Origin: an uncultured bacterium
GTDB lineage: Bacteria > Chloroflexota > UBA5177 > JANWHV01
Assembly (NCBI GenBank): GCA_963827235.1
Contig: CAWHAE010000009.1
Coordinates: 896,001-960,000, forward strand
Length of the DNA stretch: 64,000 nucleotides
Reading direction: 5' to 3'
The position numbers were made by a program, and so were the translations under genes. Shown in pieces: positions 1 to 64,000 of the stretch. Within the stretch, counting starts at the first letter, position 1. Every line of letters begins with the position of its first letter. The notes beneath the pieces were generated by a model that was not told the DNA's origin, searched no databases, and was given only the letters and a program-made list of their open reading frames with translations.

Positions 1-486
1 CGAGAGAAGACGCTCGATTTCGTCCCGTACTTCAACGCCGGACAGAGCATCGTGGTGAAGAAGGGCAATCCCCTGCATATCAATGCCCTGGCCGATCTCT
101 CCGGCAAGACCATCTCCGTTCAGTCAGGAACGGTTGAGCTTGCCTCCGCCGTCGCCGAGAACGCCCTCTTGAAGAAGCAGGGCAAGCCGCAGATGACCAT
201 CAAGAATTACGGTGAGGACGCGGTCGCTCTGCAGCAGCTTGCTCTTGGCCGCACGGTCGCGGAGCTGACGGACTACCCGGTGGCGGTCTATGATACCACC
301 CAATTTGCTGACAAGTACGAGATTGCCGGCCAGCAGTGGGGCGCGACGCCGTACGGTATCGCCGTCAACAAGTCCGACACTGCGCTTTACAAGGCGATCT
401 CGGCGGCTTTCAACATCGTCAAGAGCGATGGCGAGTACATGAAGATCCTCGAGAAGTACCACCTCGGCCAAGGTGCCATGAAGTAG
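1..486 (+). CDS. Polar amino-acid ABC transporter substrate-binding protein (5' end outside window)
   Basis: SBP_bac_3-like C-terminal half (LSGKTISVQSGT, PYGIAVNKSD, DGEYMKILEKY); followed by permease and ATPase genes. Confidence 0.9.
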   Translation, partial: REKTLDFVPYFNAGQSIVVKKGNPLHINALADLSGKTISVQSGTVELASAVAENALLKKQGKPQMTIKNYGEDAVALQQLALGRTVAELTDYPVAVYDTTQFADKYEIAGQQWGATPYGIAVNKSDTALYKAISAAFNIVKSDGEYMKILEKYHLGQGAMK

Positions 487-586
487 GTCAGACGGAGCAA
501 GAGGCCCACGCCCAGCTCAGGTAGAGCTGTGTCCAGGCACATGGCTCTGCCTGAGCCGGCAGGAACGGAGGCCGAACATCATCAAC

Positions 587-1333
587 GTGCCTTTTTCCCT
601 GAACTTGCAGTGGAGTTGGCCGGTCTTCCACGAGTATCTCTTCGATGGCACGCTCATCGAAGGCGCCAAGATCACGCTCGAGCTCACGGTAGTCTCCCAG
701 CTCCTCGGCATAGTGCTCGGCGTTCTGGCCGCCCTGGGGAAGACGTCGAAGCTCATCCCGTTCCGCGTCGTCGCCGAGCTCTACATCTGGCTCTTTCGCG
801 GCACGCCGGTGCTCGTGCAGATCCTCATCTGGTACAACGCGCTGCCTCCGACCACGCCGGAGTTCACCACGGGCCTTATCGCGCTCGGGCTGAACGAAGG
901 TGCGTATATGGCCGAGATCGTGCGCGCGGGCTTGGAGGCAGTCGACAAGGGGCAGACGGAAGCTGCCCATTCACTCGGCATGCGCTACGGCCTGGTCATG
1001 CGGCGCATCGTGCTGCCGCAAGCTATGCGCGTGATCATTCCGCCCACGGGCAACGAGTTCATCAGCATGCTGAAGACGACCTCGCTCGTGTCCACGATAT
1101 CGTTGGGCGAGCTGCTGATGAACTCCCAGAGTATCTACAACTGTACGGGCTGCGATGGTGCCCAACAGATTCTTCCGCTGCTGGCGATCGCGGCTCTCTA
1201 CTACCTATTCCTCTCGACCGTATTTACGTTCATCCAGATGTATATCGAAAGCCGCCTCGGCGATCGCCGCGCGCAGGATCCCGGTTGGTTCCGCACGCTG
1301 ATGGCTCGGGGCCGCTTGCTGTTCATCTCGTAG
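587..1333 (+). CDS. Polar amino-acid ABC transporter permease (start uncertain)
   Basis: FRGTPVLVQ, AYMAEIVRAG and GQTEAAHSLG (EAA loop) motifs; hydrophobic segments. Confidence 0.92.
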   Translation: MPFSLNLQWSWPVFHEYLFDGTLIEGAKITLELTVVSQLLGIVLGVLAALGKTSKLIPFRVVAELYIWLFRGTPVLVQILIWYNALPPTTPEFTTGLIALGLNEGAYMAEIVRAGLEAVDKGQTEAAHSLGMRYGLVMRRIVLPQAMRVIIPPTGNEFISMLKTTSLVSTISLGELLMNSQSIYNCTGCDGAQQILPLLAIAALYYLFLSTVFTFIQMYIESRLGDRRAQDPGWFRTLMARGRLLFIS

Positions 1334-1438
1334 GGAAGACGAAAGGTCCTGTCGACCGGGCCGCGTAGTGATGGCCTTGCTCATCTTGAGAACGCGACGA
1401 TATCACAAGTGCAAGCAGTGACCGCAAGTGTCTGAGCT

Positions 1439-2266
1439 GTGCCGAAGAAAGTAGCGACCGTGATCGATCGAGAGGCGTCTTCTGTCGGCACCAACGATAC
1501 CTGGCCGATGGTGTCCGCGCGCGACGTGCACAAGCACTTTGGACGGCTTCACGTGCTGCGCGGCGTGAACCTCACGGTGCCGAAGGGCCAGGTGCACGTG
1601 ATCATCGGTCCGAGCGGTTCTGGGAAGAGCACCATACTTCGCTGTCTGAACCACCTGGAGAAGATCCAGCAGGGAGAGATCCGCATCGACGGCGAGCTGA
1701 TGGGCTATCGCGTGGTGAACGGCAGGCTCAGAGAGGACACGGCGAAGAACATCGCCCGCATGCGATCGGAAGTGGGTATGGTGTTCCAGCGTTTCAACCT
1801 CTTTCCGCACATGACCGCGCTGGGCAATATCATCGAGGCGCCGATCCGGGTGAGGGGCATGTCCAAGGCCGAGGCAGTCGAGCGGGCGAACGTGTTGTTG
1901 CGGCGGGTGGGCATGGTGGAGAAGGCCAACTACTTCCCCTCGCAGCTCTCAGGCGGCCAGCAACAGCGCGTGGCCATTGCCCGGGCCCTGGCCATGGAAC
2001 CCAGAGTGATGTTGTTCGACGAGGCGACCAGCGCGCTTGATCCAGAGCTGGTGGGCGACGTGCTCAACGTGATGAAGCAGCTAGCCATGGACGGGATGAC
2101 CATGGTCGTGGTTACCCACGAGATGGGCTTCGCCCGCGACGTCGGCGATCACGTCGTGTTCATGGATAACGGCGTGATCATCGAGGAAGGCGAGCCGAAG
2201 CGTATTTTCGAGAATCCCGAGCAAGAGCGCACGCGGGCGTTCCTGAAGTCTGTGCTGCGAGGCTGA
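1439..2266 (+). CDS. Polar amino-acid ABC transporter ATP-binding protein (GlnQ family)
   Basis: Walker A GPSGSGKS, signature LSGGQQQR, Walker [15 protein letters not shown]. Confidence 0.95.
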
Positions 2267-2275
2267 GGTCCGGGC

Positions 2276-3181
2276 CTAGATCGGGAAGCCGCTGCGGATC
2301 CCCCTGGCGGCATATTGGTCCAGGACAAAGGCCTTGAACGCCGCGGTGGCAGGCGAGAGGGGGCGGTCCTCGACCCAGGCCATGCCGATCACGCGCACGC
2401 AGCGAGGCTGGGAGACGTGGATCAGCGTCGCCTCGTGCCGGCCGGTGATGCTCGACGCCGGCACGATGGAGACGCCGAGGCCCGCCGCCACCAGGCCGCG
2501 CACGGTGACCAGGTCGTCTCCCTCGAAGGCGATGCGCGGCGAGAAGCCGGCGGCCCGGCAGAGCTCGTCGGTGATGTGGCGCAGGCCGTCGCCTGCCTTG
2601 AGGCAGATCAGCGGCTCGTTCGCAATGTCGACCAGCTTGATCGAGTCCGATCCGGCCAGGGTATGGCCGTGGGGCACCTCGACGAGCAGCTCGTCGCTCA
2701 CCAGATCCGCCCAGCCGGTACCCTCCTCCGGACGAGTGCGCGCACAGAGGCCGAGGTCCACCTCTCCCCGGCGCAGCCAGCCCAGCACCACCGCCGAGGT
2801 GTCCTGCCGCAGCTGGAAGGCGGCTCGCGGCTGCAGGGGGCGGAAGGTGCTGACCAGCTCGGGCACGAGCCGCATGCCGAGCGCCTGCACAAAGCCCAGG
2901 CTGACGGTGTCGATCTCGGACTTGTCGATCTCCAGCAGCTCACGTCGCGCTACCGCGATCTGCTCAAGCGCGTTGTCGACGCGGACGAGGAAGGCACGGC
3001 CATAGCGATTGAGCCGCATCGATCGCCCCTCGCGATCGAAGAGCTGCACGCCGAGCTCGTGCTCCAGGGCGGCCAGGGCCCTGCTCAGCGCGGGCTGCGA
3101 GACATGCAGCTCGCGCGAGGCCCGCGTGACGTGCTGATAGCGGGCGAGCATCTGGAAGTACTCGAGCTGCTGCCACTCCAT
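2276..3181 (-). CDS. LysR family transcriptional regulator
   Basis: N-terminal HTH (HVTRASRELHVSQPALSR) plus substrate-binding domain; divergent from an MFS gene. Confidence 0.95.
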   Translation of the reverse strand: MEWQQLEYFQMLARYQHVTRASRELHVSQPALSRALAALEHELGVQLFDREGRSMRLNRYGRAFLVRVDNALEQIAVARRELLEIDKSEIDTVSLGFVQALGMRLVPELVSTFRPLQPRAAFQLRQDTSAVVLGWLRRGEVDLGLCARTRPEEGTGWADLVSDELLVEVPHGHTLAGSDSIKLVDIANEPLICLKAGDGLRHITDELCRAAGFSPRIAFEGDDLVTVRGLVAAGLGVSIVPASSITGRHEATLIHVSQPRCVRVIGMAWVEDRPLSPATAAFKAFVLDQYAARGIRSGFPI

Positions 3182-3403
3182 GGTACTCGCCGTTTCGAAT
3201 AGTCATGCACAAACGTCATTGATTATAATGCAGAAGATCTATTGGACGCCGCTGCCGTTTTGCTCGTAGCCTGAACGCATCGAAGCATCGTGCGACACCG
3301 GGCGCAGTGCACGGCTCGTTTGCAGGACCACGACGGTCTTTCGCGGACTCAGTGCTGAGGACGACTTCAGCCCGGGCTAGAGACGCGAAAGGTACTCACT
3401 GCC

Positions 3404-4669
3404 GTGAGCCCCGAGTCTGAGGCTGCCTATTTATTGCGAGGCACGTCCGAGTTTCGCCGCGCCAGCGTGGCACTTTTCCTGGCCGGATTCGTGACCTTCG
3501 ACGTGCTCTACTGCACACAGCCGTTGCTGCCCGTGTTTTCTGCCCAGTTCCACCAGTCTCCGGCCACTGCCAGCCTGGCGCTCTCCCTGACCACCGGCAC
3601 CATCGGCATTGCCATGATCGTGGCGGGCACGATCTCCGGGGTGTTGGGACGCAAGCGCGTGATGACGGTATCCATGTTCTGTTCGGCACTGCTGGTGATA
3701 CTGACGGCGCTCAGTCCCAGCTTCGGCGTGCTGCTCGCCGTCCGCGCCCTGCAGGGCGTGACCCTGGCCGGAATCCCGGCCGTGGCCATGGCATACCTGA
3801 CTGAGGAAGTGCGGCGGGACTCGCTCTGCGTGGCTATGGGCCTCTATATCAGCGGCAACACGATTGGCGGGATGTCCGCCCGCTTGCTGACCGGCGCGAT
3901 AACGGCCTTCGCGAGCTGGCGGGCGGCTCTGGTAGCGATCGGCGTGTTGAGCTTGCTGGCCTCGGCAGCCTTCCAGCGCATCCTTCCCGAGTCACGACAT
4001 TTCCGGCCGCGGCCGGCGGAGCCACGCTATCTCGCTTCGCAGTTGCTGTACAACCTGCGGGATCCCGGCCTGTGCCATCTGTTCGCCATGGGGGCCATCT
4101 TGATGGGCAGCTTCGTCACGCTGTTCAACTACCTGGGCTATCGCCTGACCTCGGCGCCCTACGGCCTGAGCCAGTGCACGGCAAGCCTGGTGTTCTTGGT
4201 CTACTTCGCCGGCACGTTCAGCTCGGCATGGATGGGCATGTTGTCGGCACGCTTCGGGCGGAGGCCGATCCTGATTGCCGGTGTATCGATCATGGCCGGC
4301 GGCCTGGGCCTTACCCTGTTCCAGCCGCTGCCGATCTTGATCTGCGGTGCGCTGCTCTTCACGTTCGGCTTCTTCGGCAGCCACTCCATCGCCAGCAGCT
4401 GGGTCGGCGCGCGCGCGCCGGGCGACAGCGCGCAGGCAGCGGCTCTCTACCTGCTGTTCTACTACCTCGGGTCCAGCACGTGCGGATTCGGCGGCGGCAT
4501 CGCCTGGGCGCGGTACGCCTGGCCGGGCGTGGCGGCTTTCATCAGCCTCATGTTGCTGGCCGGAATCTGGGTCGCCGTGCGCCTCGCGCACATCCCGTCC
4601 AGGCAGCAGCTGGTTCAGGAGCCGGCACCGCTCGGCACCGCTCGCGGCCGCGCCTCCAGCGCCGCGTAG
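3404..4669 (+). CDS. MFS transporter, YnfM-like
   Basis: LYCTQPLLP and GLYISGNTIGGMSAR motifs; about 12 hydrophobic segments. Confidence 0.9.
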   Translation: MSPESEAAYLLRGTSEFRRASVALFLAGFVTFDVLYCTQPLLPVFSAQFHQSPATASLALSLTTGTIGIAMIVAGTISGVLGRKRVMTVSMFCSALLVILTALSPSFGVLLAVRALQGVTLAGIPAVAMAYLTEEVRRDSLCVAMGLYISGNTIGGMSARLLTGAITAFASWRAALVAIGVLSLLASAAFQRILPESRHFRPRPAEPRYLASQLLYNLRDPGLCHLFAMGAILMGSFVTLFNYLGYRLTSAPYGLSQCTASLVFLVYFAGTFSSAWMGMLSARFGRRPILIAGVSIMAGGLGLTLFQPLPILICGALLFTFGFFGSHSIASSWVGARAPGDSAQAAALYLLFYYLGSSTCGFGGGIAWARYAWPGVAAFISLMLLAGIWVAVRLAHIPSRQQLVQEPAPLGTARGRASSAA

Positions 4670-4960
4670 CGCTCCCTTCACCGGCTTTGCCGGTAGGCCG
4701 CCTTCTCCTCATCGGCGTCCAGGGGACTGGTGGCGGCAGCGCGCGCTGCGTGAAGCCGCTCCGCGCAGACGGGAAACAGGAGGGCAATCGACACCACCGG
4801 AAGGTGCAGGCGAAGCGGATCGCGGCCGATAGGGGCGAAGCCGACGTCGCGCGTTTGGCTTTTCAGGGTGCTCCACATGGGGCATTGTTGGCCCCAACTG
4901 TTGCGCATACGATAGGATTGATCGATATGGCGCGGCAGTGGTTCGGAGTAAGGAGCGAGG

Positions 4961-5551
4961 ATGGCGGCGAGCCGGAGCATCGTGATGGATGGGGTTGCCC
5001 AACCATCGGTCGTCATTCGCCCGAGCGCGGCGAATGCCGGCGGGGTGCCCGCTGTAGAGCGAGCCTGGCTTCTGGCCGGTGCCGCGCTGATGCTTTGCGG
5101 CGTGGGCTTGGCAGGCGGCTGCGCCCTCGCGAGTCTTGACCTGCCATGGGAGGTACTCGTCGCGGCGTTTGTCCTCGGCCTCGCCCTTGTCCTGGTGCCG
5201 ATCGTACGCCGCCGGGTAGGGAGGAGCACCGTCGTCTTTGCCAACGGCGAGAGCTTCGGCATGACCACCGTGAAAGGCAAGCGCCGCGTATTTCCGACCT
5301 CCGACCTTGCCGGGGTGGTGCTCTGCACCGTCATCTCTCCCGGCAACCACGGCGACAGGACCGCCTGCGCCTTCTTCATGTCGACCTCGGGACAGTGTCT
5401 CTTCCGGCTGCAGTCAAGGCAGTGGGGGCGAGAGGATCTGGCCCGCCTCTGCGAGGTGGCCGGTGTACCCCTGGTGGGAAGCTGGGATCAGACGTGTCTG
5501 GCCGGCTATAACCCCCTGCTCGCCGCCTCGCTGCCCCGGCTGAAGCGCTAG
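4961..5551 (+). CDS. Hypothetical membrane protein (two TM segments plus soluble C-terminus)
   Basis: AAGGAG RBS upstream of ATG; two hydrophobic helices. Confidence 0.6.
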   Translation: MAASRSIVMDGVAQPSVVIRPSAANAGGVPAVERAWLLAGAALMLCGVGLAGGCALASLDLPWEVLVAAFVLGLALVLVPIVRRRVGRSTVVFANGESFGMTTVKGKRRVFPTSDLAGVVLCTVISPGNHGDRTACAFFMSTSGQCLFRLQSRQWGREDLARLCEVAGVPLVGSWDQTCLAGYNPLLAASLPRLKR

Positions 5552-5771
5552 TCAGCCGCTCAACGCAGCTCGGCGGCGGCACGGTCCCGGACTCGCAACG
5601 TGCATGCGACAGAGCCGGGCTCCGGGCAACAGCGCGGATTTGGGATGGCTGCGTCGCGGGCGACGACCTTCGGCTCCGGCATCATCACGGCCGGCCGCAC
5701 GCGCGGCAATGGTCGCGCCTCGGTTGCAGGTGCCCGCGCCGGACCCTGCCTTGACAAACGACGCTCGTGGA

Positions 5772-5801
5772 TTGATAACTAGAGCTAAATGTCCTCATAA
5801 T
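5772..5801 (+). promoter_or_regulatory. Sigma70-type promoter and probable GntR operator upstream of the GntR gene
   Basis: TTGATA-18nt-CATAAT (also TTGACA at 5751); AATGTCCTCATAAT recurs as AATGTCGTCATAAT at 6820. Confidence 0.55.
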
Positions 5802-5836
5802 GTCCGATCAAGGATAGGCGCTTGGTCTCATCGGGA

Positions 5837-6586
5837 ATGGACAAGCGGACCACATCGGCGGTACCTGTGCCGAAATACTACAGCCTCAAGATGAGCGTTT
5901 CGGCCCGGATCGCCGACGGCACCTGGCCGCCGGGAGCGCTGTTGCCCACGGAGCCGGAACTCTGCCAGGAATTCGGCGTGAGCAGGATTACCGTGCGCAA
6001 GGCGATGAGCGACCTGGTGCATGAGGGCAAGATCCATACGGTACAAGGCAAGGGAACGTTTGTTGCCAAGCCAAAAGTCGGCGAGCGCTTTATCCAGCGC
6101 GCCTACGGCGTGTTCGAGGACATGGAACGGCGTGGCCTCCGCCTGGCCACAGAGGTGCTGCGACAGGAAGTGATCGCTGCCGACGGTGACGTGGCGGCGC
6201 GCCTGGGCCTCTGCGCGGGAGAGCACGTTCACATCATCGTGCGCCGGCGTTGCGTGGAGGGTGAGTGTATCCTCATCTCCACGACCTTCATCCCGGAAGC
6301 GCTCTGCCCGGAACTGGTTCATGAGGACCTTTCTACCGGCTCGTTGTTTCGGCTCCTCCGCGAACGCTACGGGCTCAGACTCGGCCGCGGTGAGCGCACG
6401 CTGGAGGCTGTAGCGGCCGATCAGTGGGAAGCTCGCATTCTTGAGCTGGCGCTGGCCAGTCCCTTGCTCCGCCTGGATAGCGTGGGCTATCTTGCCGATG
6501 GTCGCCCCTTCGAGTACTCTCGGACCCTTCAGCGTGGCGACCGGGCGCGAGTGGAGCTGGAGTACTTTCCGGCGCCCGGCGACTAG
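5837..6586 (+). CDS. GntR family regulator, HutC/UTRA subfamily
   Basis: wHTH LPTEPELCQEFGVSRITVRKA, QGKGTFV; C-terminal UTRA domain (GRPFEYSRTLQRGDR). Confidence 0.95.
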   Translation: MDKRTTSAVPVPKYYSLKMSVSARIADGTWPPGALLPTEPELCQEFGVSRITVRKAMSDLVHEGKIHTVQGKGTFVAKPKVGERFIQRAYGVFEDMERRGLRLATEVLRQEVIAADGDVAARLGLCAGEHVHIIVRRRCVEGECILISTTFIPEALCPELVHEDLSTGSLFRLLRERYGLRLGRGERTLEAVAADQWEARILELALASPLLRLDSVGYLADGRPFEYSRTLQRGDRARVELEYFPAPGD

Positions 6587-6804
6587 CCTCTGCGCTCGCC
6601 ATTTCGATCGCGTGCTGCAGAATGTCATCGCAGTGCAACCACCTCGCCGGCGGCAACGATGAAGCGCCCGGCCGGCCAGCAGGACCATTCGTGGCACGAG
6701 TCGTCTACAGTGACTGCCGAGATGATCGTGACTGCTGGCCTTGTCCCGTTGCACCCGGCCTGTCCGCGTGCCGGCGAGCGCGCGAAGGGAGCGGCGTCCC
6801 ACGG

Positions 6805-6833
6805 TTGGCGGCCATACAGAATGTCGTCATAAT
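6805..6833 (+). promoter_or_regulatory. Promoter with overlapping GntR-type operator upstream of the glycoside hydrolase
   Basis: TTGGCG-17nt-CATAAT; operator-like AATGTCGTCATAAT matches the 5788-5801 copy at 13 of 14 positions. Confidence 0.55.
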
Positions 6834-7020
6834 ATAGCATCCATCAGAGTATGATGAATACGGTTGAATCTCTGTCAGACGCCTGAGCGTGTTGCCGGGC
6901 CGCCGGCCGCGGGCTTGGGCACGAAATCCGGCCGGCGCCATGTCGATGTGCTGCCTGCTCGAGGCGCGCAACAGGAATTCTCGGCCTCATGTATGGATGC
7001 GAGACGAGGGAGTTAGCGGC

Positions 7021-9645
7021 GTGTACGAGGGAATAGACACCATTTTCCTGGTCCATCACAGCCACACTGATATCGGCTACACCCACGACCAGCCAATAGT
7101 CTGGGACCTGCACCGGCGCTTCATCGAGCTGGCGATCGACGAGTGCGAGAAGCACGCGGATAGAGACGCCGCCGACGCCTTCCGATGGACGGTAGAGACG
7201 ACGCTGGTGCTGCTGGACTGGCTGCGGACTGCCTCGGACACCAGAGTGGAGCAGTTCCTGCGCCTGGTGCGCGCAGGCAGAATCGAAGTTACCGCCATGC
7301 CGGTCAACATCACGCCCCTGTTCGACACCGAAGAGCTGGTGGAAGGCCTGGAGCCCGTGCGCCGTCTGCGCAAGCAGTACGGCATTCCGATCCGCCACGC
7401 GATGAACAGCGACGTGAACGGAGAGAACTGGCCGCTGGTCGATGCGCTGCTTGACGCCGGTATCGAGGGCTTCAGCATGGCGACGAACATCCACTTTGGC
7501 GGCTCGCCGCTGGCGTGGCCGAACGCGTTTCACTGGCAGGGTCCCAGCGGACGCAGCATCCTTGCTTGGAACGGCTGGGACTACGCCTATGCCTATGAAG
7601 CAGGGATCGACTGCAATGCGGCCGGCTTCCGCGACGAAGGATGGCCGCGCATCGATAGCTGGCTGCGAGAGCGCGAGTATCCGCTGCCGGTGCTCATGAT
7701 GCAGCTGTTCGATGCCTTCGGCGACAACGGCCCGACGAGCCCGACGATCAGCCGCTTCGTGCGGGAGTGGAACGAGAAGGTAGGCCGACCACGACTGCGC
7801 ATCGCGGTTCCGGCAGACTGGTGGTCGGCGGTGGCGAAGCACGCGGCGGTGCTGCCCACTTACCGGGGCGACTGGACGGACTTCTGGAACTTCGGCTGCG
7901 CGTCGAGCGCCCGGGAAGTGGCGATCAATCGGGCAAGCCGGTCCCGGCTGCGCGCGGCCGATGCGGCCGCGGGCGTGATCGGGGCTCTGGGCGGCGAGGA
8001 TGAGCCCGCGCGCGTCCCGGGCGGCGAGGCACGCGAGCAGGCCGGCAGGGCCATGTACCTCTGGGACGAGCACACCTGGGGAGCCGACAGGAGCGTGTTC
8101 AGTGCGGACGACGAGGACACGGCCGCCCAGTGGAACCACAAAGCGTCCTTCGCCTACACCGCCAGGAGTCTCTCCTTGATGCTGCAGCGAGACGCCGTCG
8201 CCGAGCTGGCGCGACGGGTGGCGCGGGCGCCGGGAGACGCCTGTCTGATCTTCAATCCGTTGCCCGTCCCGCGCACGGTGAGCGGTCCCGTGGTGGACTC
8301 CTTCGGGCGCGGCACTCGCGGCCGCGGCGAGGATCCCACGTCGGCCAGGCATTCTGTGGATCGGGGACGAGTGTCGACGACGAAGGATCTCACCGCGATC
8401 GAGCCCATCGGAGTGCCCGCTTTCGGCTATGCACTGGTGCCGGAGAGCGCAACCAAGACCGTCACCATTGAGGCCGTGCACGACCCCATTGTCGAGACGT
8501 CGCGCTATGTGATCGAATTCGACATACAGAGGGGCGGCATTCGCCGCTGGCTCGACAAGCGGCTCGGCAAGGAGCTGGTGGACGGCGATACCACCTGGCC
8601 GCTCAACGGCTGGGTGCATGAGGAGCCGCTGGAACGGGGTCTGGAGAATCCGCGCCGCGCGCTTTGGGCACCGGTTGAGCGGCGGCTGGGGCTGGAGCGC
8701 GGCTGGCGCTCCGGTTGGCCCGCCGAGCGGGTGGGACCGCGCCGCGTGCTCGGTCACGACGTGTACCGCCGAGCCGACGGCCTGCAGGTGGAGCAGCGGC
8801 TCGAGCTGCCCTCCGGCGCTGAGCTCATCCAGACGACGCTCATACCGGCTGGCGCGGAGTGGATAGAATGCGAATCCGCGTGGCACATGGGCCTGGATAC
8901 CAAGCCCGAGGCAACGTATATTGCCTTCCCCTTCCTGCTTCCCCATGCCGCCGCGCGCGTCGACCTGGGTGGACAGGCCATGCGCGTGGACGCCGACCAG
9001 CTACCCCGCGCCTGTCGCGACTACTATACCACGCAGGGATGGGTGGACCTGTCGAACGACGAGCTCGGAGTGACGGTGGCTTGCCTGGATGCACCGATGG
9101 TGCAGCTTGGCGATTTCTCTTTCGGGGCGAATCGTACGGCGATCCGCCTGGAGCGGGCGCTGCTGCTCGGCTGGGTGACCAACAACTACTGGGAGACGAA
9201 CTTCCGCGCGCACCAACCGGGAGAGGTGCGTGCAAGGTACAGGCTGCTGCCGCACGGCGCTCCCTTCGACGAAGCGGCGGCGCACGCGTTCGGCCTCGAC
9301 GCCATGCAGCCCGTCGTCTATCATCCGCTGGCCGAACCCGCGGCGGCGGGCGCTCTGCTGCCGCGCGAGGGGACGCTGCTGCAACTGCCCCGGGATCCGG
9401 TTCTCACGCTGCGCGTGTGGTCAGAGGATGGGCAACTGCTGGTGCGCATGCTGAACGCCTCCGATCGCGGTGTGGACGCCGAAGTGGGCTCAGGCGTGCT
9501 GCAAATCAGCGGCGCCGCGCGCTGCGATCTGTTCGGAGATGGGGCCCAGGCGTTGCCGGTCTCGGACGGCGCGGTCCGCATCGCGCTCGGGCCGCGGCAG
9601 ATCGCGACGCTGCGATTGAGCGTGGTCGTGGGTATGGTTCTGTAG
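7021..9645 (+). CDS. Glycoside hydrolase family 38-like (alpha-mannosidase-like) protein
   Basis: Metal-binding HHSHTDIGYT, WDEHTWG and NNYWETNF motifs; GAGGGG RBS before GTG at 7021. Confidence 0.85.
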   Translation: MYEGIDTIFLVHHSHTDIGYTHDQPIVWDLHRRFIELAIDECEKHADRDAADAFRWTVETTLVLLDWLRTASDTRVEQFLRLVRAGRIEVTAMPVNITPLFDTEELVEGLEPVRRLRKQYGIPIRHAMNSDVNGENWPLVDALLDAGIEGFSMATNIHFGGSPLAWPNAFHWQGPSGRSILAWNGWDYAYAYEAGIDCNAAGFRDEGWPRIDSWLREREYPLPVLMMQLFDAFGDNGPTSPTISRFVREWNEKVGRPRLRIAVPADWWSAVAKHAAVLPTYRGDWTDFWNFGCASSAREVAINRASRSRLRAADAAAGVIGALGGEDEPARVPGGEAREQAGRAMYLWDEHTWGADRSVFSADDEDTAAQWNHKASFAYTARSLSLMLQRDAVAELARRVARAPGDACLIFNPLPVPRTVSGPVVDSFGRGTRGRGEDPTSARHSVDRGRVSTTKDLTAIEPIGVPAFGYALVPESATKTVTIEAVHDPIVETSRYVIEFDIQRGGIRRWLDKRLGKELVDGDTTWPLNGWVHEEPLERGLENPRRALWAPVERRLGLERGWRSGWPAERVGPRRVLGHDVYRRADGLQVEQRLELPSGAELIQTTLIPAGAEWIECESAWHMGLDTKPEATYIAFPFLLPHAAARVDLGGQAMRVDADQLPRACRDYYTTQGWVDLSNDELGVTVACLDAPMVQLGDFSFGANRTAIRLERALLLGWVTNNYWETNFRAHQPGEVRARYRLLPHGAPFDEAAAHAFGLDAMQPVVYHPLAEPAAAGALLPREGTLLQLPRDPVLTLRVWSEDGQLLVRMLNASDRGVDAEVGSGVLQISGAARCDLFGDGAQALPVSDGAVRIALGPRQIATLRLSVVVGMVL

Positions 9646-9761
9646 AGCGTCGATGACACCGGCTAGAGACCGGCGGCCTGAGCATCGGTGCCTTTCTTGG
9701 CGCCGGCAGGTGTGTGCTACGTCCGGCGTTCGTGGCAGCGCGCGGAAGCGATAGAGAGGCG

Positions 9762-10886
9762 ATGATGGCTTCGGATCTCGCGCAATTCAACCGGCAGGTG
9801 GTATACGGCCGGGCGGGCGGACGAGTGATATGGCAACCCCGTATAGGAGCCTGGCTCCAGGACAAGCTGTTCGCGAATGAGCCTTTGCCGGCACCGTACA
9901 CGGGAATGACGTTGCCCGAGATCTACCGGTCTCTTGGCTGCTCGGCTCGGCTGTACGAGTTCAACGACTGTTACCGGCGCATCGAGCATCCGTCGGTCCA
10001 CGTCACTTCTCGCCGGTTGAACGAGACCGACGAAGAGATCACGGTTCACACGCCTGTGGGCGATCAGGTGGCCGTGAACCGCACGTCACCGAATAGCTGG
10101 TATCACCTGACGCTCAAGTGGGAGGTCGAGACAGAAGACGAGCTCAAGGTGGCAACGTGGCGCGAAGAAAACACGGCCTGGGAATGGGACGCGAACCGCT
10201 ACGAGAAGCTCCTGGCGGAGATGGGCGACCTGGGTGCGCCGACGATGTTCATGCCCCGTATGAACGTGCAGAGTCTGTACATCGAGAAGATGGGCGTAGG
10301 CAACGGCATCTTCGCCATCCACGACTGGACGGACACGGCCGAGGCATACTTCCGGGCGTTGGAGAAAAGTCACGATCGTCTGATGGACGTGATCAACGCG
10401 TCGCCGATCGAGATCATCAACTTCGGAGAGAACATCCACGCCGGTACGCTCTCGCCCAAGCTCTTCGTCAAGTACCACCTGCCGGCTTGCCAGCGCCGCT
10501 GCGAGAAGCTGCACCGGGCAGGCAAGTTTGTGCATTCGCACTGGGATGGCGACACACGGCCGTTGCTGAAGTACGCCCGCGAGACCGGACTGGACGGTAT
10601 TGAGGCGATCACGCCGCAGCCACAGGGTGACGTCACGCTCGAGGAGATCAAAGCCAGCCTCGGGGACGACCTGTTCCTGCTGGACGGCATTCCTGCCGTC
10701 TACTTCGATTCCATGTTCTCGATCGAGACGCTCGCGGCATGCGCGCGGCGCGTGATCGAGCTCTTCGCGCCGAAGCTGGTGCTGGGTATCTCCGACGAGA
10801 TCTCCTCTCACGGAGACCTGGAGCGCATCCGCGTAGTGAGCGAGATTGTAGACGAGTACAATGCACGGCTCGGCGGACCACAATGA
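9762..10886 (+). CDS. Uroporphyrinogen decarboxylase/methyltransferase (MtaA/CmuA-like) TIM-barrel family protein
   Basis: HSHWDG, GLDGIEAITPQPQGD, FLLDGIP and VLGISDE motifs typical of URO-D-like proteins. Confidence 0.75.
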   Translation: MMASDLAQFNRQVVYGRAGGRVIWQPRIGAWLQDKLFANEPLPAPYTGMTLPEIYRSLGCSARLYEFNDCYRRIEHPSVHVTSRRLNETDEEITVHTPVGDQVAVNRTSPNSWYHLTLKWEVETEDELKVATWREENTAWEWDANRYEKLLAEMGDLGAPTMFMPRMNVQSLYIEKMGVGNGIFAIHDWTDTAEAYFRALEKSHDRLMDVINASPIEIINFGENIHAGTLSPKLFVKYHLPACQRRCEKLHRAGKFVHSHWDGDTRPLLKYARETGLDGIEAITPQPQGDVTLEEIKASLGDDLFLLDGIPAVYFDSMFSIETLAACARRVIELFAPKLVLGISDEISSHGDLERIRVVSEIVDEYNARLGGPQ

Positions 10887-11045
10887 AGCTCCGGCGGAGC
10901 ACGCGCGGGGTGGAGTCGCGACGGTAGCCGCCAAGAGCTACAGGTTGAGGAACACCGGCGATGCGCGGTGCATGGCGGTAAAGGCCTTTGTGAAGGGATA
11001 GAGCCGGCGAGAACGGCCCTGTCCCCGATTCACCTGCTCCGTTGC

Positions 11046-12350
11046 CTAGCCGCCGCACTGCACGCAACGCTCGCCGTTCGCCACCTGCAGGGCGTCCTGA
11101 CTGGGATCCGCCACCTCCGCCAGCTGGTGGATAGCCGTGCCGTCTACCGCTACGGTGAAGAGGTACGACGTGATGCTGCTGCCGGCGCTGCCCAGCGTGC
11201 CGCTGCAGGTTACGACGTAGGCGAGGCCGGTGCCGGTGACGAGCCACCCATACTGGGCCAGCACGCAGTTCGGGTGCCCCGACAGATGGAGGTCGAGATA
11301 GCGGCCGGCTTTCCCCGCCGCGTCGCCGATCCAGAGGCGATAATCTCTGGTATTGCCGCGGCCCGCGTCGGGGTCGGTAGCCAGGTGCCGGCGATCGGGC
11401 GAGAGCTCAAAGCTGGTGGCGTCCTTGAGAGGACCGGAAGTCCCCGACTGCTGGCGAATGACAGCGGGCGTGCCCACGAGGAGTTTTGCGTTGCCGCCGG
11501 TCGCCGGTGCCTGCCAGATACCGGTCAAGGAGAAACCCTCGCCGCGTCCCACGGTGCTCACGAGCACGTGCTTTCCATCGGCCGTCCAAGCCAGGCCATC
11601 GGCAGAGGGGTAGGAGCCGGGCGGGGCGACGTTGCCGGGATTGGCGCTGAGCAGTTGGGGAGGAAAGGTGATCGTACTGTAGGTGACCGCGCCGCCGCCG
11701 GGCACGGCAATGGCCAGAACGATGCTGCTACCCGGAGCCTTTCCGGACGACCGCTCGCGTTCCGCGGCCACACTGTTGCCGTCCGGCGACCAGGCGATGG
11801 GGCTGGACGGCGAGCCGGAGAGATGAACCCCGCGTATCAAGGTCCGGGTAGTCGAGGCAATGGCATCGTAGAGCAACAGATTGGCACCCTGGAAGTAGGC
11901 CAGGTAGCGTCCATCCGGCGACCAGGTCAGCCCCGCGCGATCGTGACTCGGGTCGAGCCCGGCAACGCGGTCCGCGGTAGAACCGTCGCTGGCGGCCAGC
12001 CAGATGTTGTGCGCGGTGCCGCCGGCTATGCTATCGCCGTACCCGCCTGGGATAGAGAGATAGGCCACGAGGCGTTGGTGGGGCGAGAGCGCCGGCCGGC
12101 TGTTCAGCCCATAGGTGGTGAGCCGGCGGCTCATGCCGCCATCCGCGCGGGCCACGTAGATGTCGCCCTTGATGGCGACGGCGAGCAGCGGACCGGATGC
12201 CGCCGTTGCTTCCTGGGTGAGACCGGCACCGCCGAGCCCTGCGATGAGGCTGCAGGCCACGAGGCCGCGCCACAGGCGGCGCCGGCCTCCGCGCTCTCCG
12301 CCCATGCCGGTTACCGCGAGTGCTCCCAGCAATCGCTCCAAGCTTCTCAT
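11046..12350 (-). CDS. Secreted TolB-like beta-propeller (PD40 repeat) protein
   Basis: N-terminal signal-like segment; repeated WSPDG/LSPD/WTADG motifs. Confidence 0.75.
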   Translation of the reverse strand: MRSLERLLGALAVTGMGGERGGRRRLWRGLVACSLIAGLGGAGLTQEATAASGPLLAVAIKGDIYVARADGGMSRRLTTYGLNSRPALSPHQRLVAYLSIPGGYGDSIAGGTAHNIWLAASDGSTADRVAGLDPSHDRAGLTWSPDGRYLAYFQGANLLLYDAIASTTRTLIRGVHLSGSPSSPIAWSPDGNSVAAERERSSGKAPGSSIVLAIAVPGGGAVTYSTITFPPQLLSANPGNVAPPGSYPSADGLAWTADGKHVLVSTVGRGEGFSLTGIWQAPATGGNAKLLVGTPAVIRQQSGTSGPLKDATSFELSPDRRHLATDPDAGRGNTRDYRLWIGDAAGKAGRYLDLHLSGHPNCVLAQYGWLVTGTGLAYVVTCSGTLGSAGSSITSYLFTVAVDGTAIHQLAEVADPSQDALQVANGERCVQCGG

Positions 12351-12602
12351 CTGTTACCTCCCCACCTATGGTGGACTACATCGCCGGCCGTTGGGGCAGG
12401 CGTAGCCGCGTCTACATCCCTATCATCCTAGCTCTACGCGATTGCCCCGCCGTTCTTCCGCCGGCCGTGCGCGGCATCGGATGAGGCGCCTGCCGGCAGG
12501 CCGGGGCCTTGTGTACGGCGGCGCGTCCTGTGTACGAGCGCCGCACGGCTTGGGCTCACTTTCGGCCGTGCCCAACACAAGCGGGCGGCCGGGCACTCGG
12601 GG

Positions 12603-14387
12603 CTATTGAGGATTCCGCAAACCGAACAGCCCGAATAGCTCGTCGGGGGTCAGATGTGATGCCATGTCGATGGTGGCATCGTCGACGATCTCGTCGAACA
12701 GCGCCTGCTTGTCCATCAGGATTCGCTCCACGCGCTCCTCGATCGTTCCCTCGCTCACGTACGCGTAGACGTTCACGGGGTACTGCTGCCCGAGGCGATG
12801 GCTGCGCGAATCGGCCTGCTGCTCTACCGCCGGATTCCACCAGCGATCGAAGTGGATGACGTACGACGCCTGCTGCAGATTCAATCCCTGCCCGCCGGCG
12901 CGAAGGGCGAGCACGAGCACCTTCCACTCGTCGTCCCGGCGGAAGCGGTCCAGCACACGCTCCCGCTCGTTCGGCGAGAGGTCGCCCGTATAGCTCAGAG
13001 CGGGGACGCCAAGGCGGGCAGCGATCGCCTTGGCACCGTTCTCCCGGTTCGCGAACTGGCTGAATACGAGCGCCTTGTGCCCTTCAGCCACCAGCGTATG
13101 CACGCGATCGCGCAGGTCGAGCAGTTTGCTCGATCGGCCGCTCGCCGGATCGAAGTTGCATATCTGTTTGAGGCGCACGATCAGCTCCAGCACGTTCTGG
13201 ATGCGTACCGCCGTGCCGAGCGACTGCAGCTCCACGATGCCCTGCTGTTCGGCCCGGTCATAGGCAAGGCGCTGGCTCTCCGTGAGCGGCAGCACGATGC
13301 TGCTGAACAGCTTCGGCGGCAGATCCTGCAGGACGTCGGCTTTGCGGCGCCGCAGCTGCACCTCACGCAGGCGTTCGCGCAGCTCGGCGGGAGTGACCAC
13401 GTGCCACGCCGATCGCGGCGGGGCCCGCTCTACCCACTGCAGTATCGACGCCAGATCGTCGACGCTGTTCTCCAGCGGCGTGCCACTCAGCGCCCAGCTA
13501 CGCTGCCGGCGGAGCCGCTTGCAGACCCGGCTGATATCCGTGTCGGCGTTCTTGATGCGCTGGGCCTCGTCGAGGATCACGAGATCCCATTGGCGTGCCA
13601 CCGACGCATGCGGATTGCCGGTGAAGTCCACGCGCAGCGTCTCATAGCTGATCAGGTAGGCGTGCGCGGGGACACGCCACCGCCAGGCTCGATCTCCCGG
13701 CTCGCCGTGGATCGTGGAGACCCTTAGCTCGGGCGCCCAGCGCTCTATCTCACCGCGCCATTGGGCGACCAGGCCTGCCGGCACTACCACAAGGGCCGCG
13801 CGGACCTGGCGCCGGTGAATGAGGATGCGCATCGCGGCGACGGCCTGGATGGTCTTGCCCAGGCCCATGTCGTCGGCCAGCAGGAGCGAGGACCGCTCGC
13901 TCAAGACCCGCACGCCCTTGGCCTGGAAGGGCAGGAGGGGGTCCGGCCACGCTACCGGGCCGTCTTGCGAGAGGAGCAGCTCCAGAGGAGGCTGCAGCAC
14001 CGCTGCGAGCAGGCGAGCGAACGACGTCGCAGGATCCGACTCGTACTGGACGCTGGATCTCCAATCCGCACCCCGACTATCCGACGGCTCCTGCCCGCGT
14101 GGCCACGGTGGTTGACCAGCGGGCGGGTCGAACACGTCCATGTCGGCGACGTAGACGCTGCCCCGATGCCGTTCCTCCTGGCGGATGCCGAGGTTTCGCA
14201 CCGTTTGCGCCGGGCCGGCGTCGATAGGCGGCAATCGCAGATGGCGGGGCTCCAGCAGGTGCGGAGCCGCCACGATCCCCCTCTCCGGCGTTCCAAGCTG
14301 GAGGCGCGTCCGGCGCCGGATTAGCCGGCGCAGCCGGGTCGGGCGCTCGACGGGACACTCGCGGAGCCAGGGCCGATCCCCACTCAT
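12603..14387 (-). CDS. SNF2-family (SF2) helicase/translocase
   Basis: ADDMGLGKT, DEAQ, SGTPLEN, GGQGLNL, WWNPAVEQQA and RSHRLGQ motifs. Confidence 0.95.
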   Translation of the reverse strand: MSGDRPWLRECPVERPTRLRRLIRRRTRLQLGTPERGIVAAPHLLEPRHLRLPPIDAGPAQTVRNLGIRQEERHRGSVYVADMDVFDPPAGQPPWPRGQEPSDSRGADWRSSVQYESDPATSFARLLAAVLQPPLELLLSQDGPVAWPDPLLPFQAKGVRVLSERSSLLLADDMGLGKTIQAVAAMRILIHRRQVRAALVVVPAGLVAQWRGEIERWAPELRVSTIHGEPGDRAWRWRVPAHAYLISYETLRVDFTGNPHASVARQWDLVILDEAQRIKNADTDISRVCKRLRRQRSWALSGTPLENSVDDLASILQWVERAPPRSAWHVVTPAELRERLREVQLRRRKADVLQDLPPKLFSSIVLPLTESQRLAYDRAEQQGIVELQSLGTAVRIQNVLELIVRLKQICNFDPASGRSSKLLDLRDRVHTLVAEGHKALVFSQFANRENGAKAIAARLGVPALSYTGDLSPNERERVLDRFRRDDEWKVLVLALRAGGQGLNLQQASYVIHFDRWWNPAVEQQADSRSHRLGQQYPVNVYAYVSEGTIEERVERILMDKQALFDEIVDDATIDMASHLTPDELFGLFGLRNPQ

Positions 14388-14951
14388 GGCCGCCGCGGGT
14401 CGGCTTCGCCGTAGAGCTCGTCCATGCCGGAGGAGGCCCGATTGAACGGCTCGAGCAGCAAGCCGTGCCGGGCAAGCTGCAGTGTCAAGGCCCGCTCGGT
14501 CGAGTCATCGGCAGGCGCGGCCGGATGCCAGAACAGATTCGAGCACCTCCTCCCACCGGATTTGCTCGGCTGCCTCGAGCGGCGACGGAGCGATTGACGC
14601 GCCGTAGGGTGCCACGCGGCAGACGGGCAGGTCCACGGCGATGTCCTCGGTGAACACTTCAGCCGGCATCTCATCGGCCAGGCAGAAGATAACGCGCGGC
14701 GCACGCGGGCACATGGCAAGCAGGGACTTGACCAGCAGGCGCGCGGCGGCCCGTCTGCTGTCTGCCGGCCGCCACAGGAAGCCGGAAGGCGTTTCCACCC
14801 TGTTGTAGGTGAACTCGACCGGCTCACCGCGAGCATTGACCTGGAAGAGCGCGGCTCGGAAGCCCGGCGGATTGGTCTTTGCTTCGAGCTTCAGGAACGC
14901 GGCCGTTCCCAAACTCTCGAGATCGTCGCGGTCGCGAAAGGGAACCGGCAT
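14384..14951 (-). CDS. Uncharacterised protein in the DUF2791/SNF2 operon (one frameshift near 14540)
   Basis: AGGAG RBS before ATG at 14951; one frame reads MPVPFRDRDD...EQIRWEEV, another continues FWHPAAP...LLEPFNRA to a stop overlapping the helicase start (ATGA). Confidence 0.75.
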
Positions 14952-14956
14952 GGCTC

Positions 14957-16240
14957 CTACTCGTCGGAGGAAGGCGACGTACTGTCCGGGTACTCCAGGT
15001 CCACGTCTTCGGTGAAGTCGGATACCAGCGGCGTCACTTCGATCTGGGGCTCGTAGCCGGGGTATAGCCGCTTCAGGTCCCACTCGGTGATCCACCAGCG
15101 CACGTACTCCCGCATCGACGTGCTCGTCGCGTAGGGCGGCGATCCTACCTCGGGAGGGTCCCATTCGTAGGCGCGGGCGTGCAAGCCGCGTACCTGCTCA
15201 TAAGTGCGTTGTATGGTGGCCCTGGTAGGTGCCTTCAGACGCTCGGCTCGGGTAATGGCACGCATGCCTCGCTCGGCCAGCGCTGCCAGCTTCTGATCGT
15301 CATCCCGCATACCGGCCCGCAGCTTGTTGGGCACGTTTTCGCGATCGTGGCGCATGTCCAGCATGTACGTCTCGTAGTCGGAGGTGACGGCAGAGACGGT
15401 GATCAGGCACGGCATGGGCTCGCCCGAGCCGCCGCCCGTCCAGCGCGCCAGCTCGGCATATGACCGGGCGCGCTGGGGCAAGCTGTAGCGGCCGATGAGC
15501 TCTACTTCGTCGATCAGCAAGACCCAGCCGCGAAATCCGGCCGCCAGGATCAGTCGGGCCGCGAAGCGGAAGCGCTGCAGGGCCAGGCTCTTCTGGTCGA
15601 CCTTGTCGAACAGGTAGGAGACGTGCTCCCCATACGCTTTCAGCGCGCGTTTGAGCTCCCCGATACCGATCGGATCGCCGGCCCAGAAGGCGAGGATGCG
15701 CTCGTACAGCTCGGGGTCGTGATGCCGGGCGTGCTCGAAGAGGTACAACGTAGCGGCGAATCGCTGGTTCAGCACCTCCGGGCGCGTCTGCTGCACCCAG
15801 GTGAAGAAGTCGAGGAACGGCTCGCCGCGCGGATTGATCTCCTCTCCAATCTGGGCCAGCACGGCACCGCGGCGCCCCGGCGCCTGCGCCGCGTTGATTG
15901 CCGCGCGAAAGACCTTGGCCGGGTCGTACAGCGGTGTTTCCTTGCTGATCACGACTTTGCTGGCCACGAATCGCTGTTCCAGGGCGCGGTGCTGGAGACT
16001 CTCCAGGAGGTGGGATTTCCCGGAGCCGAAGTTCCCTGCCACGGAAAAGCCCGACGGACCGGGGGCATCCACGCCACGCTCGACGGTGGAGCTGAGGAGG
16101 TTCTGAAACCGATCCTCAATGCCGGTGGCGGCGGACTGCAGCGCGTTGACCGCATCTCGATTCGGCACGCCTGAGCGAAGCGCCTCGAGCGCACGCCGAG
16201 CCTCGATCTGATTGGTTGGGCCGGCGATCATGGTGTCCAT
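14957..16240 (-). CDS. DUF2791 / BrxD-like P-loop ATPase (intact Walker motifs)
   Basis: N-terminal ARRALEALRSGVP, Walker A GNFGSGKSH, Walker B VLLIDEVE, SYAEL. Confidence 0.85.
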   Translation of the reverse strand: MDTMIAGPTNQIEARRALEALRSGVPNRDAVNALQSAATGIEDRFQNLLSSTVERGVDAPGPSGFSVAGNFGSGKSHLLESLQHRALEQRFVASKVVISKETPLYDPAKVFRAAINAAQAPGRRGAVLAQIGEEINPRGEPFLDFFTWVQQTRPEVLNQRFAATLYLFEHARHHDPELYERILAFWAGDPIGIGELKRALKAYGEHVSYLFDKVDQKSLALQRFRFAARLILAAGFRGWVLLIDEVELIGRYSLPQRARSYAELARWTGGGSGEPMPCLITVSAVTSDYETYMLDMRHDRENVPNKLRAGMRDDDQKLAALAERGMRAITRAERLKAPTRATIQRTYEQVRGLHARAYEWDPPEVGSPPYATSTSMREYVRWWITEWDLKRLYPGYEPQIEVTPLVSDFTEDVDLEYPDSTSPSSDE

Positions 16241-16243
16241 CGA

Positions 16244-17215
16244 TCATGCTGCCGGGCCGGAAAGCCGAACGAGAGCGGAGAGCGGATTGGCCCGCGAGCG
16301 GTCGTGTACCTCGTCCCATATACGCAGCTTGAGGGCGGCGTATTTCGGCAGGCCTCGCCTGTCGTCGGTGAGGAACGCCGTGGGAGCGATGGCGGCGATC
16401 AGGCACCCTTCCAGCTCGTCGGTGCCGTCGATGAACTGCCGCAGCACCTCGTAGGCGTCGAGAACCGCCGTGCTGGAATGGAAGAGCAAGCCGTCCGGCT
16501 CGACGTAGCGCCGCTCGACGACATAGCGAGAGACGTCGAGCACGAGTACGAAGCCGCGCTTTCCCGTCGCTCTCAGCCAATGTGCGAACGAGAGGAACAT
16601 GTCGCGCGCCAGGTTCCGCCCAACCTTCTGGAAGACGCCGGCCGGCTTGAGGGCGGAGACCCGGCGGAGCTCGCCACGCAGCCAGAGATGAATGTTCTCG
16701 ATCTCGCTAAGCTCGGCGACGCTGACCTCCAGGTATGCCTGGCACAGCCGCAGCATGGCGCTGCGAAACTCGTGCACCATGGAGTAATCGTGTTCCACGC
16801 GTTCGTGCAGCAACACGCGCACGCGTCGCCGGAGCTCGGTCTCGCTCGTTCCGTTGAGTGCCGCGATCACCTGGTAAGTGCAGCGATCCGTCTCCGGAGG
16901 CAGTACGTAGCCATCGGCACTGAGCAGGGAGCGCATCAAGTCGCCGGCCAGCGCGTTCCAGTCGACCTGCCGTGCCAGGGCGTGGAATAGCTGGTCGATC
17001 ATGTGGATTCGCGTCTCCGCGCCGTCCACGGTGAAGCAGCACAGGCCGTGCTGGGCTGCCAGAACCTCCAGTGATCGCCGTATGTCGCCGGCAGTGACGG
17101 GTGGCGTGGCTATGGCGAACTTCACCGCGGCGCCACCGGCCGGAATGAACGACTGCAAATACTCGTTCTCGACGACGGCCAGCCACTCGGCCAGCGGCAA
17201 CCCCATGCTCATCAT
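16244..17215 (-). CDS. DUF2791 / BrxD-like paralogue with degenerate Walker A/B
   Basis: GGAAVKF in place of the P-loop, VLVLDVS in place of Walker B; WLRGE, YEVLRQFID and YAALKLRI motifs characteristic of the family. Confidence 0.75.
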   Translation of the reverse strand: MMSMGLPLAEWLAVVENEYLQSFIPAGGAAVKFAIATPPVTAGDIRRSLEVLAAQHGLCCFTVDGAETRIHMIDQLFHALARQVDWNALAGDLMRSLLSADGYVLPPETDRCTYQVIAALNGTSETELRRRVRVLLHERVEHDYSMVHEFRSAMLRLCQAYLEVSVAELSEIENIHLWLRGELRRVSALKPAGVFQKVGRNLARDMFLSFAHWLRATGKRGFVLVLDVSRYVVERRYVEPDGLLFHSSTAVLDAYEVLRQFIDGTDELEGCLIAAIAPTAFLTDDRRGLPKYAALKLRIWDEVHDRSRANPLSALVRLSGPAA

Positions 17216-18084
17216 TCCGTTCCCTCGCGGAACGAGATGCCGAAATAGCGCTTCTCGGCTCCCGTCTGCGTCACGATGGAAATCACGCCGCGTTCAGACT
17301 TGGTTCCAGTGCTGGCATGGAACTCGATCGTGGCACCGTCCTTCGTGATTGTGGTCCCGCTCTGATCCAGCAGATAGACGTCGCGGGCAAGCTCCTGCAC
17401 CGCGTACTCGCGCGTGCGACCGGGCATCAGGGTGAAGAGGTCGTAGAGCTCCCGCAGCGGCACAACCGAGCCGACATGGCGCTGCCCGGGGTTGCGCTCG
17501 ACGGCGATCCGGTACGCGGTCCACAGGGACTCCAGGAAGGCATCCGACTTGAAGCGCGGCTGTTGCTTCTGCCGGTCGCGCAACCCGCTCACCAGCACGG
17601 ATGGGCGGATGCGACGTTCCGGCTTGCGGTCGATCTTCACGGCGCGATCCGCGGCCGAGACGCTGATCAGCACGGGATAGCAATAGAGGCGATCGTCTTG
17701 CAGTACCAGTCGCAAGCCCTGTCTGCGCGCTTCCTCGAGAACCTCGTCGACGAATCCGCCGTCTCGCAGGTATGCCTCCTCGTCGAAGTCCCACGCCACT
17801 TCTATGCGCTGCACTTCATGGTCGAGCCCGTTCATGCTCTGGCGCACGGCTTCCGGAGCGGCGCGAAGCTTGCGCAGATCGCCGTCTCGCGCCGCCTTGC
17901 GCATACCCTTGATCGCTTTCACCACCTTGTCGGCGGTCTTCAGCACGGCCTCGGCGTTGGCTTCTGCCTGAGCAAGTGCTTCTTCCAGCGTTTGCGTGTG
18001 CTCGGCGGTAGTCACGAGCGCGCGAATCCTTCTTTCTTCGTCGCAATCACCAGGAAAGCGAGCATCCATCCCATGATAGCCCAT
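17212..18084 (-). CDS. Uncharacterised protein with N-terminal coiled coil; first gene of the DUF2791 operon
   Basis: Long ORF with helical heptad-like N-terminus; stop overlaps next start (ATGA at 17212-17215). Confidence 0.8.
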   Translation of the reverse strand: MGYHGMDARFPGDCDEERRIRALVTTAEHTQTLEEALAQAEANAEAVLKTADKVVKAIKGMRKAARDGDLRKLRAAPEAVRQSMNGLDHEVQRIEVAWDFDEEAYLRDGGFVDEVLEEARRQGLRLVLQDDRLYCYPVLISVSAADRAVKIDRKPERRIRPSVLVSGLRDRQKQQPRFKSDAFLESLWTAYRIAVERNPGQRHVGSVVPLRELYDLFTLMPGRTREYAVQELARDVYLLDQSGTTITKDGATIEFHASTGTKSERGVISIVTQTGAEKRYFGISFREGTE

Positions 18085-18450
18085 CTCCGAGAAGTGGGCC
18101 TGTACGCGCTTACCCTCTTCTTGGCGTTCTCTACGGCCGCTCTCAGCCTATCCTCACATGGCCTTAGCTACCGCGTTCACACTGGGGGAAAAGTGGCCGG
18201 GCTGCAGGCTCAACGCCGCGCAGGACAAACATCACGACCGGGAATACGCCGATGAGCACTCAGGTCTTTCGGGCAACTGACGGCCACGTACCGTGCTTGG
18301 CGCCGACCGGAGCCGGATCTGAGGCCGCGCAGTCGCCCGGCACGCTTCGGGGAGCAATCTGCTCGTAGTCATGCGCGTTACCGGCCCCGCAGTACCATAT
18401 CCATGCGGCTCGGCTTCGCAATCCGGCGCAGGGTGCCGATTCACCATCAA

Positions 18451-19375
18451 TCACGCCGGAGCCATGACCGGCGAGGGAATGTCGTTCGTCTGGGAAGCCA
18501 GCAGGGAGCGCGTGAGGTCGATGAAGGCGCGAAGAGCGGGTGACAGCCACTTGTCGCGATGCCAGGCTAGCTGTGTGGTCAGCCCGTAGTCGCCGGCACT
18601 CCATGGCAATCTGACCAGCCGCCCCTGAGCGAGCTCGGATTCGACGGCGAGCAGCGGCAGGAAGCTCGATGCCCATGCCCGCCATCACGCACTGCTTGAT
18701 CGCTTCCACGCTGCCGAACTCCAGGATCTGCCCCGAGACCGAGCTTTCCCTGAGCGTAGCCTGGAACAGCTCGCGGTAGACGCAACCGGCCTCGGTCAGG
18801 AGCAGCGTTTCGCCCTGCACGTGGCGCGGGTGCACCACGGACAGCTTGGCCAGCGGATGGCTCGGGTAGGTGACCACGGCAAGGGGCTCGTGCGCGAGAT
18901 CCTGCACGACCAGATTGCCCGTGTGCAGCGGTTTCGCCAGGAGAATGCCGACGTCCAGCTTGCCTTCCACGAGCAGATGCGGCAAGTCGGCATCGGTATC
19001 CGGGCGGAAGGTGAGCTGGACTTTCGGATATCGCTCGCGGAATCGGAACAGCACAGGCGGCAGGCGGTAGGTGCAGAGTGATTCGGGTGCTCCTACCGTG
19101 AGCGTGCCGCCCGGCTCCTGGTAATCCGGTATGGCCAGCTTGGCTTCCTCTACCAGCCGCAGGAGCTGCTCGGCATAGGGGATGAACCGCCGCCCGGCGG
19201 AGGAGAGCACCACGCGCTTGCCCAGCCGCTCGAACAGTGGTACGCCGAGCTCCTCTTCCAGATCGCGAATCTGCGCCGTGACGCTCGACTGCGCGTAGTC
19301 CAACGCCTCCGCGGATCGGGTGAAGTTGAGCGTCGAGGCGACCGATAGGAAGGTCGTCAGCCGCTGCAGGTCCAT
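18451..19375 (-). CDS. LysR family regulator (frameshift near 18660)
   Basis: HTH NFTRSAEALDYAQSSVTAQI; C-terminal WHRDKWLSPALRAF is in a second frame ending at 18451. Confidence 0.9.
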
Positions 19376-19506
19376 GTCGCCCTTAATCGCCTATGGCGTT
19401 CGATACATTCGCTACAATCGTTTGTGGCGATGATACACCTGTGCTAGTGTGGGAGCAAGGAGACAAGACCGATCGAGCTCATGCAGCCTCGAGCGAGGAG
19501 AGTGCA

Positions 19507-19785
19507 ATGTCGACGATGCCATTTCTTTCACCGACCACCCTGCGTGCCGATGCCTGGGAGCGCGAGATGCTGCGCTCGCTCGTGCTGGCCGACAGGCTGG
19601 GCGTCCACCTGTCGCCATCCGTGCTCGCGGAGTATGACGTGCGAGACCTGCAGCGCCTCCAGTGGGCGCTGAAGACGGCCGACGAAAAGCCCGGCTGGTG
19701 GCACCGCATTCGCGGACGGTGGTCGCAGTCGCCGGCGCGCGGACTGTTCTTCCGCGCGGTCGCCACGGGCAGCCGCCCGGCTTGA
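19507..19785 (+). CDS. Small hypothetical protein divergent from LysR
   Basis: GAGGAG RBS before ATG; 92 codons. Confidence 0.5.
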   Translation: MSTMPFLSPTTLRADAWEREMLRSLVLADRLGVHLSPSVLAEYDVRDLQRLQWALKTADEKPGWWHRIRGRWSQSPARGLFFRAVATGSRPA

Positions 19786-19974
19786 CGGGCGGAACGCGTC
19801 GGGCAGCGGGGCGGCGGTCTCACCGCGATGCAGGCTCTGACGGGCGCTCCCGGAGGCGGCCGAGACGGCCGCGGTCCCGGGATTGCCGGAGTGTAGCCCT
19901 GAGTCGCCGAGTGGATGCTCGAGCCGGCCCCGGCTCTTGCCAGCGCACGGCTCGGTAGTGCATGCTAAGCCTGT

Positions 19975-21363
19975 ATGAACGCCGAGTTGGAGAGGCGCAT
20001 CCGCGAGCGCACGGCGCAGGTCTGCGTGATTGGCCTGGGCTACGTCGGGCTGCCCCTGGCAACGGAGTTCGCCGAGGCCGGCTACCACGTGGTCGGTGTC
20101 GACCTGGACACGACCAAGATCGAGTCGCTGCGCGCCGGCACGAGCTACATTCCGGACGTGCCGTCCAGCCGCCTGGCGCCGCTGGTGCAGGTTGGCAAGC
20201 TGTCGGCGACCACCGACTATCAGGCGCTCGACCCATCGCCGGACGCGGTGTTCATCTGCGTGCCCACGCCGTACACCACCTTGAAGGTGCCCGATCTGAG
20301 CTATATCACGGAAGCCGCACGCGCCATCGCCGCGGCGCTGCGACCGGGCCAGCTCGTGGTGCTCGAGAGCACGACGTACCCGGGCACCACGGAGGAGCTG
20401 GTGCTTCCCATCCTGGAGGGGGCGGGCGACCTCATGCACGAGCGCGATTTCTTCCTTGCCTTCTCGCCCGAGCGCATCGACCCCGGCCATTCGCACTACG
20501 ACATCGGTACCGTGACCAAGGTGGTGGGCGGGGCCGGACCCGAGGGCGGGCGGTTGGCCTTGCTGCTGTTCGAGAGCGTGGCGCCGGGGAAAGTGCACGC
20601 CGTGTCCTCGGCCCGGGCGGCGGAGATGGCCAAGCTGCTGGAGAACACCTTTCGCAGCGTGAACATCGCGCTGGTGAACGAGCTGGCCATGCTGGCCGAG
20701 CGGATGGGACTCGACATCTGGGAAGTGATCGACGCCGCGTCGACGAAGCCCTTCGGCTTCATGCCCTTCTATCCCGGCCCGGGCGTGGGCGGCCACTGCA
20801 TCCCGGTCGATCCGTTCTACCTGAGCTGGAAGGCACGCGAGTTCGACTTCTACACGCGGTTCGTGGAGCTGGCAGCGGAGACGAACGACAACATGCCGTT
20901 CCACACCGTCGACCTGATCGCCAGGGCGCTGGACAGTCATCAGCGATCGGTCAACGGCTCGCGCATTCTGGCCCTGGGCGTGGCGTTCAAGCGCGACGTC
21001 GACGACGCGCGCAATTCGCCGTCGCAGCGCGTGATCGAGCTGTTGCGCACGCGGGGTGCCGACGTACGCTACCACGATCCGCATGTGCCGGTGTTTCGCG
21101 TCTCCGGCACGGTGTTCGGCAAGAACGGATCCACGGACCTGCGATCCGTGCCGCTCTCGGATGAAGAGCTGGGTGAGGCGGATGCCGTGGTCGTCCTGGT
21201 AGCGCACAGCGCGATCGACTTCACCCGGGTTGCCCGTGGCGCGCAGATCCTGGTGGACACGACGGGCGCCACTCGGCAATCTTCCCGTGCGGATATCTGG
21301 CGTCTCGGCGCCCCTGCTCCGAGCGGAGAGGCGGGGCGCCGCGCCGGCGTAGCCACTCCTTGA
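19975..21363 (+). CDS. Nucleotide-sugar dehydrogenase (UDP-GlcNAc/ManNAc 6-dehydrogenase type)
   Basis: GLGYVGLP, ESTTYPGTT, SPERIDPG, catalytic GGHCIPVDP, AFKRDVDDARNSP. Confidence 0.93.
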   Translation: MNAELERRIRERTAQVCVIGLGYVGLPLATEFAEAGYHVVGVDLDTTKIESLRAGTSYIPDVPSSRLAPLVQVGKLSATTDYQALDPSPDAVFICVPTPYTTLKVPDLSYITEAARAIAAALRPGQLVVLESTTYPGTTEELVLPILEGAGDLMHERDFFLAFSPERIDPGHSHYDIGTVTKVVGGAGPEGGRLALLLFESVAPGKVHAVSSARAAEMAKLLENTFRSVNIALVNELAMLAERMGLDIWEVIDAASTKPFGFMPFYPGPGVGGHCIPVDPFYLSWKAREFDFYTRFVELAAETNDNMPFHTVDLIARALDSHQRSVNGSRILALGVAFKRDVDDARNSPSQRVIELLRTRGADVRYHDPHVPVFRVSGTVFGKNGSTDLRSVPLSDEELGEADAVVVLVAHSAIDFTRVARGAQILVDTTGATRQSSRADIWRLGAPAPSGEAGRRAGVATP

Positions 21364-21848
21364 CGGCTGTCCCGACAGCGCGACATACTGGGCGTGATCC
21401 ATCGTGGCTCCGCTTGGTTGAAGGGAGTGGCACCTTGGCATTGGTCCCTACAATGGGCAGCGCTCAAGAGGTCGGGCAGATCGACGAGCCGGCAACCAGT
21501 GTGAGCTAGCGCCAGACGGGTTCCTCGCATCGCCGCTATGAGGCAGTCATTGCCTGGCACGGCTGGTTCTCTCCTCGTATCGCCGTCTGAGCAATGGGTC
21601 GCCGGTGCGTTGTCGTTGTGCCCTCACGGCCAGCTCGGTAGAGGACGTATTTCCGTGCCCTGAAGCAGCGTCGGGCCCGGATCCAGGTGTCTCGCCGCCA
21701 CGGCCGGCATCGGATGGACGCTCCGGGACTCACCTCGGGAGGCCCGGTGCGCCTGCGCGTGTCCCGCCCCTGACCCGATGGCAGGATCTCTTGACGCTAC
21801 CCCTCATGCTGCCGTCACTTCTTTGCACAGTGAAGCGCGGAGGGACAG

Positions 21849-23106
21849 ATGCGCACTATAGGCGCCTACCCGATCTACCTCGTACTCAACGGCACGATGT
21901 CGCTGTCCTTGTCGATGGTGTTCGCCATCGAGATGGTCTACCAGATCAGGGGTGTGGGGCTCAACCCACTGCAGCTCGTGCTGGTCGGCACCGTGCTGCA
22001 ATGCGTGCATCTCGTGTTCCAGACCCCGATGGGCATACTGGCCGACATCTACAGCCGCCGGCTGGCAGTAGTGATTGGATTGCTGCTGCTCGGGATCGGC
22101 TACGTGGTCGAGGGCGCGCAGGCCTCGTATGTGGCCGTACTTGCGGGCACGGCAATCGGCGCGTTCGGTTACACAATCATCAGCGGCGCCGACTCGGCAT
22201 GGATCGCCGACGAGCTGGGCACGGACCGCGCGGGTCACGCTTACCTGCGGGCGGCGCAGGTGGGATTTGTCGCCGGTCTGCCGGCTATCGCGATCAGCGC
22301 GGCGCTCGGCAGTGTACGTCTCAATCTGCCGATCGTCCTGGCCGGCAGCCTGTTCATCCTGCTGAGCATCTTCCTGGCGCTGCTGATGCCGGAGCAGCAT
22401 TTTTCACCGGCCGGTCGCGCGGATCGCTCCTCCTGGCAGCAGATGGCGCACATCCTGCGGGCCGGCCTGCACCTGGTTCGTCTGCGACCGGCCTTACTCA
22501 CCATCCTCGGTATAGGAGTGTGCTACAGCGTGTTCTCCGCCGGCTTCGATCGACTGTGGTCGTTTCACCTGCTGGCACACTTCACCTTTCCCACGGCCGG
22601 CGGGCTGACCGTGGTGATCTGGTTCGGCATCATCGAGGCCGGGATCAACGTGGCGGGTTTGGTCGGCACCGAGCTTGCCAGGCGACGGGTCGACTGGAGC
22701 AGTCGTCGTGCCGTGGTTTGGGCGCTGTTCTCCGTGGACGTGCTGACGCTCGCACTCGTGACAGGGTTCGCGGTCGCCCGGCAGATCGGTCCGGCGCTGG
22801 CGTTGTTCTGGCTCACGACGGTGGCGCGCAGTCCCCGCGGGCCGCTGGAGACGACGTGGATGAACCTGGAGCTCGAATCCGGCCGTGCGGGCTACGGTCT
22901 TCTCCCTGCGCGCGCAGATCGGCGCCCTGGCCGGGATTGCCGGCGGACCCCTGCTGGGTGCTATCGCCACGGATCACGGCACTGTCGCATCGCTGATCGC
23001 GGCTTCCGCAGCCATCGTGCCGGCCCTGTGGCTCTACAGGCGGTCGCTCAAGCGGGGTGAGGGGAATGGGAATGGCCCGGTGCCGCGTAGCCGCTCACAT
23101 GAGTGA
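21849..23106 (+). CDS. MFS efflux transporter, TetA(P)-like (frameshift near 22880)
   Basis: LNPLQLVLVGT, ADIYSRR and SGADSAWIADE motifs; C-terminal RATVFSL...IAGGPLLG in a shifted frame. Confidence 0.85.
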
Positions 23107-23690
23107 CGCGGAGCGATTCCGGCAGCAGCTGGCCGAGAAGCGGATCTGCGAAAACTGGCCGGGCGCGCGGGTGATCGACGGTTGAGCAGCCGGCACTCAG
23201 GGCCGCGAGTGGCGGGAGGGGAGGGAACGGCAACGGTACCTCCCGCTGCGGCAGGAAGGAAGGGACGGGGCTGGCCGCGGCCGGTTGTGGCGCGCGAGAT
23301 GAATTCAGTCCGCTGGGATGGCGCGGCCTCAGCGGCGCTATCGGGGACTTCGGTCCCAGGTGGATCGGGGGACTTTGGCCTGCGGTTGCGATCGCCATGG
23401 CAGCAAAGGGGAGGCTGCGGTCCTGGGTTGGCGCGGGCTGCCGGCCTCTGGCGGCGACCGGGTGCGCCGGCGGGGGAGTTGGTGCGTCTGAGCGGCAGTG
23501 GTGAGGAGAACTGTCCCAGTGGAAGGGCGCGCAGTATCCAGCGATGGGGCGTGAGGCTGCGATGAGCGGTGCCTTCGCCGCGGCAAGTCAGGACGCCAGG
23601 CGTCACGACGTCAGGGCATCGGGAAGTCGGGCGCCCGGATGTTGGGACTCAACCCTTGCGCGCGACGGCACCGTCCACTAAAATTGACGA

Positions 23691-24257
23691 ATGGCTACTA
23701 CTGTAGATAGATCGGGCACGCAGCTTGCTCGCCGGTTGCGCCTGGAGCGGGACGCGCGGGGCTGGTCCCTGGCGGATCTGGCCGACCGCTCGGGTGTGTC
23801 CAAGGCGACGATCAGCAAGATCGAGCGCGAGGAGGTGAGCCCAACCGCCGTCATCCTGGTCCGGCTGGCCGGCGCCTTCGATCTGACCCTGGCGGGCCTG
23901 CTGCTGCGCGCGGAGGGTGAGGGGGACCGGCTGTCGCGATCGGCAGAGCAGCCGGTCTGGCGCGACCCTGAAACGGGCTACGTGCGCAGGCAGGTGTTCT
24001 GCCGGCCCGATCACCCGCTGGAGATCGTTCGGGTCGAGCTGCCGGCCGGGCGCCGGGTCGTGCTGCCGGCCTCCTCTTACGCGCACATCCGCCAGGCCGT
24101 TTGGGTGCAGTCGGGCGATCTGACCCTCTGGGAAGGCGGCGATCGGTATCTGCTTGGTGCCGGCGACTGCCTGGGGTTCGGTCCGCCGTCCGCGGTGACC
24201 TTCGCCAACGATACCGCCGTGCCATGCGTCTATGTCGTGGCACTGGCTCGAGGCTAG
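23691..24257 (+). CDS. XRE-family HTH regulator with cupin domain
   Basis: WSLADLADRSGVSKATISKIER; WRDPETGYVRR and LGAGDCL cupin motifs. Confidence 0.92.
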   Translation: MATTVDRSGTQLARRLRLERDARGWSLADLADRSGVSKATISKIEREEVSPTAVILVRLAGAFDLTLAGLLLRAEGEGDRLSRSAEQPVWRDPETGYVRRQVFCRPDHPLEIVRVELPAGRRVVLPASSYAHIRQAVWVQSGDLTLWEGGDRYLLGAGDCLGFGPPSAVTFANDTAVPCVYVVALARG

Positions 24258-24262
24258 CGGCC

Positions 24263-24835
24263 ATGGCGGAGATCAGCATTGCGCCACTGACCGGCTCGCC
24301 GGGGATCCGCGGGGCGCTGAGCGAGATCCTGGTCGAAGTGGTGGCGAACGGCGGCTCGGTGAGCTTCATGCACCCGCTGGCCCTGGAGGCGGCGGGAAGA
24401 TTCTGGGAGAGCGCGCTTGTCTCCGCTGCTCGGGCTGAACGGATTATCCTGGGCGCCTTCGACGGCGAGTGCCTGGTGGGGACGGTGACCCTGCTGCTCA
24501 ACTGCCCGCCCAATCAACCGCACCGGGCCGAGATCGCCAAGCTGATGACCCGCCTGAGCCATCGCGGCCGAGGAGTGGCGACGGCACTGATGGAAGCTGC
24601 CGAGCGCGCCGCAGTCGAGCGGGGACGAACACTGCTTGTGCTGGACACCGCGGCCGAGGGCGGCGCCTCCAGGCTGTACGAGGCTTTGGGATATACGCTG
24701 GCAGGCGTGATTCCGGACTACGCCCTCAAGCCGCACGGCGGTCTGACCGCGACCAGGATTTACTGGAAGCGGATCGGAGCGCGGTGCTCTGAGCTGCCGT
24801 CGCCAAGCCCCCTACACTCGGATGGCAGCGGATGA
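24263..24835 (+). CDS. GNAT N-acetyltransferase
   Basis: NQPHRAEIAKL, RGRGVATALM, LLVLDT, RLYEALGY, PDYAL motifs. Confidence 0.92.
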   Translation: MAEISIAPLTGSPGIRGALSEILVEVVANGGSVSFMHPLALEAAGRFWESALVSAARAERIILGAFDGECLVGTVTLLLNCPPNQPHRAEIAKLMTRLSHRGRGVATALMEAAERAAVERGRTLLVLDTAAEGGASRLYEALGYTLAGVIPDYALKPHGGLTATRIYWKRIGARCSELPSPSPLHSDGSG

Positions 24836-24941
24836 GGCGACACAAGGAAGTGGCTGGGACGGACAGCTGCCCAAGGATAACGAAGGTCGTCGAGCAGCCC
24901 GGCCGGATCCTGCCGAGGGACCGTGGGTAGCGCGCGCCGTC

Positions 24942-25694
24942 TCACGTCCAGCGGATGCGCACCATCTTCCGCCAGAGATCGAGCAGATCGACGTCGCCGC
25001 GCACGTCAAGCCCGTCATAGGTACGCCGGTTCCAGAGCAGAAGGTGTAGGTCTGAGGCGCCTGCGCACACCGTGCATTCGGCGGCAGCGGTCTCCAACCG
25101 GACCTCTATGCCTTCCGGCAGGATGTTGACGAGCCAGTCGCGGTCCGCGTCCGTAGCCTGCAGCGCCAGGGTCCTGTGCGTTTCGCTGCGCAGGCGGCCG
25201 CCGGGACGGCTGGCGAAGCCCAGCAGGATCTCGTCGATGCCGTCGGCAGCGAAGTCGGGCGGGTACGGCGTGATGCTGCCCGTGGCGCTCTCGACGTCGG
25301 CGCGGTGGATGCCGGTCTCGTGTGCCTGACGGCGGGCCCAGAAGGCCAGCGGGGACGGCGCGGCGAGAAAGGACCAGCAAGCGAGGTCCGCGGGCGCGCT
25401 TTCCAGCGCCTGCACGAGCGCGGCATGGCCGGCGCGGAACCACTCGATCAGGCGGTCGTCCGCGGGCGCGCTGTCGAAGCAGGCGTCTTCCTCCTCCTTG
25501 CTCGGCGGCACGGTCAGGCGCCCGGCGACGGAGGCGGTGGCCCAGCGATGGACGCCTCCGAGATGTCGCACCAGGTCGCGCATTCTCCAGTCGGGGCACG
25601 ACGGGATCGCCGCGGAGAACTCGGTACGCTCGGCGGCAGCGGCAAACAGGGCGCCTTCACGGCGCAGGGCGGCGATATGGGTCTTGATTTCCAT
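24942..25694 (-). CDS. Maleylpyruvate isomerase family (MDMPI/DinB superfamily) enzyme
   Basis: PSCPDWRMRDLVRHLGGVHRWA, RRQAHETGIHRAD, AADGIDE. Confidence 0.9.
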   Translation of the reverse strand: MEIKTHIAALRREGALFAAAAERTEFSAAIPSCPDWRMRDLVRHLGGVHRWATASVAGRLTVPPSKEEEDACFDSAPADDRLIEWFRAGHAALVQALESAPADLACWSFLAAPSPLAFWARRQAHETGIHRADVESATGSITPYPPDFAADGIDEILLGFASRPGGRLRSETHRTLALQATDADRDWLVNILPEGIEVRLETAAAECTVCAGASDLHLLLWNRRTYDGLDVRGDVDLLDLWRKMVRIRWT

Positions 25695-25902
25695 GGAGCA
25701 GTCTATCCGTCCTTCCTGGTAATTCGGGCGTGCCGAGCGAGAGTGGGCGGCGGGCGGCGGTCTCGCGTGGCGTGCCTATGAGTGCACGATAGACCATGTG
25801 CGCGCACGGTCAAGCATTCTGTCCGGATAAGTGTGCGGACCGGCGCGGCGTCGTGGCAGTACCGTCCCGCGCGGCCCGCTACCGCGCCCGGAGAGCCGGG
25901 AC

Positions 25903-26670
25903 TCAGGACTGTATGGCCGCTCTGTCTGCAGCGATCAGCGCGCGCAGGGCGCCGGCGGCGGTCCGGATCATGGTATCCAGGTACGCGCCGGCAGTGGCCG
26001 CGGTGATCGCACCTTCGCCCACGGCGTTGACCACGACCAGGATGGTGCCGGCACGGAGGCTGCGGATGCTGCTGACCACGAACAGGGTAGCCGCCTCCAT
26101 ATCGGCACAGAGGACGCGCGCTTCGGACCACATGCGGTTGGCGCTACCGCCGCCCAGGGCGTTGATCGGGATGCTGTGCGGCGCCAGGTCGGCGTAGAGC
26201 GCATCGCTGGAGCGAACGACACCCGTGTAGGCGCGCGCGCCCTGTGCCCGCGCGCTCTCCTGCAGGGCGAGCACGGTATCGAGATGCGCCACCGCGGGGT
26301 AGCTCAGGGGCAGATACTGGCTGCTGGTGCCCTCGTCGCGCACGGCGGCCTGCGCGATCACGAGGTCGCCGTTGCGCAGGTAGTTCTGCATGGCCCCGCT
26401 CGTGCCGACGCGAATCAGGGTATCGGCCCCGATGGCGGCCAGCTCCTCTACCGCGATCGCGGTAGAGGGCCCACCGATGCCGGTAGAGGTCACGGAGACG
26501 CGCTCGCCGTCCAGGGAACCGGTGTAGGTGGTGAACTCACGGTTCTGCGCTATCAGCCGCGCGTCGTCGAACTGGGCCGCGATCGGCGCGCACCGCCCCG
26601 GGTCTCCCGGCAGCAGGACGTACCGGCCGACATCGCCGGGCTTGCAGCGAATGTGATATTGCTCGTTCAC
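25903..26670 (-). CDS. udp: Uridine/nucleoside phosphorylase
   Basis: QYHI, LLPGDPGR, STGIGGPSTAIAVEEL, RVGTSG, DMEAATL. Confidence 0.88.
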   Translation of the reverse strand: MNEQYHIRCKPGDVGRYVLLPGDPGRCAPIAAQFDDARLIAQNREFTTYTGSLDGERVSVTSTGIGGPSTAIAVEELAAIGADTLIRVGTSGAMQNYLRNGDLVIAQAAVRDEGTSSQYLPLSYPAVAHLDTVLALQESARAQGARAYTGVVRSSDALYADLAPHSIPINALGGGSANRMWSEARVLCADMEAATLFVVSSIRSLRAGTILVVVNAVGEGAITAATAGAYLDTMIRTAAGALRALIAADRAAIQS

Positions 26671-26853
26671 CTTGTCCCCCCCCTTGCGCTCGACGCCTCC
26701 GTGGCGTCCTTCCGTGGCCAGCCCGCCCTCGTGCTGGCTGTACGGTACCGGCAGCGCAAGCTCGGCGGCAAGGAGGGTCCGCGCCGCGCCCGCTTCCCTA
26801 TAGTCAGGCCCAAGGTGGTGGGCAGCACGACCACCTACCACTGGCGCAGCGCC

Positions 26854-28575
26854 ATGACGGGCTACGACGCGTACGGCGATCAGACGAGCAGCATCGACGG
26901 GCGCGGGGTGAACGTGCCCGACACGACGACCTCGGCGACGGCGCCCAGCATCAGCCCCAACGGCCAGGCCGCCACCTACACCAGCCAGTGGACCTACACG
27001 ACGGCGGGCGACGTGCACACGAGCGTGACGCCGCCTACCACGACGACGCTGAACGGGAACACCAACACGGCGCCGGTCACGCCCACCTTTGGCTACGACG
27101 GCGACGGCAACCAGACCTCCGTGCTGGACGGCAACGGCAACACGACTGCGACGAGCTACGACCACCTGGGCCGGGTGACGAGCACGACGCTACCGCAGGT
27201 GACGCTCTACACCGGCGGCAACGCCACGCCCACGAGCGCCGTCACCCACGACGGGGACGGCAACGCGGTGAGCACCACCGACGGAGCAGGCGGGACGAGC
27301 ACGGCCAGCTACGACCCGCTGGGCCGCATCGTGAGCAGCGCCAACCAGATCGGCGAGACGACGATCTTCACCTACACGGCGACGGAAGACGCCGCCACGC
27401 GCGACCCGCAGGGGAACGTCACCACCTATGGCACCTACGACGCGGCGGGCCGGCTGGGCCAGGTGACGGATGGGTCGAGCCGCACGCAGCAATTCACGTA
27501 CGACAACGCCGGCATCGTGACCGGCGTGACCACCGGTAGCTCAGGTAGCCCGGTGCAGACGGAGACGCGCACCTACGACGCCCTGAACGAGCTGGCCACT
27601 GACACCGTCTCCGGCCCCAGCACCTCGGCACAGACCACCACCCTCAGCTACGACCTGCACGGCAACCTGGTGCGGCAGGACCATGCCAACGGCGACGTGA
27701 CCTTCACCAGCTACGACCTGGCCGGCGACGCGACCAGCAGCGAGCGCGACCCCAACAACGCCACCCTGCCCACGCACAGCAGCCAGGAGTGTGTGAGCCA
27801 GGACCAGGCAGCGAACACCACCAGCGGCACGGATTGGGACAGCCAATCTACCCAGCTGACGATCGACGGCGCCGAGCGGCTGACGGCAGGCACGAACAGC
27901 TACGGCAGCACGATCAGCACCAGCTTCGACCCCAACGGCAACGTGCTCAAGCTCTCCGAGACGGCGGGCACCACCAACAGCACGGACTCGTTCGGCTACA
28001 ACGCGGCCAACTGGGCCACGAGCAGCACGGACGGCACGCTGAGCACGAGCTACGGCTACGACGGTGCCGCACGGCTGCGCACCTTCAGCATCGCGGCACC
28101 GGCAGGCACGGTGAGCATCACGCTGAACGCGGCCGGCCTCTCCACCGCCATCTCCGACGGCACCTACGCCACCGGCATCACGCGCAACGGCAACGACCTG
28201 CCCGCGCAGATCAGCCTGCCGGGCAGCGTGGCCCAGCACGGGCAGTACGACGGGGCAAGTCGCACCACCTACGTGGACGCCATCGGGCCCACGGGGGTCA
28301 ACACTCCTGCAGGTCCCGTGGAGGTCACCACTGACGCTACCAAGGGGGTCTCGCAGATTGGGAATGAGCTCAGTCTTGCCGGCTCAAACGGAAATGTAAT
28401 TATATACGATGAGGGTAAGCTCATGTCGAACAAGGCGTTTGGCAATCTCTACGCGGAGTACGGTGGCCACGTTCTGCTCGCGCAGAGCGAGTCGCAGTTG
28501 ATCCAGGCGGAATACTACCGACGGAGCATGCTAGGGCTGTCAAACAAACCGGGATCGTGCGTGACCGGCCCTTGA
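26854..28575 (+). CDS. Rhs/YD-repeat protein fragment fused to a divergent C-terminal segment (possible toxin tip)
   Basis: Many YD repeats (YDGDGN, YDHLGR, YDPLGR, YDAAGR, YDLHGN); shift to AT-richer sequence after about 28305; no conserved core terminus; Rhs-like sequence begins upstream of the ATG, so 5'-truncated. Confidence 0.8.
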   Translation: MTGYDAYGDQTSSIDGRGVNVPDTTTSATAPSISPNGQAATYTSQWTYTTAGDVHTSVTPPTTTTLNGNTNTAPVTPTFGYDGDGNQTSVLDGNGNTTATSYDHLGRVTSTTLPQVTLYTGGNATPTSAVTHDGDGNAVSTTDGAGGTSTASYDPLGRIVSSANQIGETTIFTYTATEDAATRDPQGNVTTYGTYDAAGRLGQVTDGSSRTQQFTYDNAGIVTGVTTGSSGSPVQTETRTYDALNELATDTVSGPSTSAQTTTLSYDLHGNLVRQDHANGDVTFTSYDLAGDATSSERDPNNATLPTHSSQECVSQDQAANTTSGTDWDSQSTQLTIDGAERLTAGTNSYGSTISTSFDPNGNVLKLSETAGTTNSTDSFGYNAANWATSSTDGTLSTSYGYDGAARLRTFSIAAPAGTVSITLNAAGLSTAISDGTYATGITRNGNDLPAQISLPGSVAQHGQYDGASRTTYVDAIGPTGVNTPAGPVEVTTDATKGVSQIGNELSLAGSNGNVIIYDEGKLMSNKAFGNLYAEYGGHVLLAQSESQLIQAEYYRRSMLGLSNKPGSCVTGP

Positions 28576-28750
28576 GCCCTGTGCGCGAACTGCCCCTGCC
28601 GAGCCGACACCAGCGTCGGGCCGAGTGCAGGCGCGAGTGGCCCGTAGGCGCCACCAGGGCCGTCGTACCATGCGGCGGCCCCACCTGTCTCGCGGGATGG
28701 ACTTACGTGCTCGCGACAGCGCCGCCGGATGTGGGTCCACAGGAGACGCG

Positions 28751-29497
28751 ATGAGCGCTGGACTGTCGGTATGGCTTAGGGAGCCTCTGACCGAGGCGGG
28801 CTACGTACGCGTTGGGGACCGGCTGCGCACGCTGGCGCGGCAGGTGGGCTTCAGCCAAGAGGCGTCCGGCGAGACCATCGTCTCTTGGACCTTGATCGAT
28901 TTCTATCTTCCCGTCGATGGGGTAGAGGCGGGCGCCGATATCGCCTCAGTGTACGTAGACGTGGAGCTCGAGGACGGCAAGAGCGGCCTCGAGCTCCTGG
29001 AGTCGTATCCCGAGGCCCAGCGGCCACACCTCAGGGCGATGGGCCTTCTGGACGACCGGGAGCAATTTGAGGAGGCCTTGGGCTTCTTCCCGGCGCAGCG
29101 GCTGCGCTGCGCTGCGTTGGGCAAAGACAGGGTACCGGCGGCGCTGGTCGGCCATGTCGCCCTGCACCTGGCTGAGCTGCTGGACGGCTACATTGGCCTG
29201 GATGGAGATCCCGAGCTTCCGCCGATACGGCCGGAGCGGGTGGACTTCGAGCCGGAGGGCTCGAAGCTGTTTTCCTTCAGGCGCCCGCCCGGCACGCCGC
29301 TGCGGCCATCCGGTCCCGGCCGGGTGTTTGAGGTGTACCACACGTATGCGTTGCAACGCGGCGTGATCGAGATCGTCGACGGCAAAGAGTGGAATCGCCT
29401 TGCCCGTTGGTACCGGACGATCATGGACGCGGAGTACTTTCGCCACTGGTTCCATGAGGGCGGGCTAGACGCCTGGAGCTCGCCGCGCCGGCGCTGA
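28751..29497 (+). CDS. Hypothetical protein, probable Rhs immunity (resembles DUF6368 family)
   Basis: AGGAG RBS; directly downstream of the Rhs tip; LGFFPAQ...ALHLAELLDGYIGLDG pattern recognised from memory. Confidence 0.6.
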   Translation: MSAGLSVWLREPLTEAGYVRVGDRLRTLARQVGFSQEASGETIVSWTLIDFYLPVDGVEAGADIASVYVDVELEDGKSGLELLESYPEAQRPHLRAMGLLDDREQFEEALGFFPAQRLRCAALGKDRVPAALVGHVALHLAELLDGYIGLDGDPELPPIRPERVDFEPEGSKLFSFRRPPGTPLRPSGPGRVFEVYHTYALQRGVIEIVDGKEWNRLARWYRTIMDAEYFRHWFHEGGLDAWSSPRRR

Positions 29498-29564
29498 GCG
29501 AGCGCCGACGTAGCCTCATCGCGTGGCGGCATGGCACCGTGCGGTGGGAGAGGAGTCGAGGCAC

Positions 29565-30044
29565 ATGGCGGACTATCGGACGCTGGGGATCAGCGAGCCA
29601 CTGATGCGTGTCGTGAGCCAGGCCATCAACAACGGCCTCGCCTTGCTGCGGACGAGCGAGAGCCTGGTACCCGTGCTGTATTGCGGAGTGCCGGACGGTG
29701 AGATCCTGTCGATAGTGCTGGTCACCGATACGGCAGACCAGGCCATCGCCACCGGCCGCCTGGTCGTGGCGAGCGGAGCCAGCACCCTGTACGTGCTGAC
29801 CTACAGCGGCTTCGTGGGCGGCGGGGACTCGCCTACGCCGCGCACCCCGGCCATCCACGTCGAAGCATACGAGCGTGGCAAGGAGCACGGCGTGGGGCTG
29901 GCGATGCGCTACCGCCCGGCGGCGAGCCAGGATTTCGGCCCCATCGGCAGTCCCATCTACGTGGGGACGTTGCCGATGCCGGCGGCGGCCGCGTACCAGC
30001 CCGTCGTCGACTGGTATGAGAGGAAGCACCAGGCGCGCGCATAA
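29565..30044 (+). CDS. Hypothetical protein, possible orphan immunity protein
   Basis: GAGGAG RBS; located within the Rhs cluster. Confidence 0.6.
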   Translation: MADYRTLGISEPLMRVVSQAINNGLALLRTSESLVPVLYCGVPDGEILSIVLVTDTADQAIATGRLVVASGASTLYVLTYSGFVGGGDSPTPRTPAIHVEAYERGKEHGVGLAMRYRPAASQDFGPIGSPIYVGTLPMPAAAAYQPVVDWYERKHQARA

Positions 30045-30071
30045 CCTGGGCAGGGACAGCGTCGCCCACTC

Positions 30072-30818
30072 GTGCCAGGCGACAACCTGACCAGCAGCAC
30101 CAGCAACGGCGGGCCAACCACCAGCTACAGCTACAGCACCAGCAACGCCAACCAGCTGGCCAGCACCACGACCAGCGGCGCGACGACCTACTACTTCTAC
30201 GACCAGAGCGGGCACGTCACCACCATCAGCTCCTCGAGCACCAACTACTGCCCGACCGCCAGCTACGGCGCCTGCCTGAGCTACAATGCCCAGGGCCGCC
30301 TGACCCAGGTGAGCAAGGCCAGCGGGCTGAGCGTCAGCATGACGTATAACGCCCAGGGGCAGCGCATGACCTACGCGACGAGCGGCGCCGGCAACAACCT
30401 GAGCGAGACCTTCCAGTATCGCGGCGGTGAGCTGGCCCAGGTGACGACGAGCGGCAGCCAGAGCACCACGGACACCTACCTCTACCGGCGCGACGGCACG
30501 CCGCTGGAGCTGATCCGCACGCAGAGCGGGGTGACCAGCAAGTACTGGTACGAGGTGGACGGCCGGGGCGACGTGATCGCGCTCACCGACGTCCCCGGCA
30601 ATACCGTGGACCGCTACACTTACGACCTGTGGGGCAAGGTCAGCGCCACCGAATCCGTTCCCCAACGCCTGCGCTTCGCCGGCGCCTGGTACGACCAGGA
30701 GCTGGGGTGGTACTGGATGACGACTCGAGCCTACGACCCGGTACTGGAGCGACACCCGCGAGCGGGTACCCGGCAGCCCGACCCCAGCCAGCAAGAAGGC
30801 ATCTTCACGTATGCCTGA
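30072..30818 (+). pseudogene. Rhs repeat-associated core fragment, truncated before the DPxG cleavage site
   Basis: YTYDLWG, RFAGAWYDQELGWYWMTTRAYDP and QPDPS motifs; stops before the NP...DPxG motif. Confidence 0.85.
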
Positions 30819-31181
30819 GTGGTGCATCCAGTATCTGTGGCACTGGCTTCTATGCCGGCGAAAGCGGGTCAAACCCGCGACTTGGCAAGGAAATGAGGCT
30901 CCCCGTGCTAAAGCACAAGGCATCAGGTCCGCGGCTTATCTGCCGGATGCACCACTAAGCACGATCCGGTGGACTACAACGACACGGGCGGCATGCTGGT
31001 GCTCCGGGCCAACATGGTGGACGTGGTGTGTTCGACCGCGCTCAGCACCGTGCCGGTCAGCGAGGTGGCGTCCCCTACCGCGCGCGCAATTGCAGGCGCA
31101 CTCATAAGCATCGATGCTCCCGAGGCGCGGGCAACCGCCGGTCGCCGAGATCCTGTACCCTCATGGTGGAGGAGGGATGCC

Positions 31182-31478
31182 ATGATTACTGCCATTTTGC
31201 TCTGCACGGTCGATCGGCAGCGCATTCCTGAAACCGCGCAGTGCCTCGTCGATATTCCTGAGGTCTCCGAGGTCTATTCCGTGGCGGGAGACTACGATCT
31301 GGTCGCCATCGTACGCGTTCGCCACCACGACGATCTGGCGGACGTGGTGACCGCGAAGCTGGCCAAGCTGGACGCGATCACGCGGACCAACACACTGATT
31401 GCCTTCAAGACGTTCTCCACACACGATCTGGAGAGGCTGTTCTCAATCGGTAGCGAGGAGGTCGGCGGCTCGCGATAG
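31182..31478 (+). CDS. Lrp/AsnC ligand-binding domain protein
   Basis: EVYSVAGDYDLVAIVRV, TNTLIAF; GGAGG RBS. Confidence 0.9.
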   Translation: MITAILLCTVDRQRIPETAQCLVDIPEVSEVYSVAGDYDLVAIVRVRHHDDLADVVTAKLAKLDAITRTNTLIAFKTFSTHDLERLFSIGSEEVGGSR

Positions 31479-31494
31479 CGGCGCCGGCGGGCAG

Positions 31495-31650
31495 ATGAGT
31501 AGCCGAAGATCGCGGGCTCGCAACCAGCGCATCATGACCATCATCACGCTGATCGTGCTGCTGGCTATGATCCTCGGCACGGGTGTGCTCGTCTTTTCGG
31601 GCTCCATCACCCAGTCACCTGCGTCGAATACCACCGGCCAGAGCCTGTAG
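31495..31650 (+). CDS. Small single-TM membrane protein (51 aa)
   Basis: Basic N-terminus followed by one hydrophobic helix; lies in-operon between the Lrp gene and folC. Confidence 0.6.
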   Translation: MSSRRSRARNQRIMTIITLIVLLAMILGTGVLVFSGSITQSPASNTTGQSL

Positions 31651-31681
31651 CGGCTATGACACGAGACGAGTACCGGCGCTC

Positions 31682-33037
31682 ATGACCGCAGCTCTGCGGG
31701 ACTACCACGCCGCCCTCCGCTATCTGGAGGACCTGACCACGCGCCCGATCGTGCCGCGCGAGCAGGCGCGGTTGGCGCGTATCCAGATGTTGCTGGAGGC
31801 TCTCGGCCACCCCGAGCACGGTCTCAAATCCGTGCAGATAGCCGGCACGACGGGCAAGGGCTCGACGACCACCATGCTGGCGACCGTGCTGCGCGAGGCG
31901 GGGTACCGCACCGGTGCTTTCGTCTCGCCGCACCTGCAAAGCTACCGCGAGCGCATTGCCGTGGACGGCGTGCCCATCGGCGAGGCGGAATGGGTTCGCC
32001 TGCTGAACCGGCTGCTGCCCATACTCGACCGCATGGAAGACAACACGCTGCCCGGATACGCGGGCGGGCGGGCTGCCTTTCTCGACGTGCTGTGGGCGAT
32101 GGCCTGTTTGGCCTTCGTCGAGCACGGCGTCCAGTATGCGGTGATCGAAACGGGGCTGGGCGGCAGGCTGGACCCCACGACTGCCAACGAGGCAGGCGTG
32201 GCGGTGATCACCAACGTGAGCCTCGATCACGTGGAGCGTCTCGGCCATTCGGTCGAGCTGATCGCCGCTGAGAAGGCCGGCCTGATCAAGCGGGGACAAT
32301 ACGTGGTCACTGCCGCCGCGGAGCCGGCGCTGCGCGTCGTGCGAGAAGCCTGCAGCCGCCAGGAGGCCTCGTTGTGGAGCGTCGGGCCGGACGCCGCCGT
32401 GTGTGTCATAGCGGAAGGCCCGCCGCCGGATGCACCCTTCGCCATCAAGACACCGGTTCGCCGGCACGACGGCCTGCGGCTTGGTCTGCTCGGCGCGCAT
32501 CAGCGTGCAAATGCGGCCTGCGCGGTGGGGGCGCTCGATGCCCTGACGGTGAACAGCGGTGCGGTCATCCCGCAGGCCGCGGTGGCGAGCGGGCTGGCCA
32601 AGGCCCGCATGCCCGGCCGGTTGGAGCTGCTCGGGGAGCGGCCGCAGATACTGCTCGACGGCGCGCACAACGTTGCAGGCGCAGAGGCGCTGGTCGGCGC
32701 GCTGCAGACGCTGCTTCGCCGGGCGGCGCATCGTCTTGCTGCTCGGCATACTCGGGGGACAAGGATTCATAGAACAATCACCGCCTTGCTCAGCCCCTTG
32801 GCGGCGGTGGTCGTGGTCAGCGAGCCCCCCTGGCAGAGCAGGGCGGGGTTCGCGGGGGCCGTGGCGCACGAGGCCCGGCTCCACTGCGAACAGGTTGAGG
32901 AGCACGACGAGCCGGCGGCAGCCCTCGAACGCTCCCTGGCACTCGCCGGCCCGGACGATCTCGTGGTCGTGGCCGGGTCGCTGTATCTCGTCGGGGCGAT
33001 CCGCGACCTGCTGTTCCCGGACTCGTCCGAGCAGTAG
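31682..33037 (+). CDS. folC: Folylpolyglutamate synthase/dihydrofolate synthase (local compensating frameshifts 32715-32780)
   Basis: IAGTTGKGS, SPHL, ETGLGGRLDPT, PGRLE, DGAHN, GSLYLVG. Confidence 0.92.
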   Translation: MTAALRDYHAALRYLEDLTTRPIVPREQARLARIQMLLEALGHPEHGLKSVQIAGTTGKGSTTTMLATVLREAGYRTGAFVSPHLQSYRERIAVDGVPIGEAEWVRLLNRLLPILDRMEDNTLPGYAGGRAAFLDVLWAMACLAFVEHGVQYAVIETGLGGRLDPTTANEAGVAVITNVSLDHVERLGHSVELIAAEKAGLIKRGQYVVTAAAEPALRVVREACSRQEASLWSVGPDAAVCVIAEGPPPDAPFAIKTPVRRHDGLRLGLLGAHQRANAACAVGALDALTVNSGAVIPQAAVASGLAKARMPGRLELLGERPQILLDGAHNVAGAEALVGALQTLLRRAAHRLAARHTRGTRIHRTITALLSPLAAVVVVSEPPWQSRAGFAGAVAHEARLHCEQVEEHDEPAAALERSLALAGPDDLVVVAGSLYLVGAIRDLLFPDSSEQ

Positions 33038-33061
33038 CGGCGCTCTGCTACGCTGGAGAGT

Positions 33062-33895
33062 ATGAAGAAGATGCCGTCGGGGCATGCAATCCTGCCCGCC
33101 CTGAATGGGCTGCCGCGTCCGCTGCGCATCGGGCACATGGGCGCGGCCGGATTGGCTCCGGCCAATTCGGCGGCCGCCATCGAGGCCGCGCTGGGCGTTG
33201 GGGTCGACGTCGTAGAGCTCGACGTCTGGCGGACCGCGGACGGGCACTTCGTGCTCGCGCATTTCAACTGGCTGGCACCAGAAGAGGCTGAGCTTTCCGG
33301 CGCCCTGGCTCGCCCGCGCAGCTGGTTGCGCACGGCGCGCACCTGGCGGATGTGGCCGCGCATCACGCAGTGCACGCTGGAGGACCTCGGCCACCTGCCC
33401 GTCCCATTGTGCACGCTGGAATCGGCGCTGGATCAGATGCGGGGCCGGGCCATCCCCTATCTCGACCTGCGCACGCAGGGCAACGAGGCGCATCTCTGCG
33501 AGATGCTGAGCGCGCTGGCTCCCCAGGGAGCGCTGCTAGGAGCAGGACCGCACAGGTCGTTTGCTCCGGAGCGCCGTATCATGCCTTCGCTGGTAGCGAC
33601 GAGCGGCGTGGCGCTGCCCTTGTTCGACCGTGCGATATCGGACAAGTCGCTGGCCGGCCTGGCACGGTTTGCCGTGCAGCGGGCTCGCAATATGGGAGCG
33701 CAGGGATTGTCGGTCGAATATCACCTGGTCAGACCGGCGCTCCTGGAGGTCTGCCGGAGCGAGGGTTTCTTCGTGTTCGCCTGGACGGTCGACGACCAGG
33801 CGGTGATGCAGAACCTGATCTCGCTCGGCGTGGACGGCGTCACCACTAACCGGCCGGATCTCCTCGCGCAATGCCTGGAGAACCGTCGAGCATAG
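33062..33895 (+). CDS. Glycerophosphodiester phosphodiesterase family protein
   Basis: IGHMGA, VELDVWRTADG, AWTVD, GVDGVTTNRPD. Confidence 0.88.
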   Translation: MKKMPSGHAILPALNGLPRPLRIGHMGAAGLAPANSAAAIEAALGVGVDVVELDVWRTADGHFVLAHFNWLAPEEAELSGALARPRSWLRTARTWRMWPRITQCTLEDLGHLPVPLCTLESALDQMRGRAIPYLDLRTQGNEAHLCEMLSALAPQGALLGAGPHRSFAPERRIMPSLVATSGVALPLFDRAISDKSLAGLARFAVQRARNMGAQGLSVEYHLVRPALLEVCRSEGFFVFAWTVDDQAVMQNLISLGVDGVTTNRPDLLAQCLENRRA

Positions 33896-34424
33896 CGGCG
33901 GCAGGCCGGCTTTCCGCCTCGCATCTTCAGGTCTGGAGAGCGGGCAAGCAGGATTTGCCGGGCATCTAGACATACACTTTGGAACCGTCTATGCTCGCGG
34001 TAGAGCGACGTAGTATGTTGAATCTGCCCCAGGTGTTCACGCGAACGTTGCATCCTAACCGTAGTCAGGACGATTAGCGAGGATTTCGGCAGGCCCGAAT
34101 CTGGTTGTCGTTCACATGGGATGCGCTCTGCCACCTGCGACCTCTGTCGTCCTGTTGCTGCCATAACTCCCCAGAGCCAGGCTGAACCACTCCGAGACGG
34201 CCGTGGCGGATCGGCCGCCCGTTCCTATGATTCATCGCGGGCATCTGCCCGCAGTCGAGATCTGTCTCGTGGTACGTGGTGGGTAGCTGCAGCGTCAAAT
34301 GGCGCGCGCAAACGGCGCCGGCTGCATGTGCGGAAAGGAGGGCTCCGGCGTTTGCCAGGGGGTGCTTCACACTCGACGATGGCGCTACAGGGGTGTAGCC
34401 GTGCATGGTAGCAGGAGGCCTGAC

Positions 34425-35333
34425 ATGGCACAGATCACGCTGGACAACGGGATAAAGGTCACGACATTCCAGCCGAGAGCGGGGTTCGACCCACTCTCCG
34501 CGGCCAAGGATGAGGTAGCGAGGAACGGCTTTCCGGTCCCCTCCGACGATCCCCATCACATCGCTCGGTACAAGAAGGTGATGGAGCATCTCAAGGGCAA
34601 GTTCCAGTACGTGGAGCCGACCTTCCGGGTCAATGCCGAGAAGTTCCACGGCCCGCGCCGCCGCTTGCCTACCGAGGGCACGGAGACGTCGACGAACTGG
34701 TGCGGCGGCGTCGTGTTCGCCCCATCCGGGCAGTCGTTCAAGTGGATCGAGGGTGATTGGGTAGTTCCCGACGTCGGGGCACCGACGCAGGGCCAGTGGT
34801 ACTACTGCGCGAGCTGGATCGGGATCGACGGAGACGGCTCGGGGGACGTGTGCCAGGCGGGCGTGGAGTGCGAGGTCTACCAGAGCGGGACCTCCGTCAT
34901 CCGGCACATCTATCCGTGGTGGGAATGGTTCCCGGCGCCCGAGGTACAGATCACCAACCTGGCGATCAATCCGGGCGACATGGTCACCATGCTCATTTGT
35001 ACGGCCAGCGCGGCCGGCTCGACGACGGCGAGCGTGTTTTTCACCAACCGCACGATCGGCAGCTCGACCTCGCTCAGCATCACCGCTCCGACGGGAACGA
35101 AGCTGACCGGCAATTGCGCCGAGTGGATCGTGGAAGCACCAACGGTGGGCGGATCCCAGAGCGCGATCGCCGACTTCGGCGAGGTGTTCTTCAGCGTATG
35201 CGAAGCCGTTACCAACAACGGGACCACCGTCAACGGGGGCAGCGGCGACAACATCAACCTGACCGCCGGCGGCAAGGTGGTTGCCGACGGCGTCCTGATC
35301 ACGCCGACCGTGGTGCAGTGCCTGTACGTCTAG
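34425..35333 (+). CDS. G1 family glutamic peptidase (eqolisin) with propeptide
   Basis: STNWCG, SWIGIDG, catalytic Gln in VCQAG, WWEWFP, catalytic Glu region AEWIVEAP; AGGAGG RBS. Confidence 0.9.
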   Translation: MAQITLDNGIKVTTFQPRAGFDPLSAAKDEVARNGFPVPSDDPHHIARYKKVMEHLKGKFQYVEPTFRVNAEKFHGPRRRLPTEGTETSTNWCGGVVFAPSGQSFKWIEGDWVVPDVGAPTQGQWYYCASWIGIDGDGSGDVCQAGVECEVYQSGTSVIRHIYPWWEWFPAPEVQITNLAINPGDMVTMLICTASAAGSTTASVFFTNRTIGSSTSLSITAPTGTKLTGNCAEWIVEAPTVGGSQSAIADFGEVFFSVCEAVTNNGTTVNGGSGDNINLTAGGKVVADGVLITPTVVQCLYV

Positions 35334-35631
35334 GCAGCCGAGTACGGGCTTGGCACGGTTTCAGGACGCATCTTGAGGTAGGGACGGCCGGCATGCGTCC
35401 GCGGGGCGACCACGGACGCATGCACCACGCCGCCGCGGCAGGTGCGCCGCTCCGTGCTGAGACCAAGCCGGACGTCTGCTCGCTTGCTCCCGCGTAGAAG
35501 CGCGGGAGCAGCCCGGCAATCGATGTTCCGACCGTATGATTCGCCATGGCGGGAGACGGGGACGACAAGTCCGTCGCTCCCGCCATGGTATGCCGGCACA
35601 AGGCGTGCGAGGCCGGTGCCGGCCTACGCGT

Positions 35632-35937
35632 CTATGGCGAGCCCAATCCCGAGCGGCCGGCGCGGCTTTCGCCGCCCAATTGTGCGGCGCGAATGGCGAA
35701 GGCCACGTCGGCCGTGCGCTCACTGGCCCAGAGGGCCGGCGTGTCCGGGAAGCCCTCGCGAGCAATCGCGGTTGCCCACTCGAGGCCGGCTTCGTAGTAA
35801 GCCCGCAGCGCTGCCAGATCATCTATCGCCTGCAGCTGCTCGAGGATGCGGCGGATCGTGGCGGTGTACTCCACTTTCCGCCGGCCCATCTCGAGCTGCT
35901 CATACCAGGCGAGGGCCCTCGTCCAGCGTTCGTCCAC
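35632..35937 (-). CDS. Hypothetical protein downstream of trxB
   Basis: Starts about 10 nt after the trxB stop on the same strand; helical composition. Confidence 0.6.
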   Translation of the reverse strand: MDERWTRALAWYEQLEMGRRKVEYTATIRRILEQLQAIDDLAALRAYYEAGLEWATAIAREGFPDTPALWASERTADVAFAIRAAQLGGESRAGRSGLGSP

Positions 35938-35946
35938 GGCGCCCGC

Positions 35947-36924
35947 TCAGACGGCAGCCATCGCAGCCTGCGCCTCCGCCTCCAGGCCCAGGCCAAGCTC
36001 TTCGAGATACTTCTCCGCGTCCAGGGCGGCCTTGCAGCCGTCGCCCGCCGCCGTCACCGCCTGCTTGTAGCGCGTGTCGTGCACGTCGCCCGCGGCGAAG
36101 ACGCCGGGCACGCTGGTGAAGGTGTTGGCGGGCACGGCAATGTAGCCTGCCGCATCCAGCTCGATCTGGCCGGCGAACAGCTCCGTATTGGGATGGTGCC
36201 CGATGGCGACGAATACCGCTGCTACGGGGAGCACGGAGAGAGCGCCCGACTGCACGTTGCGCAGCCGTAGACCGGTCACCTTCTCCTCGCCGAGCACATC
36301 GTCGATAACTGAGTTCCAGATGAAGCTAATCTTGGGGTTGGCGACGGCGCGCGCCTGCATGGCCTTGCTGGCCCGCAGCTGGTCGCGGCGATGAATCACA
36401 TGCACCTTGCTGGCGAAGCGGGTGAGGAACGTCGCCTCCTCCAGAGCGGTATCGCCGCCTCCAACCACGGCGATCTCCACGTTGCGGAAGAATGCGCCGT
36501 CGCACGTAGCGCAGGTGGAGACGCCGCGTCCCCGCAATCGCGTCTCATTGGCCAATCCCAGCCACTGGGCCGATGCCCCGGTAGCGATGATCACGGCGTG
36601 CGCGTACAGCTCCTCATCTTCGGTGGCGAGCCGGAACGGGTGCTGCGAGAAGTCGGCGGCGACGATATCCTCATAGCGGATCACGGCCCCGAAGCGCTCC
36701 GCCTGCGCGCGGAAAGTCTCCATCAGATCGGGTCCCATGACGCCGTCGACGAATCCGGGATAGTTTTCCACCTCGGTGGTCAGCATGAGCTGGCCGCCGT
36801 TCAAGCTGCCCGCGAAGACGATGGGCGCGAGGTTGGCGCGCGCGGCATACAGAGCGGCGGTGTAACCGGCAGGGCCGGAACCGATAATGATCAGCTTGTG
36901 TGGCTTGGCGTTGGTGCCCATCAT
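35947..36924 (-). CDS. trxB: Thioredoxin-disulfide reductase
   Basis: GSGPAGYTAA, CATCDG, GGGDTALEEA, FAAGDV, QAVTAAGDGC. Confidence 0.97.
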   Translation of the reverse strand: MMGTNAKPHKLIIIGSGPAGYTAALYAARANLAPIVFAGSLNGGQLMLTTEVENYPGFVDGVMGPDLMETFRAQAERFGAVIRYEDIVAADFSQHPFRLATEDEELYAHAVIIATGASAQWLGLANETRLRGRGVSTCATCDGAFFRNVEIAVVGGGDTALEEATFLTRFASKVHVIHRRDQLRASKAMQARAVANPKISFIWNSVIDDVLGEEKVTGLRLRNVQSGALSVLPVAAVFVAIGHHPNTELFAGQIELDAAGYIAVPANTFTSVPGVFAAGDVHDTRYKQAVTAAGDGCKAALDAEKYLEELGLGLEAEAQAAMAAV

Positions 36925-37089
36925 TACTCCATTGGCGTTTCTGCTGGCCGGCAGGCGACTTGGTCTCGTCCGCGGCGTGTGCTTGCATCGATATTATCGT
37001 ACCGGAAGCCGCTTTGGATTCGTGCCGCGCCGCGGCGGGCCTGATCCCAGAGCGTTTGCTGTGGGACAACGAAGCGCCTGAAGCCAAAG

Positions 37090-37205
37090 CCCGGCCCGGC
37101 ACCCGAAAGCTGATCGAAGGCGAATATCGCTACGTCGTGTACCGCCGGATAGCCCACGACGAGCTCATGGTGCTTCGAGTATTTCAGCCGGCTGGGCGGC
37201 GCTAG
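37090..37205 (+). pseudogene. RelE/ParE toxin C-terminal remnant
   Basis: RPGTRKLIEGEYRYVVYRRIAHDELMVLRVFQ resembles a ParE/RelE C-terminus; no N-terminal half or antitoxin. Confidence 0.5.
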
Positions 37206-37222
37206 AAGACGGCCGGTACCGC

Positions 37223-39734
37223 TCAGCTCACGACGATATTGAGCAGCTTCCCGGGCACGTGAATCACCTGGCGGATCGACTTGCCCGCGATCTGCGCCTG
37301 TACGCGCTCGCTGGCGACGGCGGCGGACTCGGCATCTTCCTTGCTGATGCCCGGCGCCACCTCGAGCTTGTCGCGCACCTTGCCGTTCACCTGAATGACC
37401 AGCGTGATGGTCTGCGGCCGGGCCTTCTCCTCGTCCCACTCGGGCCAGCGCTGCGTGTGTACGCTGTACTCGCCTCCGAGCAGCTCCCAGACCTCCTCAG
37501 CCAGGTGGGGGGCGAGCGGGGCAAGCAACAACGCGGTCGTGCGCATGGCGGCGCACCGCTGCGCGCCGGTGGCCGTCGCCCAGTTGTCCTGCAGGTAGTT
37601 CTGGTGCTCCATCAACCCGGCGACCGCCGTGTGAAACTTCAGGGCCAGCAGGTCGTCGCCGACGCGCTTGATGGTGCGATGGATCATCGCTTCCCACTCT
37701 GGGCCGGCGCCCTCCGCCGAGGCGGGCAGATCGATCTCGTCAAGGCGGGCAATCAGGCGCCCGACGAAGCGCGAGATGCCCGAGACGGCGCGATCGCTGA
37801 ACACGCCGCCCTCGGTGTATGGCCCGGCGAAAAGCAGGGCCAGGCGGAGAATGTCGGCGCCGTAACGCTCGATGTAGTCGATCGGGATTCACCACGTTGC
37901 CGCGGCTCTTGGACATCTTTTGCGCCGTCTGCACCACGCGCTCTTCGCCCGTGACCGGGTCGGTGATCCGCTCTTCTTCCAGCACGAGCAAGAGCCCGTG
38001 CAGGCGGAGTCGCGTGAAAGGCTCGCCAAACGGCAGGTAGCCCAGATCATGCAGGACGTTGGTGACAAAGCGGGCGTAGAGGTGGTGCCGCCGCACGTGT
38101 TCGATACCGCCCATATACATGTTGACGGGCAGCCACTTCCGCGTGACGGCATCGTCGAACGGACGGTCGTCCCACTCCGTAGACGGGTAGCGGAGGAAGT
38201 ACCAAGCAGAGTCGAGGAAGGTGTCGGAGACGTCGGTCTCGCGGCGGGCCGGCCCGCCGCAGGTGGGACAGGTCGTGTTGACCCAGTCGTGCAGCGCCGC
38301 CAACGGGCCGACGCCGGTGCCGGTGGGCCTGAAGTTCTCGATCTGCGGCAGTATGACCGGCAGGTCGCTTTCGGGCACGGGTACGATGCCGTGCGTCGGG
38401 CAATAGACGACAGGGATGGGCGGTCCCCAGTAGCGCTGCCGCGAGATCAGCCAGTCGTGGAGGCGCAGAGTGGTCTGGGCGTGCCCCACGCCCTTCTCGG
38501 TCAGGAACGCGATGAAGCGAGGGATGACCGCTTCGTCGCTGCGCAGGCCGTCGAACGGTCCCGAGTTGACGATCGTCCCCTGGTGCTCCGGGAGAGCCTC
38601 CGTCATCTCCTCTGGCGTGATCGTCGCGCCGTCGGGGCGGTAAACCAGCACGATAGGCAGGTCGAATTTGCGCGCGAACTCGAAGTCCCGCTGGTCGTGC
38701 GCGGGGACGGCCATGATGGCGCCGGTGCCGTACTGGGCGAGGACGTAGTCGGCGATCCAGACGGGTATCTTTGCCCCGGTAGCCGGGTTGAGGGCGTAGG
38801 CGCCAGTGAACACGCCGGTCTTCTCGCGATCGGTGGTGCGCTCGCGCTCGGTCTTGCCGCCGACTTCGCGGCGGTAGGCGACCACGGCGGCCGACTGCTC
38901 CTGTGAGGTGATGCTTGCCACCAGCGGATGCTCGGGCGCCAGCACGCAATAGGTGGCGCCGAAGATCGTATCCGGCCTGGTAGTGAACACGGTGAACGAT
39001 CGGGAGCTATCGGCGATCTTGAAGGTGATGGCGGCACCGGTGCTGCGGCCGATCCACTCGGACTGTAGGGTCTTGCTCAGCTCGGGCCAATCGAGGTCCT
39101 TCAGGTTGTCGACCAGCTTATCGGCGTAGGCGGTGATCTTGAAGAACCACTGCTCCATCTCGCGCTGGGTCACCGGCGTATGGCAGCGTTCGCAGACCGT
39201 CTCGCCGTTCTCCTCTTCGGTCTGCTCGTTGGCCAGCACGGTCAGGCAGGTTGGGCACCAGGTGACCGGCGCCGTGGCGCGGTAGGCCAGGCCGGCCTTG
39301 AGGAGCTGCAGAAAGACCCACTGCGTCCACTTGTAGTAGCTGGGGTGGCTGGTGATCACCTCGTGCGACCAATCCCACATGGTGCCGAGGCGTTTCATCT
39401 GCGTCTCGCGGAAGCGCACGACGGTCTGGTCGGTGAGCACCATCGGGTTGATGCCGAGCTTGAGGGCGTAGTTTTCGCTGTGGATGCCGAAGGAATCGAA
39501 GCCCATGGGCTGGAAGACGTCGTAGCCCTGCATCTTCATATAGCGCCCATAGGTATCGGCGCCGCAGTAGGTGTAGACGTGGCCGACGTGCAGGCCCTCC
39601 CCGGAGGGATAAGGAAACTCCATCAGGTTGAAGAACGGGTGCTTGGCGTTGTCCAGGTCGACGCGGTAGATTCCCGTCTCCTCCCAGCGCCGATTCCACT
39701 TCGCTTCGACCGTCCTGGCGTCGTATTCAGCCAT
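37223..39734 (-). CDS. leuS: Leucine--tRNA ligase (one frameshift near 37880)
   Basis: FPYPSGEGLHVGH (HIGH), DWLISRQRYWG, KMSKS; C-terminal QVNGKVRD in a second frame. Confidence 0.96.
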
Positions 39735-39840
39735 TCTCAACACCTCTTCCTGACTGGAGCGGGCCGGACGCGCCTTTGCCGTCCGAGATCCGAGCCTCCG
39801 CGGCGGCCCTTAGCCGCGAGGGCACCTCCGAAAGCGCACG

Positions 39841-40079
39841 CAACAAAAGGCCCCCCATCCACCGGCGTCCTGCCGGGGACGGAAGGCCGTACAGTCTCCC
39901 GCGGTACCACCCCGCTTGGCGGCAAGCCTGCCGCCCACTCTCATGACGCGATAGCGGACGTCACCCGCAACGAGCTACTCGGTTCGCCCATTCCCGGGCC
40001 TAAGCGAGTTCGGCTGCCGCTTGCCGGCTCGCACCATCCGCCGGCTCTCTGCTGGATCGCAGCCTACTGCTCCTAGGCC
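39841..40079 (-). promoter_or_regulatory. T-box riboswitch with Leu specifier upstream of leuS
   Basis: Minus strand: AGUA, AGAGAG and GGUGCGA stem I motifs; GAA-CUC specifier (40008-40006); T-box GGGUGGUACCGCG; terminator GGCCUUCC...GGGGGGCC-UUUU. Confidence 0.92.
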
Positions 40080-40346
40080 ATACGTGCAGTCTAGTGTACC
40101 GCATCCTACACCAGGTGCTCCGCAACGGCAAACAGCCCATTCGCAACAGTGCATAAAGATTCCAGACAATGTATACTTATCAGGTTGGAAGCGTGGCAAC
40201 CGGAGGCGCTCGCGCGGCCGGCCACGGCGCTATGCCGAAGGGCGTGTCACCGGTACTCTGAGACAGGGGAAGCGGCGGGTACAGACAGTTTGTGCGCAGA
40301 CCGGTGCGGTCTGATTTTCCGTGTTCCGGCACGGTAAGGAGGCCCA

Positions 40347-40745
40347 ATGGCTCAAATAGTTCCCCAGGCATATCGCGATCTGTTGGAAAAGCCGGCGATC
40401 GCGCACCTCGCGACGCTCATGCCCAGCGGCGTGCCGCAGGTGACCCCGGTATGGATAGACTTCGACGGGACCTACCTGCTGGTCAACTCGGCAAAAGGGC
40501 GGCAGAAGGACAAGAATATGCAGGCCCGCCAGTTCGTCGGCCTGGAAATCAGCGATCCACAGAACCCCTATCGCTACCTCTCCGTGCGCGGCCGCGTGGT
40601 GGAGATCACGGAAGAAGGAGCCGACGAACACATCGATAAGCTCGCCAAGAAATACACGGGGGCCGACAGCTACACGGACCGCGCTCCGGGCGAGGTGCGC
40701 TGTATTTACAAGATCGAGCCCATGCGCATCGACACACGAGAGTGA
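40347..40745 (+). CDS. PPOX class F420-dependent oxidoreductase
   Basis: AHLATLMPSGVPQVTPVW, GRQKDKNM, NPYRYLSVRG, LAKKYTG. Confidence 0.92.
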   Translation: MAQIVPQAYRDLLEKPAIAHLATLMPSGVPQVTPVWIDFDGTYLLVNSAKGRQKDKNMQARQFVGLEISDPQNPYRYLSVRGRVVEITEEGADEHIDKLAKKYTGADSYTDRAPGEVRCIYKIEPMRIDTRE

Positions 40746-40765
40746 TTTTTGGTTCGCGAGGGTGC

Positions 40766-40795
40766 TTGACTTTAGCGACGACCGCCCTTTAGAAT
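40766..40795 (+). promoter_or_regulatory. Sigma70-type promoter of the small-ORF unit
   Basis: TTGACT-18nt-TAGAAT. Confidence 0.7.
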
Positions 40796-40835
40796 GGCCA
40801 TAGTCACTCTAGCGCGGAAAGGAGGTGATGCGAAT

Positions 40836-40910
40836 ATGGGTTGTCACAGTTGCTTCGGTGTAACAGATCGCCCAGTTCGCGGTTCTATGGTTGAGGTGAT
40901 CTTCGCCTGA
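40836..40910 (+). CDS. Small ORF, 24 aa (MGCHSCFGVTDRPVRGSMVEVIFA)
   Basis: Full-length SD AAAGGAGGTGA at 40818-40828; own promoter and terminator. Confidence 0.6.
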   Translation: MGCHSCFGVTDRPVRGSMVEVIFA

Positions 40911-40950
40911 CGTGCTGCCCACTGGGTGACAGCATAGACCGAGAGCAACT

Positions 40951-40988
40951 CGAGAGCGGGAAGCATGAGCTTCCCGCTCTCGCTATTT
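40951..40988 (+). terminator. Intrinsic terminator hairpin
   Basis: CGAGAGCGGGAAGC-ATGA-GCTTCCCGCTCTCG (14-bp stem) followed by CTATTT. Confidence 0.75.
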
Positions 40989-41111
40989 CTGCGGGGCACA
41001 GGGCCGGCGATTGCGATCGCAGGGCAACAGAGCGGGTGACGGCGTTCTCGGGTGGTCGGGGGATGGGCCTAACCACCGCGGGGCATTGCGCGAGGAGAAA
41101 GGACGCTGAGC

Positions 41112-41876
41112 GTGGATCGGGCGTACCCGGCACTGGATTGGCGGGACGTGGCCGAGCGCCGCTCCGGGTCGCGCATCGGCGGCACCGTGCTGTACGCGGC
41201 CGAGGTCGATTCCACCAACGCGGTGGCCGCGGCGCGCCTGCCTTCGTGCGGCGACGGCGCCGTGGTGGTGGCGGATTACCAGACCGCCGGGCGGGGCCGG
41301 CTTGGCCGCCGGTGGTTGGCCGCCCCCGGTAGCAGCCTTCTGTTTACCGTGGCTCTGGAGAGGTGCGAGCCGCGCTGGGCCATTCCCATGTCCGCCGGGC
41401 TGGCGCTGGCGGACGCGCTTCGCCTCTCCGGCGTGGAGGCACGGCTCAAGTGGCCGAACGACGTGCTAATCGAGAACCGCAAGTGCGCGGGCGTGCTGAT
41501 CGACGGCCGGATGATCGGCAGCGCCCAATGGCTGCTGCTCGGCATCGGGCTCAACGTGCGATCGGCGGATCCCTCGCTGCCGGCGGCAACTTTCGTGGAC
41601 GCGCATGCGCCGAAGTCCGTGGCACGGGAGGACCTGCTGGCGGATCTGCTTGCCCGGTTGGAATGGTGGCTGGATCAGACGCGGATCGATCCGGTGAGCG
41701 TGCGCGAAGCCTGGAGGGCGGAGCTGGTCACTCTGGGCCAAGACGTGACCGTGGCGACGGCGGCGGGCACGATCCGCGGCGTGGCCGACGGCATCGCCAG
41801 CGACGGTGCACTGCTTGTCCGTCGCGCCGATGGATCGCATGCCACCGTGCGCGCCGGCGACGTCATGCCCGCGTAG
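41112..41876 (+). CDS. birA: Biotin--[acetyl-CoA carboxylase] ligase (no N-terminal HTH)
   Basis: DSTN, QTAGRGRLGRRW, KWPND, KCAGVL, GIGLNV. Confidence 0.95.
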   Translation: MDRAYPALDWRDVAERRSGSRIGGTVLYAAEVDSTNAVAAARLPSCGDGAVVVADYQTAGRGRLGRRWLAAPGSSLLFTVALERCEPRWAIPMSAGLALADALRLSGVEARLKWPNDVLIENRKCAGVLIDGRMIGSAQWLLLGIGLNVRSADPSLPAATFVDAHAPKSVAREDLLADLLARLEWWLDQTRIDPVSVREAWRAELVTLGQDVTVATAAGTIRGVADGIASDGALLVRRADGSHATVRAGDVMPA

Positions 41877-41897
41877 CGCGATCGGCGGCTGCAGTAT

Positions 41898-42098
41898 CTC
41901 TAGTCAGGCCGAGGTGGAACCTGCGTAAGCGGAGTGAACTCGGCACTTGGCAGCACCCGCAGGCGGATACCCGGAGGATACCCGCAAGCGGTACCCACGA
42001 GGAATCGTCGGGCATCGAATGCGCACGCTGTCCATGTGGTTCCCAGCGTGCGCGCGGGTAGGCGACCGTGTGCAGGAACGCGGCGGCTAAGACTCGAG
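41898..42098 (+). ncRNA. Candidate structured non-coding RNA of unknown family
   Basis: Intergenic; several hairpins closed by GNRA loops (GUAA, GCAA, GGAA); 11-bp stem 42020-42054; complementary 5' and 3' ends. Confidence 0.55.
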
Positions 42099-42259
42099 TG
42101 GCCACGGCAGTGCCATCCGCGCGGTCGTCCGCGCGCGTGCCGCCTGCCGCGCGGGGCGATTTCTGTCCACTTCGCTGGCTTTTTCACCCCATTGCGGTGT
42201 GGTGTTGGCGCTGTATTTCTCATACGCTGGATACTGGCGCGTGATTGGAGGGGTTCCAC

Positions 42260-42607
42260 ATGTTCAGAGTCCTATTCGCCGGCGCGCTCGCCGTGGTAAT
42301 AGGAGCGATGCTGGATTGGATAGGCGCTCTCTGGAGCGTGGCTCAGAACGTCTACCAGCAGATCTACGGCAAGCCGATGCCGCACGCGAAGGGGAATACG
42401 CTCGACCACGTCAATGACTGGCTGGCCTTTCTGCCCACCGATCCGGGGACGCGTGCGGCGATCGTCGCCGGTACAGTCGTGGGGCTGCTGACGATCACTT
42501 TCGTGGCCAACGTCATGGGCATCGGCTACAGCAGGATACGGCGGGCCCAGCACTTCAAGGCCGAGGCGCAGGCGCGAACGATCGGCTCCTACCGCAAGGT
42601 CCGGTAA
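42260..42607 (+). CDS. Small membrane protein
   Basis: GGAGGGG RBS; two hydrophobic segments. Confidence 0.65.
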   Translation: MFRVLFAGALAVVIGAMLDWIGALWSVAQNVYQQIYGKPMPHAKGNTLDHVNDWLAFLPTDPGTRAAIVAGTVVGLLTITFVANVMGIGYSRIRRAQHFKAEAQARTIGSYRKVR

Positions 42608-42694
42608 CCCGGCGCAGCGCTTGCCGGCCCGGCGGCGCATTCTCCGTGGATAGTCCCGGAGTCCGGTGGCCGGTCCGTGTGGTAGAGTGGCTGC

Positions 42695-43702
42695 ATGGAT
42701 GCCGACGCGCCGCGGGAATCTGCTTCCGCCGTCACCTGTGACGAGGCCCTGAGCCTGTATCTCGATCACCTGACGCTGCGGGGTCGCTCGCCCGCCACGC
42801 TGCGCACCTATGCCTCGTCGATCGGCAGCTTCTTCGGCTTCCTGGCCGGGCGGGGTAACGAGCCGGCCCGCACTGCGGTCTCCGCCGTCAAGACGAGCGA
42901 CGTCTCGGCCTTCCTCCTCTCCGCCACCCGTTCGGGCCGCAAGCCGGCGACGCGCGCCGCCTACCTGACGGCGCTGACCGCCTTCTTCCGCTATCTCATT
43001 CTCAACCACCACTACCCGGGCAGTGTGGAGGAGCTCAAGGACAGACTGGGCGAGCTCACGGTCAAGCCGGCGAGAGGCCGGCCGGCGCCCGATCAGCGGC
43101 TGCCCGCCCTCCTGCGTTGCGCGGCGCAGACGAGCGACGCGGCGAAGAGCGATCGCGCCCGGCTGGTCACCGCCCGCAACCTGGCGATCCTGCACACGCT
43201 GTTTGCCTCCGGCATGCGCGTCTCGGAAGTCTCCAGCCTGTCGCGCCAAGATCTGGACTGGGAACGGAGCCAGGCCCTGATCACCGGAAAGGGCGGGAGG
43301 CAGCGCTTGGTCTTCTTCTCTCCCGAGTCTATCGTGGCCGTCAACGCCTACCTGGATCTGCGCGGCGACGACGGCTTCTCGCCGTTGTTCCTGCACCACG
43401 ACAACGCTCACACCGCGCAATTAGCACGTGAGCGGGCACGCGGCGGGGTTGGGGAGTCTCTGCGGCTCTCACCGCGCCAGATTCAGAGTGTGGTGCGGGC
43501 GCTGGCGCGGAGCGAGGGCATTCGCGCCACGCCGCACAGCTTCCGCCACTACGCGGCCACGGAGCTGTTGAACGATGCGGCAGCGGACATTCGCGACGTG
43601 CAGGAGATTCTCGGGCATGCCAGCCTGGCCACGACACAGATCTACACACACAAGAACGTGACGCGCCTAGCCGCCACGGCTGCCCGCCGATTCGCGAAGT
43701 GA
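42695..43702 (+). CDS. Tyrosine recombinase, XerC/XerD-like
   Basis: N-terminal SAM-like domain (SPATLRTY); catalytic R (GMRVSE), K (GKGG), HSFRH, LGH, Y (TQIYTH). Confidence 0.92.
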   Translation: MDADAPRESASAVTCDEALSLYLDHLTLRGRSPATLRTYASSIGSFFGFLAGRGNEPARTAVSAVKTSDVSAFLLSATRSGRKPATRAAYLTALTAFFRYLILNHHYPGSVEELKDRLGELTVKPARGRPAPDQRLPALLRCAAQTSDAAKSDRARLVTARNLAILHTLFASGMRVSEVSSLSRQDLDWERSQALITGKGGRQRLVFFSPESIVAVNAYLDLRGDDGFSPLFLHHDNAHTAQLARERARGGVGESLRLSPRQIQSVVRALARSEGIRATPHSFRHYAATELLNDAAADIRDVQEILGHASLATTQIYTHKNVTRLAATAARRFAK

Positions 43703-43854
43703 CCGGAGGCCGGCCTAGCGCCAGTTCTCCCCGGGCATAACCGGCACCCCATGCGTCTCGCGATGCCCGCCGCCTGTCGCCGGGCGGCAAAGCCTACGCG
43801 AGAGTGTGCTATCTTCTGTGCCAGAGAAGCACTTGAGTGTGGAGGGGTGCCAAC

Positions 43855-44772
43855 ATGAACGTCGCGATCATGGTGGAAGGGCAGGCGGGGCTCAACTGGT
43901 CTCGATGGCAGGCGCTCGGGCGGGCGGTAGAGCGGCTGGGTTTCTTCGGCCTCTACCGATCCGATCATTTTACCAATGCCGATCCCCCGGACCAGGATTC
44001 GCTGGAGCTGTGGGTCTCGCTGACCTGGCTGGCGGCTCACACGACGCGTATCGCCTTCGGCCCCCTCGTCTCGCCCGTATCGTTCCGCCATCCTTCGATG
44101 ACCGCGCGCATGGCGGCGGCAGTGGACGACCTCTCGGGAGGGCGCCTGCATCTCGGCCTCGGCGCAGGCTGGCAAGTGCGCGAGCACACCAACTTCGGCT
44201 ACGACCTGCTGCCTGTACCTCAGCGCATGCAGCGCTACCAGGAAGGCCTGGAGGTCGTATCGAGCCTGTTGCGAAGCGACACGCGGGTCACGTTTGCCGG
44301 AGCCTACTATACGCTGCGCGACGCGGTGCTGCTGCCGCGGCCGCAGCGGGCCGGCGGCCCGCCGATCGTGATCGGCGGTAGGCGCGGTGTGCTGCCGCTG
44401 GCGGCGCGCTATGCGTCCGAATGGAACGTGCCCTTTGCCGGTCCTGAAGAGTTCCGCAAGCTGAGCGCGCAGCTCGACACGCTGTTGGCGGATCGGGGCA
44501 GAGATCCCCGCGAGGTGCGCCGCTCGCTGATGACCGGCCTGGTGTTCGGCCGAGATGAGCCGGAGCTGGCCGCCAAGCTGAATCGCGGCGGGCGCACGCT
44601 CGAGGAGGTGCGCAGAAGCGGCGTGATTGCCGGCACGGCCTCTCCAGTTCTGGAGCAGCTCAGCGAGCTGGCAGAGGCTGGCGTGCAGACCGTGATGCTT
44701 CAGTGGATGGACCTCGACGACCTGGCCGGGCTTGAAGCCCTGGCACAGGCGATCTTGCCGCACATGGGTTAA
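43855..44772 (+). CDS. LLM class F420-dependent oxidoreductase
   Basis: RSDHF, VSPVSFRHP, DDLSGGRLHLGLGAGW, ARYASEWN. Confidence 0.92.
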   Translation: MNVAIMVEGQAGLNWSRWQALGRAVERLGFFGLYRSDHFTNADPPDQDSLELWVSLTWLAAHTTRIAFGPLVSPVSFRHPSMTARMAAAVDDLSGGRLHLGLGAGWQVREHTNFGYDLLPVPQRMQRYQEGLEVVSSLLRSDTRVTFAGAYYTLRDAVLLPRPQRAGGPPIVIGGRRGVLPLAARYASEWNVPFAGPEEFRKLSAQLDTLLADRGRDPREVRRSLMTGLVFGRDEPELAAKLNRGGRTLEEVRRSGVIAGTASPVLEQLSELAEAGVQTVMLQWMDLDDLAGLEALAQAILPHMG

Positions 44773-45254
44773 CCCCAGGAGTGTGAATCACACGCTGCTC
44801 AGCGCAGCATTACTCCGGTAGGCGGCGCGACCGGGGGCCGATCCGTGCCACGCGGTAATTGTCAAGGGGTCTTCGTCACGTATCCGCTGGGAGTGGCGAC
44901 TGTTGAACTCGATGACCATGCGTACCGGGTTTACTCCCCACTTTGGGGATTCATTCCTAGACAGAAGCGTGAGTATGATAATGATGTTGAGGCCGGGTGA
45001 GACCAGAGGTGGAAGGTTCACCGCCGGAGCAGCGATACGGGCTCTTCAGATCCTCGTACCGGGGAGGGTGCGGGTTCTGGGGGTTCGGCGGATTCGTGAT
45101 CGCTCGGCCTTCGACCGTACGAGGACGTGGCGGTGGGCGTCGAACGCCAAGTGGTAGAAAGACCCGGGGCGGCTTCGTTCGGTTTCTTGTGCACGTGCGC
45201 CGCGCCTGCATCGGCAGACGCCGGATTGCCTTGAAGGAGAATGCGTCGGTGTCC

Positions 45255-45704
45255 ATGAATGAGCACGTAGACTTCGATCGGGATGGCTACGATCCGGCTT
45301 CGGCAAACCGCGCTGCGGCCAGCGTCATCCGGCAGCTTGCAGCGCAGCTGGAGAATGCCGGCTTCAAGGCATGCACGGCACGCGCGGGCCGCACGGACGC
45401 AGCAGAGCGGGCGCGCTCGATCGACTTCGCGCTGGTGAATCTGGCCAGTGCCATGTCGGAGATGGAAGTGGCCGGTCTGGTCAATGCCCTGCGCTACGCC
45501 GCCAATGCCACCCAAGAAGAGCACGTGTGCGAGTTCTGTGGCTGCCCGACCGAGCCCTGGTCGATGTTGCTGTGCGATTCGCGTGACGACGACGACAACG
45601 GCGCCCTGATTCTGCACTCGTGGGACCAGTACGGCTACACGCTGTGCAAGAGCTGCCACATGGCAGTTCGCCAGGCGCGCTGGCAGGCATCCGCCCAGAT
45701 GTAG
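45255..45704 (+). CDS. Hypothetical protein with C-terminal CxxC...CxxC zinc-finger-like motif
   Basis: GAAGGAG RBS; CEFC and CKSC pairs. Confidence 0.65.
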   Translation: MNEHVDFDRDGYDPASANRAAASVIRQLAAQLENAGFKACTARAGRTDAAERARSIDFALVNLASAMSEMEVAGLVNALRYAANATQEEHVCEFCGCPTEPWSMLLCDSRDDDDNGALILHSWDQYGYTLCKSCHMAVRQARWQASAQM

Positions 45705-45934
45705 GCGCCGCGTGGCCGGAGGCCACGTGAGGCTGCCGGGCGCCGGTGCTCGTGAGTGACCGGCCGGCGCGGTGTTCTGGCCCTTCACCCCCAACCCGTT
45801 TGTCCCAGGTTCATGGGTATCCGTGTGACATCCCGCGGTTCACGGCGCGCTGCCGGCAACGGCCGGCCGGGCCATCGGTGTTTCCGGCTGCCCGGTGGAG
45901 CGGCCGAGCGACGCGACGTGGAAGCGATCCGTGA

Positions 45935-45970
45935 ACGAAGCGAGGGGAGCATTCGCTCCCCTCGCTTCGT
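45935..45970. terminator. Perfect 16-bp hairpin between convergent genes
   Basis: ACGAAGCGAGGGGAGC-ATTC-GCTCCCCTCGCTTCGT; no clear U-tract. Confidence 0.55.
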
Positions 45971-46027
45971 CGTGTCGCGTCAAGACGGCCGGTCCACCGG
46001 AGGCGGATCAGGCCGGCAGGCAAGCTC

Positions 46028-47183
46028 CTAGTACAGGAACATCGGCTTGCCAAGGATGTGGGAAACCTTGGCGCGATAGGTCTCGGAGTCGTAGAGCTGG
46101 TCGACGTCCACGCGACGGACACCCGTGCCGATGACATCCAAGGGAACGGTGGTGTAGACGCCTTCGCGCAGGGCAACCATCTGGCCGGTCTGGCCACGCA
46201 GAGCCAGGTCGGCGGCGATGTTGCCGTAGGTGAAGGAGACCATGCGATCGAGCGCATCCGGCGGGCCGGACCGCATCAGGTAGCCGAGAGACTGCTGCAC
46301 GATCTCCTCGCCGGTCAGCGTCTTGAGCATCTCGCCGGTGGCCATACCGATGCCGCCCAGCTTGCGATGGCCGTAAGCATCCTCGGGTCCGGTCTCGTAG
46401 ATGTCGCCGCCGATCATGGTGGCACCCTCGGAGATGGCGATGATCGCGTAGTTGCTCGGATTGCGGCGCTTGTCTTCCATGACGAGCGCGGCGACGCGCT
46501 CAGGATCGAAGGGCACCTCAGGGATCAAGGTGCGGTCGACGTCGCCGAGGTAGCCGGCGATGAGCGCGGTCTCACCGGAGTTGCGTCCGAACAGCTCGAC
46601 CACCGCGATGCGCTCGTGTGAGCCCGGTCGGCGTGCGCAGGTCGTTCATGAAGGCGATGCTGCGGCTGACGGCGGTGGAGAAGCCGATGCAGTAGTCGGT
46701 GCCGAAGACGTCGTTGTCCATGGTCTTCGGGATACCGATCGTGGGGAACTTCTCCTGATGCAGGCGCAGCGCGTAGCTCAGGGTATCGTCGCCGCCGATA
46801 GCCAGGAGGGCGCCGATTTCCAGGTGCTCGAGCACGCGCAAGACGTGATCGGTGCAGTCGGCGATGCCTTTGGGCGAGAAGGCATATTTGCCCTTGAGAA
46901 ACTCGGGTACCTTGCTCTCCGGCACCTTACCCGGGTGGGTACGGGAGCTGTGCAGGAAGGTGCCGCCGGAGCGATCGATCGTGCGCACGTCGTTGCGCGT
47001 GATGGGGCGGATCCATTCGGGCTGGGGTTCCTTCTTATCGGGGTTATAGTTCAGCAGTCCGGCCCAGCCACGCCGGACGCCATACATCTCGATCCCGGCG
47101 TCGGAGATACGGTTCACCGCCGCCTTGATCGCGGGATTCAGACCGGGAACGTCTCCGCCTCCGGTCAGGATGGCCATCTTCAT
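46028..47183 (-). CDS. pfkA: 6-phosphofructokinase family protein (frameshift near 46620)
   Basis: [22 protein letters not shown]; VELFGRNSG and LGYLMRSG in a second frame. Confidence 0.9.
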
Positions 47184-47346
47184 ATTGTGTGTGCTCCTTT
47201 ACAGACAAACGGGTGCCACCGGATACTATACGGCATTTGCAAGCTGACTCGTGTTATGCGCGAGCCACCACACAAATGATGGCCTACATCGATGTTGGCG
47301 GCAAGCGCCCGATTGGTATACTGACATCACAATCAGGCACGGCGTG

Positions 47347-47421
47347 ATGCGGTCCCACTTCGAGACGGCGAGGGACTTGCGGCCGACGCCGGGTGCATGG
47401 CGTTGTCATTGGCGGTGCTGA
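47347..47421 (+). promoter_or_regulatory. Putative leader peptide MRSHFETARDLRPTPGAWRCHWRC upstream of glyS
   Basis: Lies between an extended -10 (TGgTATACT, 47314-47322) and a terminator preceding glyS. Confidence 0.55.
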
Positions 47422-47534
47422 CTCCGCGGGGCATAGGCATCCGGAGTGATGGCAGCCCGCGGGTGCCGCGGTGCCGGGAGCCTGCAGACGCCGGCCGTGG
47501 ACGAGCTGGTAGCTTCGACCGGCACGCATTCCGT

Positions 47535-47567
47535 CCCCGGGCAGGTGACCGAGCCCGGGGCTTTTTT
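47535..47567 (+). terminator. Intrinsic terminator (attenuator) in the glyS leader
   Basis: CCCCGGGC-10nt-GCCCGGGG followed by CTTTTTT, about 30 nt before the glyS start. Confidence 0.8.
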
Positions 47568-47594
47568 CGTTATGTAGTGGATTGAAGGCCGGAG

Positions 47595-48959
47595 ATGACA
47601 GCAGAAACCACGGAGCGCGGCAGCGTGGAGCTTCCCGAAGGGACGGAGCTGCTCGAGCGGCTCATGTCGCTCTGCAAGAGACGCGGGTTCGTATACCAGA
47701 ACAGCGAGATATACGGCGGCGTGGCCGGTCTCTACGACTTTGGCCCGCTCGGGGTAGAGATGCGCCGAAACCTCAAGAACTTGTGGTGGACGTTCATGGT
47801 GCAGACTCGCGAGAACACGGTCGGCATCGAAGGCGCCATCCTGACGCATCCGCGCGTGTGGGAGGCCAGCGGCCACGTCGAGAACTTCAGCGATCCGCTC
47901 GTGGACTGCAAGTCGTGCCGGCATCGCTTCCGCTCGGACCACCTGATGGAGGCCAACGGCGGCGTCATGCCCACGAAGTGCCCGGACTGCGGCGGCGAGC
48001 TCACGGAGCCCCGCCGCTTCAACCTGCTGATGGAGACCGAGCTGGGCGTGGTCGAGGGCGAGCGCATGAGGACGTACCTGCGCGGCGAGGCCTGCCAGAA
48101 CATCTATCTCGACTGGGACAACGTGATGAAGTCCACGCGCGTGCGCATTCCCTTTGGCATCTGCCAGATCGGGAAGGCGTTTCGCAACGAAGTGACGCTC
48201 GGGCCCTTCATCATGCGCCAGCGCGAGTTCGAGCAGTGGGATCTGCAGTTCTTCGTACACCCCAGCGAGATGGAGAAGTGGTTCGCCTACTGGCAGGAAG
48301 AGCGCAGCGGATGGTGCCGAGGGCTCGTCAATCGAGCCGATCGCGTGCGCCTGCGCGAGCACTCGCCGGATGAGCTGGCTCACTATGCCAAGCGGGCGAC
48401 CGACATCGAGTACTTCGTGCCCGGCATGGGCTGGAAGGAATGGGAAGGCATCCACTGGCGTGGCGATTGGGATCTCAGCCGGCACGCGCAGTTCAGCGGC
48501 CAGGACCTGAGCTACACGGACCCGGTGAGCAACGAGCGGTACGTGCCCTGGATCGTAGAGACCTCCGGGGGCGTGGACCGCACGTTCTTCTACCTGCTGG
48601 TGGACGCCTACGACGAAGAGATTGTGAACGGCGAGAAGCGGACCGTGCTGCGGCTGCACAAGAAGGTAGCGCCGTACAAGGTGGCGGTGCTGCCGCTCTC
48701 GAAAAAGCCCGAGCTTACGGGGCCCTCGCGCGAGATCTGGCGCAGCCTGGCGGCCCTGTTCCCGACCGACTACGACGAGACCCAGGCCATCGGGCGACGC
48801 TACCGCCGGCAGGACGAGATCGGCACGCCGTACTGCGTGACGTTCGACTTCCAATCGATCGAGGATCGGGCCGTGACCATCCGGGATCGCGACAGCATGA
48901 CGCAGCGCCGGGTGCCGATCGGCGACCTCACGGCGACGCTGCTGCAAGATCTTGCCTGA
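47595..48959 (+). CDS. glyS: Glycine--tRNA ligase, alpha2 dimeric type
   Basis: KRRGF...SEIYGG, YLRGEACQ, GKAFRNE, ELAHYA, IGRRYRRQDEIGTP. Confidence 0.95.
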   Translation: MTAETTERGSVELPEGTELLERLMSLCKRRGFVYQNSEIYGGVAGLYDFGPLGVEMRRNLKNLWWTFMVQTRENTVGIEGAILTHPRVWEASGHVENFSDPLVDCKSCRHRFRSDHLMEANGGVMPTKCPDCGGELTEPRRFNLLMETELGVVEGERMRTYLRGEACQNIYLDWDNVMKSTRVRIPFGICQIGKAFRNEVTLGPFIMRQREFEQWDLQFFVHPSEMEKWFAYWQEERSGWCRGLVNRADRVRLREHSPDELAHYAKRATDIEYFVPGMGWKEWEGIHWRGDWDLSRHAQFSGQDLSYTDPVSNERYVPWIVETSGGVDRTFFYLLVDAYDEEIVNGEKRTVLRLHKKVAPYKVAVLPLSKKPELTGPSREIWRSLAALFPTDYDETQAIGRRYRRQDEIGTPYCVTFDFQSIEDRAVTIRDRDSMTQRRVPIGDLTATLLQDLA

Positions 48960-49125
48960 AGCGGTGCACCGACCGACGAGATAACAGGTTAGCGCACCCG
49001 TCACACGGCCGGCTCGAGTCGGCCGTGTGACGGGTGCGCTAACCTTGCGACCGGACGGGTCCCCAGGTCCTCGGGCAGCCTCTCGTGCACATCGGTGTTT
49101 GTCCGTCACGGCTTGGCGACCGCCG

Positions 49126-49374
49126 CTACTCCTGACCCGCTTGTCTCTCTTCCTCTGCCTCACCATCATCGCACGCGCCGCCGGCTTGAGTAGCGGGTCC
49201 GGCTTGCCACGCCGGCTCACCAGCTATTGAGCGAACGTGCCGCAGCAACGCCTCGAGGTCTGCAAACTCCACCGCGTCCCCGTGGCCGAGGTGAACCATC
49301 TGGCACCTCCATTGCAGCCCGTCGACTCCGTTGCTCCGCCAGAAGCGCAGGACATAAGCATCGTATCTGCTCAT
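49126..49374 (-). CDS. Small hypothetical protein (YxLRxW type) divergent from the SARP regulator
   Basis: AAAGGG RBS; AYVLRFWR...WRCQMVH...FADLEALL pattern; true stop may be earlier than 49126. Confidence 0.65.
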   Translation of the reverse strand: MSRYDAYVLRFWRSNGVDGLQWRCQMVHLGHGDAVEFADLEALLRHVRSIAGEPAWQAGPATQAGGACDDGEAEEERQAGQE

Positions 49375-49721
49375 CGCCCTTTTCCATCATCTCGGTGCGC
49401 GCGATTGTCCCTCCAATCACACTACTTGCCGATTCGTATATCGTCGTTGCAGATCAGGCGATTGTGCTCTCGGCAGATCTTGTGTCCGCCCGTCACGCTT
49501 GTGTAGCGCCTGGCATCCTATACACAGGCCAAGGTGGAACCGGCTAGGGCGGAGAGAGCTTCGGGCCTGGCAGCACGTGCAGGCGCGTCCCCGGAGGCTC
49601 CCCGGGACGAAACCCTGGGCATGGGGTGCACCTTCGATGCGCTCACCGCCACTGAGGGTCCCGGCGTGGCTTAACGTCTATGGATAGGGACTGCTGAGAA
49701 TCTGGCCGGGAGGCCTGCACC

Positions 49722-52700
49722 ATGGGGAGCTGCGTTTCCGCCCATCCGGCAAGCCGTGTGACGTACAGCCAGCAGTTTCGGCGCTGCAACAAGCCAGGCT
49801 GCCCGACCTGCGAGCTGGGATCGCCAGGCCACGGACCCTATTGGTACGCGTTCTGGCGTGAAGGCGGTCGTCGACGCTCGCGCTATGTGGGAAAGCAGCT
49901 GCCACCGGAGGCCGTGGCCGAAGCACCGTCGCAAACCACGCAGGCAAGCGATTCCCTCTACGCGCCTCTTCGTGTACGGACGCTTGGCGGTTTCGCCGTC
50001 TGGCGTGGCCCAGCTCGGTTGCCTGACGACGCGTGGGCGCAACGCAAGGCGGCAACGCTGTTGAAGTGCCTGCTCAGCGTGCCACGACACCGGATGCACC
50101 GTGAACGTCTTGCCGATATGCTCGGCCTGACGGACGAGCCTGTCGCAGCGGCGACGTATCTTCGCACGACTATCCACAGATTGCGCAAGATACTTGGGCA
50201 GCGCGCGGGTGGCCAGGGCTACGTGCGCCTGGACGGTGACCTGGTCTCGCTGGCACCTTCGCCGGACAGCCCATCGGATGGCGACTGGCTCGATGCGCTG
50301 GCATTCGAGCGGGCGGCAGCAGCGGCGCTGCACCGCGGAGACGCCGCGGCATGCCGGAAAGCGTTGGCGCTCTATGGCGGCGAGTTTCTCCCGGATGACC
50401 TCTACGACGAATGGGCGGTCACCCGGCGGGAGGAGCTGCGCCAACAGTACGTGGCAGTTCTGCTCCGGCTCGCCGGCTTACGCGAGCGAGACGGCGTTCT
50501 GGCTGAGGCGGCGCGATGCCTCCGCGGGATTCTGGCGCTCGATCCGTGCCACGAGACGGCGGCACAGGCTCTCATGCGCGTGCAGCTGTCGGCAGGCCTA
50601 GCGCCCGAGGCGGTTCGCACATATCACAGGCTGGCTGAAGCGCTTCGGCGCGATCTGGACATGGAGCCGGATGCGGAGTCGGAGACGCAATACCGCACGG
50701 CCCTTGCAAGCCGCAAAGAGGCCGCCGCACGCCGGTCGAACCTGCCGACGCTGTTGACGAGCTTCCTTGGCCGCGAGCGCGAGCTTGCCGCTCTGCAGCG
50801 GTTGTTCGCCGACGAAGCGGACGCGACAGGTTCCCCTACATGCCGGCTGCTTACCCTGACGGGTGCAGGCGGCTGCGGCAAGACGCGGTTGGCAATCGAG
50901 TTCGGCCACGAGCTACGCAGCGCGTTTGCAGACGGCCTCTGGATGGTGGAGCTCGGCGGACTGACGCCAAACAACGAGCCGGATGCCGATCTTGTTGCAC
51001 GCCAGGCCGCGGAAGCGGCGGGAGTGCGTCTCGACCCGGGGTTGTCTGCGCGGCAGGCGCTTGCTGCCGCACTGCAATCCCGTCGAGTACTGTTCATCCT
51101 CGACAACTGCGAGCACATGATCCCGGCCAGCGCCCAATTCGTCGTCACGGTCTTGCAGCAATGTCCGGACATGCGGATCCTGGCTACAAGCCGGGAAGCG
51201 CTCGGCGTGATCGGGGAGACGGTTTGGCGCCTGTCCTCACTGTCAGTGCCACGTGCCCGCCAGGGGGCCGCCCTCGCCGTGCACGAGCTCAGCCACTATG
51301 CCGGCGTGCACCTGCTCGTGGAGCGCGCGCGGCTCGTCGCCCCCGGCTTCGCCTTGACGCTCGACAACTGCCGCGCGGTGGCGGCCATTTGTTCGCGGCT
51401 GGACGGCATCCCACTGGCCATCGAGCTGGCCGCGGCTCGCCTTGGACAGATCTCGCCCAGTGCGCTGGCTGATCGGCTCCACGATAGGTTCCTCCTCCTC
51501 ACGGCAGGAAACCGGGCTGGGTTGCCGCGTCACCGGACGCTGGGCGCCATAATGGATTGGAGCTATGAGCTGCTCGACGATCAGGAGAAGGCCCTCCTGC
51601 GCACACTCTCGGTCTTCGCGGGCGGCTTCACGCTCGAGGCGGTCGAAGCCGTATGTGCGGGCGGCACCCTGAAGACGGCGAGCATCTCCGAATTGATCGC
51701 CCGTTTGGCGAGCAAGTCCCTGCTCCAGATCGACGACCTTCCCGAGCCGTCCTGCCGATACCGCCTACTGGAAACGGTACGCTACTATGCCGCTCAGCGC
51801 CTGCGCGAGCAGGGTGAGGAGATGCGCGCGCGTCGCGATCAACTTCACTGGTGCCTGGACCTGGCCGAGCGTCTACTGCCGCGTCTGGACGGCCGGGACC
51901 GTGTGCTTGTCCTTGAGCAGCTGGAAGCCGAGCACGACAATCTGCGCTCGGCTCTGGAGTGGAGCGTGCGGGAGGGCAACGACTGGGAGGCGGGTTTGCA
52001 GCTGGCGGGCGCACTCTGGCCTTTTTGGTCGGCTCGCAGCCATTGGATCGAAGGCCGTTCCTGGTTATCGGCCGCGCTGGCATGGACAGGAGGCACAGCC
52101 GCCGTCCGGTTGCGAGCGCTGCACGGATTGGGGCACTTTGCCATCAACCAGGGCGACGCCGCGTTCACTCGCTCCGTCTACGAGGAGTACCTTGCGATAG
52201 GTCGGGCAGTGAACAACAACTCGGCCATAGCCAACGCTCTGAACGGGCTCGCCAACGTCGCAAGGTTCCAGGGCGATCGAGAGACAGCAACCGCGCTGTA
52301 CACGGAATCGCTCGAGCGCTACCAAACAACCGGCGATACGACGAATATCGCGAGAGTGTTGCACAACCTCGCCCTCGTGGCACAGGAAGAAGGCGACTAT
52401 GCCCGCGCGATTCGCCTGAACGAGCAGTGCCTGGCGCATCGTCGATTGCTCAACGAACGCCACCACATCGGCTACACGCTGCTCAACCAAGCCGTCTGTA
52501 CCCGCCTGGCAGGCGACTCGCGAAGAGCGGCAGCGCTACTGGAGAGCGTGTTGGTCCGATTTGAGGAGCTCGGCGACGTGGCCGGCAGCTCGGCCGCACA
52601 TAGCGAGCTTGGTCGTATCTGTTGCGACAATGGCGAATTCGCCGAAGCGGCAGCCCACCTATGTGCGAGCCTCGAGGGCTATCGTGCACTTGGCGAGCGC

Positions 52701-52985
52701 CTGTCCATGGCCGAAGTTCTCCAGAATTGGGCGGTGATGACGGCGCTGTGCGGGAATCCCGGGCAAGCGGTGCGCTTGCTGGGCGCGGCGGATTCGGCCC
52801 GTGCCGCGATCGGTCATGCGCTACCTCCTGGTCTGCAACGGGTGTTCGAGGCCGATATCACACTCGCGCGAACCTTGGTGGGCTCGGACGCCGTCTTCGC
52901 GGCGAAGTGGGCGGAAGGCCAATCGGCATCCTTGGATGAGGTGGTCGGCGAGATGCTGACGCACGAAGTAGACGCACGGGCATGA
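49722..52985 (+). CDS. AfsR/SARP-type regulator: DUF6788-like Cys/His domain, wHTH, BTAD, NB-ARC-like ATPase, TPR repeats
   Basis: RRCNKPGCPTC...GHGPYWY; ALALYGGEFL (BTAD); GAGGCGKT, LDNCEH, LDGIPLAIELAAAR; C-terminal TPRs. Confidence 0.92.
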   Translation: MGSCVSAHPASRVTYSQQFRRCNKPGCPTCELGSPGHGPYWYAFWREGGRRRSRYVGKQLPPEAVAEAPSQTTQASDSLYAPLRVRTLGGFAVWRGPARLPDDAWAQRKAATLLKCLLSVPRHRMHRERLADMLGLTDEPVAAATYLRTTIHRLRKILGQRAGGQGYVRLDGDLVSLAPSPDSPSDGDWLDALAFERAAAAALHRGDAAACRKALALYGGEFLPDDLYDEWAVTRREELRQQYVAVLLRLAGLRERDGVLAEAARCLRGILALDPCHETAAQALMRVQLSAGLAPEAVRTYHRLAEALRRDLDMEPDAESETQYRTALASRKEAAARRSNLPTLLTSFLGRERELAALQRLFADEADATGSPTCRLLTLTGAGGCGKTRLAIEFGHELRSAFADGLWMVELGGLTPNNEPDADLVARQAAEAAGVRLDPGLSARQALAAALQSRRVLFILDNCEHMIPASAQFVVTVLQQCPDMRILATSREALGVIGETVWRLSSLSVPRARQGAALAVHELSHYAGVHLLVERARLVAPGFALTLDNCRAVAAICSRLDGIPLAIELAAARLGQISPSALADRLHDRFLLLTAGNRAGLPRHRTLGAIMDWSYELLDDQEKALLRTLSVFAGGFTLEAVEAVCAGGTLKTASISELIARLASKSLLQIDDLPEPSCRYRLLETVRYYAAQRLREQGEEMRARRDQLHWCLDLAERLLPRLDGRDRVLVLEQLEAEHDNLRSALEWSVREGNDWEAGLQLAGALWPFWSARSHWIEGRSWLSAALAWTGGTAAVRLRALHGLGHFAINQGDAAFTRSVYEEYLAIGRAVNNNSAIANALNGLANVARFQGDRETATALYTESLERYQTTGDTTNIARVLHNLALVAQEEGDYARAIRLNEQCLAHRRLLNERHHIGYTLLNQAVCTRLAGDSRRAAALLESVLVRFEELGDVAGSSAAHSELGRICCDNGEFAEAAAHLCASLEGYRALGERLSMAEVLQNWAVMTALCGNPGQAVRLLGAADSARAAIGHALPPGLQRVFEADITLARTLVGSDAVFAAKWAEGQSASLDEVVGEMLTHEVDARA

Positions 52986-53009
52986 ACCGGGATCGTGGCG
53001 AGGTGCCGC

Positions 53010-53195
53010 GCTTATACGTTCGCCTCTACAGGTACGCCTGCACCAACTTTCTCTCTCGCGAGCGGCTCACGGGCGTTCCTCACCATCAACTCGACCACCG
53101 GGGCGGCGAGCGGCACGGTTCCCACGGGCATCAGCTGGCTCAGCTATTCGGTAGAGGCGGCCAATGCCGCGGGATCGGTGACCGCAGGGCCACAG
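53010..53195 (+). pseudogene. Remnant of a putative Ig (He_PIG-like) domain
   Basis: YTFASTGTPAPTFSLASG...LTINSTTGAASGT...YSVEAANAAGS, with no signal peptide or gene context. Confidence 0.6.
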
Positions 53196-53757
53196 AGTAG
53201 CAGAACTGCATGGTGCTGTGATGGCCCGTGGATTTAGGGGGATTGGGCGATATCCCCGACGTCCGCCAGGGACAGTGGTAGATCTGCAGGCGCTGGTTTG
53301 CTGGGCTGTCCACAATCGGGTGCCTGTCAAAGGCTGCTGTGCCATAGGATGATCGCGTAAGAGTTGTCGCTCGCGGTGGTAAGGATGTGGTCATGATCCG
53401 TGAATCTGGGCGTCACGCTCTTGTTGATCATCCGCCTGCGACGCGGCAGTGGGCTGCACCGGCGCGGCCACCAAGGCCGATGGCGGTGCGGGTCGGACCG
53501 CCGCGCATCGCACCTGAAGCGCGGCAGGCGTGGGAGCGGTCCTCCTGGGAGGCCCCGGTGACTTCCGGCGTCTGGGGGGTGTTGCGGCGGGTGATCCGAA
53601 CCATGTGGGCCGACTGAACGGTCGGTCTCACTTGCCCGTCCTGCTCGGCAGAGTGCGCGCAGGGTTCCTTGGTGTTGCGGCAACTTAGGGACGTGGCCAC
53701 GCCGGCTGCAAAATCGGGGCCAAGCAGCGCACGTTGCATTCCTTCTCCCGGCTGCTG

Positions 53758-54666
53758 TCAGGCGAGCGCAGCTTCAGCCAGCGGTGCAGCGTGGCGCACA
53801 AGCTTGCTAAGGCTTGTGAGCACGGCCAGCAGCAGAACCACGGCCGAGAACACCAGCACCGTCGAACGCTGCCGATACGCTCGAGCAGGATGCCGGCGAG
53901 TGCAGCGCCAAGGGGTTGGGTGCCTAGAGCGAGCAGGCGGAACACGCTGTTCACGCGCCTCTGCAACTCGTCCGGGATGATGCGCAGGCGGTAGGAGTAT
54001 TGGATGGCGTTATAGATGGGTCCGGTGAGGAATACTCCGGCCAGGACGGCTCCGAGCAACAGGGGGCTGGGTACAAGCGCCAGGATCGGCCAGAGGAGCG
54101 CGGTCAGCCAGACGGTGCCGGCGATCACCTGACCGAAGCGATAACGGCGCTGGAGACGGGGCGCCAGCAGGGAGCCGACGAGGCCGCCAATACTGGCGAT
54201 TGAGAAGATGAGACCTATCGCGGCCGGGGGAACGTGGTGCTGACGAGCCACCACGATCACGATGAGGTCGATGGCTGCGTTACAGAAATTGAGCCCGCCG
54301 GTCAGGAAGGCCATGTAGCGGATCAGGGGCTGTCGCCATAACCAGAGAAGGCCTTCCGCGATCTCGACTCGCAACGCACGTGGTGCAGCCGTCCGTGTCG
54401 CCTGAAAGGGCGTGCGGATGAGGCGGAGCGAGGCAACTGACGCGGCATAGGATACGGCATCGACGAGGAATGGCACAGCGCGCGCCACGCTGAACAAGAC
54501 TCCGCCGAGCGGCGGGGCGATCAATCCCGCGGTGATCTGGCCGCCCTCATTCTGGGCCGTGGCAACGGGCAGTTGTTCCGCGGGAACGACGCGTGGGAGA
54601 CAGGCGGCCTCGGCAATGTTGAAGAAGACGAAGAGCGTGCCGCCGATCAGGGCCGTCGCGTAGAGT
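53758..54666 (-). pseudogene. MFS transporter, 5'-truncated (also frameshifted near 53870)
   Basis: Open frame starts mid-protein at LYATALIGGTLFVFFNIAEAACLPRVV directly after an in-frame stop; the first TM helices are missing. Confidence 0.75.
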
Positions 54667-54730
54667 TAGGGACAAGGGTCAACCTAGGTGGGGAACGCGG
54701 AGGCTCTGTAGAGGATTCGCCCCCAATGCC

Positions 54731-56668
54731 TCACTCGACGGCGATCAGGAGCTCCGGATCGAGAACCAGAGCTACGCCGCCGTCGGCAAGCACGGCGGCG
54801 CCCGCGATGCCGTCCGAGGCCAGGCAGGCGTCCAGTGGCCGTATGGTGACCTGCTGCCGCTGGCCGATGGCGTCCACGATCAGTCCGCAGGATCGCCCGC
54901 GCAGGGCCAGCACTACAATCTCGCGCGTCGTGGCGCCGTCGCCAGCTTCGCCCAAGCCGAGCAGCGCGGAGAGCGACAGCAGCGGCACGAGCCGTTCGTC
55001 GCTGACCACGACGCCGTGGCCCCCGGCTCGCCGCACAGTGCTCGCCTGCACAGAGAGCGACTTGCGTACCACGTCGATCGGAATGGCATAGCGCTCGCCA
55101 GCCGCTTCGACCAGCAGGACGTCCTGGGCCGACACGCAAACAGGCAGGCGCATGGCGATGCGCGTGAACGTTCCCGGCTCCGAGGCCACGGTGACCTCGC
55201 CGCCCAGCCGGCCGACGTTGGCGTGCACGACATCGAGGCCGACTCCGCGCCCCGATATCTCGGTCACCGTGTTAGCCGTGCTGAAGCCGGGACGAAACAG
55301 CAGGCCGTAGGTGGCAGCGGTCGAGAGCGATGCCGCTTCTTCGCGCGAGATGATTCGCCTTGCGATCGCCGTTTCACGCACGGTCTCCAGGCTAATGCCG
55401 CGCCCGTCGTCTTCTATCGTGATCACGACGAAGTTCCCTTCCCGGGACGGACGCACCTGCACCAGCCCATACGGATCCTTTCCGGCTGCCACACGTTCGT
55501 CCGCCGGCTCCAGGCCATGATCCACGGCGTTGCGCACCATATGCAGCAGCGGGTCGGTGATTGCTTCCGCCACGCCCTTGTCTATCTCCGTATCGGTGCC
55601 GTGCGTCTCGAATCTGACGCGCTTGCCGGTGCGCGCCGCCACGTCGCGCGCCACGCGCGGCAGTCGCCGGAAGATGGCGTCGAGCTGGATGAGGCGCAGA
55701 TCCAACGTGGATCGCTGCAGCTCGTCGACCATGCGCCCAAGGCTGAAGGCCAACGCTCTGCCGTTCGCGCACACGCCGTCGCCAAGCCCGGCGCAGTCCA
55801 GCGAAGCGATGAAGCGCTGCAGGCTGTGCCTCATAGCGACGAGCTCGCCTGCTTGGTCGACGATCTTGTCAATGCGCTCGGCCGCCACGCGCACGAAGTG
55901 GGCATGGACGGGACTTGCTGCCGCGGGTTCCGCCGGGGCAAGCGAAGCGGACGAGCTCATGGCCGGATCGACGGGTTGCGCGACGGCCGGGCCGGTACGG
56001 TTCCCGGCCAGCAAAGCGTCCAGACGCTCGAGCAGGACGCCGGCCATTGCCGCGACCGCATCGGCGGGCGGTCCCGCCTCTACCAATATCGTCTCAAGGT
56101 CGCGGCGTGAGGCATAGGCTGCCGCCGCACGCAGTGCGTTGAGCACGCCGCCGTAGCTCGCGCGCGCGGCGGGGTCTGCCGGATCGCGCTTCAGGCGCTC
56201 GATCGCCGTGCGTAACGTGTCGCACTGGCGGCGCACCACGCTCTCGAACGCTTCCCGCAGGGCAGCGTCCGCGTCGTACGCGGCGGCGGCCGGACGGCCG
56301 CCCGTCTCGAGCGCATCCAGCAGGGCGGCAGGAACCTGTGCCGGTTCGTCGGGCCGCGCCAGCAGCTGTCGGAGCGCGTCGAGGCCGGCAAACAGTGCGG
56401 CCACGCGTTCCTGGCTGGCGGCCGGACCGCCGGCGGCCCGCTGGGCGGCCTGCTCGAGGGCGTGGGCCAGGGTCTGAATCGGCGCCAGGGCAAGGTAGCC
56501 CGCGGCACCCTTGATGGTATGCATGGCACGCATGAATTCTTCCTGCGCCGCGCCATCCAGTACCGTCGCCTCGCCGCGAACGAGAGCCTCTTCTGCCACG
56601 TCCAGGTGTTCCAGGGCTTCGGCGACGAACTCGGCCATGAAGCGGGAGCGAGCCTGCTCATTCTCCAT
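54731..56668 (-). CDS. cheA: Chemotaxis histidine kinase CheA (downstream copy)
   Basis: Hpt MHTIKG; HMVRNAVDHG, DDGRG, GFSTA, SGRGVGLDVV; C-terminal CheW-like domain. Confidence 0.92.
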   Translation of the reverse strand: MENEQARSRFMAEFVAEALEHLDVAEEALVRGEATVLDGAAQEEFMRAMHTIKGAAGYLALAPIQTLAHALEQAAQRAAGGPAASQERVAALFAGLDALRQLLARPDEPAQVPAALLDALETGGRPAAAAYDADAALREAFESVVRRQCDTLRTAIERLKRDPADPAARASYGGVLNALRAAAAYASRRDLETILVEAGPPADAVAAMAGVLLERLDALLAGNRTGPAVAQPVDPAMSSSASLAPAEPAAASPVHAHFVRVAAERIDKIVDQAGELVAMRHSLQRFIASLDCAGLGDGVCANGRALAFSLGRMVDELQRSTLDLRLIQLDAIFRRLPRVARDVAARTGKRVRFETHGTDTEIDKGVAEAITDPLLHMVRNAVDHGLEPADERVAAGKDPYGLVQVRPSREGNFVVITIEDDGRGISLETVRETAIARRIISREEAASLSTAATYGLLFRPGFSTANTVTEISGRGVGLDVVHANVGRLGGEVTVASEPGTFTRIAMRLPVCVSAQDVLLVEAAGERYAIPIDVVRKSLSVQASTVRRAGGHGVVVSDERLVPLLSLSALLGLGEAGDGATTREIVVLALRGRSCGLIVDAIGQRQQVTIRPLDACLASDGIAGAAVLADGGVALVLDPELLIAVE

Positions 56669-56762
56669 GCGATTTCCCTGGCCCGGTGAGACGGGCCGGC
56701 CACGCGAGTGGTTCCTCCTGCACGAACGGGGGCGCCTGCTCAGCGAGCTCTGCCACGGCGAC

Positions 56763-57698
56763 TCACTTTCGGTACACGATCTGGCCGGCCATGCGGACCG
56801 GCTCGAAGCCAGTGGTGATGCGGCTCACCGATTCGGAGTGACCCAGGAAGATATAGCCGCCTGGCCGCAGGGCGCCATGCAAGAGCTCTACCGCCCGGCG
56901 GCGCGCCGCTTCGTCGAGATAGATCAGGACGTTGCGGCAGAAAATGAAATCCTGATTGCGGATATCCAGTGCCGCGGATTCGTCGAGCACGTTGGCGTGG
57001 CGGAACTCGACTATGCGGGCGATGGACCGGTCCACGCGGAAGCTCTCGCCGTCCCGTCGGAAGTAGCGTTGTCTGTATACGTCCGGCACGTCCTTGAGTG
57101 ATCGCTCGCCGTAGCGGGCGCCGCGGGCGACGTCCAGGACTGCCTTGCAGATGTCGGTGGCGGTGATGTCGAACGTCCAGCGATCGAGGTCCTCGATCAT
57201 CTCGCGCAGGATGATCGCCAGGGTGTAGGGCTCTTCTCCGGTCGCGCAGCCGGCGGACCACAGGCGCAGGTGCGTGTTGTCGCGCGCCCGCTTCTGCTGC
57301 AGTACTTCCTGGAGGCAGTTCTCGGCGAACACTTTGAGCTGAGGATACTCGCGAAAGAAGTAGGTCTCGTTCACGGTCAGTGCTTCGCAGAGAAGCTCCA
57401 GCTCGCGTCCGTCGTCACCGTAACGCAGCCCGTGGTAGTAGTCGAGCGCACTGCTCGCGCCGGTCTCCTCGATACGCTGCTGGAGGCGGCGCTCAACGAA
57501 GTAGGTCTTGCGTTCGTCGAAAGAGAGTCCGGACCTGGCGTAGACCAGGTCGCAGAAGAGCGCGTACAGCGCGGGATCGAGTGGCGGCATCGCACCGGCA
57601 CCGTCCCCGGTCTCGGCACCCGAGGGCACGGCCGGGTCCGCCAGGCAGCCGCGAGCGGGGCGGCTCATGACCTCGCAGTCCCGCCACGCCCGCCGCAT
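56763..57698 (-). CDS. cheR: Chemotaxis methyltransferase CheR (start uncertain)
   Basis: TVNETYFFRE, WSAGCATGEEPYT, IFCRNVLIY, LGHSES. Confidence 0.95.
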   Translation of the reverse strand: MRRAWRDCEVMSRPARGCLADPAVPSGAETGDGAGAMPPLDPALYALFCDLVYARSGLSFDERKTYFVERRLQQRIEETGASSALDYYHGLRYGDDGRELELLCEALTVNETYFFREYPQLKVFAENCLQEVLQQKRARDNTHLRLWSAGCATGEEPYTLAIILREMIEDLDRWTFDITATDICKAVLDVARGARYGERSLKDVPDVYRQRYFRRDGESFRVDRSIARIVEFRHANVLDESAALDIRNQDFIFCRNVLIYLDEAARRRAVELLHGALRPGGYIFLGHSESVSRITTGFEPVRMAGQIVYRK

Positions 57699-57699
57699 G

Positions 57700-58797
57700 C
57701 TAAGCCAGTCTCCTCACGGCGCGCCGGATCTGCATGGCGATCTGCGTGCAGGGAGCGACAATCGCGGCCCCGCCGCGTGCGATTGCCTCGCGCGGCATGC
57801 CGAACACGACTGCGGATTCCTCCGACTCGGCAATGGTGATGCCGCCGGCGCCCCGGATCTGCACCATGCCGTTTGCTCCATCGCTGCCCATGCCGGTCAG
57901 CAGCACGCCCACTGCCCGATCCCGGCAGATCGTTGCCACCGAGTCGAAGAGGACGTCGACGGAGGGGCAGAACTGCGTGCCCGTGGGCAGCGCGCTGAGG
58001 TGCGCGCAGAAATGCAGGTCGCTCGTGCGTTGGGTGACAGTCAGATGGCTTCCGCCGGGAGCGAGATAGGCGCAGCCGGGCCTCAGCGGCTCCATATCGG
58101 CGGCCTCCTTCACGCTCAAGGCAGAATGGTCGTCCAGACGCCTGGCCAGGGAGGCGGTGAAGAGCGGCGGCATATGCTGCACGATCAGCACCGGAGCCGG
58201 GAAATCCTCCGGCAGGAGCGGCAGGATCTCCATCAGCGTCTGCGGTCCACCGGTCGAGACGCCAATGGCCACGGTCATAGCGCTGTCGGCCGGCGGGCCC
58301 TTGGCGGCGCCGGGGCCATGCGGCAGACGTGTCACGCGCCGCAAGTCGCCGCCTGCCCGGGGGCGAAGCCGCGCCCGGGCTGCCATGCGCACTTTCTCCA
58401 CGATCTCGCCGGTATGCCGCTCGATGTCGAGCGAGACGGCTCCCGACGGCTTGGCGACGAAATCGACGGCACCCAGGGACAGGGCCTCGAACGTAGCCTG
58501 CGCGCCTTCCTGGGTCAGCGAGCTCACCATGAGGCAGGGCGTGGGCCGAGTCATCATGATCGTGGCCAGGGCGGTGAGACCGGATATGCCCGGCATGTTG
58601 ATGTCGAGGGTGACCACGTCGGGCTGCAGCTCCGACACCTTACGCACCGCCTCGCCGCCGTCGCGGGCAGTGCCGGCTACTATCATGTCGCTCGCGCCTT
58701 CCACGATGGCGCTGATCTGCCGGCGCATGAACGCGGAGTCGTCGACCACCAGGACCCGGATCATCCCCGTTTCTCGATCGGCCATCGGGACCTTCAC
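57700..58797 (-). CDS. cheB: Chemotaxis methylesterase CheB (REC plus esterase)
   Basis: VDDSAFMR, GVSTGGP, VQHMP, PSVDVLF, LTGMGSDGA, VFGMP. Confidence 0.96.
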   Translation of the reverse strand: MKVPMADRETGMIRVLVVDDSAFMRRQISAIVEGASDMIVAGTARDGGEAVRKVSELQPDVVTLDINMPGISGLTALATIMMTRPTPCLMVSSLTQEGAQATFEALSLGAVDFVAKPSGAVSLDIERHTGEIVEKVRMAARARLRPRAGGDLRRVTRLPHGPGAAKGPPADSAMTVAIGVSTGGPQTLMEILPLLPEDFPAPVLIVQHMPPLFTASLARRLDDHSALSVKEAADMEPLRPGCAYLAPGGSHLTVTQRTSDLHFCAHLSALPTGTQFCPSVDVLFDSVATICRDRAVGVLLTGMGSDGANGMVQIRGAGGITIAESEESAVVFGMPREAIARGGAAIVAPCTQIAMQIRRAVRRLA

Positions 58798-61044
58798 AGA
58801 CTTCGCGCGGTTCGCGCGTGGGCAAGAGCCGCGGCGGCGACTCCGGCCGGATCGAGCGCGAGCGCGACGCGCCCGTCGCCCAGCACCGAGGCCCCGGCGA
58901 TGGCGCCGCCGGCGCTGAGATAGCCGTCGACAGGCTTGACCATGATTTCCTGCGGTGGATCGAGCTCATCGACCACGAGTCCGATCCACTGGCCGTCTGC
59001 TTCCACGACAACCACCTGCCATCCCTCGCCGGCATCCGGGCAATCGCAGTCGCCCTGGGACAATCCCAGCGCGTTCGCCAGGGAGACCAGACCGACCAGC
59101 AGGCCGCGCATGGGCACCACCGGGCGGCCGTGGATCGTTCGGCAGCCGGCCGGCTCGACTGCCTCGGTGGCGCGCACTGCGTCCAGCGGCAGGGCGAACG
59201 AACCGTCCCCGGCCCGGACGATCAGGGCGCGGAACACGGAGAGCGTCAGCGGCAGATGCAAGTGGGCAGTGGTGCCCATGCCCTGATTCGAGCTCAGGTG
59301 CACGGATCCGCCCGTGCGGGCAATGTTGCTTCGCACCACGTCCATGCCCACGCCGCGACCCGAGATATCCGAGACTTCGGTGGCGGTGGAGAGCCCGCTG
59401 GCAAAGACGAGATCGAGCGCTTCCGCGTCGGTAAGCTGTGCGGCGGCGGTGGGTTCGAGCATCCCTTTGCGAACTGCGGCGGCGATGACGCGCTGCCGAT
59501 CGATGCCGGCGCCGTCATCCCTGATCTCCACCGCCACGCTGTTGCCTTCGCGCCAGGCGACGATGTCCACGTGGCCGGTCTCGCTCTTGCCCGCCGCGCG
59601 GCGCGAGTCTGGTGTCTCAATGCCGTGGTCCACCGCGTTGCGCACCAGGTGAATGAGCGGGTCAATCAGGGCGTCGGCCACCGTCTTGTCGAGCTCGGTG
59701 TCTTCGCCGGTCAAGCGGAGCTCCACGAGCTTGCCCTGCCGGTGTGCCACATCGCGCACGATGCGGGGGAGGCGCTGAGAGACGGTGCGCAAGGGGATCA
59801 TGCGCAGGCTAAGCACATCGGCCTGGAGCTGGCCCACGGCGCGGTTCACCGTCGCCGTGGTCTCCTTGATACGGCGGGTGAGTCGGGGATCGCCGAATTC
59901 GACCTCGATGAAGTGCTGCAAGTGGAGGAGCGCGTTTCGCGCGGTGACCAACTCTCCGACCTGATTGATCAGCGCGTCGAGGCGCGCCTGCTTCACGCGG
60001 ATGGTGCGGTCCTCGTCGCTCGTGGTCCGTGCTTCGCCCTCTGCCGCCGCCGCCTGACCCCGCTGCGTGTCGAGGGCTCGTCGTAGCGCCTCCGGCTCGA
60101 CGGCATTGTCCTCGACGAGGATCTCGCCCAGCCGCCTCCAGGAGCCGTCGTTCGCCGGTTCCGTGGCGACAGGCCCGCGAACGTCGGGTGCTGCCGAATC
60201 GGCCGGGTCGAGGCGCACAATCTGTACCGCCGACGAGGCAGGACAGAATTCGAAGACGGCGCGCAGATCGGCATCGGTACCGGTAGTCATGGCGATGGTC
60301 TCGAAGCCGAGATAGCACTTGACCGGGTCCATGTCGCTCAGATCGGGCAAGCGGTCCAGCAGTGGAGTCGTGCCGACGAGCGTCGCTTCCTCGGCCAGGG
60401 CGCCGAGGAGGGCGATGGGGTCCAGTCCGCGCGCGAAGGCGTCGCCGGAGAGCGTGAAACCGACGAAGAAGAGCGTGGCACCGCCGCTCACACCGCCTGC
60501 AAGCTGTTGCAGCGGCTGCTCGGAGATCTGCAAGTGGGAGGCAGGCAACCGGCCACGAGCGGTGGGCTCCTTGTGGGCGCCGGCCGGGCTACCGGTATCG
60601 GCCGGCGGGGTCGTGGTGCTGAACGCGGCGGACAACATGGCGAGACAGGCAGCGCAGTCGGGCAGGGCGCCGGCGTATCGCTCGGCAGACAACAGGGCGC
60701 GGAGTGTGTCGATACAGGCGAGAAGCGCGCTGAGGCCGTCCGGGTTGAGCGTGCACCGGTGTGCGGATGGAGTCGAGGGAGCTCTCTACCTGGTGCGTGA
60801 ACGAGGCAATCTCCTGGCAGCCGACGCCGGCGGCCGAACCCTTGATCGTGTGCGCGGCCCGGAAGGCGGAGGCAAGCACCGCCTCGTCGGACGGCGCTTG
60901 CTCGAGCGCCAGGAGCGCAGACTCCAGGTCATCGACCAGCGTCGCGGCCTCATCCAGAAAGGTCTCGCGAAACTGCGCTTTGATCTCGGGCGTGAGGCCT
61001 GTACCAGATTCCCCGGCCGATCGCGGGCTGACCATCGTCGTCAT
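58794..61044 (-). CDS. cheA: Chemotaxis histidine kinase CheA (upstream copy; frameshift near 60750)
   Basis: Hpt FRAAHTIKGSA in ORF 60589-61044; P2-like region, HLVRNAVDHG, SGRGVGMDVV and CheW-like domain in ORF 58794-60692. Confidence 0.92.
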
Positions 61045-61051
61045 GACCTTT

Positions 61052-61417
61052 CTATCCTGGAAGCACCCGCTTGATGACCTTGATCAGTTGCTCCGGCTGG
61101 AATGGCTTGACGATCCATCCCGTGGCGCCCGCGGCCTGGCCCTCGGCTTTTCGGTCGCTCGAGGCATCGGTAGTGAGCATCAGGATGGGAGTGAAGCGGT
61201 AGTTGGGCAGAGCACGGATCTGTTTGATCAGCTCGATGCCGTCTACCCACGGCATGTGCAGATCGGTGATCACCAGATCGGCCTGCTGGGCCTTCAGCTT
61301 GGTCAGAGCTTCGGCGCCATCGACCGCTTCGACCACCTGATAGCCGGACTTCTTCAGGCAGAAAGCGATCATCTGGCGCATGGTCACGGAGTCGTCGGCC
61401 GCCAAGATTGTCCGCAT
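61052..61417 (-). CDS. cheY: Chemotaxis response regulator CheY
   Basis: ILAADDS, ITDLHMP, PILMLTT, GWIVKPF; GGAGGGG RBS. Confidence 0.93.
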   Translation of the reverse strand: MRTILAADDSVTMRQMIAFCLKKSGYQVVEAVDGAEALTKLKAQQADLVITDLHMPWVDGIELIKQIRALPNYRFTPILMLTTDASSDRKAEGQAAGATGWIVKPFQPEQLIKVIKRVLPG

Positions 61418-61445
61418 GTACTTATCCCCTCCCTGGGCATGATTG

Positions 61446-62879
61446 CTAGAACAGGGTGACGTTGTCTCCCAGACCGGCGTCCGGGAGGCTCTGTCTGCCG
61501 GCACCGCGCAGACGCGCGTACACGGCAGTCTCGGGCGTGCCCGCATGTCCTTGCTCGACCGCGCTCATCACAAGGTGTTCGTCCTCGACCGTGTGATTCG
61601 CCCGGATCCGCGGCAGCATCTCGCTGCTGAGGGGGCGATCGCCGATAGTGTTGCAGCGGTTGGCCAGCTCCACGAGCTCGTGCAGCGGTGCTATGACATG
61701 CTCGATCTCCTGCCTGGTGATGTCCTGGAACTGCAGCGACGTCACCATCTGCTCCACCCGCTCGTCGATCTTCTCGCTGGTAGCGTGCAGATTGTCGGCG
61801 GAATGGGCCATGGCGTCCGTGATCGCCGTGACCCGGGTCCGGATGGTCCTTGCCACGGCCTGGGAGTGGCTTACCCGCTCGTCGTCCCTCATGGCGGCGG
61901 CCGCGAGGCCCTGCTGAAGGGACACGATCCCCAGCTCGATGTCCCCGGAGAGCGCGGCGACGTCGGAGGCGGCCTTGGCCGAGCGGTCCGAGAGGTTGCG
62001 TACTTCCTTCGCCACGACGGCAAACCCGGCGCCCAGCTCGCCTGCCCGTGCTGCCTCGATGGTGGCGTTGAGGGCGAGCAATCGCGTCTGGCTGGCAATG
62101 AACTCGATTTCCTGCACCAGAGCGCGGATTGCCTCAGGCCGCCCGAGCAGCGCCTGAACGTCGTCACCCAGGCGTTTATTGTCGGCGAGCCGCAGGCTGA
62201 AGGCTTCAATCGTGGAAGCCAGCTCGTCGACTCCGCTTCCGATCAGGTGGCAACCGCTCGAATCGTCCTGCGAGAAGGTCGTCGCCAGTTCCAGGCTCTG
62301 CGCGGCCTGGGAATTGGTCGCTTCCAGCAGCTCCTGCAGACGCTCGAGCAGGCTAAGCGCCGCCGCTTCCGTCTGCCTGACCACGTTTGCCAGCTGACCG
62401 CAGAGCGCCGGCTCTATGGCGCAGAAATCCGAGACGAACCGGCGCAGGTCCGCCAGGACCTCGCTATACTGAGCCACCAGGGCGTGGCCGGCTTCCAGCT
62501 CCTGGGCGCTCTGCTGCTGTTGCGCGGCCAACGCGGCGATCGTTTCGCGGGCCTCGGCCAGGCTCGTCTCGCCGGAGAGGGCGTTGTCTTCCAAGGCAAG
62601 GCGACGTGTCTGCTCCGCGGCACGCTCTTCCCGCGCGCGCTGCACGGCGGCACAGAGCTTGTCGCGCTCCGCGCTCTCGTCGTGTGCCTGCCAGAGCGTG
62701 AGTGCGACCAAGGCCACGATACCGGCCAGGCTGAGGATATCGAGGACCGGCCAGCGGAGGCCGCCGGCGAGTCCGGCCAGGGCGACTGCTGCGGCGACAA
62801 AGGCACCGCGAGCGGGCCGGTGCCATTCTACCGCAGGCGTGCCGGTCGAGGCGTTGAGCGGACGAACTGCTGTGGACAC
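61446..62879 (-). CDS. Methyl-accepting chemotaxis protein
   Basis: [33 protein letters not shown] signalling tip; LQFQDITRQ; two N-terminal TM segments without a large sensor domain. Confidence 0.9.
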
Positions 62880-63223
62880 TAGCTCACATCCTTCACTGGC
62901 TCGCCGTCCGCGAGCAGGAGACCGGCGAGGCCGGCCAGGCGGAGCGTCTCCTCGATTTCGGGGGAGACGTGTACACAGTAGAAACGCCGTCCATGCGCCC
63001 TCGCGGCCCGGGCGGCCGCGACGAGGATCTGGGCCACCGCCGCGTGCAGACCCGTGGTCTGGTGGAGATCGATGCAAAGGTCACCCGGCAGATCGGCGGC
63101 TGTCCTGAGTGTGATCAAGATTTCCTGAGCCGAATACACGTCAAGCGCGTCGAGCACGACTCTACTGGTAGTGCCGGGGAGATCGGTGCCTGGGTCCACG
63201 TTGTGTGCCTTTCCTGCAACCAA
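62879..63223 (-). CDS. STAS-domain protein of the chemosensory operon
   Basis: [20 protein letters not shown]...ETLRLAGL; position between cheW and the MCP gene. Confidence 0.75.
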
Positions 63224-63278
63224 TAGTGTCCGCGGGGCCCGGGTCGAGCCACCTGACGTTTGCGAACGACGGCCCTGG

Positions 63279-64000
63279 CTACGGGGTCGCGCCCGATGCG
63301 CTCACGGCCACGATGCCCTCGAGGTCGAGAATGATGATCATGCCGCTGCTGCCGTCGTGCTTGCCGATGCCCTTGACGAAGCTGGAGTCGATCGAGCCCA
63401 CGACGGAGGGCGGCGGTTCTATGGCGTCGGCGGCGAGGCGCCTCACCTCGGACACTTCGTCGACGATCACGCCGGTTCGACGGCCGTCGACATCGACCAC
63501 GATGATGCTCGTCGATTCTGTCGCCGACCTGGCCGGCAGCGAGAATCGCTTGCGCAGGTCGATGACCGGCAAGACGTTGCCGCGCAGGTTAATGATGCCT
63601 TCGACGAACGGCGGCGTGCGGGGCACGCGAGTGATCCTGGTCATCCAGATGATCTCCTGGACGTACTCGATGGGCACGCCGAATTCCTCCTGCTCGATGC
63701 GGAAGCCGACGAACAGCCGCTCGTCGGCGATCCGCCGTCGAGCGTCGACCTCGGTATTGTCCATGGCCGACTCCTTTCCCGTGATAGCCGCAAGCGAGTC
63801 CATGTCGGCTATCGGCAGAATCCGGCTCGCGTCGAGCAGCATGATCAGTCGCTGCCCGTTGTCGAGCTTTGCTACGCCCCGGAGTTGTTCCCCGTCGCCG
63901 TCACCGGCGAAGCGCGGCAGCTCTTCCACGGCCGGCCCTGGCAGGCTCAGCACTTCGGACACCGCGTCGACCTGCATGCCGACCACCGTGGTGCCCACGT
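63279..64000 (-). CDS. cheW: Multi-domain CheW protein (5' end outside window)
   Basis: At least two CheW domains (VDAVSEVL; VEGIINLRGNVLPVIDLR; VDEVSEV). Confidence 0.9.
   Translation of the reverse strand, partial: VGTTVVGMQVDAVSEVLSLPGPAVEELPRFAGDGDGEQLRGVAKLDNGQRLIMLLDASRILPIADMDSLAAITGKESAMDNTEVDARRRIADERLFVGFRIEQEEFGVPIEYVQEIIWMTRITRVPRTPPFVEGIINLRGNVLPVIDLRKRFSLPARSATESTSIIVVDVDGRRTGVIVDEVSEVRRLAADAIEPPPSVVGSIDSSFVKGIGKHDGSSGMIIILDLEGIVAVSASGATP

Follow-up and report, generated by a model that had tools for sequence, protein, structure and literature searches.

Results

Five genes in close succession on the minus strand

The window, a 64,000-nucleotide stretch of DNA from an uncultured Chloroflexota bacterium, carries a run of five closely packed genes, which we refer to as A to E in the order in which they are read (Table 1). 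A and B overlap in an ATGA at 17212-17215, as do D and E at 14384-14387, and gaps of only 3 nt (16241-16243) and 5 nt (14952-14956) separate B from C and C from D. An earlier, sequence-only reading of this DNA had described co-oriented genes joined by such overlaps and gaps, with a coiled-coil protein of no family at the head, a degenerate and an intact DUF2791 protein behind it, a SNF2 protein in fifth place, and a frameshift within the cassette. All of this was borne out: the five open reading frames lie on the minus strand where they had been placed, and the frameshift, which falls in gene D, is real in the assembly.

Table 1. Genes and features of the cassette, in window coordinates
Feature	Position	Strand	Description
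Gene A	17212-18084	-	Family-specific protein; longest ORF 290 aa
Gene B	16244-17215	-	P-loop-dead BrxC_BrxD/DUF2791 paralogue of C; 323 aa
Gene C	14957-16240	-	BrxD/SngB-like ATPase of the ORC/Cdc6 clade of AAA+ proteins; 427 aa, Walker A and B intact
Gene D, whole	14384-14951	-	Broken ORF in two frames
Gene D, 5' part	14505-14951	-	148 codons plus premature stop; strands and helices of a predicted EndoV/PIWI-like RNase H fold
Gene D, 3' part	14384-14554	-	Other frame; ends in the ATGA overlap with the start of E
Gene D, frameshift site	14541-14554	-	Small indel in a variable linker; overlap of two profile matches
Gene E	12603-14387	-	SNF2-family ATPase/translocase; 594 aa

An intact ATPase and its P-loop-dead paralogue

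Both B (42.4 bits, 5.7e-11) and C (62.6 bits, 4.2e-17) exceeded the gathering threshold of 22.2 bits for the BrxC_BrxD family (PF10923), with B matching profile positions 134-332 only. The two are paralogues (hhalign 94.1%, E 1.2e-7, 207 columns), and in their alignment the Walker A motif of C, GNFGSGKSH, stands opposite ATPPVTAGD in B. Walker A has been lost from 19 of 20 copies of B; the most divergent copy (L023) retains GRPGSGKT. In C, the Walker A and B motifs (G[DGNQ][FY]G.GKSHL and L[LFI]DE.EL) are conserved in 20/20 copies, and G72, G74, K75, S76, D244 and E245 are invariant columns of a 22-row alignment. The PADLOC models matched by C were BrxD (5.8e-15) and SngB (2.8e-5, 21.4 bits); B also matched both, SngB at 2.4e-5 (21.6 bits). 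The SngB matches of B and C are weaker than those to BrxD and indicate the same broad family, not orthology, and the matches of C to BrxC models (E 8e-4 and 8e-3) are at the level of the P-loop only. We considered B and C as BrxD orthologues and rejected this, since they scored 30.9 and 54.4 bits against the equivalog cut-off of 350 (NCBIfam NF033438).

Gene E encodes a SNF2 motor

The SNF2 domain (PF00176, 161 bits, 4e-47) and the helicase C-terminal domain (PF00271, 72.8 bits, 3.4e-20) are both present in E. Helicase motifs I, II, III and VI are intact in its translation (DDMGLGKT, DEAQ, SGTPLEN and QQADSRSHRLGQ), and its N-terminal linker of ~140 aa is variable in the alignment. The best PADLOC matches of E were to the helicase cores of ZorD (2.3e-73), DpdE and DrmD, with BrxHI and BrxHII matched as well; SngC was absent among the best 25 of 49 matches. 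The nearest NCBIfam models include pilus-expression-regulating Snf2 and RapA-type helicases. As a ZorD, DrmD or DpdE protein, E was rejected: it reached 152, 88/74.5 and 88.9 bits against cut-offs of 1500, 610/950 and 500, respectively, over the helicase core only. The sequence-only reading had expected PADLOC to return partial BrxD hits and nothing else. BrxD was indeed matched by B and C, but so was SngB, and E added ZorD, DpdE and DrmD; A and D drew no match.

Gene A heads the cassette

Gene A probably starts at a GTG at 18015, which gives 267 aa. This start agrees with a database call of equal length, with homologues that align from about residue 24-33, and with an AAGGA upstream. The predicted structure (AF2, pLDDT 90.4) opens with a long helical hairpin (residues 33-97), continues with an alpha/beta part and resembles a winged helix towards the C-terminus. 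No match to A was found in Pfam, PADLOC or NCBIfam, and residues 101-288 gave weak fold matches to condensin kleisin (Z 6.5), frataxin (Z 6.0) and RPC34 (Z 5.9). The family has 1073 cluster representatives at E<=1e-3, and its members are labelled as coming from MAGs of four or five phyla; the phage, plasmid and viral-contig collections searched held no relative of A.

Gene D is broken here and models as an Endonuclease V-like fold

Read from 14951, the first frame of D meets a stop at 14505-14507; the conserved C-terminal part lies in a different frame that ends at 14384. A profile built from intact homologues of D picks up both pieces of the gene, the second at G000:C9:910393-910554. In 13 relatives the D frame is unbroken and encodes 143-198 aa (178-198 aa in 11 of them; the L022 frame starts late), and in a 14th (L018), a complete one-contig genome, D and E form a single ORF of 703 aa. 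The 3' part of the window's D still carries the invariant residues W141, E167, P168 and R171 (L001 numbering).

D had no match in Pfam, PADLOC or NCBIfam and no sequence-level match to solved chains. The earlier reading had seen no recognisable nuclease at the locus, a statement that the structural model of an intact orthologue (L001, pLDDT 88.2) overturns at the level of fold: the protein models as an RNase H fold of the Endonuclease V/PIWI type. Foldseek returned 51 matches at E<=1e-3, those listed all being RNase H-fold proteins, with Thermotoga maritima EndoV the best (4.7e-6). VIA Z scores over ~150 residues were 10.9 for 2qh9, 9.0-9.8 for EndoV, 8.5-8.9 for the PIWI domain of Ago and 8.3 for UvrC. 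The canonical catalytic acid of EndoV/PIWI-type RNase H folds is the beta1 Asp, the first of the DEDx set. In the predicted beta1 of D (residues 17-26) we found no conserved acidic column, the best being a Glu present in 28 of 51 sequences, and therefore nuclease activity of D is doubtful. Residues E43, E167, R61, R171, E94, D64 and D103 are invariant or nearly so. Lacking the canonical beta1 Asp, D may bind DNA instead of cutting it.

An invariant A-B-C core and a variable, putative D-E effector

Of 401 Chloroflexota genomes, 25 have a single copy of gene A; these represent 18 of 217 genera. Reading all 25 loci gave A-B-C in 24 and, in the remaining one, A-B followed by the end of the contig. 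Repeated in 24 other genomes, the order of the cassette is far beyond chance, and the earlier description of a self-contained operon is upheld, as is its conservation as a unit. D is found in 15 of the 25 A-bearing genomes, G064 has a cassette without D, and seven of the 25 have A-B-C with neither D nor E adjacent. A search of those seven genomes found D nowhere in them, so the D-E part is not obligatory. D occurs in 16 of 401 genomes overall, and the sole genome with D and without A (G346) retains C-D-E in decayed form. G245 has degenerated too, with a stop in B, D split in two and a remnant of E.

Distribution is patchy, and the flanking genes vary from locus to locus. Two genomes of the same genus lack A (G127 and G154, 83% and 87% complete); in G154, the nearest A-less genome, synteny with the window begins only at 19936. 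Identity of A does not follow taxonomy, at 40% in G064 of the same class and 52% in G234 of another family. In the window, the cassette is flanked by GH38, a URO-D-like gene, a PD40-like or unknown gene, LysR, a UDP-glucose dehydrogenase and an MFS gene, and neighbours elsewhere include gyrA, ClpB, MoeA, ComEC, a glycosyltransferase, an E1 dehydrogenase and oxidoreductases. As to defence islands, proposed as a check, a raw count gave a signal at only about 4 or 5 of ~16 loci, and most neighbours are ordinary metabolic or housekeeping genes. The defence or mobile neighbours were HsdR of type I with Mrr (L016), PIN (L009) and a PLD/NgoFVII-like gene (L020/L021), and in L013 an Lhr-type cassette with Uma2 and IS200 among its neighbours. 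The cassette has a G+C content of 0.645-0.674, and both G+C and GC3 (0.77-0.83 in A, B, C and E) are host-like. Searches around it for a tRNA, an integrase and flanking repeats were negative.

At L013 and L010, a sister cassette lies next to the A-B-C genes and consists of an unknown protein of 278 aa, two BrxD-like ATPases and an Lhr/BrxHI/SngC-like helicase. Its first gene is homologous to A (hhalign 94.6%, E 6.6e-8, 174 columns). Thus, a common core partners different helicases.

Discussion

We interpret the cassette as an undescribed module that combines an ATPase loader with a helicase and a nuclease-fold protein for surveillance against foreign DNA, whether phage or plasmid, and we put the probability of this reading at roughly 0.55. 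The defence role itself is putative; it is argued from the homology of the parts, the patchy distribution and the occasional defence neighbours. The live ATPase C would pair with its P-loop-dead paralogue B as a heteromer, and A, the third member of the invariant core, may serve that pair as an adaptor or DNA-binding sensor. In the manner of a loader, as has been proposed for BrxD with BrxHI (PMC12839542), the A-B-C core would recruit or load a D-E effector, an EndoV/PIWI-fold protein tethered to a SNF2 DNA translocase. The natural D-E fusion and the near restriction of D to the cassette establish the link between D and E; what the two would do on DNA may be to nick, bind or remodel it. The copy in the window may be crippled by the frameshift in D, unless this is an assembly error.

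Could the cassette serve the host chromosome instead? An ORC-like pair might direct a SNF2 motor to certain DNA structures, for example in rescue of forks or R-loops, in RapA-like transcription-coupled remodelling, or in lesion recognition by an EndoV-like reader. The mainly housekeeping neighbourhoods, the host-like composition and the lack of detected carriage on mobile elements are consistent with such maintenance, as are the fold relatives of D that are repair proteins (EndoV, UvrC, NurA) and the pilus-regulating Snf2 and RapA-type models nearest to E. We nevertheless consider it unlikely, given how few genomes of the phylum carry the cassette (25 of 401), its absence from G127 and G154 of the same genus, recurrent decay (G245, G346 and the window's own D), the helicase swap between sister cassettes, and identities of A that are out of step with taxonomy (G064, G234). 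Far more improbable is that the locus is a fragment or subtype of a described system, be it the BrxD-BrxHI dyad of BREX types 2 and 6, Shango, Zorya, DISARM or Dpd. The PADLOC matches of B and C (BrxD, SngB) and of E (ZorD, DpdE, DrmD, BrxHI/HII) point that way, but the bit scores fall far below the equivalog cut-offs (BrxD 54 of 350, ZorD 152 of 1500, DrmD 88 of 610, DpdE 89 of 500), A and D are unmatched in PADLOC and NCBIfam, and the helicase is SNF2, not Lhr or DEAD. In addition, a PF08665 search for PglZ through all 8.0 Mb of the genome (95.9% complete) found 0 matches; a control search with this profile was positive in 2 of 14 reference genomes. The sequence-only reading, which had noted the lack of PglZ, PglX and a TerB-like protein and fitted the locus to no architecture it knew, was correct in this: neither PglX nor BrxC/PglY is among the genes that flank the cassette in the window, and A contains no TerB domain.

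A separate question is whether this particular copy still works, whatever the family does elsewhere. If the frameshift in D is real, D is deprived of its conserved C-terminal helices and E of its translational coupling to D, and the locus would be a dying relic in this genome, to which we give somewhat less than an even chance. The premature stop lies 118 nt ahead of the start of E, no general pattern of frame breaks is seen in the remaining window genes, and G245 and G346 have decayed too. Against this, the other four genes are undamaged and have a host-like GC3, some cassettes do without D (G064 and the seven A-B-C-only genomes), and the 3' frame of D is open, conserved and still ends in the ATGA, which argues that the frameshift is very recent or an assembly error.

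Beyond the surveillance module itself, we tentatively suggest, with more doubt than confidence, that A, a BrxD pair of one dead and one live member, and a helicase that can be exchanged make up a new, widespread class of ORC/Cdc6-like immune loaders. The exchangeable part would be SNF2 together with the EndoV/PIWI-fold protein in one cassette and an Lhr-type helicase in its sister. An origin-recognition-like heteromer, held by a winged-helix/coiled-coil adaptor (A), would recognise foreign DNA and load onto it a translocase equipped with an RNase H-fold protein of non-canonical type, as reader or nuclease. If this were so, one principle would also underlie Shango and the BrxD-BrxHI dyad of type 2 BREX, both as reduced relatives.

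Comparison with known systems

According to PMC12839542, BrxD belongs to the ORC-Cdc6 AAA+ ATPases; it and BrxHI make up a tight dyad, in which BrxD may be the loader or activator of BrxHI. The type 2 BREX (Pgl) dyad resembles our cassette in having a small, stand-alone PF10923 ATPase and a tightly linked SF2 helicase. Our locus differs in that PglZ is missing from the genome and PglX, BrxC and PglW from the locus, in that there are two ATPase paralogues, one of them dead, plus the additional A and D, and in that its helicase is SNF2, whereas that of the dyad is Ski2/Lhr-like.

Shango (PMC10250203) comprises SngA, a TerB-like protein, SngB, an ATPase, and SngC, a DEAD/DEAH helicase. This stand-alone anti-phage operon likewise joins a small accessory protein, a DUF2791-type ATPase and a helicase. 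Our cassette has two copies of the ATPase, a SNF2 helicase in place of a DEAD/DEAH (Lhr-like) one, and the EndoV-fold protein in addition. A has no TerB domain or SngA match, and neither A nor D found anything in Pfam or PADLOC at E<=0.01. Since PglZ is missing from the genome, TerB is missing and A and D are unmatched in PADLOC and NCBIfam, the cassette is neither BREX nor Shango.

In the sister Lhr-type cassette, as here, a helicase comes after two PF10923 ATPases. Both ATPases of the sister match AAA_16; its helicase is of the DEAD/Lhr type and carries WH_Lhr and, C-terminally, a Cas3-like domain. D is absent from it.

D shares its predicted fold with EndoV, PIWI and the C-terminal half of UvrC, but lacks the conserved beta1 Asp and has its own set of conserved residues. 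In pairing a SNF2 core with a nuclease-type domain, D-E resembles ZorD (Zorya), DrmD (DISARM) and HmaA (PMC11232893), whose nucleases are of the Mrr/PD-(D/E)xK type and fused C-terminally. ZorABC, DrmABC and HmaBC are absent from the cassette, and its partner to the SNF2 motor has the predicted EndoV/PIWI fold and is encoded upstream, as an N-terminal fusion in L018.

Organization of the cassette

The cassette comprises five minus-strand genes, designated A to E (table), with ATGA overlaps at A/B and D/E and spacings of 3 nt between B and C and 5 nt between C and D. One flank carries a GH38 glycosidase, a URO-D-like protein and a weak PD40-like or unknown ORF; the other carries a LysR regulator, a UDP-glucose dehydrogenase and an MFS transporter. 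The ORF coordinates, overlaps, gaps and flanks thus bear out the sequence-only reading, which had described positions 12603-18084 as five co-oriented, coupled genes between unrelated neighbors. G+C content and GC3 of A-E are like those of the remainder of the window, and no sigma-70-like promoter match was found for the cassette. The start of gene A is likely the GTG at 18015, giving a protein of 267 aa, because the database call is also 267 aa, alignments to homologues begin at residue 24-33 and there is an AAGGA upstream.

Genes of the cassette in the window
Gene	Product	Position	Strand	Length
A	adaptor-like protein	17212-18084	minus	290 aa as longest ORF
B	BrxD-type ATPase, dead	16244-17215	minus	323 aa
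C	BrxD-type ATPase, live	14957-16240	minus	427 aa
D	EndoV-fold protein	14384-14951	minus	split over two frames
E	SNF2 ATPase	12603-14387	minus	594 aa

A dead and a live BrxD-type ATPase

B (42.4 bits) and C (62.6 bits) both pass the gathering score (22.2) of Pfam family PF10923, BrxC_BrxD (the former DUF2791). Profile-profile comparison matched B to C at 94.1% (E 1.2e-7, 207 columns), and the two are therefore paralogues. In C, both Walker A (G-x-[FY]-G-x-GKSHL) and Walker B (L-x-DE-x-EL) are intact in all 20 copies compared. In B, the P-loop is gone in 19 of 20 copies and the preceding strand (GGAAVKF) is kept; the most divergent copy, from locus L023, still has GRPGSGKT. The degenerate and intact DUF2791 pair proposed earlier is thereby confirmed. 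Against sequences of solved structures, C returned P-loop-level rows only (E>=0.07), among them BrxC-BrxB and loaders of the DnaC/DnaI type. PADLOC, suggested with the expectation of partial BrxD hits, matched B and C to BrxD and more weakly to SngB, and gave no match for A or D.

Two more weak PF10923 matches lie outside the window in the same genome, at C9:40360-40509 (29.4 bits) and C12:1524647-1524817 (23.7 bits), each inside an open frame (524 and 968 aa, respectively). Judged by sequence, these are putative further BrxC/D-like P-loop proteins in a genome without PglZ.

The SNF2 motor and its EndoV-fold partner

E is an SNF2 ATPase (PF00176 at 4e-47 and Helicase_C at 3.4e-20 in Pfam) with readable motifs I, II, III and VI; in the alignment, its N-terminal ~140 residues form a variable linker with a few short conserved motifs.

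D had no family match in Pfam, PADLOC or NCBIfam and none among the sequences of solved structures. A model of an intact orthologue (51-sequence alignment, pLDDT 88.2) matched Endonuclease V (EndoV) in Foldseek at 4.7e-6, with 51 hits at E<=1e-3, and VIA gave Z scores of 10.9 for 2qh9, 9.0-9.8 for EndoV and 8.5-8.9 for Argonaute (Ago). After EndoV, the fold matches were Argonaute PIWI domains, the C-terminal half of UvrC, and NurA. The sequence-only statement that the locus has no recognisable nuclease does not hold, since the Foldseek and VIA matches give the D model an EndoV/PIWI-type nuclease fold. In this type of fold, the first catalytic Asp is located in strand beta1. Beta1 of D has no conserved acidic residue, its most acidic position being E in 28 of 51 sequences, so nuclease activity of D is doubtful. 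The residues that are invariant in D are E43, E167, W60, R61, W141 and R171 (numbering of the intact orthologue), and many arginines are conserved as well.

In the window, D is broken. Its first frame runs from 14951 to a stop at 14505, and the conserved C-terminal 48 residues lie in another frame extending to 14384, with a stop that overlaps the start of E; a profile of intact D matches both pieces, which overlap at 14541-14554. The break is either a mutation or an assembly error, and it may render this copy of the cassette inactive; no other gene in the window looks fragmented. An unbroken D ORF of 143-198 aa (178-198 aa in 11) is present in 13 relatives, and the sole other split D belongs to a decayed cassette in G245. 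We considered a programmed frameshift and rejected it, as the 13 relatives read D in a single frame and one locus reads D fused to E. This fusion, in the one-contig genome G258, is a single 703-aa ORF (L018:10180-12291) ordered as EndoV-fold domain, ~80-aa linker and SNF2 core. It is a natural (Rosetta-stone) fusion tying the EndoV/PIWI-fold protein to the motor, the genes being separate elsewhere.

Gene A

A matched nothing in Pfam, PADLOC or NCBIfam. An AlphaFold model (50-sequence alignment, pLDDT 90.4) predicts a long helical hairpin at residues 33-97, with alpha/beta and helical structure after it. Foldseek against the PDB returned nothing at E<=0.001. In two VIA searches, the rows were filled by the coiled-coil hairpin (residues 31-100) with Z up to 10.1, which is uninformative for long helices. 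Residues 101-288 gave weak VIA rows only (condensin kleisin, Z 6.5; frataxin, Z 6.0; RPC34, winged-helix type, Z 5.9), and an Atlas search with residues 100-290 gave ‘hypothetical protein’ clusters only. A complex prediction of A (31-290) with B and C, run without controls, scored 0.16 (mark 0.32) and speaks neither for nor against binding.

The gene A family is sizeable: a profile search of 1.84 billion entries recovered 1073 cluster representatives at E<=1e-3, of which 359 reach E<=1e-30. Its named members are all ‘hypothetical protein’, from metagenome-assembled genomes (MAGs) labelled Chloroflexota, Ca. Binatia, Nitrospinota and Ca. Dormibacteria; D homologues also occur in MAGs labelled Deltaproteobacteria. 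The family may have been overlooked because the members looked up came from uncultured bacteria only. One gene A protein cluster at 90% identity (that of P0265) unites proteins of Candidatus Binatia- and Nitrospinota-labelled MAGs, reflecting either very recent cross-phylum transfer or mis-binned contigs.

Conservation across Chloroflexota

Of 401 genomes sampled from the phylum, 25 carry gene A, always as a single copy (18 of 217 genera), and two of four same-genus genomes are without it. We read the cassette locus in all 25 positive genomes. The order A-B-C was seen in 24, the exception being G378, where the contig ends after A-B. Separate D and E follow C in 11 genomes, the window among them, and it is in this form that the gene order, which the sequence-only reading had proposed checking across genomes, proved conserved. 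Single genomes show D and E on another small contig (G167), the D-E fusion, D followed by the contig end (G074), a decayed copy with a stop in B, D in two pieces and a 33-aa remnant of E (G245), or E straight after C with no D (G064). Unrelated genes lie downstream of A-B-C in seven genomes (G357, G080, G317, G176, G027, G051 and G306), and in two (G001 and G378) the contig is too short to show D or E.

A profile of D found it in 16 of the 401 genomes, 15 of them also A-positive, and whole-genome searches with this model, which did find D in positive genomes, found none in the genomes with A-B-C only. The one D-positive genome without A (G346) holds a C-D-E remnant lacking A and B, in which C and E carry frame breaks and an additional 140-aa ORF lies between C and D. 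From the locus survey and the distribution of D, we conclude that A-B-C is an invariant core, that D-E is a frequent linked module and that D is essentially private to the cassette.

A sister cassette with an Lhr-type helicase

Directly upstream of A-B-C in two genomes of one genus lies a sister operon (L013:481-6628 in G027 and L010:608-5537 in G001). It encodes a 278-aa unknown protein, a pair of ATPases of 452 and 388 aa that match PF10923 (2e-49 and 6e-21), and a helicase of DEAD/Lhr type (722 aa) with WH_Lhr and a Cas3-like C-terminal domain, after which comes a Uma2 nuclease-fold gene. A 40-sequence profile built for the family of the 278-aa protein matched the gene A profile at 94.6% probability (E 6.6e-8, 174 columns). 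Given this homology to A and the BrxD pair, one kind of core is found with an SNF2 helicase in one cassette and an Lhr-type helicase in the other. Downstream of A-B-C there is an IS200-type transposase, along with a DEAD helicase of 1126 aa.

Neighborhoods and mobility

Genes flanking the cassette vary between loci, and most are ordinary (gyrA, ClpB, MoeA, ComEC, a glycosyltransferase, an E1 dehydrogenase and oxidoreductases). The clearest defence-island context among the loci seen is L016 (G151), where a full cassette is preceded by the type I restriction R subunit HsdR (1054 aa; L016:1597-4761), an unknown protein of 485 aa and a gene of the UDG superfamily, and has an Mrr restriction endonuclease (L016:13007-13915) downstream. 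L009 has a PIN neighbor, and the defence- or mobile-type neighbors at L013 are the sister cassette, Uma2 and the IS200 transposase. In two genomes of one genus (G080 and G317), a gene convergent to an A-B-C-only cassette, ~270 nt from the end of C, encodes a protein of 685 aa (L020:10367-12424 and L021:7461-9524) whose nuclease domain is NgoFVII/PLD-like. At another A-B-C-only locus (G357), a divergent Cpn60/TCP-1-family protein (L015:7803-9560; 585 aa, 231 bits only) is co-oriented 191 nt downstream of A-B-C, followed by a 416-aa protein without a Pfam hit.

A bulk PADLOC scan covered 150 of 161 flank ORFs from 15 loci, leaving out L010, L024 and one L009 ORF. It matched 185 families, not attributable to ORFs and dominated by the two L013 helicases; the latter are taken to be the two of the 150 ORFs that match the BrxHI and SngC models.

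Searches of 72,556 plasmid records and 50,697 phage records, and of viral contigs by one peptide pattern, found no relatives of A; positions 1-30000 of the window hold no tRNA, and the cassette has no meaningful flanking repeats. In the nearest genome without A (G154), the UDP-glucose dehydrogenase is 87% identical, and the window is syntenic with this genome only from 19936 onward. This places the cassette within a variable block, for which no clean insertion boundary can be defined. Positions 19936-21320 and 24941-25445 are the sole stretches of the 64 kb that align to a 19-kb matching stretch of this same-genus genome (L033). As the window's genome is also larger (8.0 Mb with 9% contamination vs 5.4 Mb), much of the window is variable in, or foreign to, G154.

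Interpretation and comparison with known systems

We conclude that the cassette is a genuine accessory unit, conserved as such and not yet described. We give a probability of roughly 0.55 to its being a defence-like DNA-surveillance system in which a dead/live ORC-like ATPase pair steers a motor. In such a system, the pair together with the adaptor would bring the SNF2 motor, along with its partner of EndoV/PIWI fold, to foreign DNA. BrxD and SngB-type ATPases are parts of two validated anti-phage systems, their mechanisms not being known, and L016 offers a defence-island setting. The alternative, that the cassette is a module for maintaining host DNA, is favored by the mostly ordinary neighbors and the absence of A relatives from the plasmid and phage records searched; we regard it as less probable. 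The surveillance module of the sequence-only reading survives as a self-contained, conserved unit that fits no described system, but not in its lack of a nuclease, given the fold of D. If the defence-like surveillance role is true, the cassette represents a system family without a name in current PADLOC and NCBIfam models, and a second immune context, besides Argonautes, for a PIWI/EndoV-like fold.

To our knowledge, no DefenseFinder system matches the cassette. We found no description of it in the main-text literature searched on BrxD, Shango, DUF2791 and EndoV or SNF2 proteins in phage defence. In contrast to BREX, PglZ was not found in the whole genome (the control search was positive elsewhere), neither a methyltransferase nor BrxC lies near the cassette, as the sequence-only reading had held for PglZ and the methyltransferase, and C and B score 54 and 31 bits against a BrxD equivalog cut-off of 350. 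Matches of E to ZorD, DrmD and DpdE cover the helicase core alone and fall far below the equivalog cut-offs. Hma is an SNF2 protein carrying a C-terminal PD-(D/E)xK nickase (PMC11232893). Shango is defined by a TerB-like protein together with an ATPase and a DEAD/DEAH helicase (PMC10250203); measured against that definition, the cassette has no TerB (as anticipated, A and D being without Pfam or PADLOC hits), a duplicated ATPase and an SNF2 helicase. The nearest published idea is that of the BrxD-BrxHI dyad, in which BrxD, an ORC-Cdc6 AAA+ ATPase, is tightly paired with BrxHI and may serve to load or activate this partner (PMC12839542). The cassette isolates this ATPase-helicase idea in a compact form with no BREX parts, and its dead/live pair, D-E fusion and helicase-swapped sister cassette therefore make the BrxD ‘helicase loader’ hypothesis directly testable.
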